NCBI GenBank assembly: GCA_963575745.1
Contig: CAUYUJ010000046.1
Coordinates: 62,001 to 119,114 of the forward strand
DNA from: Prorocentrum cordatum
Lineage: Eukaryota
DNA length: 57,114 nt
Direction of reading: 5' to 3'
The notes beneath the pieces were generated by a model. It was given only the letters and a program-made list of their open reading frames with translations, ran no database searches and was not told where the DNA came from. Both the position numbers and the translations under genes were made by a program. Positions 1-57,114 of the stretch are shown here, piece after piece (position 1 is the first letter of the stretch; each line of letters begins with the position of its first letter).

Positions 1-119
1 AGGACGACGTGGAGGAGGAGGAGGAGGAGGAGGAGGAGAAGCAGCAGCACCAGGGCGACGAGCAGGAGCAGCAACAGGATCAAAAGGAGCTCATCCCTCA
101 TCACTTCCCTTCCTCCCTC

Positions 120-312
120 CTGCCTGCCAACCTTTCTGGAAACTAAGCTGCTGAAAAACCTTCCGCATCAACTTCCCTCCTCGCGCGAAACCGGAGTGAG
201 TGAGGAGGGAGGCTTTCGGGAACTCGAAGCGATTATCTTCTTGATGAAGAAGATGAGAGCCGACACCATGATGGATCGCCCAACGGAGCACCCAAGCAGC
301 AAGTTTGCCCTT
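120..312 (-). CDS. Possible exon(s) of an unidentified host gene
   Basis: Non-repetitive island between purine/pyrimidine tracts with an open frame (GKLAAWVLRWAIHHGVGSHLLHQEDNRFEFPK...GGKLMRKVFQQLSFQKGWQ) ending at a CAG|GC donor-like site. No recognisable family; frame uncertain. Confidence 0.25.
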
Positions 313-352
313 CGAGCGTGGCCGAAGCTCGGGCCCAAAAGGCGGACAGGGT

Positions 353-354
<2 letters not shown>

Positions 355-386
<32 letters not shown>

Positions 387-811
387 GATGGGAAGGAGGA
401 GGAGAAGGAGGGTAGAGGGAGAGAGAGAGGGAAGGAGGAGGAGGAGAGAGAGAGGATGGGAAGGAGGAGGAGGAGAAGGGAGAGAAGCAGGCAGCGTCGT
501 GGCCAAAGTGGGCTGCCCCGCGCCCTGGCTGCCGCAGGTGCGGCGCAAAAAAAAGGCAGCCGTCTGCCACCGTGCCCCCCTGGCACGTGGAGGCACGGAG
601 GCATATGCCAAGGTCTGCCTGGTAGGGTTTTTTTTTTTTCGAACTCTGATGAGATCTCCTCCTCCTCCTCCTCCTCCTCCTCCTCCTCCTCCTCCTCCTC
701 CTCCTCTCCTTCCTCCTCCTCCTCCTCCTCCTCCTCCTCCTCCTCCTCCTCCTCCTCCTCCTCCTCCTCCTCCTCCTCCTCCTCCTCCTCCTCCTCCTCC
801 TCCTCCTCCTC
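355..811. repeat. (GA)n, (GGA)n and (CCT)n microsatellite tracts
   Basis: Directly visible; near-pure (CCT)n at 656-811. Confidence 0.95.
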
Positions 812-1034
812 CAGTAGATGGACAATCTATTCGAACCCTCACACGTTCGAGGGGGATTCTAAATCACCCCCGCGCCCCCGACATCAATGTTGATCTCAGT
901 AAAGGCGGTGCTTTGGGGTTCGCATACTTCTGTCCACTCACGCCCCCCCCCCGTCGCCACGCCATCAATATTAATTTCGGGGGGTCGTCGGGGCATCTTG
1001 GGCCACAGGGTTCGAATATAATGTCCATGTACGG
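812..1034. mobile_element. MITE-like foldback (~220 bp) with ~26-bp terminal inverted repeats
   Basis: Left gtagatggacaatctattcgaaccct versus reverse complement of right end gtacatggacattatattcgaaccct (23/26 identical). Additional internal inverted segments (cccccgacatcaatgttgat / atcaatattaatttcgggggg). Confidence 0.7.
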
Positions 1035-1092
1035 TCCCCCCTACCCGTGGACTCTTGCGTGCACAGCCCCTTCTTCCCGAAGCCACTTCCCT

Positions 1093-1350
1093 CGTGCCCG
1101 CTCCAGGGTGGTGCAGTTCCAGCATGGCCGGTAATACCTGAACCCCTAGTCCACGCGTGCCCGCTCGAGGATGGTACACTTACCGCATGGTAGCTAATGC
1201 CAGACCCCCCTTCCACGCGTGCCCGCTCGAGGATGGTGCACTTCCCGCATGGCAGCTAATGCCTGGACCCTCATTCCATGCGCGCCCGCTGGAAGACTGT
1301 GCACTTCCCGCATGGCTGCTAACTCCTATCCCCTCATCCCACGCGCACCA
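1093..1350. repeat. ~62-63-bp minisatellite, ~4 copies
   Basis: cg(t/c)gcccgct unit starts at 1093, 1156, 1218 and 1281, with a shared cacttcccgcatgg core. Confidence 0.85.
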
Positions 1351-1449
1351 AGGATCGTGCTTTTCCGCATTTCCGGGCGCTGCTCCCAAGCGCTCCAGGG
1401 CCCCCTCTGCCACGATCCCTCGTTAAGAACGATGCATATGCATCCCGAG

Positions 1450-2000
1450 CTTCCAAGACGGCCCGCGCAGGCAACTAAGGAGACCAAGATGGCACAGGAT
1501 ACCTCGAAGACGGCCCAGGATGGCCCCAATGCGACCGAATCTGGGTTCAAGACGGCCCAAGATGCCTCCAAGAGGGCCCAAAATGGCCACACGAGGACCT
1601 CCATCAGTTTCCGAAAAAGCCAAAATCATGGATGTCACCTGCTTTTTTTGTTTTTTTTGTTTCTTGCTGATTTAAATATTCTCGCCCGTTTGGGCTGCCG
1701 TCAGCTCGAGACGGCCCAAGAGGACACCACGATGGCCCAAGCGGCATCCAAGACGGCTCCAAGACGGCCCAAAAGGGCTTCCCGTGGGACCCAGCACGGC
1801 CTTAGAAGGCCCTTTGACGGCCCAAGACGACGCCAAGACGGCTTCCAGACAATCAGAATACGGCCAAGACGGCCCCAAGACGGTTCAAGTGAGCCCCAAG
1901 CCGGCGTAAGGGGGCCCCAAGAGGGCCCAAGAGGGCCTCAAGGGACCTCATGAATGTCCCACAGGAGGCCAAGACAGCCCCAGGACGGCCCAAACGAATT
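1450..2000 (+). repeat. Dispersed CCAAGACGGC-type low-complexity repeat family
   Basis: Many degenerate ccaagacggc/ggcccaaga units. The same family recurs at ~7480-8240, ~15560-15720 and, inverted, at ~21250-21720 and ~25530-25790. Confidence 0.8.
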
Positions 2001-2001
2001 T

Positions 2002-2005
<4 letters not shown>

Positions 2006-2069
<64 letters not shown>

Positions 2070-2407
2070 CCATCAGCATCAGCATCAGCATCAGCATCAG
2101 CATCAGCATCAGCATCAGCATCAGCATCAGCATCATCATCATCATCATCATCATCATCATATTCATCATCAGATTCAGCATCATTATCATAATCATCATC
2201 GTCATCATCTTCATCGTCATTATCATAATCAACATCATCATTATCATCACCATCATCATCATAATCTTCACCGTTTCCGTCACCGTCACCACAATTATCC
2301 TCATCCTCAACCTCATCCTCATTATCATCCTCATCCTTATCGTCATCGCAATCATCATCACCATCACCATCATCACCATTACCACCATCAGCATCAACAT
2401 AATCATC

Positions 2408-2438
<31 letters not shown>

Positions 2439-2460
2439 CCATCATCACCTCCACCATCTT
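2006..2460. repeat. (CAT)n/(CATCAG)n microsatellite
   Basis: Directly visible; source of the poly-H/S/D/M ORFs. Confidence 0.95.
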
Positions 2461-2676
2461 CTTCGTTTATAGTGCTCATCAACCTTACCACGGCTTCCTC
2501 CAAGCCTGGAGACAAAAGGTGTCACAGGTGACCGCCTCCCGTGCCTCCTCGAACAGTCGCCACCCAGCATGCTGGGCTGGTACGGTCGCGGGACTTCCCG
2601 CAAGGAGCTAGATATACCTGTATGTAGATGTATGTAGATACTGTCCTGCCAGTAAATGTATGTAGATCGTTCTCTG

Positions 2677-2709
<33 letters not shown>

Positions 2710-2763
2710 CTGTTCGTGCTACCACTTCCCTCGACCATACATATATAATCAATGCATGTCTAG

Positions 2764-2796
<33 letters not shown>

Positions 2797-2798
<2 letters not shown>

Positions 2799-3818
2799 CC
2801 GCAGCACCCACCATGGACCCCCCTTTTCTCTTGGAAGATGCCAAGAAAAAAAAGGGGGCGGGTGCGGTTGGAGTTTCGGGTGTCGCGTCGTGTTGTGGTG
2901 GTAGGATCTGGAGTACATGTGTGTGTGTTGGAGACGGAGGGAGCCTGTTGAGTATCGGGTGTTGTGTTGGAGAAGGAGGCTGTTGAGTACTGGGTGTTGT
3001 GTTGGAGACGGAGGGAGTTGAGTAGAAGGCTCTTTTCAAGTTCAGCTTGGGGAGGGAGCCTGTTGATGTTGAGTATCGGATGTTGTGTTGGAGAAGGAGG
3101 CTGTTGAGTACTGGGTGTTGTGTTGGAGACGGAGGGAGTTGAGTAGAAGGGAGCTCAACAAGTCTTCCAAAAAAGAGCCTCAAAAGTGAGTCCGAAAATC
3201 GTAGGAATCATAATATAAATTCATATATAATCATGAGAAAGGGGGGTTCTTGGTGCAGCTTGGGGAGGGAGCCTGTTGAGTATCGGGTGTTGTGTTGGAG
3301 AAGGAGGCTGTTGAGTACTGGGTGTTGTGTTGGAGACGGAGGGAGTTGAGTAGAAGGTTCTTTTCAAGTTCAGCTTGGGGAGGGAGCCTGTTGAGTATCG
3401 GGTGTTGTGTTGGAGAAGGAGGCTGTTGAGTACTGGGTGTTGTGTTGGAGACGGAGGGAGTTGAGTAGAAGGTTCTTTTCAAGTTCAGCTTGGGGAGGGA
3501 GCCTGTTGAGTATCGGGTGTTGTGTTGGAGAAGGAGGCTGTTGAGTACTGGGTGTTGTGTTGGAGACGGAGGGAGTTGAGTAGAAGGTTCTTTTCAAGTT
3601 CAGCTTGGGGAGGGAGCCTGTTGAGTATCGGGTGTTGCGTTGGAGAAGGAGGCTGTTGAGTAATGGGTGTTGTGTTGGAGACGGAGGGAGTTAAGTAGAA
3701 GGGAGCCCAAAAAGTCTTCCAAAAAAGAGCCTCAAAAGTGAGTCCGAAAATCGTAGGAATCATATATACAATCATACATAATCATAAGAAAGGGGGGTTC
3801 TTGGTCGGTGCACAGGGC
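2797..3818. mobile_element. Non-autonomous TIR element in (TA)n with internal 115-bp tandem array
   Basis: Flanked on both sides by (TA)n. Imperfect ~30-bp TIRs (ggccgcagcacccaccatggacccccctttt vs reverse-complemented gccctgtgcaccgaccaagaacccccctttc). cagcttggggaggg unit starts at 3256, 3371, 3486 and 3601. The right-end block is duplicated internally at ~3150-3254. Confidence 0.65.
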
Positions 3819-3855
3819 TATATATATATATATATACAAGTTTGTAAATGAAAAT

Positions 3856-4362
3856 CGGAGGTGAGGGGGTGAGAACGAAGTGGAACGGAGAGCCCCCCTA
3901 CCGGGAAATCGATTTCGGTTTCGTGTTCGTGCGTGCCGCGCGGGCGAGGCGAAGCTGCGTGGGCGGGCGAGAGAAAGTCTCCTGTGGCTGAGGCGCGGCC
4001 GGACCTTAATGATTCCCTTCCGGGCGGCCGGTGGCCCGCGGTGTCCCGCCGGTGTCCCGCTTGTGTCCCGTGTGGCTGAGGCGCGGCCGGACCAAATGAT
4101 TCCCTTCCGGGCGGCCGTGGCCCGCGGTGTCCCGCCGGTGTCCCACGGTGTCCCCCGGTGTCCCGCGGTGCCCCGCGGTGTCCCGCCGGTGTCCCGCAGT
4201 GTCCCGCGATGATGATGATGATGGTGATGATGAGAGGATGATGATGATGATGATGATGGTGATGGTGATGGTGATGATGATGATGATGCTGCTGATGATG
4301 ATGATGACGATGATGATGATGATTGTGATGCTGATGATGATGGTGATGATGATGATGATGAT

Positions 4363-4423
<61 letters not shown>

Positions 4424-5414
4424 CGATGATGATGATGATGACGATGATGATGATGCTGATGGTGTCCCGATGATGAGGATGATGATGATGATCATGATGA
4501 TTATGTTGATGATCATGATGATGACGATGATGGTGTCCCGATGATGATGAGTATGATGATGTTGTTGATGATGCTGATTATGATTGTGTCCCGATGATGA
4601 TGATGTTGATGATGATGAGGTTGATGATGATTATGGCGTCCCGATGATGACGATTATTCTGATGGTGATGATGATGTTGATGATGATGGCGTCCCGATGG
4701 TGATGATGATGATGATGGTGTTGATGCTGATGTTGGTAATGATGATAATGGTGCCCCGATGATGACGATGGTGATGCTGATGATGATGTTGATGATGCTG
4801 ATGCTGATGATGTCGATGATGAGGATGAGATGATGATGATGGGGTCCGGATGATGATGATGATAACGATGGTGATCAGGATGGTGTCCCGATGATGATGC
4901 TGCTGCTGATGATGATGATGACGATGACTGTGCCCCGATGCTGCTGATGATGATGTTGATGATGATGATTGTGATGATGGTGCTGATGATGATGACGATG
5001 GTGGTGTCCCGATGATGTTGATGCCCGTGATGATGACGATGTTGGTGTTGATGATGAGGACGGTGTCCCGATTATGATGATGTTGGTGATGATGATGTTG
5101 ATGATGATGTTGTTGTTGATGATGATGATGACGTTGATTGTGAGAGCGGTTGTGATATCGATAGTGAGATCGATAGTGAGACCGAATGTGATATCGATAG
5201 TGAGATCGATTGTGAGATCGTTTGTGAGATCGATAGTCAGATCAATTGTGAGATATACCGAGTGAGATCGATTGTGAGAACGATCGAAGGAGATCGATCG
5301 AGCGAGACCGATACTGAGATCGATAGTGAGATCGATAGTGAGACCGATCGAGTGAGACGTTGATTCCTCCCCCCCGAACCTTCTTATCTCCCGAAGGGTG
5401 GTCGTATAGGTATA
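3856..5414 (+). repeat. ~1.55-kb composite dispersed repeat, copy A (unique head + GTCCC repeats + (GAT)n + GTGAGATCGATA repeats + terminal hairpin)
   Basis: Its reverse complement is present at 13537-15045 with the same module order and highly similar unique ends (e.g. ccgggaaatcgatttcggtttcgtgttcgtgcgtgcc; cccgaagggtggtcgtataggtata). Confidence 0.85.
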
Positions 5415-6856
5415 CAAATTCTTTACCTTACTTACATGACACGGATCCCCCACTGATGGAGCACACCCAAGGCACACTTGATTTCAAGGGAGGTCCGGGC
5501 GGACCCTAACAACTCCACATCCCTCCAGACAGTGCAAAAGATGTCTGGGGCCCGACGCTCAGAAATCGCGATCCGTTGCCGCAAGACTCCTGCGTAACCC
5601 TCGCGAAAGACCCCACGAGGCACCCAAAAAGGCCACAAAACATCCCCAAGCACCCCCTGGGCCCCAGCCTACCGTTCTTCCATAGGAGCTGTCCTCTCGC
5701 TTGCCGTGCACCTGTTGCCGCGCGGAATTGTCAGCCAAGGATCCGCACTGCCGCACCGACAAGCCGCACCACGACCCTCTCGCAGCTCGGGCCGCCGATG
5801 TCATGACGATTTTGTTCGTTAATCCTCTTCCCCCACTCCCTCACCAACACCTCCGCCTCATCTTTCTTTCCCTCTTCCCGCGCACTCCCTCCTCATGTCT
5901 TCCAACAGTCCAAACTCCCAGCCGAACCTCTTTCTCCGACTCAAGCCGCGCGCACAAAATGCCCCGACAGATCGTCAAGTACGAGACTCCGTCTGCGTAA
6001 CTGCGTGTAGCTGTGCGTCGACCCTCCCAGTGCACATGATCTGAGGTACGCACCGCGACACAAATGCGGGCAAAAATACCCCGACACGTTGTCAATCCTC
6101 GGGCTTGGCCTCCGTTTCACGTCTGGTAATGTTGTCAAGCCTTTGAGCCTATAAAATCAAATCAGGGATAGCACACCTCACCTGGAAGATTCCTCTCCCT
6201 CTCCCCTTCCACTTTCACCCATGCCCGACACAAAAGACATTGTGAGTTTGTGTATGTCCATTTGCACGTATGCTTCAAGATCTTGAGTTACGTTCGCGCG
6301 CAAGCAGATGCACGTATGTCAACGTGACACGTATGCGTCAACATGCGATATAAGATCAAGCGTCGGGCTTCCTACTCCTAATCTCTCCTCTGTCCTTCTG
6401 TTGTCAAATCCCGGACTTTCCTCGAGCCCCGATCCCTTCCCAAACTCAATCCTGAACATATGTTCCCCAAGTCCTCGAGTTTCTACGGCGAGAGTGCCAC
6501 GCGCACAAACTTCCCCAACGAAATATGAAGACCAGGCTGCGCCATTTAGGTTCTCTTCCACGTTGGAATACAAAATGCTCCTCGAAACCCCCGTCCTTCC
6601 ATGACTCAACCCTCCTCCGTTGTCCCTCCTCGGCCCTCCCCCAGGCCCCGATACCTGACCGAGCTCATTCATCAACCACTTCTCCTACCAGCTACCGAAC
6701 TTATACGGCGACAGACACACGAACTTGTTGACGGTTCTCAAAAGGAGCACAGCAGCGTTCCTCGAGGTCGACCACGGCGGGGCCGCTGCGGGCCCCGAGG
6801 CCGACGGACATCTGCCGCGGATACTGCGCAAAAGGGTGATGCCACAAAATGACAGG

Positions 6857-6893
6857 ACGTTGTGGCGAAGCGAAGCGGGCCAACAATACCTTG
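6857..6893 (+). mobile_element. Helitron-like 3' terminus (hairpin + CTTG)
   Basis: ttgtggcgaagcgaagcgggccaacaataccttg resembles the termini at 13467-13506 and 22079-22118 (ggcgaagcgcagcgagcc...cttg). Confidence 0.45.
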
Positions 6894-7049
6894 CATACAT
6901 GCTATAGATACGCCTTCTTGTACACGTATACATGAGAACAGCTGTGGGAGAATGCATGAGAACACCTGTCGCTGCCGCCACTACGTGTGCATCTGTACAT
7001 GAGTACAAGTGTGTATCGATGTACACAAACTACAATAGTACGTTGACTC

Positions 7050-7204
7050 CCTATCTCTCTCTCGCTCTCTCTTTCTCTCCATCTTTCTCTTTCTCATCAT
7101 CTCTCCCCCCATTGCTGATTAAGTATCCCTGTCTTTCTCTCTGCCAGTATGTCTGTCTGTCTGTCTCTCTGTCTGTCTGTCCTTTTTCTGTCTGTCTGTC
7201 CCTC

Positions 7205-7256
<52 letters not shown>

Positions 7257-7410
7257 CCTCTCCCCCTCTGTCTTTCTCTTTCGTTCTCTCTCCCTCTCTC
7301 TCTCTCTCACTCTCTCACTCTCTCACTCTCCCTATATATATATATATATATACATATATCTATGTATATTTATATATATATAATATATATATAATATATA
7401 TATATATCCT
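7050..7410. repeat. (CT)n, (CTGT)n and (TA)n microsatellites
   Basis: Directly visible. Confidence 0.95.
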
Positions 7411-8639
7411 TCTACCTATCAATTTACAAGGAAAAACCCGGCATGTCACCGACACCCCCCCCCACATGGACCCCACATGAACCCCACAGGCCCCCAAGAG
7501 AGCCCCACAATGCTTCGAGACGGCCCAAAATACCCCGAAGAGAGCGACACGAGGCCTACATCGGGAGCCCAAGACAGCAGAAGGCACTTCCGAGACGTCC
7601 TCTGCAAGGCCCAAGAGGCCCCAAGACGGCCCCAGAGTGCTCCAACAGGACCAAACATGGGCTCAAGACGGCCCAGGATGCCCCCGCAAAGACCTCCAAT
7701 ACGGCCTCAGCAGGCCAAAAACCTTAATTTTCCATTGGTTTTTGAACGACTCTGTGCTTCTCGCCTTTTCTGGCCACGAACGGCCGAAGAATGGTCTGCG
7801 AGCTTCCGAGGTCGCCCCGAAATGGCCTCCAGGCGGCCCAATGGGGCCCCAAGATGGGCCAATCAAGCGCCAAGAAAGCCAGGGAGCGCCCAAAAGACCC
7901 CTAAAAGACATCCAAGAGGGCCCCAACAGAGCCACGGGATGCTTCAGAGAGGGCCCGAGAGAGCCCCAACACGGCCCCAGGACGGCCCAAGCCCCCCCCA
8001 GACAGCCCACGAGGGCCGCAGGACAGCCCAAGAAGGCCCTCCGATGGTATACAAAAGCACCAACAGGAGCTCCACTCAGTCTTAGAGCCGTCAAATTCAT
8101 TACACTCTGATTGACCTGAGTGGCCCCCCCCCATCGCCCCTAGTTCTTCTCAAGCTCGCCCCAAGACGGCACATGAGACGGCACATGAGGCCCTGCAAAC
8201 ATCCCCACTAGAGCCCAAGAGGGTTCCAAGATAACTCCCGGCATGACCTACTCGGACGTCCGACAGCCCATGTCTCGTCCTTTTCCACCTCCTCCTCCTC
8301 CTCCTCCTCCGTTTCCCCCTCTCTGCCCCTCACCCCCTCCTCAACCTCCTTCTTCCCTCGAACTCGTCGCCTTCCCTCTCCTCCTCGTCCTCCTCCTCCT
8401 CCTCCATCGCCCTCTCCTCATTTGCCTCCACCGACTCCGGGATACGAAAACTGATATTCATTTTCTCAAGAGGTTTTCTCCTGATCCTCCTCCTCCTCCT
8501 GCTCCTTCGAAGCTCTGAAGACATCCCCAAGAAAGTCCAAGAAGGTTCCAACCTAACTCTCGACACCAACTATTCGGAAATCTCCTCCCCACCTCCCTCT
8601 GCTGCTCCTCCTCCTCCGGTTCTTTATCCTCCTGCTCCT

Positions 8640-9197
8640 CTTGCTCCTCCTGTAGTTCGTTGTCTTCCTCCTCCGCTGTCTCGTCAAAAGCCCCAGACCA
8701 CATACTGTTATCACAAGCTCCCCAAAAGCAACCAGGGGTGCCAAGACAGACCAAGGGGGCTCCGAAGAGGGCCCACGATAGGCTTCCAGGGCCCGGGGAA
8801 CCACAATTTGATGCGCAGTTCTCCTTTCGTCTCAGGAGCCCATGGAACACTCGCGAAAACTAAAACATACCCCAGACCCCAGACTGTTATCACCAGCTCC
8901 CCAGAAGAACCCACGAGACTCCTGGACGGCCCAAGAAGACCCCACCACGGGCCTACGACAAGGTTTCCTCTTGCTTTTCCTCCTCCTGCTCCTCTCTCTC
9001 TCCTGTAGTTCGCTGTCTTCCTTCTCCGCTGCCTTCTGAAGGGCCCCAGATCTGAGACTCATATCCAAGCTCCCCAAAGACACCAAGGCGCCGCCACAAG
9101 ACACACCTGGGGGGCCCCAGAGAGATCCCACGACAGGCTTCCAGGGTCTGGGGAACCACAATTTGATGCGCAGTCTCCCTCTCGTCTCAGGAGCCCA
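8640..9197. repeat. Diverged ~200-bp direct duplication, spacing ~353 bp
   Basis: ctgtagttcg...ggcttccaggg...ggggaaccacaatttgatgcgcagt...cgtctcaggagccca occurs at ~8650-8841 and ~9004-9197. Confidence 0.75.
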
Positions 9198-9536
9198 CCT
9201 CCTTTGTCTCCTCTTTCTCCCTCTCCTCGTCCTCCTTCTCCTCCCTTCGTCCACCTTTCTCCCCCGCCGCACTATCCTGGTCCTGTTCCTCCTCCTCTCC
9301 TCTCTCCCCCGTCACCGCCTTCTTATACTCTTCCTTCAGCGACCCCGGGAACTAAAATATGATGCTCACCTTTCCTTCAAGCCCTATCACCCCGTCCTCC
9401 ACATCCCCCCCTTCTCCTGCTTCCCCTTCCACCATGTTGCTTCATTTTCAGTACACTCCGACGCGTTGGCTCGAAAGGCGTAGATATCCCATTCTTGGGA
9501 TGGACACATGTACACCGTGATCATTTGCTCTGCGCC

Positions 9537-12500
9537 ATGGGCCCCAAGCGGGCAGCATGCTTTACGTGCTCTGTCTGCGAGGCCGACCTGCTGCGCGACT
9601 CGTTCACACCTACCCAGCTACACAAAGCCACGAAGACTTGCAAATAATGTGCCACACGGGCATCTTTCACGTGCTCGGCGTGCACGCCCGACCTTCCGCG
9701 CGACTCTTTCACACCCACTCAGCTGCACAAAGCCACAACGATTTGCAAAGCATGCGCCGCCCTCCAAAACAGACCTGCGGTGGCCCTGCCCTGCACTCGC
9801 TGTCGCGAGGAGCTCTCCCCCGAGGACTTCGCAGTTCAACGCCGACACAGAACCGAGAGAATTTGCTTCATTTTGTGTCCGTGCTCGATGCGGAGGAACA
9901 TTGCCGCTGGGCGATTTTGCTCCCAGATGGCACGCCCGCAACCAGAAGATATGCCGACGCTGCTGTCCACTAGGACGCCCGGAGGACGCCTTTTCCCGAA
10001 TCGATTTGGGTGCCATGACGCACACATGCACCCATTGCTCTGCAAAGCTGTTCCACTGCGAAGGCGATGGTTTCTGCTGCGGCGCTGGGAAGCATTACGT
10101 GGACTTCACAAAGTACCACAAGCCCCCTGCAGGCGCTGTCATGAAAACGTTCGGCACTACGTGGCTGTGCAAGGACGAACAGGGACGCCCAATACACGAC
10201 GCCATTTCCAATGCACCTCGATTGACGGGATTCTCAGCCATCAGCAGGCGCTGCAATAGTCTGTTCTCTTTCGCCGTGCACGAGATTCAAAGCACTACTT
10301 CAGAACGGGAGATGCGATTCAATAGCGAGCTGCGGCCTTCCAATATCCGAATCCCTGGCACGATGTACCGGCGGACTTGGAGCTGCGCTGACACGACGCC
10401 TCTACGCTACATTGTCGTCGACCCTCGGGGGCGCGTCACGAACGCCACTGCGCACAATGTGGACCTAAAGTTGCTTCGGCGACTGGAGACACTTATCCTT
10501 CCGCACAATGGCTATGCGAAAGAGCTTCGACGCCTGTCGGCCCCGTCAGTACGCGGCGCCGCCGTGGCGGTCGAGCTCCAGTGGGGCGAGGGCATCAACG
10601 AGCTCGCTGCGATTGCCCATGAAACACCCCGCGTGGACGCGTCGCCCTGGTCTGTCGTATTCCGAAGGAACTCGTGTCCCACGCCGCAATGCCTGAACCC
10701 GCTGAGCGCGCTCTACGAGCCCTTGAGTTACCCGCTCTGGTTTCCCCGCGGCGGCCGCGGATGGAGCGCCGACATGCTCGCGAACGCGGGGCAGCGCCTC
10801 ACGCAGATGTGGTGGCACCGTTAACACCTGCTACGAAGCCCACGCATGAATTTATGTGGGCGGCTCTTGAACGAGTGGCTCGTGGACATGCAATGCAGGA
10901 TGGAGGATGAGAGGCTCGGACTTCTTCGCAGAGCACAGGCTCGACGAACTTCCAAAAGAGAAGACATGTGCGAGGCCCTCGCCAATGACGCGCCCGTCCC
11001 TGGCACGAGTGCATATTTGTCTTCGAGCGTGCTCGGCCCCCCCCGCCACCCACGCAAGCTCCGAATGGACTCCCTGGAGCTTGCTCGGCGAAAAGGCCCG
11101 CCAACCTTCTTCAGCACGTTGACGTGCAACCCATACTGGCCCGAGATCACTGCCGCTCTGCATCCGGGCCAGGCAGCAGCAGACCGCCCAGACATCGTGG
11201 TCCGCGTATTCCGCGCTCGATTGGAGAAGGCGATGGCGCACCTCAAGCGTGAGTTCTGTGGAGACCGCAGGTACGTCATCAGGGTTATTGAATATCAGCG
11301 CAGAGGGCTGCCCCGTGCTCACATTGCCATAGCCCTGACGACGCCACCAACTGCGCCCGAAAGCCGTAGGCACCTTCGTCCCATGCGAACTTCCACCAGA
11401 CGGTCCTGTCCGCGCACTCGTCCTTCAACACATGATGCACTCGTGCAGCCATTCGTGCCACCCCGACGACCCATCTCAGGAGTGCATCACAGGGTGCCCG
11501 TGGCCTTTCCAGGGTATCCACATCACCGCCGCAGACATTGCGGCGGTGACTGCCCCAATTGCGCGTCTGGGACCCCATCTTACGGAAAACGATCTGCGTG
11601 CTGCAACCGGCTGATCGTGGAATACAACCCCACCATCCTCCTGCTGTGGGACGGACACGCCAATGTCAAATTCGCAGGGTCCGTCAACCTGTTCCAATAC
11701 CTTTACAAATCCCTGTTCAAAGGACCAGACCTTGTCAAGTACGAGCTCCAGGAGGACACTGGCAACAAAGACGAGATTAAAGAATGGCAGCGTGGCCGTT
11801 ATCTTTGCGCCACGGAATGCGCGTGGCGCATGTTTGGCTACACTACGTATGAACGCATCCCTCATGTGGTTTGTCTACGAGTACATTGCGAAGACGAAGA
11901 TTGGATCACCTATGCCGCCGGACAAGAAGAGGACGCCGTACAATCGTCTATTTCGTTTTTTTCAACGCTACTTCCACCGGCCCAAGTTCGAGCCGTACCT
12001 CTCCACGAAGTACTACGAATATTTCGAGCGCTTCATGGTGGCCAAATCTTGCCCGCAAGCCTTGCAGCACCACTTTCCCGACCTCTTTCCACGGGCTGCG
12101 GCGCCTTCGGCGACCCCCCCGCCGGGCGGGGCCCTGGCGCCCGTGCTCGACGCTGCCCCTCCAGGCCGGACCCACTTCGTCTACGAGAAGCAACGGGGCG
12201 AACATCCTATATGCAGGCTCGAAATGAAGTGCCCCAAACAGAGAGAGGTGTTCTACCTCAGACACATACTGTTGAACTGCCCAAAACCAAGCTTCGCCGA
12301 CTGCAAAACCCACGCCGGCCGGAGGTACCCTACTTATGAGCAAGCCCTTGTGGCGACCGGGTGTTTTGCGACAGCTGACGAACCCGCGCTGGTGCTCCAG
12401 GAGTTAGTCGAGCTTCGATACACTGCCGCTCAACTACGGTTCGCCTTCGTCGCGTTGCTCGAGCAGGACGCGTGCGCCGTGACGCTGTGCAACAAGTTCG

Positions 12501-13380
12501 AGAAGCATCTCCTCGATGACTTCCGCGATCGCGGGCTCACTCTAGATTCTGCCCGCACAGCTGCATGCGACGCTTTGCGCCTCTCGTGCCAGTCCATTGG
12601 CAAATCGTTCACGCTGGAAGAAGACAAACCTGCACGGTCTCAACCATCCCCAGCATCAGACACCTCTGCGGCGCCATTTCCCCCGCAAGAAGCGCAATCC
12701 CGCGCGAAGACCATCTACAAGACCCTTGCAAAGGATCCGAGTCAGACCGACGCCGTCAGAGCGATAATCGCGTCCATCCGCGCCGGGGCCGAGAAGTATT
12801 ATTTCGTCCACGGCCCCGCTGGCAGAAGCAAACCCACCGTCGCCAGTTACATCACTTACGCTGCTTTGGGGAGTGGACAGCGGGTCGTCAACATGGCCAC
12901 GACAAGAGTCGCGGCCCTGCAATTGCCCTTCGGCGCCACGGCGCACTCTGTCTGCAAGATTCCGGTGTCTGACGAGGACGTCCTCACTTGCTCTCTGCCG
13001 ATGAGCTCCCAAGGTGCCCGTACCCTCGCCGCGGCGTCTGTGCTCCAATGGGATGAGTGGCCAAATTCTAAACGACCTGCGTGGGAGAGCGTCCTCAAAC
13101 TATTGGACCATATTCAACAGCACCACACTACCATCTGGAAGAACAAGGCTTTCGTCTGCTATGGGGATTTCCGCCAGATTCCTCCTGTGGTGAAAGGAGG
13201 CACGCGGGACTCTATCGTCAACGACAGTGTTCGGAAATCTGCTACATGGGAGCTTTTCACTATTTACGCTTTGCAGGTGAACCACCGACAACACCGCGAC
13301 GTCGACTACGCTACCTGGGTTGCAAGCGTCGGCGACGGCACAGCCCCGTCGACACATCATCTCTCCGATGAGCCTGGGCG
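9537..13380 (+). pseudogene. Helitron Rep/helicase, inactivated and C-terminally truncated
   Basis: Start gccATGG at 9537 (MGPKR...). In-frame stops at 9645 and 10822; frameshifts near ~9870, ~11370, ~11550 and ~11960. HUH reads RAH, YxxxY reads YLYKS and Walker A is degenerate. The helicase breaks off after ...VGDGTAPSTHHLSDEPG and joins the non-coding 3' end. Confidence 0.88.
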
Positions 13381-13506
13381 CTACGGCGCACTCGCCTCGC
13401 CTCGCCTCCGCTCGCACATTTCCCACACACACACATCGCGCCCAGAAACATCGTAGGTGCAAGGATCAATATTCGAAGGCGAAGCGCAGCGAGCCTTAAC
13501 ATCTTG
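9537..13506 (+). mobile_element. Decayed Helitron (RepHel pseudogene plus 3' terminus)
   Basis: Helitron Zn motif CTHCSAKLFHCEGDGFCC; YEPLSYPLWFPRGGRGW; GRLLNEWLVDMQCRMEDERL; Rep motifs FFSTLTCN, EYQRRGLPRAH and YLYKSLFKG; Pif1-type helicase GPAGRSKPT, TAHSVCKIP, WDEW and GDFRQIPPVV, QVNHRQ. Ends in a hairpin + CTTG|T at 13503-13506. The 5' terminus was not identified. Confidence 0.93.
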
Positions 13507-13536
13507 TATAAATATATGTGTGTATGTATATAGATA

Positions 13537-15045
13537 TATACCTATACGACCACCCTTCGGGTGATAAGGAGGTTCGGGGGGGACGGAAACAACGTCTCAC
13601 CCGATCGGTCCCACTATCGATCTCACTATCGATCTCACTATCGGTCTCGCTCGATCGATCTCACTCGATCGATCTCACAATCGATATCACTCGATCTATT
13701 TCATTCGATCAATCTCACAGTCGATCTGACTACCGATCTCACAATCGATCTCACTATCGATCCCACCATCGATCTCACAATCGATCTCACATTCGGTTTC
13801 ACTACCGATCTCACTACCGACATCACAATCGATCTCACAATCAACGTCATCATCATCATCATCAACATCATCGCCACCAACGCAATCAACATCATCATCA
13901 TCATCGGGACACCATCATCATCGTCGCCTCATCACCATCAGCATCAACATCATCATCACCATCATCATCATCGGGACACCATCATCGTAATTATCAACAT
14001 CACCATCATCACCATCGGGACACCATCATAATCATCATCAGCAGAACACCACCACCATCATCATCTCATCATCATCATCATGAACAACATCAGTAACATC
14101 ATCGTCATCGGGACGCCACCATCCTCATCAGCAACATGATCATCATCAACATCATCATCATCATGGCAGCACCATCATCATCGTTACCAACATCATCACC
14201 ATCATCATCATCCGGACACCATCATCATCATCAACATCAGCATCATCATCAATATCATCATCGGGCCACCATCATCCAAACCATCATCATCACCTCATCA
14301 TCATCCTCATCATCAACATTATCATCGGGGCACCCTCATCGTCATCATCATCATTCTCATCAGCATCATCATCATCGGGACACCAGCATCATCACCATCA
14401 TCATCAGCATCATCATCCATATCATCATCACCATCATCATCATCATCGGGGCACCATCATCACCATCTCACCATCAGATCATCATCAGCATCATCAGGAT
14501 CATCAACATCATCATCATCGGGACACCATCATCACCATCATCAGCCACATCATCATCATCATCATCATCAACATCATCATCGTCATCGGGACACCATCAT
14601 CACCACCATCACCATCATCATCATCATCATCATTATCAACAGCATCGTTAACATCATCATCATCATCAGGACACATCATCATCACCACCATCACCATCAG
14701 CATCATCATCATCATTATCATCATCATCATCATCATCATCAGGACACCGACGGGACATCGGCGGGACACCTGCGGGACACCGCGCGGCACCGGACGCCAG
14801 AAGGGAGTCATTTGGTCCGGCCGCGCCTCAGCCACAGCGGGACACCGGCGGGACACCGCGCGGCACCGGTTGCCGGAAGGGAGTCATTTGGTCCGGCCGC
14901 GCCTCAGCCACAGGAGACTTTCTTCTCGCCCGCCCACGTAGCTTCGCTTCGCCCGCACGCACGGCACGCACGAACACGAAACCGAAATCGATTTCCCGGT
15001 AGGGGGGCTCTCCGTTCCACTTCGATCTCACCCCCATCACCTCCG
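13537..15045 (-). repeat. ~1.5-kb composite dispersed repeat, copy B (inverted relative to 3856-5414)
   Basis: Reverse complement of copy A; has a perfect hairpin caccc-ttc-gggtg at ~13551-13563; flanked by TA-rich DNA. Confidence 0.85.
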
Positions 15046-16414
15046 GTATATCATATATATATATATATACCAGACTGCAGTGGCGCTTCGCGCCATGCAC
15101 CTTAGTCCTTTGAGTGTCACGCGCAGGCGGCGTGCGTGCGCGTGTACCTTCGCAAATGAAGATGCGAATGCACGTGTACATGCTCACGTGCGTGCACGCT
15201 GTACATATATACACACGCATTGTTTGTATGTGTAGATATAAAGATATGATTGTATGTGTATGCTGTTGTTTATATACAACGTCGATTTATGAGTGCCCGT
15301 ACATATGTACCATGTCTACTTGTATATGTCTACGTGTATACATATGCATGCATGTATGTATGTACACGTACATGTGCACTCGCATGCGCGCGCGGGATGT
15401 ACCGCGTAAATTCGCTGGCCCAACGGGCCAGAGGCATGCTAAGAGCTCCGGCAACAGGTTTCGAACGTTTCTAATTCGCGCGTACGTGGCGGCCCCTGAG
15501 GGGGCCCAGTCCAAAAATACCCCGGGCAATGCTGTTCAAGGATGCAGGAACTCTTGGGGCCCGTCTTCAAGGCTCTCAAGATCGTCGAAGTGGGCCCCAA
15601 GACGCCCGATGATCGCTCCAAGACGCCCAAGATGGCTTCCAGATAGCCCAAGATGTCTCCAAGACGCCCCGAGAGGCCTCCAAGCGCGCCCTCAAGAGGG
15701 CCTAAGAGGCACAAATCACGGCCTCTTGGGGCGTCGCGGGGGCGCCAGAGGAGCCCCATGGGAATCCTGGGCCGATTTTCAGGCGGTAGGCTCGACATGT
15801 AAGTTCGTGTTCCCTTTTCCGTGGTTTTTTGGGGAAACCTTCTTGAGGCTGTCTTGGCCCGTTTTGGTCGTGTTGGGGGTTGTATTGGCGTTCTCTTGGG
15901 CTGTCTAAGGGCCCTCTTGGGTCATTCCTCCTCCTCCTCCTCCTTCTCTTCATCCTCCTCCTCCTCCTCATCATCCGCCCGTGTTCCTCCCGTCCTACTC
16001 CTGTCCTCCTCATCCTCCTTCTCCTCCTCCTCCTCCACATCCTCCTCCTCCTTCTCTTCCTCCTCCTTCTCTTCCCTTCCTCCTGCTCCTCCTTCTCTTC
16101 CTCCGCCTCCTCCTCCTCCTGTCCTCCTCCTCCTCCTTCTCTTCCTCCTCCTTCTCTTCCCATCCTCCTCCTCCTCCCGTCCTCTTCCCGTTCTCCTTCT
16201 CCTCCTCCTCCTCCTCATCATCATCATCCGCCCCTGTTTCTCCCGTCCTCCTCCTCCTCTTCCGCCTCGTCCTCCTCATCCATTCCTTCTCCTTATAACT
16301 AACTTCGCCCTGTCGCACCCCGAAGCTAGTTTTTAGGGCGGGCCGGGTGTTTCGCCTGAGACTTACTCACCATTTATGATTCTGAAGCTTACAAAGTGAC
16401 AACAGTTGCACAGC

Positions 16415-16740
16415 TGAAGGGCGGGTAGTTTTCAAAATGTGGCTCCCGCCCTAGCGCCGCGCACATTAGTTGTGAACATTTGCAAAAGCTTCACGGATTG
16501 AGGGCGGGTCGTTTTCAAAATGTGGCTCCCGCCCTAGCGCCGCGCACATTCGTAGTAAAATTTGCAAGAGCTTCACGGATTGAGGGCGGGTCGTTTTCAA
16601 GATGTTGCTCTCGCCTTAGCGCCGTTGACATTCGTTTTTAAAAAAGTGCAAGCTTTTCACGGATTGAGGGCCGCTCATCTTCACAATGTGGCTCTCGCCT
16701 TAGCGCCGAGACAATTGCAACAAGAGTTTCATGGATTTCC
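16415..16740. repeat. ~82-bp minisatellite, ~4 copies
   Basis: agggcgggt(c/a)gttttcaaaatgtggctcccgccctagcgccg...gcttcacggattg recurs near 16418, 16501, 16582 and 16666. Confidence 0.85.
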
Positions 16741-16889
16741 ATGATCAGCGCACCAGAAAGGGTATTTGGGACCGATTCAGGATTATGCGGGTGCAACAGT
16801 TATGTTGATTCGCGGTGTTGAACTCACAAAAATTCTTAAAATAGGCTTGCCCTATAGGAGTCCTAGCTCATCATAAGCAATTGGTCTTT

Positions 16890-17230
16890 AGGACCCCCCC
16901 CCTTTCCAATGGCAGCCCCCCTTTTTCCAATGGCACCCCCCTTATTTCCAATGGCCCCCCCTCCCCCCCTCCCATTCTCCAATGGCACCCCCCCTTATTT
17001 CCCATGGCACCTCCCAGCTATTTCCAATGGCGAGTCCTTGCACTTGCGTGCTTGCTTGCTTGCTCTTGCTTTCCTTGGACTTGCATGCTTGCTCTTGCGT
17101 GCTTGCTCTCGCTTGCGTTCTCTTGCTTGCCCTTGTTTGATTGTACTTGATCGCTGGCTCTTGCCTGCTTGTTATTGCTCGCTTGCGCTTTCTTGCTTCC
17201 GCTTGCTTGTTTGCGCTTGCTTGATGTTGC
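16890..17230. repeat. (CCAATGGCACCCCC)n followed by (GCTT)n-like simple repeats
   Basis: Directly visible. Confidence 0.85.
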
Positions 17231-17639
17231 GCCTCCCGTCCTCCTCCCGTCCTACTCCCGTCCTCCTTTCGTCATCCTCTCATAGGAAGAGGAGGAGGAG
17301 GAGGAGGAGGAGGAGGAGGAGGAGAGCGCGACGACGACCGCGGAGACCGACGAACAGTTCGCAGAATCGTGAAGTCGTTCGACTCCCCACGGCGGCAATC
17401 CAAGCAAGCACTCGCACACCAACACACACACAAACACACACACACAAACACACACAAACACACAAACACAAACAAAAACACACACAAACACAAACACATG
17501 CACACACATACACACAAGCAAGGCCCGGAGACCGACGACCAAAGACACCGGACCACGAGCGCGGAGGTCGACGACAGACGACGGGCGATGGAGCGAATTA
17601 CGCGACACGGCGCGCGCCGCCCGCGCCGCCGACGGACCC

Positions 17640-17685
17640 TCAGCGCTGCTTGGCGCCCCTCTGGCGCTGCTTGGCGCCCCTCTGC
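17640..17685 (-). CDS. Host gene, probable last coding exon (R-QRGAKQRQRGAKQR*)
   Basis: AG acceptor at 17687-17686; phase matches the 20002 donor; TGA at 17642-17640; followed by a GT-rich UTR-like stretch. Confidence 0.5.
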
Positions 17686-18684
17686 CTCTGCGGGCGGAGG
17701 AGGAGGAGGTTGGAAATCGCTGCTCCCCAATTGTATGAAGGAGGAGGAGGAGGAGGCGGAGGAGGAGGAGGAGGCGGAGGAGGAGGAGGAGGCGGAGGAG
17801 GAGGAGGAGGAGGATGAACAGGAGAGGGAGGCACGCGGCAACAGTGTGACCACGACCATGGCGAGGGAGCGAGGAGGGAGGGGCGGAGGAGGAGATCCAG
17901 GAGGGGAGGACGAGGAGCAGAAAGAGAGGCGCAGGCAAAAGGGGGAGCGAGTCAACACTGTGCCTCCCCCCTTTCCGACCATGCGCCCTCGACGTGGTGC
18001 TCCTTCACCACGACTGGCACCGGGCCCCCCACCCAAGCTCACCACCATGCGGGAAGAGTCCAAGCCCCCGCCCGCCCCCGCACGATCGCTACCGTTAACT
18101 GCCCGGAGGGGGATGGGCGGACCACGACACGCGCCAGAGGATTCACAAAAACGACCTCGTCGCGAACGGACGTAGCCGGGCACCGCGGCACCATTTCCAA
18201 GGTGCTCGGCGGCGCCCGCCCCGGTCCCCGCGCGGACCCCGCCTCCACGGCACATCCTCGAGGGTCACCCCCGGGGGCCCCCCAGACGCAGCAGGGCGCA
18301 TCAGAAGCACCGCTCGGGGGGCGTCGTCGCCGATGGGACCGGAAGCGGAGCGGAGAGATGCTCGTTCTTTTTCTTTCCAGGGCAGTGGTCGTTACCCGGG
18401 AGGGGGGGGGGTCGGAGGGTTCGGGCGGGACAGCAACACTGACAGCGGCCGCGGCGTGCACCCGCCAGGGTGCGTCTGCGCCAGCCACCGCAGATGAGTC
18501 TCCACCCGCTGTTGCGGAACCGCTGGCCCTTGTTGGCGTAGCAGAACTTCCTCCTCCTCCTCCTCCTCATCATCATCATCATCATCCTCTTCCGCCTCCT
18601 CCTCCGCCTCCTCCTCCTCCTCCGCCTCCTCCTCCTCCGCCTCCTCCTCCTCCTCCTCCTCGCTCCTCCTCCTCCTCCTCCTCT

Positions 18685-18887
18685 CGGTAGCAGCACGCGG
18701 GGGCGGCCCTTGCCCTCCCTCCTCCACCAGGGGGCAGCCCTGCGCGGCGGCGCCAGGGCACTGCAGGAGAAGCAAGCAGTTGGGGCGCCCCCGGCGTAGG
18801 GTCTGAAGCACTGGAAGCTGGCCGCCGACTGGCGGCATCGCTTGACTCTCAGGGGAGCCTTGCATCTGGAGCCAAAATGGCTACGGA
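18685..18887 (-). mobile_element. Short SL-headed element sharing the 5' leader of the LINE at 32740-40524
   Basis: Begins with the SL, followed by atgcaaggctcccctgagagtcaagcgatgccgccagtcggcggc (~35/46 identical to the LINE leader). Bounded by CCT/GGA microsatellites; 3' boundary approximate. Confidence 0.65.
18866..18887 (-). other. Dinoflagellate spliced-leader (DinoSL) relic
   Basis: Minus strand TCCGTAGCCATTTTGGCTCCAG, 21/22 match to DCCGTAGCCATTTTGGCTCAAG; followed by AT, not the GT of an SL-RNA intron. Confidence 0.92.
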
Positions 18888-19134
18888 GGAGGAGGAGGAG
18901 CGAGGAGGAGGAGGAGGAGGAGGAGGAGGAGGAGGAGGAGGAGACGGAGCGAGGAGGAGCGAGGAGGAGCGAGGAGGGAGGAGGAGACGGTGGAGGAGGA
19001 GGAGGAGGAGGAGGAGGAAGAGGAGGAAGAGGAGGAGGAAGAGGAGGAGCGGCGAAAAACCGCAGGGCCCGCCTCTCCCCGGGGGCCCGCTGCCTCACTA
19101 GGGGAACGAAACATGGCAGAAACACGAGAACTCG

Positions 19135-19262
19135 GAGGTCCGAACGGATTTCTCGGATCCGCGCTGGACCCCCCCTCCCTGGCGCGCGGAGCGCGCCATG
19201 GGGCGCTGGAGGCGCCGCCACGGGGGGCCCAGCGCCGATCCGAGCAATCCGCGCGGACCTCC
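19135..19262. mobile_element. Foldback/MITE-like repeat family (GGAGGTCCGCGCGGAT...TCGGCGCTGG arms)
   Basis: Imperfect inverted arms here; related arms at ~51010-51040, ~53634-53670 and ~54410-54655. Confidence 0.55.
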
Positions 19263-20001
19263 GAGCTATTCTGTTTATGTCATTGCTCGTTCCCCTACAC
19301 GTCGGTCATTTCTAATCGTGCTCTTTTTTGACTCTGCTCGCTTCTGATTGTTCCTGGCCCCCTAGTGGCCAGGACGAGGCCCAGGACAGAGCAATTAGAA
19401 ATGAAAGGATCCTGGCCCCCAAAAAATCAAAGAACTTTCGAACAATTAGAAATTGACGACCCACCAGACCACTCCAACCGAACCCGAAAACCCGAACTTG
19501 ACCCGAATTTCGGGTTGGGGGGGGTACGGGTTCCATGTGTTTTTTCAGTGCTCCCCGACCCCCCGCCAACCGGAAATGGAGGGCAAATTGAAGCCTTCGG
19601 GTTGGGGTGGTTGGGGTTGGGGTGGTGTGTACAGTCGAGGCGTTGACCTAAGGAACCCTACATAAGGAACGAGGCCCCTTTTTCCCAGAAGTTCAACCTC
19701 GGTTTCCTGTGGATAACCCCAAGAAAACCCGAGGCAAACTTCGAAACAATCACGGAACACCGAGCCCCTCCCCAACGAAAAGGGTTCCTTCCTCAAGACG
19801 GGGTTGGGGTGGTTCCTCCTCCTCCTCCTCCTCCTCCTCCTCCTCCCTCCTCCTCCTCCCCCTCCTCCTCCTCCTCCTCCTCCCTCCCCTCCTCTTCCTC
19901 CTCCTTCTCCTCCTCCTCCTCCTCCTCCTCCTCCTTTGGGGTTGGGTGGTGTGTACTTCTCGGCCCCGGGCCCCCCCCCCTCGGACCGCGGGGCCGCGCG
20001 C

Positions 20002-20105
20002 CTGCTGCCGGAGCGCGAGCGCGAGCGGGCCCCGGAGCGCGAGCGCGAGCGCGCCCGCTCGCGGCGGAACTCCTGCGGGGGGTCCTCGGGCACGTCGCCG
20101 CCCGC
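20002..20105 (-). CDS. Host gene exon AGGDVPEDPPQEFRRERARSRSRSGARSRSRSGS(R), RS-rich
   Basis: GAG|GCG acceptor and AG|GC donor; phase 0 to 2; in frame with the preceding exon. Confidence 0.75.
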
Positions 20106-20692
20106 CTCGGTGGGGGAGGGCGCCGCGGGGGGCGGAGGGGCTTCCTCCTCCTCCTCCTCCTCCTCCTCCTCCTCCTCCTCCTCCTCCTCCTCCCTCCTCC
20201 CCCTCCTGCTCTTCCCGTCCTCCTCTTCCTCCTCTCGTCCTCTTCCCGTCCTCCTGCTCCTCCTCCTCCTGCTCGCTCTCCTCCTCCTCCTCCTCCTCCT
20301 CCCCTCCTCCTCCTCCTCCTCCTCCTCCTCCCTGCTCGCGCCTCCTCCTGCTCGCTCCTCCTCCTGCTCGCTCCTCCTCCGCTCGCTCCTCCTCCTGCTC
20401 GCTCCTCCCCCTCCTCCTCCTCCTCCTCCTCCCCTCCTCCTCCCTCCTCCTCCTCATCCTCCTCCTCCCCCTCCTCCTCCTCCTCCTCCTCCTCCCTCCA
20501 CCTCTCCTTCTCCTCCTCCTCCTCCTACTCCTCCTCCTCCTCCTCTCCTCCTCCCTGCACCGCGGGCCGCGCCGCGCGCCCGCGCCCCAGCGCCGCCCCG
20601 AGCACGCGTGCAGGCCGCAAGCGGGCCTCCTCCTCCTCCACCCCCTCCTCCGCGAGCCCGTAAAGACCGCCAAACAGCACCGAGCGGCCCGC

Positions 20693-20762
20693 CTTCAGTT
20701 TGCCCGCAATGGCGGCCAGCGAGGCACCCGGCTGGCGGGCGTCCTCCAGGTAGACCTCCAGC
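20693..20762 (-). CDS. Host gene exon (R)LEVYLEDARQPGASLAAIAGKLK
   Basis: CAG|G acceptor and AAG|GC donor; completes the second copy of the internal protein repeat (compare RLEAILEYARAP). Confidence 0.85.
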
Positions 20763-20819
20763 CTGCCGGGTACCCTCGTGTCCCCTCCTCCCCCATCCTT
20801 GTCCTTCTCCTGTCTCGAC

Positions 20820-20890
20820 TACTACTACTACCCCTACTACTACTACTACTACTACTACTACTGACTACTACTACTACTACTACTACACTA

Positions 20891-20930
<40 letters not shown>

Positions 20931-21019
20931 GTATTACTACTCCTACTGATCCTACTAATGCTACTACGGCTACTACGACGACTACTACTACTACGCTGCT
21001 ACTACTACTACTAATGCTA

Positions 21020-21100
<81 letters not shown>

Positions 21101-21143
21101 ACTACTACTAACTACTAACTACTAACTACTAACTACTAACTAC
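20820..21143. repeat. (TAC)n microsatellite
   Basis: Directly visible; runs into the assembly gap. Confidence 0.95.
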
Positions 21144-21243
21144 NNNNNNNNNNNNNNNNNNNNNNNNNNNNNNNNNNNNNNNNNNNNNNNNNNNNNNNNN
21201 NNNNNNNNNNNNNNNNNNNNNNNNNNNNNNNNNNNNNNNNNNN
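21144..21243. other. Assembly gap (100 N)
   Basis: Run of 100 n. Confidence 1.
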
Positions 21244-21969
21244 AGAATCTTCAGGAGAGGCTGGGAGGCCTCTCGGGGCCGTCTTGGGCCCCACTGTTCA
21301 AAACCAAAAAAAAATCCTCAATTCAGGCCCCCCCCATCGGAGGCTCTCAGACGGCGTCTTGGAGACGTGTTGGAGCGCTCTTTGGAAGCCTTTTGGGCGA
21401 TCTTGGGGCCGTCTTGGCCCTTCTTGGGCCCCTCTTGGGGCTCTCTTGGGCCATCTTGGGGCCATCTTGATGCCTCAGGGGCCCGTCGGAAGCGAAAAGA
21501 CGAGAATGCCAAACACATTGACTTTCCTTAGGTTTTTGAAACATTTTGGCTTCTTGGAGGGCGCCGTGGAGGGCTCGAAGGGCACTTGGATCCGTCTTGA
21601 GGACTCTTGGAGGTGTGTCGGAGGCTATGTTGACCCATCTTGAGGTATCTTGGGCCATCTTGGAGGCCATCTTGCGGCTTGGAACGCCTCTTGGAACCAT
21701 CTTGAGCCATCTTGGATGCTCTAACGCCTCGATCCCCCCCCCTCCAGGTCCAGGGGAAGGTTACCCCTCCCCCAAGCAGGTGAAGGAAGGGGAAGAGAGA
21801 AGACCAAACTCGCTATACCACCGTAGCCCTAAAGGGCTGGTGGGACTTCCACCTATAGACTTCCAGCCTCCACCAGCTCAGCACTCCGACCTCTAGCGTC
21901 CGGCATCCGACTTTCCACCTTCACCTCCACTCAAGCGTCCACCAACGCTGCGCCCTGAGCCCCGCGCCG

Positions 21970-22118
21970 GGCGCTACCGCGCACTCGCCTCGCCTCGCCT
22001 CCGCTCGCACAATTCCCACGCATCTCATTGAACAAATGTGTTCTCGCCCGCGCCCAGAAACATCGTAGGTGCAAGGATCAAGATTAAAAGGCGAAGCGCA
22101 GCGAGCCTTAAAATCTTG
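21970..22118 (+). mobile_element. Helitron 3' terminal fragment / non-autonomous Helitron end
   Basis: Highly similar to 13377-13506 (gcactcgcctcgcctcgcctccgctcgcaca...gcgcccagaaacatcgtaggtgcaaggatcaa...aaggcgaagcgcagcgagcctt...atcttg|t). Hairpin arms caagattaaaaggc / gccttaaaatcttg. Confidence 0.85.
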
Positions 22119-22142
22119 TGTGTATATATATATATATATATA

Positions 22143-22995
22143 AGAAGCCCCCTGGAATTCCTAGGCATCCCTAGGAATCCCTAGGACCCCCTAGGATTCC
22201 AAAGGACTCCCTAGGACTCCCTAGGAGCAATATTCCCTAGGACTCCATAGGATTCCCTAGGACTTCCTAGGACTCCCCGGGAATCCCTAGGAATATCTAC
22301 GACTCCCTAGGAATCCTTTTTTTAAAATGCCATACGAATCTCTAGGAATCCCTAGGAATCCCTAGGAGCCCGTACATTCCTTAGGAATCCGTAGGAATCC
22401 GTAGGAACCCCCAGGAACCTCTTTGAATAAGATGCCATAGGAATCCGCAGGAATCCCTAGGACTCCCTAGGAATCCCTAGGACTTCGTAGAAACCCTTAG
22501 GAAAACCGTGGGAACCCATGAAAATAAGATTCCTTAGGAATCACTAGGGTCCCCTAGGAAACCCTAGGACTCCCTAGGAATCCTTAGGAATCTCTAGGAA
22601 CCCGTAGGAATTTTACGGAATCCCTAAGAATACAATTCCCGAAGAATTTATAGGGGTCCATAGGAATCTCTAGAATCTCCAGGAATTCTCAGAAGTACTT
22701 AGGAATCCCTCGGGCCCCCTAGGAACCCTTAGGAATCCCTAAGAGTAAGATCCCCTGGGGATCCCTAGGAGTCCCTAGGAATACCTAAGAATCCATAGGA
22801 ATCCATAGGAACCCCTGGGAATTCCTAGGGGCCCTTAGGACTCCCCGAGGGTAAGATTGCATACGAATCCTAGGAAGCCATAGGAACCCACAGGAATCCA
22901 TCGGAATCCATAGGAACCAGTCGGAACCCTGAGGATGACTAGGAATCCCTCTGAACCCATAGGAACCCTTAGGATTATTAGGAACTGAAGGAACC
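22143..22995. repeat. Degenerate ~10-bp satellite (CCTAGGAATC)n
   Basis: Dozens of ctaggaatcc/ctaggactcc units; the same motif fills 25070-25180. Confidence 0.9.
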
Positions 22996-23312
22996 CTCAT
23001 GCACATAAACACGCGCACTCCTCCCCCCCCCCCTCCCCAATCGCCCTGCCCAGAAAGCAAGAGAGCGTACTTTGTCTGCGCAACCCTGCCCCCGGAGTTG
23101 CTCTGACACCGCGGTCGCGTAGGCGGCTCAGAGTACAGCGGTTTCAAAGCGCCCCCTGCTCGCCCCCCTCGCTCGGCTCCCTGCCCCCCTGTTCCCCCGC
23201 CCCCCCCCCCCCCCCCCGCGCCCCCCCCCCCCCCCCCCCTGCCCTGTAGGCGGATCGCGTAACACTACAGCTACACAGTGCCCTCAGCCCGCGGCCCAGG
23301 AAACGCCCCAGA

Positions 23313-25404
23313 CTACACCCGCTGCAAAGTGCGCTCCTTCACATACGCGCCCACCTCCTTCATCAGATCAGATGGCGGCACGTCCTGCTTGTGCAATCGC
23401 ATGGAGCACTGGTGGGCGTAGCGCATCACCTCTGGGTTGACATCCTGCGTCTTCGGGTTTGCGGTAACTCTCAGGGAAGGCATGGCGTTCTTGAGATGCG
23501 TCCAGAAGTTGTCGATGGTCCCCGAATGGACGCTGAGGTTCGGCCCCCTGCCCCTGCGAACCTCCCGCACCCAAACGCCCTTGCCATGGGCGACATGGCA
23601 ATGGGGCACCCGCAGGGAATTCGCAGCTGTTGGGCACAGCCGCGCACCATCTGACACCACGCAGTCCGTCTGCTTCGTGTGAACGCACTCGAAACCGCCG
23701 CAGGCCTTGACCCTCTCGAGATCCTCCACTGGGGGCGCAGACGCCCGCTTGGTCTTGCCTAGGGCCATCTGGTAGATGCAAGCCTGCAAGCCATGCCCAT
23801 CCTGGCGCTGCCGCTGGACGGCGCCGAAGAGCTGGCAGTGGCACCTGGGAGACAAGCCTGCGATGCAGAGAAGGCAGGACGAAGGGGGAAGGGGGAAGGA
23901 GGAGGGAGGGGGGTTGGAGGCGGGCGCATTCGCGCCGACATCATACCCCCCCCTCCTCCTTCCTCCGCCCCCTCTCCTGATACGCATCGCAGGCGAAGGC
24001 CCAACGAAAATAATACCTGGAGTCCTTCCAGCAGAACGAGCTACTGCACGTAGCATCCACCTCGACGATGTCAGACAGCTTCCGCTCAGACTGCAGGTGC
24101 CTGCCGTAGCTGGCCCCCGCATGGCCGATGTCGCGCGCGACCTTGCGGACGAGCTTGCCCCCTCCAATCCACTTGTAGCCCAAGATCTTGGAGACCATCT
24201 GCACAGAGGGCGGTTTGCCTGGAGTCTCACTATGCACCCTATAGCGCGCCTCCAGGATGGCCACGACCTGTTGCAAGCCCCCATCCCGCATGTTCACCTG
24301 CCGCAGGAAAGTGAAGCGCAACGGTGACCACCGCCTCTTGCAGCTGTTCCTGTCGCGTTTGGAACGCAAGGGGAAAAACTTGCCCTTGCAGAGCTCCATG
24401 TGCAGGCCCTTCCGCTTGCAAGCTGGGCAAGAGGAAGGCCTGCACGCCCACCCCAAGGTGCAGAGCCTGGAGAACGCCGTCTTCTCCCGCCTGGGGTTCG
24501 CACAGTCGAGAGTACCAAATTCGTCTTTGTCCTCGGTGATCCTGACCCTCCTCCTGTAGTTCCGCTGGTCCTTCAGGGTTTGCACCTGTTTGCGTTTCCG
24601 CTTCAGGCGTGTCGCGGAGCGCTGCCTCCTGCACCTTTTCCCGCGCCTTTCCCCCGCCCAGGCCAGTCTCCCTTTGGCAGGACCTCTTTGCAAGCGCCCG
24701 GCTTCAGCGGCCCTTGTACCTCTTCCGCTTCTTCCCGTTGCCGTGCACCCCTGGCAGGCCAGTGACCTTGACCCCGCCCGCGTTGTCCGCATCCTCCACA
24801 AAAGAGCGGATGTCCTTCACCGCATGGCTGCGCTTCACAAGAGCGTAGAGTTTCAGGGCCAACTTTTGGCAGGAATGGGCATTATGCCCATACTCACCGC
24901 ACACCTGGCACTGCCTACTGGGCCCTTTGCCGTTTTGCGGAGGCCTCTTTCCCTGGTTCTGGCTCCGCTTCAGGCTCGACCTCGTCGCCCTCGCCGGGCT
25001 CGAAGACCTCTTCCTCGTCCGACTCTTCGGAGGCGGACAGCCACTCTTCCGCCTGAGCAGGGGTCTGGGTCAGAATCCGTAGGAATCCGTAGGGATTCTC
25101 AGAATTCCTACGGATTCCCAGGGATCCCCAGGAATCCTGACGATCCCTAGGAATCGTAGGGAATCCCTAGGAACCCGTAGGGCACTGGTCAGGATGGCCC
25201 CACTTGCACGGCTGGACTCGGCAAGACATGCTGGTCAGGATGGCGCCAGTTCTGTCTTTTGTCTCCTGAAGCCTCGTCGTGGGGTTCCTGCCCCGGTTCG
25301 AGCTTGTCCTGGCGTTCCCCATTGCAGTCCAAACACAACGCCACAGTGCTGCGGAGGAGCACCCCAGGGACGTGCCTAGCACGGCACCAGTCACAGGCAG
25401 GCAT
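23313..25404 (-). pseudogene. Merlin / IS1595-family (ISXO2-like) DDE transposase with N-terminal zinc knuckle; 2 predicted introns, frameshifted
   Basis: CPAC Zn ribbon; VEVDAT, VVSDGA, HCHVAH and VHSGTIDNFWTHLK match the IS1595/Merlin catalytic layout; CQVCGEYGHNAHSC knuckle. ATG at 25404. Predicted introns 25053-25203 (CAA|GTGGGGCC...CTCAG|GCG) and 23858-24005 (C|GTTGGGCC...GCAG|GC) both restore frame. Frameshifts near ~24920 and ~24710. Confidence 0.85.
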
Positions 25405-25418
25405 CCTCCCTGAGCCGT

Positions 25419-25440
25419 CTCGGGCCAAAAACGGCTATGG
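25419..25440 (-). other. Degenerate DinoSL relic 14 nt upstream of the transposase ATG
   Basis: Minus strand CCATAGCCGTTTTTGGCCCGAG versus CCGTAGCCATTTTGGCTCAAG: four transitions plus one extra T. Abuts a CT-rich tract like the other two relics. Confidence 0.55.
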
Positions 25441-25825
25441 GAAGAGGGAGAGGGGGGGGGGGGGAGGGGGGGGGAGGGAGGAGGGAGGGAGGGAGGGATG
25501 GGTGAGAGGGAGGGGGGAAGGAGGGAGGCTCTAGGTCTCTTAGGGGACTCCTGGGCCCGTCTTGGGAGGCTCTTAGAGGGAGGGAGAGAGGGAGAGAGGG
25601 GGGGAGGGAGGGAGGGAGGGAGGGAGCCGTCTTGGGAGGCTCTGGGTCTCTTAGGGGTATCCTGGGTCCGTCTTGGGAGGCCTCTTGGTGTCTCGAGGGG
25701 CCCCTGGGTCCCACTTGGGAGGCCTCTTGGGGGTTCCCTAGGTCCGTCTTCAGAGGCCTGTTGGGGCGTCTTGGGGGTCTCCTAGGGCGCATGGATGCCT
25801 GATCCTGGTTTGTCCCCTACTGCTT

Positions 25826-26123
25826 TCCTCGGCGTAACGGCTTCGCCACCCAGCTATGGAGGATGAGGTAGTGCTCACAACTTGCCACGGATGAGGAGGA
25901 GCCGCTCCTCGGCGCAACGGCTTCGCCACCAAGCTATGGAGGATGAGGTAGTGCCCGCAACTTGCCACGGATGAGGAGGAGCCGCTCCTCGGCGTAACGG
26001 CTTCGCCACCCAGCTATGGAGGATGAGGTAGTGCTCGCAACTTGCCACGGATGAGGAGGAGCCGCTCCTCGGCGCAACGGCTTCGCCACTCAGCTATGGA
26101 GAATGAGGTAGTGCTCGCAACTT
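25826..26123. repeat. 80-bp tandem repeat, ~3.7 near-identical copies
   Basis: ggcg(t/c)aacggcttcgccac starts at 25831, 25911, 25991 and 26071. Confidence 0.92.
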
Positions 26124-26256
26124 CATCACATCAATCACCCATCATCATCAACCAACATCATCATCAACCAGCATCAGCATCAACCATCATCAACCATCAT
26201 CACATCACCATGACACAACATCGGCACAACCAGGGGTCTGTTGTGGACTCCGCTCG

Positions 26257-28530
<2,274 letters not shown>

Positions 28531-28959
28531 TACTAGGGCTGCTACGTGCTTGTTCCCGTAATCTTCTCTTCTCCCACCCCCCTCCCTCCTCTGTAATCTT
28601 ACCCTCCGCCGTCCTGCCCGTTGTTCCCTTCGTCCTTCTACCCCTCCGCCCCTCAACCTCCGCATCCACCATTATCGTTTCTCTCTCCTTTCCAATTTCG
28701 CCTCCCTCCCTCTTCCTTCCTCCGTGTTCCTCCTACCTCTCCCGTATCCTCCTCCTGAACCCCCCGCGACCTCCTCATCCTTCTTACCATCCTCCTCAGC
28801 ATTATCCTGTTCATCACCGCGTGTGGAAGAACAAAGGGTCCACCAGCACTACCATCACCATGCCCATGACGAATACTTGATATACTATCCCTCCCTCCCC
28901 GCCGCCCCTCCTCCTTCCTCGTAATCCTTGCTCTCCTTCTCCTCCTCCGCCGACCACCA

Positions 28960-29875
<916 letters not shown>

Positions 29876-29974
29876 CCCCCCAAACCCCCACACACCCCTC
29901 GCCAGGAGGAAGAAACGGGGAGACATTATCCTGGCGAAGGACCCATATGCAGTTGTGGGTACCGCAATGTTGAA

Positions 29975-31120
29975 TACCTTCTTCGGTGGAGCTCCCTATG
30001 GGGTCACGAAGCGCTGCACTGGGTGGGGGTAACGCTGTACTGGGTGGGTGAAAATGCCAAGCTGGGTTTCCGAGACGCATGCGGACGGTCCCACTGGGGG
30101 CTTCGGTGGAGCTCCCTATGGGGCCACGAAACGCTGTACTGGGTGCCAAGCTGGGCTTCGGGGGCGCATGCGAACGGTCCCACTGGGGCTTTCAATGGAG
30201 CCCCCCATGAAGCCACGATGCGCTCTACTGGGTGGGCGAAAATGCCAAATTACGTCCTGGGACGCATGCGGGCGGTCCCACTGGGGGCTTCGGTGGAGCT
30301 CCCTATGGGGCCACGATGCGCTCTACTGGGTGGGCGAAAATGCCAAATTCAATTTCCGGGACGCATGCGGACAATCCCACTGGGGGCTTCGGTGGAGCTC
30401 CCTATGGGGCCACGGAACGCGTCCCACTGGGGGCTTCGGTGGAGCTCCCTATGGGGCCACGGAACGCTGTACTGGGTGGGTGAAACTGCCACATGTGGTG
30501 TTTCGGGGTTGCGGACGGTCCCACTGGGGCCTTCGGAGCTCCCCATGGAGCCACGAAGCGCTCCACTGGGTGGGTGAAAATGCCAAATTCAGCTTCCGGG
30601 ACGCATGCGGACGGTCCCACTGGGGGCTTCGGTGGAGCTCCCTATGGGACCACGGAACGCTGTACTGGGTGGGTGAAACTGCCACATGTGGTGTTTCGGG
30701 GCGCTTGCGGACGGTCCCACTGGGGCCTTCGGTGGAGCTCCCCATGGAGCCACGAAGCGCTCCACTGGGTGTGCGGGACGCATGCGGACGGTAGCACTGG
30801 GACCTTCAGTGGGGCATCCTATGGGGCCACGAAACGCTTTCTGGGTGTGCGGGACGCATGCGGACGGTAGCACTGGGACCGTCGGTGGGGCTCCCTATGC
30901 GGCCACGGAACGTTGTACTGGGTGGGTGGAGGGCCACGAAACGCTGTACTGGGTGTACGGGACGCATGCGGGCGTTAGCGCTTAGACCTTCGGCGGGGCC
31001 CCCTTTGTGGGGCCACGAAACGCTGTACTGGGTGTGCGGGACACATGCGGACGGTAGCACTGGGACCTTCGGTGGGGCTTTCTATAGGGCAACGAAACGC
31101 TGTACTGGGTGGGTGAAACG
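29975..31120. repeat. Degenerate tandem array (~60-120-bp units: CTTCGGTGGAGCTCCCTATGGGGCCACGAAACGCTGTACTGGGTG...GGACGCATGCGGACGGTCCCACTGGG)
   Basis: More than ten recognisable variant units. Confidence 0.88.
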
Positions 31121-31402
31121 CAGGGAGGAGGGAGAGGAGGGAGGAGGAGGGAGGAGGGGGAGGAGATGGAGGAGGAGGAGGAGGAGGAGAAGGAGGAGGA
31201 GGAGGAGGAGAACGCGGGGCGCTGTCCCTTCAAAACGAAGACCCACCACTACAAGATGGTTGGGGGAAAACGGAAGGATGCTTTCAGGCTGCCTTGTGAA
31301 GCTCTTGATGCTTCTAGGGGGGGGGCTCCAGTGCACGTCGGGGGGTCCTCCTCCTCCTCCTCCTCCTCCTCCTCCTCCTCCGCCTCCTCCTCCTCCAGCA
31401 GC

Positions 31403-31470
31403 CTCCCGAGCACCCTGGAGCTGTCGTCCGCGCGGGCCAGCACGATCTCGACCAATGTGCACCGCGCATC
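31403..31470 (-). CDS. Host gene exon DARCTLVEIVLARADDSSRVLG(R)
   Basis: GAG|GAT acceptor and AG|GC donor; joins 32499 (phase 0) and 20762 (phase 2) in frame; aligns without gaps to repeat 1. Confidence 0.85.
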
Positions 31471-31889
31471 CTCGGCTCGAGGGGGAGAGGATGTGGACGA
31501 GTGAGAGGAGAAGGGGAACAGGGAGAGGAGAGGGAGGAATGACATAGGGTAAGAGGGAGAAGACGGGGAAGGCGATGGGGGAGGGGGGGGAATAGGGGGT
31601 GGACACGGATATGGAGGTGGGCCACCTCAAAAGAGGCAGGTCAAAGAAAAATGCTAAACACGCAAACGCATGGAGAGCATAAACCAATAGGTAGCGCGAA
31701 AAGTACGCATAGGTAGACAGTACCGAAGTGTGGATACTCGTCCTCCGTATCCTCCCCTCCTCCCAATCGCGCGTCCTCCTCCCTCTTCGCCCCCTCCTCA
31801 TCGTCATCCTCAGCCTCCTAGTTCAGCCTCATCCGCCTCCAACACCTCATCCCGCCCCTCTCCTCCTACTGTTCAGTTCATCATACTCA

Positions 31890-32375
31890 GAATCAGCACC
31901 AGCATCAGCATCAGCATCATCATCATCATCATCACCATCATCATCATGCTCAACATCAGCATCAGCATCATCATCGTCGTCATCATCATCAACAACATCC
32001 TCATCGTCAGCAGCATCATCGGCATACGCAGCAGCATCATCACCACCAACACCAGTTTCCTCGTCATCAGCAACATCATCATCACCAGCATCATCATCAT
32101 CATCACCATCATCAGCATCAACAACATCGTCATCACCATCATCATCAGCACCACCAGCATCAGCATCATCAGCATCATCATCGTCAGCATCATCAGCATC
32201 ATCATCAGCATCATCATCAGCATCATCGTCACCATCAACATAATCATCATCACCATCACCATCAACAGCATGATCATCATCAGCATCATCAGTATCATCA
32301 GCATCATCGGCAGCATCATCATCAGCATCAGCATCAGCATCATCATCATCAGCATCATCAGCATCATCATCATCC
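31890..32375. repeat. (CAT/CAG)n microsatellite
   Basis: Directly visible. Confidence 0.93.
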
Positions 32376-32498
32376 TTCCCCTCGCCCTCCTCGCCACCCC
32401 CCATAAATCTTCACATGCCCCCCTCCCCCCTCCCCCTCCTCCCCCCCCCCTCCCCCTCCCCCTCCTCCCCGACAGGGGATGCTCCAGGCAGGTCAGGC

Positions 32499-32580
32499 CT
32501 TGTCCAGTCCGAACTTTTTCATGACATCCTCCGCCTCGGCCAGGTCTGGGAGGCTCTCCACCTCCTCGCTGAGCAGGCTC
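32499..32580 (-). CDS. Host gene exon (R)SLLSEEVESLPDLAEAEDVMKKFGLDK
   Basis: GAG|G acceptor and AAG|GC donor; phase-compatible with both neighbours; protein-like composition. Confidence 0.85.
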
Positions 32581-32782
32581 CTCGCGAGGGGAAGACGGGA
32601 GTGGGGGAGCCCAGCGTGGGGCAGGGAGAGGAGGAAAAGGAGGAAAAAGAGAAAGGAATCGGAGGAAAAGGAGGCGTAGGAGGAGAAAGAGGAGGAGGAG
32701 GAGGAGGAGGAGGAGGAGGAGGAGGAGGAGGAGGAGGAGCCCACGCCTCAAGGAGGGATCCCCGTCCAGCCACATCGCTGCA

Positions 32783-34276
32783 TTACGCAGCACGGGGCAC
32801 GTCGCCCGCGGCCCACGCGGGGCCATTCCTCATATCCTCCTCCGCAGAGACGATCTGGTTGTTGAAGTCGTCGATGTGAAAGCTAGCGTCAATGAGATCC
32901 GAGCCAGCGACGGCACCGCCGCCATGAAGGCGCGGCCCCTCGACAGGAACGGGGCCATCAGGAAGAAGGGCACCGACTTCACTCACGGAGGGAGCTACTC
33001 CAGCGCCTGCATTAACCATAGCGGAAATCTCCGCATGTCGAACTTATGGGTCATCTTGATGATCATGAGATACAGCAGATGCGAAAGCCTCCGGCTGGGC
33101 CGTCGCGAAGACGTTGTCCTCCTCTCCTTCCACTTCCAAGAAAAGCGCCAAGATGTCCTCCGCGACCTCCATAGCCGCCTCTGTGCCATCGTCTGCCGAT
33201 GATGCAGCCGCCGAAGACACGATGGTGGCAGCGGCCTCAACATCGAGAAGACCGTCATCGCCATGAACTGCACGTCCTGTGACTTGGACATCTGCTTCGC
33301 CAACACCACCAGGTAGTTCGTGTCCAGGATGTGGTTCTTCGTGTAGCTGGGCCGATCCCGTCGGTATGTATGGCAAGGGCCCCCGAGCACGATTGGTGAA
33401 TATGTTGACGCGCGGGCGGGTGGCGTTCGCAACATGTGTCCCCACCTGAGAAAGATGAGCAGGGTTCGTCCCAGTTGGGTTGCGACCCTCGCAGTCCGAT
33501 CCCGTCATCTCGTGACCATGACCACGGCCTTCATCACCTTCCAGCACACTTCCAGGGTTCTGGAGCATCCAGGTAACAAGGCTCCGCTGCTCGTCCGAGA
33601 GGTCGAAGATCTCGTTCAGGTAGAGCAACGCTAGCGCCAGCTGACGGTCTGCGAGCGGATCTGTAGCTTCCGCACCAGACCGAGCAACGTGCAATGCATC
33701 ACGCACCGCAGCACTCCAATGCTGAAGACCCACCAGGGTATCTGCGGTTGCTGTGGCGGAACCAACCCCAGTAGCAGGTGCCAGTGCCCCCGACGCGAGA
33801 GCACCCGAATCACGGCCTGTCAACGTTCGATCCGCAAGTCTGTGCGCCGCCGCCGACTCGAAGATGCTGACATCGGAGCAGCTGGATGAAGTTGTCTCAT
33901 GGTGACCAGCACTGGGGAGCGGAGCAACGGGTGGCACCCAGGAAGAGGAAGCAGATGGGTCTGACGCCCCACTTGTATTCGCCCTCGAGCGTCTCTCGGC
34001 AGCCAGTACTTGAGCTTCGTGCATCTCGTCTGTCAATGTCAATCCAAAAAGACGAGCATCTTCATCAGCCGTCATCGCGGTGTCGTGCTGGGGGTAGCCA
34101 ACGGTGTCGACACTGCGATTGTCCTCATCGGGCAGGTACGGGTCATCACTGATGTCACAGTCACCCTCGACATGCGCAAGGTGCGGCAAGAGGTACGAAG
34201 GCGGGTTGAGCGACAACGGCGGCCCAGATGGAAAGACGTGGCGCAAACGAAGGAGGTCAGCCCTTTTCCGCATCAC
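32783..34276 (-). pseudogene. LINE 3' ORF / ORF2 extension (~500 aa, acidic, unknown function)
   Basis: ORFs 33044-34276 and 32783-33019 are in the same frame, separated by a single TAA at 33044-33046. Overlaps the end of ORF2 by ~20 nt (likely a frameshift). Confidence 0.55.
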
Positions 34277-37200
34277 TCATACGCGACATGTCAGCAGCAC
34301 AGTCCCTTTGCCGAAGATGCGCAAGGGCACGTTGTCGTAAGGTGCGTACGCGCCAATAGTCATTGACGGGCCACGGTTGACTAAGATGAAGGCAGGCCTG
34401 TTCCCTGGGGATAGCCGACGAGTGCAATCCACTCATGCAGAGCTCGATCGCCAGATACCATCGCTCCGGCGCGCATGTCGCTGCGTCCCCAGCACCACGC
34501 GATGGAGAGCTGAACAGAGACCGAAAGTCATTATAGCGTAATACATCTGCAACGTAAGGTACGCACCACTCCATCCATTGCTGGAAATCAGATCCAGAGA
34601 AAGACACATATAGCGAGGGCACCCATTGCTCTGACCAGCGCGAAAAAGCATCCAGCAGCATCAGTCGCCTCCGATGTCCTTGATCGCCTTGCTCCCCCAG
34701 AGGAACATGCCGCGGCTGCGGGTCCTGAGCAAACAGCGAGTCCTGCACGTGGTGGTCACCATAGAGCGGTGGGAGCCACGAAGCAATCAAGCGTGGAGAG
34801 CTGAGCGTCACCGATTCCACAGCCGCTGTTTCTGCCGATCCAGGGTGCACAGCAAAGTAATCCTGATGACGAGGCCAGCCACGTACGTGCATGCGTTCGT
34901 CCGCACATTGTCTCAATGCAAACAGCCGCGATGCATCTGCCCCGCCCCATGTAGACGCTAGGTGATGGGGGAGTCGAGCCCTCCCCAATGCCGAGCTGTG
35001 CCACGCGGCATGACACATGCTGGAGCCAAGAGTGCGTCTTTCCAGCAACGTCCCCACCGGGGTAGCAAACAACCCACAGAAGGCCCAGTATTGAAACACG
35101 CGACTGATAAACTCTGTGCCCCAGTTCATCCAGTCGTCGAAATCGCTGCTGGCGCTGGGCTCCAAGAAGAGTGAGGGAACCCAGTTCCGCGCCCAAGACT
35201 CCAGCAGCACTGCGAAGCGTGCCAACCTCCGAAGCATGATGGGGCCAGCCCCAGCTGGCGGTATGGCAGCGAACCTGGCCTCGCAAATGGAATCCGGAAA
35301 ATGTACGCGACGCGGAAGAGTGTCGTGTAGGAAGCGGCGTCCGATTGGCAACATACCGAGAAGATCATCCCACCATTCATGCACGACCGATGGTGATTCG
35401 AGCATACAGACAGGCAGAGGGTCAGGTGGTACAGGAGGGCGGCGCGCGACCCTGACCCGCCCTGCCGCAGGCGAGGCAAGCGCGCGGGTCCGCACCGCGC
35501 CTCTCCATGTTGTGAGCAACTGATCAGGATGCACACGGTAGAGGTGCCGAAGGTTATGATAAGCAGTAGTAGCCAGATGCGTGTTCATCAGGTCCTCATC
35601 GTAGCAACCGCGAAGACCCCATCGATCAAGAACGTGTGCAGGCAAGTATCGCCGGCCTCCCGATTTGACCATTGCAAGACCCCATGCCAGCCCACGACAT
35701 TCCCAGTAGTGTCCCATATCGTCACGCTCGCCAAAACACCCGAACAGGCACGGTTTGACCCCATCTGCAGACGTAATGCGAGACGAGGTTAACCAACCGC
35801 CACAAATCGCACGGATGATGCTGGTGGCCCAAGCGACTGGGTATGTCGTCAACTTCTTGCGAAGGGTTTCCCAATCCAGGGCTTGAATCTCGCTGCCGAG
35901 CCGCGGGAACCATTTAGTCCATCGCTTGATAAAGGTGGTGGCCAAGGGTGCTGTGCATGAGGACTGCAAGGGGAGGTGTGCACTAATGTACTCAGCTGTA
36001 AAGACCCGATACGCAATCCGCTGAAGATGCTTTTTGACTGAGCTATCGTTCGCCAAGGCGAGACGAGCAGCCGCAGCACCTGTTGATGCCGAGAACTTGC
36101 AGGCTCTCTCCAGAAACTCGGCGAAGGACAGTAATTGCCAAAAGGAGGGCGAGAGACCACCACACAGATCTGCCACGACGCGCTCATTGATCCACCTCGA
36201 TGAGGCTCTTTTCAAGAGGGCTAGATACGTAGCATGTTCAGGGTGTGTGACAATCCCAGACCGAATCAGCGCAGACTTCGCTGACATGGGCAGACTGCGG
36301 AGACGTGGTCCTCCCCGAGCTCCGGGCGCCACCAGGGAACCTCATCAGCTTCACGAGCACATGGATGTCCTGACTCTTCAACATCCTGGGGGGCGGCAGG
36401 AATTGTGCCACAGAACCCACGATTGGCAGGCATCTCGTCGTGTAGTTGATGCCATTCAGGCTTGCTGGGGCCGCAGAGGCGGCAAGGGAGCTGACACGGG
36501 CGCGGTATTTATCCCGTGGCGCCGACCATGATTGAAGGAGCGTAGCCGCTGGACCCATCCACATCCCCAAATTCAGGAGAGTAGCCTCGACTTTGAAGGA
36601 AGACCAGTGCGCCAGCTGATGGCGCAGGAAGTCGCGCACACAATGCCGCAGCTCGGAAGAGAATGTGCCAGCCAGTGGAACGATCACGCACGTGGCGGGC
36701 TTGAGCTTTAGGCTGGCCAGCTTGGCTGCCACCGCCATCGCACGCGATAAGAACTTCAGATCGATCATCTCAAACAGTACTCCCCCGATATCATCAGCAC
36801 AAGCCCGAAAGACACCGCGCTGGCGGAGTTCGATCCCCTGCCAGATGTCCTCCAAGATCGGAGAGGTAGCTGCCGCGAACAAGCTCCCAGCTAATGCACA
36901 GCCTTGAATGATCCCACACCAGATGCGGAAGAGAACCTTAGTGACCCCTGAAGCCCTGCCCAAAGCAGTGACAACCGCATGGAGAGAGCGCATCGCCTGT
37001 AATTGAGCTGACGGCAGGTGAAGGTGCTCAAGAAGGATGAAAAGGTAATTCTGGCTGAGGCTGGGAAACGCTTGTCCAAAGTCGAGAGCGACTAGCAGCG
37101 GCATCCGTTCCAGCGGGTTGGGCATCATCGACGCGGCTCTGGCAGCCACGTCGAGCTCCAGAATGTTTGAGGTAAATTGGCGGCCCGAGATAAAGCCTCG

Positions 37201-39090
37201 CTGTGCTGACGATGTGGAGTTCTTCACGATCGGGGAAAAGGCGGCGTTGAAGGTGGCCGAGATAATCTTCATGTCCGTGTTGCGCAGCCCGAGCGTGCGC
37301 ACCGAGTCAGGGGATCTGTTGACCCCTCTGCTGTCATCATCACCAGCTTGACATCCTTCAGGGAGGACTGCTTGAAGAGTGTCGCCGCACTGAGCGAATA
37401 ACCGTTGCCCATCCATCCTCCATACACAGGATTGCCAGAGGACCTTCGCGCCCGTCTCATGTGCTGCCCAGGCGGCGCATGGCAGCCCATCAACGCCAGG
37501 GGAGGAGCGCGACGGCGCAAGCTTGACAAGCACTCGCTGTAGCATCTCAAGAGACGGTGGGGAAAGCCCATCGAACGAGCAAGGTTGCACGAACCGTTCA
37601 GCATAGCGTCTAGTATGGGCAGGATAATCATGGGGAGCAGCAGAAACTGGTGCCAAATATCGCGTGAGTGCGTCCAGCTTCTCGAATGGGTCGGCATAGG
37701 CGGCGCCGTCGGCCTCGATGGAGCGCAATGCTAGCTTTTTTCGAGAAAGGAACCCAGAGCCGGGCCTTCCGCTGCACCGCAGCGATCATACCAGCCGAGG
37801 GGCGTCGTCGACCTTCCCCGTGTACTGCATCATGTTGTAATCGCTCGAACTCGAGCTCTGCAGCACGACGTTGAGTGGCGTCCACCCACGCCTGAAAGGT
37901 AGGGTAGTCCGCAATGATGACCTGGGTATTCTGTACCTGCAGACACGCCCGAGCAATTTCAGAAGCATGGCATAACTTCTGCGCAAGCGAAGTGTTTTGC
38001 CGCCAGACGCATCGAGCAGCTTGTCGAACATATATCAACTGGGCTTCAAGGGAGTCGCTCTCGTTGACCAAGATATTCTGCATTGTATCGAAAGCTGCAG
38101 CTTGAAGCAAGTCTTTATACCTCAGTAATTGCCACGGTGGGGACATGCCCAAGGAGAACTGTCCATCATTATCGAGAAGCACGCCTAGTCGCCGCCGAAA
38201 CTCTGGCCGTTTGTAGATATGAGCAGGGACTGGTTTGCGATAGCAACCATCAAGATCACGATGTCGAATGTGCACCCAAATAGCCACGTGATCCGATAGC
38301 TCTTTGTCGTGCATCTCTTCGGGCGTGGATACTACCGACACGGAGTGCTGGAGTTGGCATGACATCCAATTAGGTTCGGATAGCCAGAGCCAGTCGATCT
38401 GTGACACAGCCTTCGTGTCATGGCAGTAGTGTGTCGGGTCCTCCGACGCTATCTCCAACATCTGATCAAAAACCGAAGACCAAAGTCTCACATGCGAGCG
38501 AGCGTCATTCGTGACTTTGCGCAACTTTGCTGCTGTCGGTTGCGCCAAGTGGAGCGCGTCGCGCGCTGCTAAGTTGAGGTCGCCACATGCAACAACTAGC
38601 CTTGAGCTGCGATCGAGAGATGCCCAGTGCATGTCCGCCTTAATAGCTCTAATCACCTTCTGCGCGTCAACCACCGAGAGACCATGATTGTGAATATTGG
38701 ACGAATCTCTGCGCGCCCACCCACCAAACTAAATCGCATAACTCTGCCTCTGACGAATGGAGTAGACGATGAAGCCCACGATGACGTCTTCGAGAGTGGC
38801 ACAATCGTAGCAACTCCGCCACGACCACGGCCAGAAACATCATCCCCATCTTTGGCATATTCGAAGGAGCCAAAGACTGTAGCATCGGGCGCGATTCTGC
38901 GCATGTAGAGTTCCAGCCCCCCCCCCCCCCCCCCCCCCTCCCCCCCCCCGGGTCTGGTGAGCCTCTTGTATGGCAACGATGGAGGAGGAGATGCCAATCA
39001 GGTCCAGGTAGGAGGCCTTACTCATCGCTCTAGCACCACGGAACTGCAGCACCGCCCGAGCGTTCCACGACACAAACGTACGCTCCTGAC
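34257..39090 (-). pseudogene. LINE ORF2: AP endonuclease + reverse transcriptase + CCHC finger + duplicated C-terminal domain (frameshifted)
   Basis: APE motifs SWNARA, IQEAH, GRGGVA, CGDLN, PTHY...SQIDW, LSDH. RT motifs SPGVDG, QRGFISGR, ALDFGQAFPSL, GIIQGCALAG, ACADDIG. Zn motif CLFGC...HYWEC. Split over several frames; poly-C run at 38917-38948. Confidence 0.93.
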
Positions 39091-39169
39091 AGCGCGGCGC
39101 CAGGCCGCCCCGCACCTTGTGATAGAAGATGTCGTCGCACTTGCTAAAGAGACCACTCTGGCTCCGCGT

Positions 39170-40326
39170 TGGGCTTGAGGATGTGACCAATCGAGTTGTT
39201 GATACTAGCACGCGTCCACCCCCGTGAGGTGAGCGCGGCATCATGAAAGTAGCAGAGCGTGGGATCGCGGCCAGGCTGAGGTTCAAGTCGCAGCACGGGG
39301 TTACAGTTCTCAGATAGCCATCCATTCTGTCGATCAAAAAAAGAATTTGCACTGCGGGTGCATCCCCCGAAGCACGCTCGTAACCTTCTTGCCAGCAATT
39401 TCAAGCTTGATCTGGTACGGCGACTTATCAGGCCCAATGTGTAGTTGCGTTGAGCCACCTGAGGCAGCTGGCACAGGGAATCGCACCCATTGGCCCTTGC
39501 CGAGGCGGAGCGCAGCCAAGGCCTGTGAGACGCGCTTGCAGGCGAGGCCGACGGCACCTGTGAACTGAATGACAAAAACTCGGTCCTGTTCATCACCTTC
39601 AATATTAAAGCCTTCGGTCTTCGCGTCTTGGAGCCATGTCTCCACTGAGGATACCACATCCTTCTTACATACCAACGTGGGCGCAACGACCTTGAGGATA
39701 GTGCCGTCAACGTTGCGCTGGAAGCCAATGCTGGCGGGCTTGGGGGGCTGCGGTACTTTGTTGGCCATGACGAGCTCCTTACGCATTTCCTCCAGCGAGC
39801 ACTGCATGTCGGCAAACTGCCTGGCGAGGGTCTCGGTGCGGGCGTCCACATCGGCGATCTTGGAGGCCACGGTGTCCAGTTGACGCTGGATGCGCTGCTC
39901 GAGATCATTGAGTTCCGAACGCAGTTAAGTCTCCATCTCGTTCTTGCAATTCCCAGGAACAGCCTTGATCGCATTCTCGAGTTTGTGGACGGCAGCCATA
40001 ACTGGGTCCACAGCCTTGCCTGCAGCGTCGGCCGCTGAGGCGGCCGCAATAGATGCCAGGTCATCCTTGAAGGACTTGAACTCCTGCGGGAGGCGCTTGC
40101 CGAGCTGCTCAGCGATGAGACAGTTGATATGGGCGCTCCAGTCATCGTCGGCCATGTCGTATGCATCATCTTTGGCGTCGGAGACATGACGGCTCGACCT
40201 CGAACGATCATCATCAGCCCGACTACCAGCAGGGACAGAATCATCAGCAGCACCCCGCACAGCTGCGGGACGCCCCGCTGCAAGTGCCTTCTTCTTGCGC
40301 TTGGGAGCCGCACCATTCGGGGGCAT
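39170..40326 (-). pseudogene. LINE ORF1 (basic N-terminus + coiled coil + globular domain), disrupted
   Basis: MPPNGAAPKRKKK start; helical segments (VHKLENAIK, IADVDARTETLARQFADMQCSLEEMRKEL); position upstream of APE; stop at 39925 and frameshift near 39340. Confidence 0.75.
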
Positions 40327-40502
40327 GCGCGGGCCGTACGCGCCGAAACTTGACGCGATCTGGCCGACAGGAACGGGAAAAGCCTCCGTTTACCCGCCGA
40401 CCCAAGCGCAGGGACGGTGGACAGGAGAAGATGCCAAACCTCAAGAGGTCTTGCCAGCCGCGGACTAGCGGTATCCGCTTGGTTTCCAGGGGAAACCTGC
40501 AT

Positions 40503-40524
40503 CTTAAGCCAAAATGGCTACGGA
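40503..40524 (-). other. Dinoflagellate spliced-leader (DinoSL) relic at the LINE 5' end
   Basis: Minus strand TCCGTAGCCATTTTGGCTTAAG, 21/22 match; followed by ATGCAGG. Confidence 0.93.
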
Positions 40525-41135
40525 AGGAGGAGGAGGAGGAGGAGGAGGAGGAGGACAGGGGGACGAGGAGGAAGAAGAGGAGGACAGGGGGACGAGGAGG
40601 AGGAGGAGGAGGAGGAGGAGGAGGATACGGACGACGGGGACAAAGGAAGAGGAAAGTGCAGGTTTCTTCCTCCTCCTCCTCATCCTTCTCCTTTTTCTCC
40701 TCCTCCTCCTTTTCCTGTTCCTGTTCCTCCTCCTCCTCCTCGTCCTCATCATCCTCCTCCTCGTCTCCTCCTCCGTCTCCTCCTCCTCCTCCTCGTCCTC
40801 CTCCTCCTCCTCCTCCTCCTCCTCCTCTCCTCTTCCTCCTTCTCCTCCTCCTCCTCCTCCCTCCATCCTCCTCCTCCTTTTCCTCCCTCTCCTCCCCCTC
40901 ATCCTCCTCCTCCTCCTCCTTCTCCTCCTGCTCCCCCTCCTCCTCCTCCTCCTCCTCCTCCTCCTCCTTGCCCTCCTTCTCCTCCTCCCCCTCCCCGCCG
41001 TCCTCCTCCTCCTCCTCCTCCTCCTCCTCCTCCTCCTCCTCCTCCTCCTCTTCGAGGGTCCCCTCTCTTCCCCCTCCCCCGTTCCCTACCCTCCTGTGCA
41101 CCTCCCTCAGAGGGACCTTCCCAGGAGGCGGGTTC

Positions 41136-41311
41136 CTCGCGAGGACGTCTGCAGTCTCGTTCGGCGCCCGCGCGTACTCCAGGATCGCCTCCAACCTCAC
41201 GAGGTCCTCGCCCTTGCGGCCGGCCCGGCGGGCGACGACGTGGTCGAGCTTGGCCACGACGTCGCCGCTCAGGTCGAAGTTCAGCGCAAGCGCGCGCACC
41301 TCCCTGTCCTC
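41136..41311 (-). CDS. Host gene exon EDREVRALALNFDLSGDVVAKLDHVVARRAGRKGEDLVRLEAILEYARAPNETADVLA(R)
   Basis: AAG|GAG acceptor and AG|GA donor; GC3-rich coding island between microsatellites; one copy of the internal repeat. Confidence 0.88.
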
Positions 41312-41879
41312 CTTTCGGGCGACTTTTTGTTGAGGGAGGAGATGGGAGAGGACGCCGAGATGAAGCCTCCAGCTGTACGCCACGTCCGTCCTGCGAACGT
41401 GTCTGAAAATCAGGCCCCGAATTCGGACACTGTAGGGAAAGACAAGAAGGAGGATGAGGAGAAGGAGGAAGAGGAAGAGGAGGAGGACGAGGAGGAGGAG
41501 GAGGAGAAGGGCGGAGGAGGAGGAAGAGGAGGAGGAGGAGGAGCAGGAGGAGGAGGAGGAGGTGGTGAAGGGGGAGGAACAGCACGAGGAGGAAGCCTGC
41601 TACCGCCGCTGCGAAGACCGGATTACATTTTTAACAGGGGCACATCGTGCCCGAACAAGCTTCAGCGAAGGGAACACTGGCACAAACGATTGAACAGAAA
41701 ACTGGGGCGGCCCGCCCGCCCTCTTATGCAGAGTCTGACACGAGGGCACGGCAACACACGAACTTGCCAAACATTCCTTGGTCATCCCAAACGTTTAGCA
41801 CACAAATCACCGAATCTCAAGAAGGCAAGACACATGATTTGCAACATTTTGCAACTGGCACCGAACCGAAATAAAACGA

Positions 41880-42400
41880 GGAGCACGCGATCTCACGGCA
41901 AATGGGCCAGTTTCTTCCAAGGGGTCCCCCACTGATGCATGTCTGTATACACGGGCTCACTGGTGCTCCAAGAGGCCGCCTCTCGAAGACGCGGCAGCAC
42001 CCTTGGCGTAGGCGGGCAGGGGGTTCCCAGCGCCGCTGAATAGCTGGCGCAGAAGCATTAGCTCAAGAACGCTGCAACATAAGGCGGCTAGAACATTGCC
42101 GATTCGCGTTTGGCAAGCCCATCAAGAACAGGTCGCTTCGAAAACGAAAGGGGGGAACAGGCCCAGGTAGACTCGGAAGCCGAATCAGACGTGCATCCCG
42201 AGCCCTCGCCCAAGTCTGGCACGGCGCCCCGACGAAGACGCCCCGCGCCAGCCCAGACAAGACCCCCCCCCCCTCGCCAGCTGCTGGGCCTGCCTGTTCG
42301 AGAGGTCCTGTTGCGGGCCCGGCGAAGGCCCCACTCGAGCACGACGAAGCCTCGCCCCGCCCTGAACAAGTCTAGAAACACCTGCGGTTTCACGCGCCGG
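41880..42400 (-). pseudogene. C5 cytosine-methyltransferase-like domain downstream of YR (degenerate)
   Basis: VFLDLF (motif I-like, 42364-42381), VFVGAPCQTWARAR (motif IV PC, ~42200-42240), GNP at the expected ENP position (~42020-42030) and DMHQWGTPWKK (~41911-41943); frameshifted. Confidence 0.6.
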
Positions 42401-42439
42401 GCGCCCCGACTGGCCAGAGCGCGAGCGACGCTCTCGCGA

Positions 42440-43420
42440 GGGAGGTAGGCAGCGCGGTCGCCGCCTCGATCGCCTTCTTCGCGCGCGCGGCCCGCGCGAG
42501 CCACTGCAGCTGCTCGCCTGCCCAGCCCTCTCTTGCTGACGGCGCCTGCCGCTGGAATCGCAGAGCCGCCGACCTCGCAGCTTGATCCCCTGCAGCGTCC
42601 TCCACTGCAGCGCCTGGCCGCGGCTCGGCCCACCGCGCCTGGGCGCGTCGTAGCTCGGGCCCCAGGACGCCGACCTCCGCTCGCTCGGCCGCCCCCCCTG
42701 AACTCCAGCGCCAGGCCGGCGCGGCGGAAACCGAGCAGGCCCTCCCAAGCCAGCGTCTCTCGAGGTGCGCCAGCGCCGGCTCGGGGGGGCGGAAGAGCGG
42801 CAGGTCGACGACCGCTGTCTGGTCGAACTCCCTTGTCTTGCTGCTCCTCGGATGGGGCGGGGCGCGACCGCCCAGCTGCTCGCGCGAGTTCCCCGCGCTG
42901 GGGCCGCGACCATCTCGGGCGTCGCGCGCAGGAGCTCGCTGGGCCGCAGGTAGCATTGGAACGCGAAGTGGCAAGCGATGATCGCCCAGGTCGCCATCGC
43001 CCAGATGCCCGCCTGGAGCAGCTCGAAACCGATCAGCGCCACGACCACCCGCGGCAGCGGCAGCCTCGCCCGTTCGGGAGCGGGCCACCCCCATCCCTTC
43101 AGCGCCTGCGCCGCCAAACGGGCGGGGAATAGCCGCTGGTCCTCGAACTGCAGCCCGAGGTACTTCGCCGCCGCTTGCCCCTTCGCCCCGCGCTGGGCCA
43201 GCTCGCCGAACAAGTGCTCCTGGCCCATCCGGCCGGCCAGCGAGCGGCCCAACTCGTCGCTCGGCCCCGCGAGCAGGCAGTCGGCAGGGCACAGACCAAG
43301 CCGCGTGCCGAGGACGTCCTGCCTCGGCGCGCCGCGCTGCGCCACAGGTCCGCGGCGTCGACGACGCGCGCTGCAGCATGGAGGCCGACGCCCCCGCTGC
43401 AGCCCAGCGCGCAGCCGCGC
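42440..43420 (-). pseudogene. Tyrosine recombinase (DIRS type), frameshifted
   Basis: ALKGWGWPAPERARLPLP, FQCYLRPSELL (catalytic R box), SKTREFDQTAVVD (catalytic K) and degenerate RRGGPS...IKLRGRR...SSGRRR (normally RHGGAS...RGRW...SS.RRY). Confidence 0.82.
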
Positions 43421-43739
43421 CGGACAGCCCGCGCCAGCTTGCTGCTTCGGGCGGCGGACCGGGGCGGCGACCGCAGCAGCCGCCGCGCCTCCGCCGCGGC
43501 CTCCTTCACTTGGCGAGCCCGCCGCGGCTCGCGACTGGCGGCCACTGGCGCGCCGCGCTGCAGGCCTCGCAAGACGACGGGCGCCTCGGAGGGCGCCGGC
43601 GGCAGGCTCCTGCACGGCATGCTCGGCGAGCGATCGCGGCCAGCCCCGCGGTCGGCCATTGGGCGACGCGGAGGCCCACTGCTCGAGCCCCTCGGCAGCG
43701 CCCGATTCGGGCCCGTCGAGCCAGGCCCCAGCAGGGAGA

Positions 43740-44090
43740 AAGAGGCGCGACTGCGAATCGGCAACGTTCCGCTCGGACGGGAACCAGCGCACTGACGCCT
43801 ACGCGGCGCCTGCCACGCGCCGGGCCGCCCATCGCTGAGCCGCGCGGAGGGCGCCCACCCGGCCGAGGAGCGCCCCTCCTCCATCACACAAACGAGCTCC
43901 ATATAGTCACAGGAAAAAAATGGCTCGCCGAAGGGCCTCGAATCATGATGCGCGCGGCGCAGAGAATGAGCGAACGCTCGACCCTCGAGAACAATGATTT
44001 TCCCCGGTCGGGCCCGACCCCCACTCGACGCGACCTGCCGCCCCCCCCCGCGCAGCGCGTCCTGCACCTCCCGTGGGATCCCTGGGGGAC
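43740..44090 (-). pseudogene. DIRS RNase H C-terminal part
   Basis: IIVLEGRA, CDYMELVCVMEEGRSS and RWFPSERNVADSQSR resemble DIRS RNase H motifs (I..LE.RA, DN......KGRSS, RW.PSE.N.AD..SR). Confidence 0.75.
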
Positions 44091-44109
44091 TTCGGACTGA
44101 GCATCGCGA

Positions 44110-47100
44110 CCGCCGAGAATTACCATTTAGTGGCACTTAGTAGCCGCTAGCGGCCTGTGGCGACCGTTTAGCGGCACTTAGCGGCACGTGGTGACCTTTA
44201 GCGGCCCCGGAAATTACCATTTAGTGGCACCTAGCGGCTATTGGCTCCGAAAAGTACCATTTAGCGGCACTTCGCGGTGGCTAGTGGTTCCCCGAGAATT
44301 TAATGGTGGCCGTTAGCGGTTCCGAAAATTACCTTTCAGTGGCACTTGGTGGCCGCTAGTGGTTCCGAGAATTGCCATTGCGGCGCTTAATGGCCGCGCG
44401 GCCCCATCTGGGCCACGGGCGTGCAAATCAGGGTTCGGGGTCGCCGACCTCCGTGAAGCCACGGGCGCGCGAGTTAGACCGCCGGCCCCATCGGGGCCGC
44501 AAGCGATCGCGCATCCCCAAATTGACCACATAATGCATCTATGGGGCCGTCCACCTCGCCTCCCCGATAGCCTCCTGCTCCCTCGTCGGCGACTCGGCGA
44601 TCTCGGATGCCGACTCCGGCTTCGCGGCGTCGTCGGGGTCACCCGCGGTGGCCACCGCAGTCGATCGGGTCGACGAGGCAGTCGCGAGGTCGCGATCCAT
44701 CAACTCGTCGGGGTCGCGCCACCTCTCTGCGCCTTCCGGGGCGCAAGTAGCGGCGATGACGAGCTCCTTCTGACGCGCCCCCCCCCCGCCCCCCCCTCCT
44801 GCACCGCTCGCGTAGATCCTGGGGGGCCAGGACGCCCCGAAATCGGCCCGCGCCGCGGGGGCGGGGGAGACGGCCCATCGGAATTCTCGGCGAACAGACG
44901 CGAACAGACGGCGGAAGCCTCGTCACGCGACCAACGCACTTGCGAGAGAACGCGCGCGCAGCACCGAACGCGGCCAGCAGCGGCAGACGCGACAAAGCAA
45001 TGAAGGCTCAGTGACCAGCGATTCCCCCCACTTGCCGCCCCGAATCACGCCCGCGAGCCCGTGCCCCCTGCACTCCCGCGCGGAGCCTCCAGGCGCGACG
45101 ACTCTTCGGCCCGAGCACCCCGCGCCCACGTGGACCTCCTCGGCCGACTTCAGGGGGGCCGCGGGCCTCTTTGGATCGACCCCAGAACACTGAGGTTGCC
45201 AGCGCAATCCATGCCCCCGTCGCGACCGTCCGGCGCGGGCACTCCGTCGACCGCATCTGGGAAGGGGCCCCAGGACACACAAATAAATACAAACAAATAA
45301 AAATATGCTCCATATTTTCCTATATTTGTTGGGTTTTTGTCTTCCCCCCACTTCCCATATTTTCCTATATTTTCTGTGGAATCGACGATTAATTGTGTCT
45401 GTGTGTTTTTTTGTTCCCCTCCTGAGCGTAATCAATGCCCCCGTCGCGACCGTCCCGCGCGGGCATCCGTCGACCGCATCGGGCGCGCCCCCGAGAGCGC
45501 ACCTCTCGATCAAGAGAGAGCTCTCTGCGCTGTCTCTCGCGCAGGTCGGGGGCGAGCGCCGGCCCCGCCGGCGGAAGGCGAGGCGCGGGCGCGCCCGCGC
45601 GCGCCCAGCTATTGGAGGCCTGGAAATAGGCACCAACACCAAGACAGGGGGCTGCCTCTACAGGGGAGAGATGATCCTAGATTTCGGCGTTGGTGGTAAT
45701 ACTTCGGCCACCTTGAAGCCAGAATATTACCACCATCACTGAGATCGGGATCTTTTTTCCTCGGTGGAGGAGCGCCGCCAATATTGGTGTTGGTGTCAAC
45801 CTCTAGGCCTGAGAAGCTAAGCGGTTCGCAGACGAGGTAAAACAATTATTCACTGCGTGGAGCTCCCCATATGTGCATCTATTCGCATCGACCTGTCCGC
45901 CGTGAATGCCCAGGCGCAAGGGCTTTCGAATATAAGCGGGCTTCAGTTGTGAAGGTCTGGTCATGAGTCTAGCTGAGAATGAATTGGGGTGTGAATGAGA
46001 CTCAGTAGTACGAGCGCGTCTCTGCGTATGAGCCTGGGGCCTCCTGAAACCTACTGGGGCTTCCTGGGGCCTCCAGGAGCCTCTTGGGGCCTCCTGGGAT
46101 CCTAGGAAGGATTCGTGCCCCAGGAGAGGCCCAATATGTAACAACAGACGTACATAAAGCATTGCGGATTGGAACCACGGGAGAAGGGGGCAATCTATAG
46201 GAACACACGTAAAACATCAAGGATTCGTGCCCAAGGAGAGGCCCTATAGGAATATAAGTACACAGGAGAAGGACAATCTATAGAAACATACGTATACCAT
46301 CAAGGATTCGTGCTCCAGGTGAGGCCCAATCTATAGGAGCATACGTAAAACACATGGGATTGGAGGGCCTCTCGGGGCCTCTTGTTGCCTTCCGACGCCT
46401 CCTGGCGTTTCCTCTGGCCTCCTGGGGCCTCCTGTGGCTTCCTGAGGCCTCCCGGAGGTTCCTGGGGCCTCCTAGACTTCTTGGGACATCCTGTAGCCTC
46501 TTGAGTCTTTCTGTGGCCTCCTGATGCCTCCTGGGACCTCATGTGGTCTCCTGGGGCCTCCTGGGGCCTGTTGGAGCCTCCTGTGGCATCCTGAGGAGAA
46601 TCTGCGCCCACGAGTCTGGCCACCGATCGAGACATCCTCAAAATCTGGCCCACCTGGGGGGTGAAAATGAGCGCCTCGCTCGAGACATCCTCCAAATCTG
46701 CTCCGAAAGCGAAGGATGTTAAGACAGAAAACAAACAAACCGCTCGAGACATCCCCACAGAACGGCCGCGAACGGGACCGTGAAAACACCCCTAGCGGCT
46801 CCCCTCCGGGGGAGCTGAAACCAGCGCCCCGCCTGAGACATCCTCACAATCTGCTCTGGGAGCCAAGGATGTTGGGACAGAAAACAAATAAACCGCTTAA
46901 AACATCCCCACAAAACGGCCGCGGACGGGACCGTGAAAACACCCCTGGCGGCCCCCTCTTAGGGATGCTGAAACCAGCGCCCCGCCTGAGACATCTTCAC
47001 AATCTGCTCGGATAGACAAGGATGTTGGGACAGAAAACAAGCAAACCACCTGAGACATCCCCACTAATTTGCTGCGAACGGGACCGTGAAAACACCCCTG

Positions 47101-47400
47101 GCGGCTCCCCTTAGGGGGGCTGAAGCCAGCGCCCCGCCTGAGACATCCTCACAATATGCTGTGCGTGTGGAATAAATCAGACAATGAAGAAGGTCTGAGT
47201 ACGAACAGGTCTGAGTATGAGAAAGTCTGGGAACAAGTCTGAGTATTAGTTAGTCTGGGCATGAGTGAGTCTCAGCATGCGTAACTCTGAATAGGAGTAG
47301 GTCTGAGTATGAGTAGGTATGAGTATGAGTATGTTTGTGCCTGAGTAAGTCTGGATATGAGTAAATCTGAGTGTGAGTAGTAAGTCTGGGTATGAGGAGG
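44110..47400. repeat. Stack of secondary insertions inside the DIRS pol gene
   Basis: (TTAGCGGCAC)-like repeats 44120-44390; duplicated atgcccccgtcgcgaccgtcc...cgtcgaccgcatc at ~45211 and ~45435; CCTCCTGGGG repeats 46030-46590; ~154-bp tandem (aggatgtt...acagaaaacaa at ~46713, 46867, 47020); (GAGTAT)n 47195-47395. Confidence 0.8.
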
Positions 47401-47439
47401 AGGAGAAGGAGAAGAGGGAGAAGAAGGAGTAGGAGGCGT

Positions 47440-48050
47440 CCAAGTAATAACAAGAACCCCATCTTAGGATATGGGGAAAAAAGGGCGAATCTCCGACGGC
47501 AGCCCCGCGATGTAGACCGCATCGGCGACGTCCACGCCCGCCGCCGACGGCGCCTCGCCGGGAGCCGGCTCGACGAAGCTGGAGCTGCCCCTTGAGGCCA
47601 GCGACGTCTTGTCGGGCCCTGTGAACCGAAAGTTGCTGCCTCTGCAGTTGATCACCAAGCGCCGCCGACCATCCTTCTTCTAGGCAGTGAACATGCCGAG
47701 ATCCTCGACATCGCCCTCGCCCAACCTGAATCCCAACGCGCCCCCAGCCCCCGCCCTCTCGACGGCGGCCGGGCACGTCGCGGTCTGCCGCGGCACTGGG
47801 TCCAAGCACGGGCGGGTGAAGCCAGCCTCCTTCTTGAAAATCTCGGCGCTTTGAACTGGCAGCGCCTTCGAAGCGATGAACCTCTGCGCGATGTCTGGAC
47901 CGTCGGCTCTCAACGGCTGTCGCGGGGGCGCCAGAGCCCGCCCGCTGCGGGCAGGGGCGCCAGGTCGCGCGGGGAGTGGCCGCGGTGACGGGCTCGCCAT
48001 CGGAGTAGCCCGCGCCGACCTGAAGCTCCCGCAGGGCCACCTCGACGGGC
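47440..48050 (-). pseudogene. DIRS reverse transcriptase, N-terminal fragment
   Basis: LGMFTA*KKDGRRRLVINCRGSNFRF, GVDVADAVY, LPSEIRPFF and PKMGF; the downstream YxDD/N core is absent. Confidence 0.75.
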
Positions 48051-48429
48051 CCGGAGTAGAGGCGGCCCATCGCTGTGCAGCACTCGGCAGGGCGCTCCAG
48101 ACAAGGCAGCCGCCTCCTGCCGGGACCCTGGTCCCGCCAGCCGGCGCAGGTCATCGGGCCCAACGCCCAGCTGGTTCAGCGCCACTGCGAGCTCCGACGC
48201 GAGCCCGCCCTGCACCGCCGCCCCCGCGCCGGCGCCGCGCGCCGCGGGGCGCAGACCCGCCGGCGACAGAGCCCACGCTGCACCGGTCAGGGACCGACAG
48301 GGGAGGAAGCGACTGCTGCACGCGGTCGCCACCTCGAGGAGGAGCTTCCCCGCGCCTCCTCCGCAACGCCTCTGAGCCGAAACAGCTCCGGAGGCAGGCC
48401 CAGCATCGCGACTTGCCAGGGGGGGCGTC

Positions 48430-49300
48430 TTCGCCGCCCTTCCTCGTGGCGGCTGCCTGCTCCTTCTTCAGATTCCGTGCGTTTTTCTTGATGCTCGAAG
48501 TCCGCCCCAGCTGCTTGTGCGCCGTCTCCAGGAGCTCGGGGCATACCACCGAAGCCGACCTCGGACATCCCATGAGTGCGTGCGACTCCTCAACTGGCAT
48601 GAGCATATTGCGATGCTCTATATCCGCGCTCCTGTCGTCCAAGTAGTCCTCGATCAACCGTTGGCCGAGCTCCAGTGGATCATCAACTGGAGCCTGCGGT
48701 ACCCCAGCTCCGCGCTCACCAGATTGTGCACGTTCAAGTGATCGACTCCGCCCCTGGACCCCATCATCTTCAAGATCGTCTCGTGCATGTCCACTCCGAA
48801 GTCGGTCGGGGTTAATTTGCGATTCGCTTTCCACATCTCATGATGGAGGACGGGACCTCCCTCCTTGACCTGATACCTGGCGCACCACCTGGCGGTCCTC
48901 GGGGGAGGGATGCGGAACTGCTGGGCCGCTTCCTACCGACGCAACTGCACCACCTCACGCCGCTCTGGCACTCCACCGATAGGCTGCCCCGCGTCCGACG
49001 GCAGCTCGTGCGTCGAGTCGACGTTGCCCCAGTACTCCTGCACGAACCAAGCGTCCTCCGCGTCCTTCAGCAGCACGCCGCTCGCCCCCGGGCAGCTGGC
49101 CAGCGCAAACAGCCCGCGGCGGCCCGCGCGGGCCGACAGGGTCGCTCCGCCTGCGACTCCGACGAGCATCTTCGCGCCAAAAGCCGCCCCGCCGTCGACG
49201 TCCTCGGCGTTCCCCCGCTGCCAGCCCGGCGCGGCCTCCCAGCTGGCCAGGGGCACCACCGGCGCTGAGTCCGGCACTGCCGGCGCCCACGCCGCTGGCG
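48430..49300 (-). pseudogene. DIRS gag-like ORF, frameshifted
   Basis: RWKANRKLTPTDFGVDMHETILKMM...VDHLNVHNLVSAELGYRRLQLM...VVCPELL...IKKNARNLKKEQ, directly upstream of the RT fragment. Confidence 0.6.
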
Positions 49301-50637
49301 CAGCGGCGGCCGGCGGGGCCGCCCCGGCCGCGGGGGGAGCACCATGGCCCCGGCAACCGCGCCCGGCGGTCCCGCGAGGGCCGCGCCTACAGCCAGCAGA
49401 GCCGCTGCCGCAGGCACCAGCGCGCCCGTCCCAGGCGTGGCCAGGCCCAGGAGGGGGCCGGTAGAGCGACGAGATCTATACAGATCCACTGCTCCCTAGC
49501 CACGCCCATCCTGAACCCGGCAGCGGTGCATACGCCACGCCCTCCTGGCTTGGCCAGGAGGGCGTATACGCAGCTGCCGGTGCCGGATCAAGAACGGGCC
49601 TGGACAGGGAGCAGTGGATCTGCATAGATTTCGTCGCCTTACCGGGGCAGCCAGGTCCGCCAAGGCCAAAGGCTCTCAGCGGCGACGCCCGCGCAGCCCA
49701 TCGCCGACCGCGCGGGCTGGAAGGGCGCGCAGCGGACACGGCCCCGTGATTAGCCCGAGGCCGCACCTCCGCCCCAGGCGTCCCGGACCTCCGCTGCTGT
49801 CGGAGCCCGTCGGCATCGGTGCACCCGATGCTCCGCGATGCCCCCCACGCGGCCACCCGTAACCGCTGCTGGAATGGACCTTCGTCACGTCCACATTCGG
49901 AAACGTCGTCTCGCCGCAGTCGTCGAATCCGGGGTCCTCACGCACCCCGGCCCGGAAAGGTCCAGCCACCCACGGTGCAGCGCAGCTCCTCGGACCCGAG
50001 AATGAGTCAGGTGGAAGCCTCCAGCCACAGGCACCGCCGCCATCCTCAGGCGAGAGCTCTCCCAAGCGCTCGGCGTAAGGCCTCCGCATGCTGCACCGCG
50101 AGCGCGCCCAGGTCCTCCTCGGCCGCTGCCTCAGGCGCCGCCGCGGGCGCCACGCGTCGTCCGAACCTAGCCAACGGGGGCCTTGCCACCGCGACGCCGC
50201 CGCAACCTTAGGCCCGCAACCCAGCAACGGCGAGACGCCGGCCACCGTGGCCAGCTGGCTCCGAGGGCACATGGTCTCCCGGAGAATGAGAGGGTGCCCT
50301 CGCCGCTCGAGCGCGAGCACTGCCGCGCGGGGCATTGCAGGGAGGGGCTGCACCAGCAGTCCGGACAGGCGGGCACCGCGGCCCGCACGACGAAGGCGGC
50401 GGGCAAGGTCTTAGCGCGAGAGAATGAGACCTGAAATGGCATTGGAATGCAACGGCACGCGACCTCCCTTGCTCTAGCACGCGGCAGTCAACATCGAAGT
50501 AGCCAGCAGAAGGAGGAGGGAGAGGAGGAGGAGGAGGAGGAGAAGGAGGAGGAGGAGGAGGAGGAGGAGGATTAGGAGGAGAAGGAGGAGGACGAGGAAG
50601 AGGAGGACGAGGAGGGGGAGGCGAAGGGCAAGGGCAC

Positions 50638-50670
50638 TTTGTAGCGATTCTGTGCGGTCCGCCTGTACTC
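50638..50670 (-). CDS. Host gene micro-exon EYRRTAQNRYK
   Basis: AAG|GAG acceptor and AAA|GT donor; phase 0/0; reads directly into EDREVRAL. Confidence 0.6.
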
Positions 50671-53121
50671 CTTGGACAACTTGGGCGAAAAGGCGGTCGG
50701 CAGGACCAGAATTACTGTGAGGATACTTTGCTCAGCGTGCCGCGGCGAAGGGCCCTGCGCCACGCTGTGCCTTGCAAGCTGATGGCGTGTCGTTCCGCAT
50801 CGCGGGACGGGAGGCTGGGAAAAGGTCGGAAAGCTAATGCTTGGGGACGGGGGCGCGCCTAGCAGGCCGCGCCGAAGCGTGGGTCAAGAACCGGCGGCAC
50901 GACAAGCTAAGCTAACGCTCCTGACCAAAAACTTTCGGAGCACCACGCAAATCTCTTCGGTCGGCGCTGGATCCCCTGCGCCAGAGGCAACGCCTGAGGC
51001 ACCGCCAGCAGGGCCTAGCGCCGATCCGAGAAATCCGAATTTACGTCGCCGTCTCTTTTCCGCACCGACCCGCCACGTTGAAGAACAACTACAAGCGGGG
51101 GGCCAGCCCAAGGGAGGAAACATCGAACTTGAATCGGCGATACGTCGCCGATACATCGGCGATAGGCCCTCGATAAAGAAACCGCGCGTTCTGATACGTG
51201 CAGGGTGGGGCAGGCGATCGAGCCCCTTTATCGGCGATCCATGGGCGATTGTGGATCGATGCCTTCCCCCATGAGCCCATCCCCCCTAACGTTGCCCCTG
51301 AGTTCTTCTCCGAGTCGAGTCGCCGCACAAGCGGCGAACAAAACGACCCCAACAAGGCACCCTAGTAGCCACAAGATGCAATCGGGACCAGGGTGAGCGT
51401 ATCGGGAGTGGCCAAGAGAGGGGTGTCCAGGAGGGGGGGGTGCAAATCATGACCCGCGGCACGTGCGCGGCCCAGCGGGGGGGCCAGGGCCGTAATGAGA
51501 TAAGAAAAAGCGCCATGAAATCTGGGGAGATTATCATGGCCCCCGCCACGAGATCCCCCCCTAGTCATCACCCCCCTCGTTTCCGCCCCCGAGGGTACGG
51601 CCATGTGCACCTCAGGTGTATCCGTCGCACGGGCTCGGGGCCGCCCAGACCCCCAACGCAGCAGAGAATGGAAGCGAGAACGCGGCGCCGGAAGAACTGC
51701 TGCGGCCTAGAAGCCGGACAGCAGCGCTCGCGGGCGCACGACGCCCGCGCGCACGAGCGCAGGGGGCGCTTCTCGGGAGCTGCCCGGAGCTGCGCACAAG
51801 AGCGCAGGAAACGCCGGTTGGGAGCTCTGCGCGAGCCCTTGGGAAGCGCTGTCGTGTGAGCTGCCAGTGGGCGCTGCCCACGAGCTCAGGAAGCACTGCC
51901 TGGGAGCTCCGCGCGGGCCTGGGAGGTGCTGCCTAGGAGCTGCATCGGCGCTGCAGGCGAGTCTAGGAAGCGCTGCCTACGAGATGCACGCGACCCGAGG
52001 GAGCGCCGCCCAGGAGCTGCTTAGGCGCCTCCTGCGAACGCGGAAGCGTTTGCCTAGGAGCTGTGCGCGAGCCTGGCAGGCGCTGCGCAAGTGAAACAGA
52101 TCTGGCCCACGCAACAGGAAAGAGAAGGAAAACGTTCGCGGGACACGCTGCGGCCTCCGGCAACTCGCTTCGAGGTTCCCTGCCCCGCGGCCGCGGAGGG
52201 GAAGCTGGCACAGCCGCACATGGCCCAGCTTGCCCGCTTCTTCTCGGAAGCCCTTCAGCCCTCTCAGGGAGCAGGCCCCGGGAAACCTGCGAAGAGGCCT
52301 CGAGCGAAGCGGCTGCTGGACTGGGCGGTCTCGGGGGCTCCCCGCCCCCCCTGCGGAACTCTGCCGTGGCGCCCTCGTCCGCGCCCTCGTCCTCCTCCGC
52401 CTCCTCCTCCTCCTCCTCCTCCTCCTCCGCCTCCTCCTCCTCCTCCTCCTCCTCCTACTCCTCTGTCAGAACCCTCCAGCGACATGCCACCGCTTCTGCG
52501 AAGTAGGCGCCCGGGCCGGGTCTGGGCAACAGGACGTCGCAAGGCGCCCCCGGTGCCCCCCCCGGCATTTCAAGGTCGACGGGAGGCGATTGGCTCCTTG
52601 CGAGAGCGGGCATCCATTTCGCAACACCCCGCACCCCCCGCTGGCGCCGTCGCCCGCCAACTTTGAGGCACGGGGCGTCGGGGGAGCCCTTTCGGCATTT
52701 CTGTCGGCGGGCCTCGACGTCCTCGTCGCCTTCCACGTCCTCATCGTCCTTCTCGTCCTCGTCTTCCTTTTCGGCCTCCACGTCCTCGTCGTCCTCCTCG
52801 TCCTCGTTGTATTTCTCGTCCTCCACGTCTTCGTCGTCCTTCCCGTCCTCAACGTTTGGGGCGGGAGCCAGAAGCTCTTTCGCAAAACTCCCCACGAGAT
52901 TGTCTCGCTACCGCGACTGAACGCAGCGAGCTGGACGGGTCGTGGTCGATGGGTGCCCGAGTCCCAACCCAGCGTGCCCTGAGGCGGACGTCGTGCCGAA
53001 AGCGAAAATGCATCGGAGAGCGACGTGGAAGAAGAAGAAGAAGGAGATACCTCAGAGGACAAGGGTAGGGAGCAATGAGAGTGCATGACAATCCCCCTGC
53101 CCGCTTTCCTCGGCTACTCGC

Positions 53122-53281
53122 AAAAGTGACCCTCGGCAAGAGTGACCTCTGGCGCTCGGACTAAGGAGGCGCAAGGTGGCCGATTCCAAGCGAGCATGCA
53201 GACGCTACCGCACCGCGCTCAGCGATCGGAGAGGCCCCGATGAGCCACCACCAAGGGTCACTCTGGCGAAATGTCACTCTT
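53122..53281. mobile_element. Small MITE-like foldback
   Basis: aaaagtgaccctcggcaagagtgacctctgg versus reverse-complemented right end aagagtgacatttcgccagagtgacccttgg. Confidence 0.5.
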
Positions 53282-54059
53282 ACGTGTAGTCGATTTTCCC
53301 CTTGTTCCAATCATGATTCAATGCAAACGCACCCCCATGTCGGCGGTGGACAAGCCTCCCTTTAGTAAACCTCCCCTTAGTGAAAACGGCCTGGGACCGA
53401 AGCCGACGGACCTGGACCCGCAAAAATGATGGCCGCGACGCCCTCTCGCGAACCGAAAACGGCCAATTCGCTAATCGACGTGTCAGGGTAGGAGGTCGAT
53501 CAACCTCCGAGACAAGAGGAGGATGAGGAATCGGAGCCGAACCGCGAAGCGCGAAGAACTTCGCGCCCTCGAGGGCGCCTGTGGAAAAGTCGGATCGGAC
53601 AGAAGGGTGCTCTGAGATCAAACCCCATGAAGCGGAGGTCCGCGCGGATTCCTTGGGTCGGCGCTGGCCCACCCCCGTCGGTCCAGGGAAAGAAATCTCG
53701 CATCATTCGCGCGGCTGGGGTGCCCGCGCAAGCTTCAGCGCGCCCCCGATTCAATCGTGGCTGGCATCGCCAACGGGGCGCAGGATTCCGATCAGTCGAC
53801 AGGTCGGCAGGGTGCTGGGAGGGGGAGGGGGAGGGGGAGGGGGAGGAGGAGGAGGAGGAGGAGAGGAGGAGGAGGAGGAGGAGGAGGAGGAGGAGGAGGA
53901 GGGAGGAGGAGGAGGGGAGGGGGAGGGGGGAGGGGGAGGGGATGGAGGATGGAGGATGGAGGATGGAGATGGAGGAGGAGGAGGAGGAGGAGGAGGAGGA
54001 GGAAGACTTGCGTCGACTTGCTGGTGCACGGGACGCTTCGCGCTCCCGGCCGAGCGCTC

Positions 54060-55214
54060 CTCGGCCAGATGCCTGTGGCGGCACGCCTGCAGCGGGATGG
54101 CGACAGGGAGCCCACTGAGAGCAGCAGCTTGCCCTCCCTGCCCCCAACCAGGAGGATGAGGAGGAGGAAGAGGAACAGGAGGAGAAGGAGGAGAAGGAGG
54201 AGGAGGAGGGGGGAGAAGAGGAAGAGGAGGAGGAGGAGGAGAAGGGAGGGAGGAGGACGAGGGAGGAGGAGGAGGAGGAGGAGGAGGAGGAGGAGGAGGG
54301 GGAGGAGGAAGAAGGCCCCCAGGGCGTTCGAATGGACAGGGCCCGAGCGGCCCGGATCTCAGCCTGGAGGTGCTCTGAGCCTGCGCGGCATGGAGATCGA
54401 GCGCTCGAAGGGCCGCGCGGATCCTTGGGGTCGGCGCTGGACCCTCCCCTCCTCTCCTCCTCCTCCTCCTCCCCCTCCTCCTCCTCCACCTCCCCTCCTC
54501 CTCCTCCTCCTCCTCCTCCTCCTCCTCCTCCTCCTCCTCCTCCTCCTCCTCCTCCTCTTTTGCGCGCGGAGCGCTCCAAGGGGGCGGCGCCAGGGGGGGC
54601 GCCAGAAAGGGGGGAGGGCGCCCGCGCCGACCCGGGCGATCCGCGCAGACCTTCGACAGCCTATGTTCATGCCCCTACTTGTTTTTCCCTTCTCTCCCCC
54701 CTCCCCCTCCCCCTCCCCCCCTCCCCCTCCCCCTCCTCTTCCTCCTCCTCCTCCTCCTCCTCTTTTTCCTCCTCTTACTCCTCCTCTTCCTCCTCCTCCT
54801 CCTCCTCCTCCTCCTCATCTAGCTGTTTCTCAACCAAGCCGGATCGGATCGGAGGGACCCTGAAATCCTGGCGTTGCAATTTTTTCACAATGCGCGTGTT
54901 CACTCAATTTCGGGCCCCAGGACCCTCACAGATCGATCGGGTTCGAAAAATAATACAGAAAAACAGGGTCAGGGGCTCCGTCGTAATTTTTGCGATGTTG
55001 CAATTGTTTCGCAACGTCGGATCTCAAGGGAGTCCTGAATTGTGCTGCATGGGCACGGGGTCGAAATCGAATCGACCGTCGTTGGACGAGCGGGCGCTCT
55101 TTTTCGCCCTGGACCCTCGGGGGAGCTGTGACCCTGGGCACTTTTTCTGACCTTCGGAGTCCCGGAGGCGGGCAGACATCCAGACCTACCACCCCTCGAG
55201 GGGTCCTCGAGGTC
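54060..55214 (-). CDS. Three candidate micro-exons of the host gene (55193-55214 DLEDPSRG; 54364-54380 SEHLQ; 54060-54086 ACRHRHLAE)
   Basis: Each has a CAG|G acceptor and a GT, GC or GA donor; phases chain 0-1-0-0 between the 55484 and 50670 exons. Short, so chance matches are possible. Confidence 0.35.
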
Positions 55215-55483
55215 CTGGGGCACGGCTCCGAGGCGATGGATATGGACATAGTCTGGCGGTCGGCGATTGGATCGCATCCGTATCCAAAAGTGCATTAAAA
55301 CCGGCCGCATCGGCGCGGGGCCGGAATCGAATCGAATCGACCGCGCAAAGACGCACGACAGTGCCGTGGAGGCATCGGGCCGCATCGGATCGCCGGAAGA
55401 CCGAGGGCGAATCGGGTAGAGCGGCCAAGATTGATCCCAAGATCGATACCAAATCGGATCGACCGGGTCGCATTGGGCCCTGC

Positions 55484-55554
55484 CTTGATGATGCCGACGA
55501 AGTCGCCTCTTTCAATCTCGTCGATCTTCATCTCCAACAGCTCAGACGGCTCTC
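55484..55554 (-). CDS. Host gene exon (x)EPSELLEMKIDEIERGDFVGIIK; the gene continues beyond the window
   Basis: CAG|GA acceptor and AAG|GC donor; protein-like; resembles the ARxP-helix end of the repeat unit. Confidence 0.65.
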
Positions 55555-55738
55555 CTGCGCTACCCGCCTCCAACCTGCATCTCCCCTCCTTCCTCCATCG
55601 CCCCCATCCTCCTCCTTCGCATACGACCCTTGACATCCCCTGTCTTCCTCCCTTCTCCCCCTCTTCCTCTTCCTCTTCCTCTTCCTCCTCCTCGTCCTCC
55701 TCGTCCTCCTCCTCCTCCTCCTCCTCCTCCTCCTCCTC

Positions 55739-55739
<1 letters not shown>

Positions 55740-55779
<40 letters not shown>

Positions 55780-55839
55780 GCTACTACTACTGCTACTACT
55801 ACTGCTACTCGACTATACTACTACTACTTACTACTACTA

Positions 55840-55883
<44 letters not shown>

Positions 55884-56531
55884 TAATACTACTAATACTA
55901 CTATTACTAATATACTAACTAACACTACTACTATACTAGACTACGTACAACGACTACGACATACGACTACTACTACTACTTACTAATACTACTCTACTAC
56001 TACTACTACTACTACTACGACACTACGGACTACTAACTACTAACTTACTACTACTACTACTACTACTACTACGACTACTACGGCCTACTACGACTACTAT
56101 AATACTACTACACTACTTACTACTACTACTACATACTACGACTACTACTACTACTAATTTATTACTACTACTACTGCTGCTACTCTATAATACACTGTAT
56201 CACTGGTCTACTACTACAAACAACTACTACTACTACTACTACTAATGACTAATACTACTACCTACTACTACCTATTACTACTACTACTACGACTACTTAC
56301 GGCTACTATACGAATACTACGGGTACTACACCACTATTACTACCACAACTACACTTACTTACTACTACTATACTACTACTACTACTACTACTACTATACT
56401 ACTACTATTACTACTACTCTACTTTCAACGACTTACGACTACTACTACTATACTACTACTACGACTACATACTTACTAATACCTACTGCTACTACTACTT
56501 ACTACTCCTACTCTTACCCCTACTCCTACTC

Positions 56532-56583
<52 letters not shown>

Positions 56584-56670
56584 GATCAGTACGACTACTA
56601 TTACAACAACTACCATCACTAGTACTACAACAACAACAACTACAACTACAACTACTACTACTACTACTAG

Positions 56671-56723
<53 letters not shown>

Positions 56724-57114
56724 TTACTAGTACTACTACGAATATTACGACTACTACTACTACTACTCCTACTACTACGACTACTGCGACTACGACTACG
56801 ACTACGACTACGACTACTACTACTACTACTACTACGACTACTACTACTTCTTCGTCTACTACTACTTTACTGGTGCGACGACGACCCCGACGACGACTAC
56901 GAACATGATTGTAACTGGGACTGCGACTACGACCTTGACGACGACTACAAGTACGACGACCACTACGACTACGACTACGACTACGGCCATTACGAGGCCT
57001 ACTACAACTACGACGACCACCACCAACACCGCTGCGACCACTATTACTACTATTACTACTACTACTACTACTATTACTACTACTACTACTACTACTTCTA
57101 CTACTACTACTACT
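55740..57114. repeat. (TAC)n microsatellite to the window end
   Basis: Directly visible; source of the poly-Y/T/L ORFs. Confidence 0.95.

Follow-up and report, generated by a model that had tools for sequence, protein, structure and literature searches.

How did a complete dinoflagellate spliced leader (DinoSL) come to head a ~200-bp sequence in the genome of Prorocentrum cordatum, and is that sequence a mobile element in its own right or a piece of something larger? Retrocopies tagged with DinoSL abound in dinoflagellate genomes, yet little has been described of the elements that produce them. In the available text of the literature searched, gene retroposition and retrotransposons are handled as separate matters (PMC7245778; PMC12014239; 10.1101/783902), and one of these sources, a preprint, regards the two processes as independent of each other and states that genes with DinoSL relicts and RT genes have no functional overlap (10.1101/783902).

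The window, that is, the whole 57-kb stretch of DNA that was analyzed, is GC-rich and packed with trinucleotide microsatellites. A search allowing three mismatches found just two DinoSL copies in it (none in 100 shuffles), both on the minus strand and both with 21 of 22 nt identical to the consensus, which is that quoted in the available text of PMC7245778. One heads a short piece, as the first-pass annotation had recognized, and the other a 7.8-kb LINE some 22 kb away. The reading favored here, with a probability of about 0.5, is that an SL-trans-spliced LINE, from the lineage to which the longer element belongs, left the short piece as a dead and solitary remnant of its 5' end.

The short SL-headed piece

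The short piece lies on the minus strand from 18887 to 18684, a 204-bp unit. Its DinoSL relic (18866–18887) differs from the consensus by one A-to-C change near the 3' end, with the terminal AG kept. It is followed by a 46-nt leader beginning ATGCA (18820–18865, minus strand) and a GC-rich tail of ~136 nt (18684–18819, minus strand). Unlike an SL RNA gene, the sequence goes from the SL exon straight into ATGCA, with no GT donor or intron; on this ground, and because the window as a whole has no Rfam match at gathering score, identity as an SL RNA gene was rejected.

Both ends of the unit are bounded by microsatellites. Directly upstream of the SL, where the first-pass annotation had correctly placed a (TCC)n run, is an imperfect (TCC)n tract (18888–19050, minus strand) that keeps phase with the first TCC of the SL itself. 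The tail is followed directly by an imperfect (GAG/GGA)n plus (GAT)6 tract (18545–18683, minus strand), whose polarity is opposite to that of the upstream tract and of the 3' flank of the LINE. These flanks of opposite polarity carry no recognizable target-site duplication, deletion scar or pre-insertion allele, and the 3' end of the short piece has no poly(A). The size of ~200 bp is set solely by the microsatellites and not by homology, so that of the ~200-bp element proposed earlier, the SL plus a 46-nt 5' signature stands, and the extent does not.

No second copy of the short piece was detected within the 57-kb window by sequence comparison or blastn. As RNA, the whole 204-nt unit is not unusually structured (z = -0.30; 73 of 200 shuffles equally stable), and its candidacy as a structured RNA was rejected on that basis.

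The piece had also been placed in sense orientation within a host intron. For a search for host exons, 347 stop-to-stop ORFs of at least 90 aa were collected, 139 of which pass a complexity filter; with 21 overlapping ORFs inside the LINE left out, 118 were compared to Pfam. Only Helitron and LINE RT domains were found among these, and no host exon was detected within several kb of the short piece.

The SL-headed LINE

The LINE occupies 32739–40524 on the minus strand. Its N-terminal part is coiled-coil and ORF1-like and can be aligned with LINE proteins of dinoflagellates; the element also has a weak match to AP endonuclease (E = 0.011, below the Pfam cut-off) and an RVT_1 domain (E = 8e-10). 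Several frameshifts interrupt it, and to judge from its sequence the copy is old and inactive. Among named proteins, those most closely related to it are from P. cordatum, at ~42% identity; outside the region alignable to these there are ~2.5 kb of additional open frames. Its DinoSL relic, the second in the window, is at 40503–40524 (minus strand), followed by a 47-nt leader (40456–40502, minus strand) homologous to that of the short piece. The 5' UTR after the SL extends for 176 nt, up to the likely ORF1 ATG at 40326.

Here too the flanks are microsatellites: (TCC)n adjoins the SL directly upstream (40526–40625, minus strand) and (TCC)16 adjoins the 3' end directly downstream (32691–32738, minus strand), both in sense with the element. 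In tblastn searches with five dinoflagellate LINE proteins, matches in the window were confined to 35493–40107, with no LINE body near 18.7 kb. The LINE RT protein has no match in viral contigs. A long hairpin just upstream of the element, at 40555–40700, is made up of (GGA)n and (TCC)n blocks that stand in inverted order around a ~45-nt spacer; dozens of sub-threshold matches to microRNA models there, far below gathering scores, reflect only this inverted repeat.

A leader in common

The first-pass annotation had reported ~35 of 46 positions identical between the two post-SL leaders, and this is amply confirmed. The alignment of 46 to 47 nt has 35 identities, 11 substitutions and one 1-nt gap (12 differences in 47 columns). 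Its anchored global score is 21.5, a value reached by none of 5000 shuffles (mean -6.8, sd 3.3, maximum 7.5). When the LINE was compared to the rest of the window by blastn, the short piece was the single match (67 nt, 80.6%, E = 7.7e-10); tblastx found nothing.

Some 70 nt from the 5' end, the homology breaks off abruptly. An additional motif in common, cttctcctg, had been proposed further downstream, but nt 68–203 of the short piece resemble the LINE 5' region at chance level only: 299, 241 and 336 of 500 shuffles reached the observed score. The tail compared to the whole LINE does not rise above shuffles in sense (14/200) or antisense (32/200) orientation, and 87 of 200 shuffles score as well against the last 400 nt of the LINE, so it has no 3' end in common with it; the possibility that the tail is the LINE 3' end or another part of the LINE was rejected on these figures. 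Against the rest of the window, the tail has no match longer than 13-nt words. It could be either flanking DNA or an unrelated RNA-derived sequence.

As an outside control, the 46-mers downstream of 140 DinoSL sites from public contigs (121 loci) were scored against both leaders. None carries the leader, and the best anchored score against either version is 3.5. With the leader absent from all of these 140 sites, it is not a general post-SL feature but one specific to the two elements described here. The control set included 119 IMG/VR stretches (L006–L124, mostly GVMAG bins) that carry a full DinoSL. Upstream of the DinoSL, the sequence is very AT-rich in most of these and (TCC)n in none; they look like giant-virus contigs with host-leader cassettes.

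Pattern searches were made in collections that hold little dinoflagellate DNA. Among viral contigs, the SL tail plus ATGCA gave three matches, all in phage tRNA regions, and among metagenome contigs SL plus ATGCA gave two SL sites, both unrelated; in the genome-contig collection this pattern had no match. A leader-only pattern had no match in the genome-contig collection or in the viral contigs.

The leader is not coding: the two copies differ by a 1-nt indel and their changes have no codon periodicity.

Possible structure and function of the leader

Each leader alone is predicted to form two hairpins, at corresponding places in the two copies (z = -2.1 to -2.7; 4 to 7 of 200 shuffles equally stable). 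The arms of the first hairpin hold seven of the 11 substitutions, whereas its loop and the flanking ATGCA and CAAGCG are unchanged. When the LINE leader was given the same number of random changes, 31 of 5000 simulated copies were as stable, by minimum free energy, as the real short leader, and with random mutation at the same positions 71 of 5000 were.

The first-pass annotation had suggested that the ~46-nt block is a conserved cis signal, and that consensus folding could reveal this. RNAalifold on the two leaders gives a mixed answer: in an alignment of two sequences only, 12 consensus pairs are predicted, with three compensatory and none broken, and at least three compensatory pairs were seen in 65 of 3000 two-sequence simulations, but the consensus energy is unremarkable, being reached in 550 of 3000. 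The element-specific character of the block and its weakly kept hairpins would fit a cis signal; the test on consensus energy was negative. Since there are just two sequences, retention of the predicted two-hairpin fold between the copies is a hint rather than a demonstration.

The leader does not resemble known structured RNAs. A cmscan of 18400–19200 at E ≤ 10 returned five weak, unrelated matches, all far below gathering score, and the HDV-like ribozyme, tRNA, 7SL and 5S models matched neither leader at E ≤ 10; a classical SINE head derived from tRNA, 7SL or 5S RNA was accordingly rejected, as was a known ribozyme.

The two copies point to a conserved 5' module, a candidate trans-splicing or translation signal, which may be functional in this LINE lineage. 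It could provide a structured start to the 5' UTR, beside an AG able to accept a fresh SL; the upstream (TCC)n might act as the polypyrimidine tract for such an SL acceptor.

Microsatellite flanks and SL-like octamers

Both SLs directly adjoin imperfect (TCC)n, in sense and on the 5' side. The association is not due to chance, because ends of runs of at least four TCC units are few (84 in the window's 114,228 strand positions), and only three of the 84 are followed within 3 nt by a sequence that agrees with the SL start at 7 or more of 8 positions. The presence of (TCC)n on both flanks of the LINE would fit integration of the element into (TCC)n; alternatively, a read-through RNA ending in (UCC)n might have annealed to a nicked (GGA)n strand, a mechanism proposed by analogy with LINEs that target microsatellites. 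The same repeat is found on both sides of one full LINE copy, and at the short piece (TCC)n is on the 5' side only, so that a target preference for (TCC)n would be drawn from two junctions in one window. Had a ~200-nt RNA simply been inserted into a single (TCC)n tract by target priming, the short piece would not have a 3' flank of opposite polarity. Switches of (GGA)n/(TCC)n polarity are, however, common across the window.

Two further sequences resemble the SL start, each matching 7 of its first 8 nt. One, the third of the three matches next to (TCC)n run ends, is at the far end of the short piece (18684–18691, plus strand), directly after the (TCC)n arm, so that the 204-bp unit has 8-nt inverted termini and ends in the reverse complement of the SL start followed by (GGA)n. 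The other, in direct orientation, is where the (TCC)n tract upstream of the LINE's SL begins (40631–40624, minus strand). Both were noticed post hoc, against a background of 37 matches of at least 7/8 in 114,228 positions, or ~0.002 per named 7-position slot. They could mark a rearranged 5' junction, or reverse-transcriptase stuttering on the 5' UCC of the SL.

Origin of the short piece

Complete DinoSL copies in genomic DNA have been read as the product of reverse transcription of mature, trans-spliced RNA (PMC7245778; PMC12014239; available text). The complete SL at the DNA level thus points to an SL-capped RNA with the leader of this LINE lineage as the source of the short piece. The short piece and the LINE are homologous and have the same type of 5' junction; their homology ends abruptly, and at the short piece there is no LINE body and no 3' end in common with the LINE.

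In the reading favored here, a LINE RNA would have received the 22-nt DinoSL by trans-splicing, and would then have been reverse-transcribed to its very 5' end and integrated beside a (TCC)n tract, like the long copy. The first ~70 nt (the SL plus ~46–50 nt of leader) would survive; the loss of the LINE body would most likely be due to a deletion or rearrangement at a later time, in a (TCC)n/(GGA)n region that is unstable. We infer both the order of these events and the cause of the loss. This reading is favored because the window's only two SLs both lead into the same leader, because the 5' junction is of the same type as in the full-length copy, because the homology ends abruptly at about nt 70 before a tail without a match, and because there is no LINE body near 18.7 kb. 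The 3' side also looks rearranged, with microsatellite polarity opposite and an inverted SL-start octamer, and no feature needed for mobility is present. The 12 differences between the leaders could be ordinary decay of two old copies, given one change in 22 nt in each SL and a frameshifted LINE.

Some observations fit a remnant less well. In a single copy, a deletion looks the same as a chimeric cDNA or a genuine short family, and the microsatellite flanks show no deletion scar, target-site duplication or pre-insertion allele. After its SL the piece has 182 nt, not far from the 176 nt of the LINE 5' UTR, a closeness that random deletion does not predict. The weak signs of a kept RNA structure fit a distinct, selected source better than plain decay, and the inverted octamer is a post hoc 7/8 match.

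Several of these points would be expected if the short piece belonged to a family of short non-autonomous retroposons of NARTc/RIME type, keeping only the LINE 5' signature and copied in trans by the LINE enzymes. The short piece has a 5' signature in common with the LINE, similar in size to the 77 nt of the trypanosomatid pairs; it has the same (TCC)n 5' junction; and it is small, with a post-SL length near that of the LINE 5' UTR. The hints that the leader fold has been kept through 11 substitutions (31/5000 for stability, 65/3000 for the three compensatory pairs) also count in its favor. The first-pass annotation had gone as far as an SL-SINE/LINE pair, but the locus does not support this: there is one copy in 57 kb, with a tail unrelated to the LINE (87 of 200 shuffles match its 3' end as well), a 3' flank of (GGA)n where the LINE has (TCC)n, no poly(A) or recognizable target duplication, and no tRNA, 7SL, 5S or ribozyme signature. 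Its absence from the collections searched weighs little, since they hold little or no dinoflagellate DNA. Overall, a family of this kind seems unlikely. In its fullest form, the SL plus the ~46-nt two-hairpin leader would be a portable 5' cassette of a (TCC)n-seeking LINE lineage, with the 204-bp unit in a NARTc-like family, a proposal that we likewise regard as doubtful. If it were true, a sense copy in a transcribed region would bring its own AG acceptor, with (TCC)n as polypyrimidine tract, and its 5' end would be rebuilt by trans-splicing in every cycle; among dinoflagellates the pair would be the first of an SL-headed, LINE/SINE-like kind, and candidate machinery for their massive gene retroposition.

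The place where the homology breaks off could instead be a junction made at the RNA or cDNA level, with the SL and leader acting as a 5' mini-exon or template-switch acceptor, joined to an unrelated RNA and then inserted. The donor-like hexamer GGCAAG (G|GCAAG) starts at nt 70 of the LINE element, exactly at the end of the homology, and is the only occurrence of any of four donor-like hexamers in its first 400 nt; the combined frequency of the four in the window is 0.00105 per strand position, so that one within 2 nt on either side would be found by chance ~0.5% of the time, a figure calculated post hoc. About 95 nt further along the LINE UTR is a pyrimidine-rich stretch followed by CAG. GC donors occur in dinoflagellates, and spliced or chimeric L1 retrocopies in mammals. 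However, the short piece after the junction is unlike the LINE sequence after the putative acceptor, its tail has no known parent and ends in neither poly(A) nor (TCC)n, and the motif is a single, post hoc case. A chimera of this sort is somewhat more doubtful still. Least likely among the readings considered, and improbable in itself, is a host origin, in which an ordinary retrogene tagged with DinoSL would begin with the short piece, and the leader would come from the 5' UTR of a host gene family and have been acquired by the LINE as well. In both copies an ATG stands directly 3' of the SL, and that of the short piece opens a 157-codon frame running into an acidic, E/D-rich stretch, but this frame is low-complexity microsatellite, and the indel and aperiodic changes between the leaders speak against coding. 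Residues 1–60 of the frame have no match in a set of 5.8 billion protein sequences, the leader-frame ORF of the LINE has none in the protein database, and no Pfam domain was found.

Comparison with known systems

The short piece belongs in kind to the DinoSL-tagged retrocopies, a well-described class. Such retrocopies likewise have a near-complete 22-nt DinoSL in genomic DNA, heading sequence that is not an SL RNA gene (PMC7245778; PMC12014239; 10.1101/783902; available text). The parent is unusual: here it is a LINE-type leader instead of a host gene, with only ~50 nt of parent sequence after the SL and no poly(A). Neither an SL-headed LINE nor an SL-headed short partner was found described for dinoflagellates in the available text of the literature searched.

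The trypanosomatid pairs L1Tc/NARTc and ingi/RIME also consist of a short element and an autonomous LINE with their first few tens of nt in common, in organisms that, like dinoflagellates, trans-splice their mRNAs. The NARTc and RIME families have many copies, and have a 3' end and poly(A) in common with the LINE as well; here there is one copy in the window and no common 3' end. According to the available text of the sources, the 77 nt in common (Pr77) contain an internal promoter and an HDV-like ribozyme (PMC3383444, PMC1874656, PMC4035085), and Pr77 transcripts are unspliced (PMC1874656), whereas here the 5' end is the spliced leader itself and no HDV-like ribozyme model matches. Even so, the analogy makes an apt working model.

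Some LINEs target microsatellites: Tx1-clade elements are found in (TC)n or (TTC)n, and Dong in (TAA)n. The long LINE resembles them in having the same (TCC)n on both sides in sense, and both SL junctions adjoin (TCC)n; the preference here is drawn from two junctions in one window, and the short piece has (TCC)n at its 5' end only. A different relationship to spliced leaders is known from SLACS, CZAR and CRE in trypanosomatids and NeSL-1 in nematodes, which insert inside SL RNA genes and split the SL exon. In these, too, LINE sequence adjoins spliced-leader sequence, but here the element comes after an entire SL, which has (TCC)n and not an SL gene upstream of it, and neither an SL intron nor a remainder follows. 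SpIREs and U6/L1 chimeras of mammals are 5'-only, spliced or chimeric L1 retrocopies, in which the extreme 5' end of a LINE RNA is likewise joined to other sequence. At the short piece, the sole sign of splicing or template switching is the donor-like hexamer at the breakpoint.

Together, an SL-bearing LINE and a second SL-headed piece with its leader indicate that RNAs of LINEs in this genome undergo trans-splicing and full-length copying. Of the two, the long element, headed by an SL and flanked by (TCC)n, is of greater note, and the short piece is a second, independent witness of its leader. As a single fragment, ordinary in kind, the short piece has its value as a search key (SL plus leader) for the genome.

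Other features of the window

A 100-N assembly gap lies at 21144–21243, between the two SL-headed sequences. There are (TAC)n/(CAT)n arrays with strong GC skew at 20800–21110 and 26100–29000, and at 25850–26110 (minus strand) ~3.5 copies of an 80-bp tandem repeat lie beside long (TAC)n/(CAT)n arrays. A tandem array at 22139–22600 (plus strand) has a 10-bp period and ~65 units of a partly palindromic, CCCTAGGA-like sequence. On the other side of the short piece, at 10825–13453 (plus strand), is a Helitron-type gene, with a Helitron_like_N domain (E = 4e-32) followed by a PIF1-like helicase (E = 8e-35); inverted (CAT)n-type microsatellite blocks at ~4490–5265 and 13697–14292 bracket it at a distance.

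Follow-up and report, generated by a model that had tools for sequence, protein, structure and literature searches.

A LINE that begins with the dinoflagellate spliced leader and lies in (TCC)n points to a retrotransposon family copying itself from leader-tagged RNA

The window analysed here, a stretch of 57,114 nucleotides from Prorocentrum cordatum, carries on its minus strand, from 40524 to approximately 32740, a 7.8-kb LINE with an APE-type endonuclease and a reverse transcriptase (RT). The first base of the element is also the first base of a copy of the dinoflagellate spliced leader (DinoSL), which is identical to the canonical SL except for a C to T change at position 19. The SL is followed directly by A-T (the ATG at 40502-40500) and not by the G-T of an SL-RNA donor, and the 3' end, at 32740/32741, passes straight into (TCC)n without an A-run; the repeat has the same polarity at both ends of the element. 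Sequence reading and scanning thus confirm what had been claimed for this locus: an SL at the exact 5' boundary, AT behind it, (TCC)n on both flanks and no poly(A). A scan with a DinoSL 21-mer, allowing up to three mismatches, found two sites in the window, compared with matches in 0 of 100 shuffles. No SL-gene repeat or 5S was found near the element. The sense-oriented position in a host intron that had also been proposed is speculative; a Pfam search of the 38 other ORFs of the window returned a Helitron only.

Table 1. Parts of the LINE, its flanks and a second SL-bearing head (positions in the window; X1, a DNA run described in the text)
Feature	Position	Strand	Basis
Upstream flank: (TCC)n in element orientation, an imperfect array with pure stretches 40525-40555 and 40594-40625; putative target microsatellite	40525..40625	-	TRF period-3 array, pure-run list, sequence reading
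DinoSL copy, start of element	40503..40524	-	21/22; blastn alignment to second locus begins at element base 1
Conserved leader, starting with ATG, directly 3' of SL; common to second head (18821-18865)	40457..40502	-	34/45 aligned columns identical
Remaining 5' UTR; absent from second head	40327..40456	-	Sequence comparison
ORF1, 330 codons plus TGA; basic N-terminus, central heptad-like stretch (by eye), C-terminal domain	39334..40326	-	Translation and protein alignment
APE-type endonuclease, from FVSWNAR motif to SDH motif; two frame changes	38279..39076	-	Pfam, motifs, relatives
Poly-G run within APE, between QEAH and GGVA motifs	38917..38949	-	Sequence; X1 reads cut at 38906-38955
RT core, within ORF piece 36238-37785; catalytic CADD at 36781-36801	36787..37311	-	Pfam RVT_1
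CCHC zinc-knuckle-like motif (C-x3-C-x8-H-x3-C), 3' of RT	35697..35750	-	Read from translation
Long C-terminal extension of ORF2; stop at 33044-33046; frame change near 34261	33044..35696	-	Translation
3' UTR, no poly(A) at its end	32740..33043	-	Sequence; X1 contig depth 8.9-10.8
Downstream flank: (TCC)n in element orientation, with a pure stretch of 51 nt at 32689-32739	32661..32739	-	TRF array, pure-run list
Orphan head: (TCC)n at 18888-19049, SL (21/22) at 18866-18887, homologous leader at 18821-18865	18821..19049	-	SL scan, blastn, alignment

The element is colinear with five proteins (P0001-P0005) that span ORF1, the endonuclease, the RT and the C-terminal region, and its nearest annotated proteins are those of Prorocentrum cordatum. 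In ORF1, which is interrupted by an in-frame TAA (39925-39927), the residues encoded by 39334-39924 are 30-31% identical to P0001, P0002 and P0005 (E ~1e-26). The endonuclease displays the motifs VAIQEAH, GGVATIV, GDLNLA and SDHVAI in this order and is 23-35% identical to the counterpart region of P0001-P0005; its match to Pfam Exo_endo_phos (E 0.011) falls under the curated cutoff. The RT is of the non-LTR type, with a match to Pfam RVT_1 over the curated cutoff (E 9e-10); it is 31-44% identical to eight proteins, six of them named Prorocentrum cordatum, and its PDB matches are to L1 ORF2p only (E 7e-4 to 2e-3). The predicted endonuclease occupies the N-terminal part of the ORF2 that also carries the RT, the arrangement of an APE-type LINE. 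Further downstream, the CCHC region aligns with the C-terminal parts of P0001, P0002 and P0005, and the C-terminal extension contains an internal duplication of ~175 aa (modules 30% identical, E 4e-16); no Pfam family was found in this extension, and the last 410 aa of ORF2 have no match in P0001-P0005.

In one DNA run (X1), 368 diverged contigs of the family could be aligned to the element, 15 of them with an identity of at least 99%, 24 with 95-99%, 106 with 90-95% and 223 with less than 90%. The stop in ORF1 and two frame shifts are specific to the copy in the window relative to these contigs: all three X1 contigs covering base 39927 of the stop read another base. At position 34261, one base is missing in one X1 contig. 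Altogether, the copy contains a single in-frame stop and no fewer than five frame changes; there is also a poly-G insertion, which is either specific to this copy or an assembly problem, and the conserved motifs of ORF2 fall successively in frames 2, 0, 2, 0 and 1. It is an old member, structurally complete but inactivated, of an APE/RT LINE family that is present in multiple copies in a GC-rich dinoflagellate. The earlier designation as full-length is therefore appropriate for its content, since it retains ORF1, APE, RT, the CCHC motif and the C-terminal extension, colinear with the LINE proteins of Prorocentrum cordatum, but not for its reading frames, which are broken by the TAA, the poly-G run and the frame changes.

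The second DinoSL site of the window belongs to a similar head, situated 21.6 kb from the element on the same strand. In blastn, the two loci align from element base 1 over 68 nt (80.9% identity, E 2e-10); their leaders score 33 against 14.7 +/- 2.3 for shuffles, a value reached by none of 2000. SL and leader together hence form a ~68-nt head common to the element and the second locus. In both heads, the SL starts at the first base of the repeated unit, AT follows the exon with no donor dinucleotide, and stacked SL relicts are absent. Downstream of the second leader, the sequence is unrelated until it reaches (GGA)n on the minus strand at ~18683, and neither blastn or tblastn of the element nor tblastn of eight relatives found any LINE protein similarity there. 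No unique flanking sequence common to the two heads was detected by blastn, their folding is no better than that of shuffles (z -0.75 and -0.71), and neither has an Rfam match. At least one further X1 contig has the 3' part of the canonical SL before the element's leader. Judged by these alignments, the SL head is a feature of the LINE family and not a one-off.

The X1 contigs also provide information on the extent of the head. Among the best-supported six of 152 loose ends, four mark contigs that depart from the element 68-170 nt from its 5' end; those at 40432 (five contigs), 40442 (one) and 40457 (two) lie 68-93 nt from this end, and the sequences joined there agree poorly with each other (0.69). 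The depth in the 5'-most bin is 122, compared with 3-59 in the remaining 29 bins. In one X1 contig, the 3' part of the SL (...CTCAAG) is followed by G-T, like an SL-RNA donor, then by a U-rich stretch and the element's leader.

A pure 12-nt repeat in TCC phase lies immediately upstream of 1,103 of the 113,982 position/orientation pairs of the window (0.97%), yet both SL sites have one, and the single 3' junction likewise lies in (TCC)n of the same polarity. The flanks are thus far richer in TCC than the background, and the proposed association of the LINE with (TCC)n holds as far as it is testable in one window (two of two 5' junctions, one of one 3' junction). Inside a microsatellite, an empty site or target-site duplication is undefinable, and the junctions comprise two at the 5' and one at the 3' end. 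It had also been suggested that the element could generate (TCC)n tracts. This is unlikely: of the 82 pure TCC/GGA runs in the window (53 + 29, at least four units each; 3.6% of bases), none apart from those already described has a fragment of the LINE beside it, whether searched for by blastn and tblastn with the element or by tblastn with eight relatives, so that the element is not a general source of them. The flanks could nevertheless have arisen without any choice of target, either as regional background, for which the frequency of TCC/GGA runs speaks, or as products of the element, the 3' tract being a tail added by the RT and the upstream tract the tail of an earlier insertion. LINEs that end in short-repeat tails exist, and there is a single 3' junction to compare. 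We regard both variants as improbable, given the low chance per site against the TCC found upstream of both heads and, in equal polarity, at the 3' end, and given the lack of other LINE fragments by the runs of the window; it is more probable that the element targets (TCC)n than that it produces it.

The original prediction that the LINE propagates from SL-bearing RNA holds as far as it is testable: the SL stands at base 1 in both heads of the window and before the leader in at least one further contig of a 368-contig family. A tentative preference, close to but short of an even chance, is given to an origin of the SL head by trans-splicing of LINE RNA, in a LINE targeting (TCC)n. The LINE, which has no visible promoter of its own, may be transcribed as a segment of a longer transcript of the host, whose machinery would trans-splice the SL to an AG acceptor just 5' of the leader. 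After translation of the SL-capped RNA, the ORF2 protein would nick the purine strand of (TCC)n.(GGA)n, which could then prime reverse transcription at the target; pairing of the target with a short UCC-type RNA 3' end may aid priming and render poly(A) unnecessary. Reverse transcription to the extreme 5' end would copy the SL into DNA, with SL bases 1-3 (TCC) providing microhomology to the target for 5' joining. In the daughter copy, the ...AAG before the leader and the upstream pyrimidine tract would enable re-splicing at the same AG without stacked leaders. Such an element may be a natural source of the enzyme for SL-tagged retrogenes.

This origin by trans-splicing is favoured because the SL breaks off precisely at the end of the exon and is followed by AT, not by the GT/GC with which SL-RNA introns begin according to the cited part of PMC6616646, and because the second head repeats the (TCC)n/SL/leader junction from element base 1. 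In the portion of PMC2488372 cited here, the trans-splice acceptor is described as AG with no further consensus, and in one gene of A. carterae, a sequence resembling the SL lies in the genome exactly at the splice site. The trans-splicing account is weakened by several observations: neither head is stacked, unlike in pure relict recycling, where re-splicing typically occurs at the AG of SL positions 6-7 and yields stacked relicts (excerpts of PMC12014239, PMC5585692); the ~46 nt after the SL are also present at a locus without other LINE similarity; one X1 contig has a donor-like G-T after ...CTCAAG; and the window itself is rich in TCC/GGA runs.

Alternatively, the first ~68-93 nt, SL plus leader, might be a discrete heritable head that stems from an SL-RNA or SL-like gene or resembles the Pr77 hallmark of trypanosomatids. 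It could have been acquired, for instance, by a template switch of the RT onto such a small RNA, in the way known from the Tx1 LINEs and SINEU with U1/U2 heads, and its donor would have been destroyed by a change from GT to AT. It would travel with the element and with other retrocopies, perhaps as an internal promoter or a ready-made leader, and trans-splicing of the LINE would be unneeded. We consider this possible, though doubtful. The conservation of the leader at an otherwise unrelated locus, the absence of stacked relicts from both heads and the X1 contig with G-T and a U-rich stretch between SL and leader all favour it, and the clustered X1 break points, with their poorly agreeing neighbours, and the high depth of the 5' bin are more readily reconciled with a discrete head than with a simple 5' UTR. 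Its length agrees with what the cited part of PMC6616646 gives for SL RNAs, 50-60 nt for several species and an average of 89 nt for F. kawagutii; precedents are the U1/U2-headed Tx1 elements (PMC4494074, in excerpt), Pr77 (PMC8190864, in excerpt) and the DinoSL copies before ORFs of giant-virus bins. However, the AT after both exons and the end of the SL at the exon end are what trans-splicing predicts, the break points, being the best six of 152, may mirror conserved versus fast-evolving parts of diverged subfamilies, and the two heads neither fold better than shuffles nor match an Rfam family. That the LINE landed beside an SL relict already left there by a host retrogene, or that the locus is an assembly chimera, is very hard to believe. 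SL relicts are common in dinoflagellate genomes, and the window has a 100-N gap (21144-21243) as well as the suspicious poly-G run inside the element; yet the gap is 11 kb away, a contig from the independent run X1 joins the 3' part of the SL to the element's leader, and the second head, an independent diverged copy whose (TCC)n/SL/leader junction matches that of the element (81% identity), largely refutes both coincidence and chimera. Nor do the two heads share unique flanks in blastn, as they would in a segmental duplication that extends into such sequence.

A more far-reaching and rather unlikely extension is that the ~68-nt head is a portable "self-leadering" module: a captured SL-RNA-like gene with a disabled donor that would supply an internal promoter together with a translation-competent 5' end, and thus be the dinoflagellate counterpart of Pr77. 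If so, the LINE could be expressed autonomously in a genome where conventional promoters are almost absent, as could non-autonomous riders, the orphan head at 18.8 kb among them, and giant-virus-like contigs, which encode full DinoSL copies ~49 nt before more than 100 ORFs, would represent a second, independent use of such a leader. At issue is how a promoter-less element is expressed in a genome transcribed in long arrays: either host trans-splicing sets its 5' end, or the leader is part of a portable head.

Several known systems resemble parts of this structure. Like the SL-gene-specific LINEs, NeSL-1 of nematodes and CRE/SLACS/CZAR of trypanosomatids, the element is a LINE physically joined to SL sequence. 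In those elements, the endonuclease is restriction-like, and the insertions disrupt SL exons within arrays of SL-RNA genes. The element does not belong to this group, having an APE-type endonuclease, the whole SL at its start and (TCC)n flanks. NeSL LINEs, and "spliced leader exons" as LINE targets, are mentioned in the cited part of PMC4640811.

A comparable insertion pattern is found in LINEs of the Tx1 clade, whose targets include (TC)n, (TTC)n and (TTCC)n: as in Kibi (TC)n, Koshi (TTC)n and crocodilian Tx1 (TTCC)n/(TTTC)n, described in the excerpted text of PMC4494074, an APE LINE is bordered at either end by a pyrimidine/purine repeat and lacks poly(A). Here, the unit is TCC and the host a dinoflagellate, and the likeness is one of insertion pattern, at two 5' junctions and one 3' junction, not of RT phylogeny; the association would extend the microsatellite-specific APE LINEs to a further target repeat and to a protist. 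The same excerpt describes Tx1 families and SINEU whose first tens of bases derive from the small RNAs U1/U2, occur on the LINE and on non-autonomous relatives and vary at their 3' limit by ~20 nt (head 3' truncation of up to 22 nt), whereas the head of the present element carries an SL exon, with the donor dinucleotide absent in both copies of the window. A further parallel is Pr77 (excerpts of PMC8190864; PMC1874656): in a polycistronic host with SL trans-splicing, a ~70-80-nt 5' module is common to LINEs, SINE-like and degenerate elements (L1Tc/ingi/NARTc/RIME/DIRE/SIDER). In P. cordatum, comparable sharing consists of the ~68-nt head at one orphan locus and break points from the best six of 152. 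Unlike this head, Pr77 is not SL sequence, its transcripts are unspliced and it binds the SL-gene factors TBP and SNAP50 (PMC8190864, same excerpt); the likeness is one of sequence arrangement.

Another parallel is provided by DinoSL-relict retrogenes. DinoSL is added to mRNAs, and relicts of it mark retrocopies (Slamovits & Keeling 2008, cited in PMC7245778, PMC5585692 and PMC12014239, all in excerpt): a genomic SL marks the 5' end of an RNA-derived unit, stops at the exon end and lacks a donor, as seen in both heads of the window (21/22 identical twice, AT after both). Dinoflagellate genomes are full of such retrogenes; the sections of this literature cited here give the enzyme as unknown and favour Ty1/copia (LTR) elements, and in Symbiodinium, DinoSL-relict genes are enriched for "RNA-dependent DNA replication" (PMC5585692, in excerpt). 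The element differs from these retrogenes in that its SL is complete and single, neither cut back nor stacked, and its junction lies in a microsatellite. Above all, the tagged unit is not a host gene but the retrotransposon itself, with ORF1, APE and RT. This structure suggests a family of retrotransposons whose copies are made from RNA bearing the leader. Structurally complete copies headed by the SL would mean that a LINE RT in these cells copies SL-capped RNA to its extreme 5' end, which makes this family a candidate for the retrogene engine that is concrete and can be tested.

The minus-strand LINE (the element) has the spliced leader of dinoflagellates (DinoSL, SL; 22 nt) as its very first bases: the reverse complement of 40503-40524 matches it at 21 of 22 positions, with T instead of C at position 19. 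The trinucleotide directly following is ATG, whereas SL-RNA introns begin with GT or GC, according to the accessible text of PMC6616646. The original prediction, which placed the SL exactly at the 5' boundary with AT behind it and (TCC)n on both flanks without poly(A), is borne out: there is no GT/GC donor, pure (TCC)n abuts both ends and an A-run is absent. A scan with the 21-nt SL core, allowing up to three mismatches, revealed two SL sites in the window, and none in any of 100 shuffles.

Coordinates and characteristics of the two SL heads, the LINE and the Helitron
Feature	Location	Strand	Basis or remark
Upstream (TCC)n flank	pure 40525-40555, array to 40625	- (element strand)	adjoins SL base 1
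5' UTR	177 nt after SL	-	sequence reading
ORF1	40326-39334	-	translation
APE endonuclease		-	motifs FVSWNAR, VAIQEAH, GGVATIV, GDLNLA, SDHVAI; Pfam only E 0.011
RT		-	RVT_1 E 9e-10; catalytic CADD
CCHC knuckle	after RT	-	translation
ORF2 C-terminal extension	~880 aa, stop at 33044	-	translation
3' UTR	300 nt	-	sequence reading
Downstream (TCC)n flank	51 nt pure, abuts element end 32740/32741	- (element strand)	without A-run
Second SL	18866-18887	-, same as element	21/22
(TCC)n before second SL	18888-19049	-	directly adjoining
Helitron	9484-13453	+	Helitron_like_N E 4e-32, PIF1 helicase E 8e-35; adjacent ORFs with frame breaks

The second site belongs to an orphan head, in which a homologue of the element's leader comes after the SL. 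A blastn comparison of the element with the rest of the window gave a single match, element bases 1-68 to 18887-18821 (80.9% identity, E 2e-10); of the 45 columns past the SL, 34 are identical, a score reached by none of 2000 shuffles. SL base 1 is where the homology starts, with none upstream of it; the resemblance of the second locus to the LINE ends after ~46 nt of leader, and no similarity to the LINE's proteins or to eight related database proteins follows. The SL head is not a one-off. An orphan 5' head is not what abortive target-primed reverse transcription normally leaves, because that process shortens copies at the 5' end and not at the 3' end. Downstream of the orphan head, the sequence in front of the following (TCC)n shows no similarity to the LINE's 3' end (701 of 1000 shuffles score equally). 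A derivation of the leader from a duplicated ORF1 start is unsupported, 776 and 1092 of 2000 shuffles scoring equally well. The two heads fold no more stably than shuffles (z-scores -0.75 and -0.71), and a compensatory hairpin spotted by eye was dropped because it plays no part in the fold predicted for the second head. Rfam gave zero matches over the whole window at gathering thresholds; up to E 10, the main head had none, and for the second head there was a single chance lncRNA match (E 1.6).

Pure TCC/GGA runs of at least four units number 82 and make up 3.6% of the window, and only 0.97% of its position/orientation pairs directly follow a pure TCC-phase repeat of 12 nt. Both heads and the one 3' end adjoin (TCC)n in the same polarity; with 2/2 heads against 0.97% of pairs, the flanks are richer in TCC than the window background, as anticipated. 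The proposal that the LINE either targets or generates (TCC)n tracts can be narrowed: targeting is more likely than generation, because none of the other TCC/GGA runs in the window adjoins another fragment of the element. Beside both SL heads, the microsatellite flips polarity within ~40-200 nt, from (GGA)n to (TCC)n on the same strand (18549-18683 and 40668-41050); these flips may be traces of inversions, or of insertions in opposite directions, within the tracts.

Five database proteins align colinearly with the element's ORF1, APE, RT and C-terminal region, in that order, at 23-43% identity. Two protein searches yielded the eight relatives, six of them named Prorocentrum cordatum and two unnamed; none carries a family name, and an atlas search returned generic RVT_1 clusters only. 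Among solved structures, only L1 ORF2 proteins are related, as weak matches. The C-terminal extension contains an internal duplication of a ~175-aa tryptophan-rich module (34257-35400, minus strand; 30% identity, E 4e-16) for which Pfam has no family, and the P. cordatum relatives contain nothing that corresponds to the extension's last 410 aa. ORF1 is interrupted by a TAA at 39925-39927, a poly-G run occupies 38917-38949, and the conserved motifs fall in frames 2, 0, 2, 0 and 1 in succession; this copy of the element is dead. The ORF1 stop and the frame defects look copy-specific, since in X1, a DNA sequencing run containing the family, all three contigs covering position 39927 read the other base, and one base is absent at 37736 and at 34261 in a single contig each.

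X1, the only DNA run found by the search, is of low coverage and contains part of the element (share 0.24); no RNA run matched, and two further runs of the same study, X2 and X3, had 0 contigs on the element and next to no matching words. The family is abundant and old, because 368 X1 contigs map to the element and most are diverged: 15 are at least 99% identical, 24 fall at 95-99%, 106 at 90-95% and 223 below 90%. Summed contig depth is 122 in the 5'-most bin versus 3-59 in the other 29 bins. Four of the six loose ends listed (152 in total) exit the element on its downstream side at 40355, 40432, 40442 and 40457, joining sequences that agree poorly among themselves; a fifth shows, on the element strand, the 3' part of a canonical SL, G-T, a U-rich stretch and the same leader. 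Contig depth does not measure copy number, and the listed loose ends are a small minority; the 5' depth peak and clustered exits are therefore only suggestive of a discrete head. In one low-depth X1 contig, joined from 40346 to 40457, 110 nt of 5' UTR are replaced by 32 letters with a degenerate SL-core-like stretch; this may be a copy that bears another leader relict internally, although the evidence is weak, the shorter side measuring only 20 nt. A metagenome scan with the 3' part of the SL plus ATGCA returned 19 loci, none of the element's family: 16 have no full SL context and resemble chance or bacterial matches, and three (L006, L007 and L010) carry a genuine SL whose downstream sequence is unrelated. 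An IMG/VR scan with the RT protein found no locus, nor did the element's ORF pieces match any of 118 SL-carrying IMG/VR loci (tblastn).

How the SL came to head the LINE may be explained in two ways. Tentatively, and at somewhat less than an even chance, the SL was added to LINE RNA by host trans-splicing and then copied into DNA. The LINE RNA would be excised from a longer transcript via SL addition at an AG and reverse-transcribed as far as its extreme 5' end; integration would be in (TCC)n, where the first three bases of the SL could supply microhomology to the target. The ...AAG that is kept, lying behind a pyrimidine tract, might serve again as an acceptor. The exact exon-end boundary and the fact that both heads have AT instead of GT argue for trans-splicing, as does what the accessible parts of PMC7245778, PMC12014239, PMC5585692 and PMC2488372 report on DinoSL relicts. 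The LINE may also have a part in host retrogene formation.

Alternatively, and with somewhat lower probability, the element carries a discrete head of ~68-93 nt, perhaps acquired from an SL-RNA-like gene via template switch and possibly serving as an internal promoter. The orphan head, the clustered X1 break points, the absence of stacked relicts and the one GT-bearing X1 contig point in this direction. Precedents, from the portions of the papers available, are Tx1 LINEs with U1/U2 heads (PMC4494074) and Pr77, a hallmark of trypanosomatid LINEs that binds SL-gene factors (PMC8190864). Folding and Rfam gave nothing that separates trans-splicing from a discrete head.

Bearing on the original proposal that the LINE may be transcribed in sense orientation within a host intron, Pfam identified only a Helitron among 38 other ORFs of the window. 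Inverted arrays rich in (GAT)n/(ATC)n, both of them long, flank the Helitron (4208-5348 and 13604-14741), with inverted arms at 5074-5265 and 13713-13904 that are 82% complementary. Very long trinucleotide arrays of (GAT)n/(TCA)n, ~0.9 kb each, occupy 4208-5131 and 13847-14741, a (TAC)n array of 2.3 kb spans 26257-28535, a (CTA)n array of at least 1.4 kb (55739-57114) runs off the window end, and a scaffold gap of 100 N lies at 21144-21243.

A scan of IMG/VR viral contigs for the DinoSL core revealed it at 119 loci (136 distinct contexts), mostly contigs from giant-virus metagenome bins of ~20% G+C; examples from L020 onward are L029 (12484-12504), L038 (9001-9021) and L042 (9001-9121). All inspected contexts have the canonical ...CTCAAG. 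The base preceding the core is A in 129/136, A+T makes up 87% of the 60 nt upstream, where a motif recurs, and GT follows in only 3/136. The first ATG, at a median of 48-49 nt downstream, starts an ORF of 80 aa or more in 110/136; of 34 such ORFs searched with Pfam, 12 matched (DUF4116, RING, CCCH, DEAD helicase, GT41, ABC) and 22 did not. Judged from sequence, these viruses look as if they encode the host spliced leader before many of their own genes, a subject of no paper by title or opening of abstract in the literature search.

A LINE beginning with DinoSL is not reported in the accessible portions of the literature searched, including PMC3229502, PMC3942190, PMC12014239, PMC7245778, PMC8045281, PMC10666404, PMC5585692 and PMC6050394. 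PMC5585692 comes nearest: the part available describes an enrichment of RT-related genes among the DinoSL-relict genes of Symbiodinium and calls the enzyme source unknown. The component kinds, namely SL relicts, microsatellite-specific APE LINEs and small-RNA heads, are already known; as far as the searches go, the combination of an SL relict, a microsatellite APE LINE and a head is new. For the (TCC)n insertion of the element, a close precedent is provided by those APE LINEs of the Tx1 clade whose insertion sites are (TC)n, (TTC)n, (TTCC)n or (TTTC)n (PMC4494074, accessible text).
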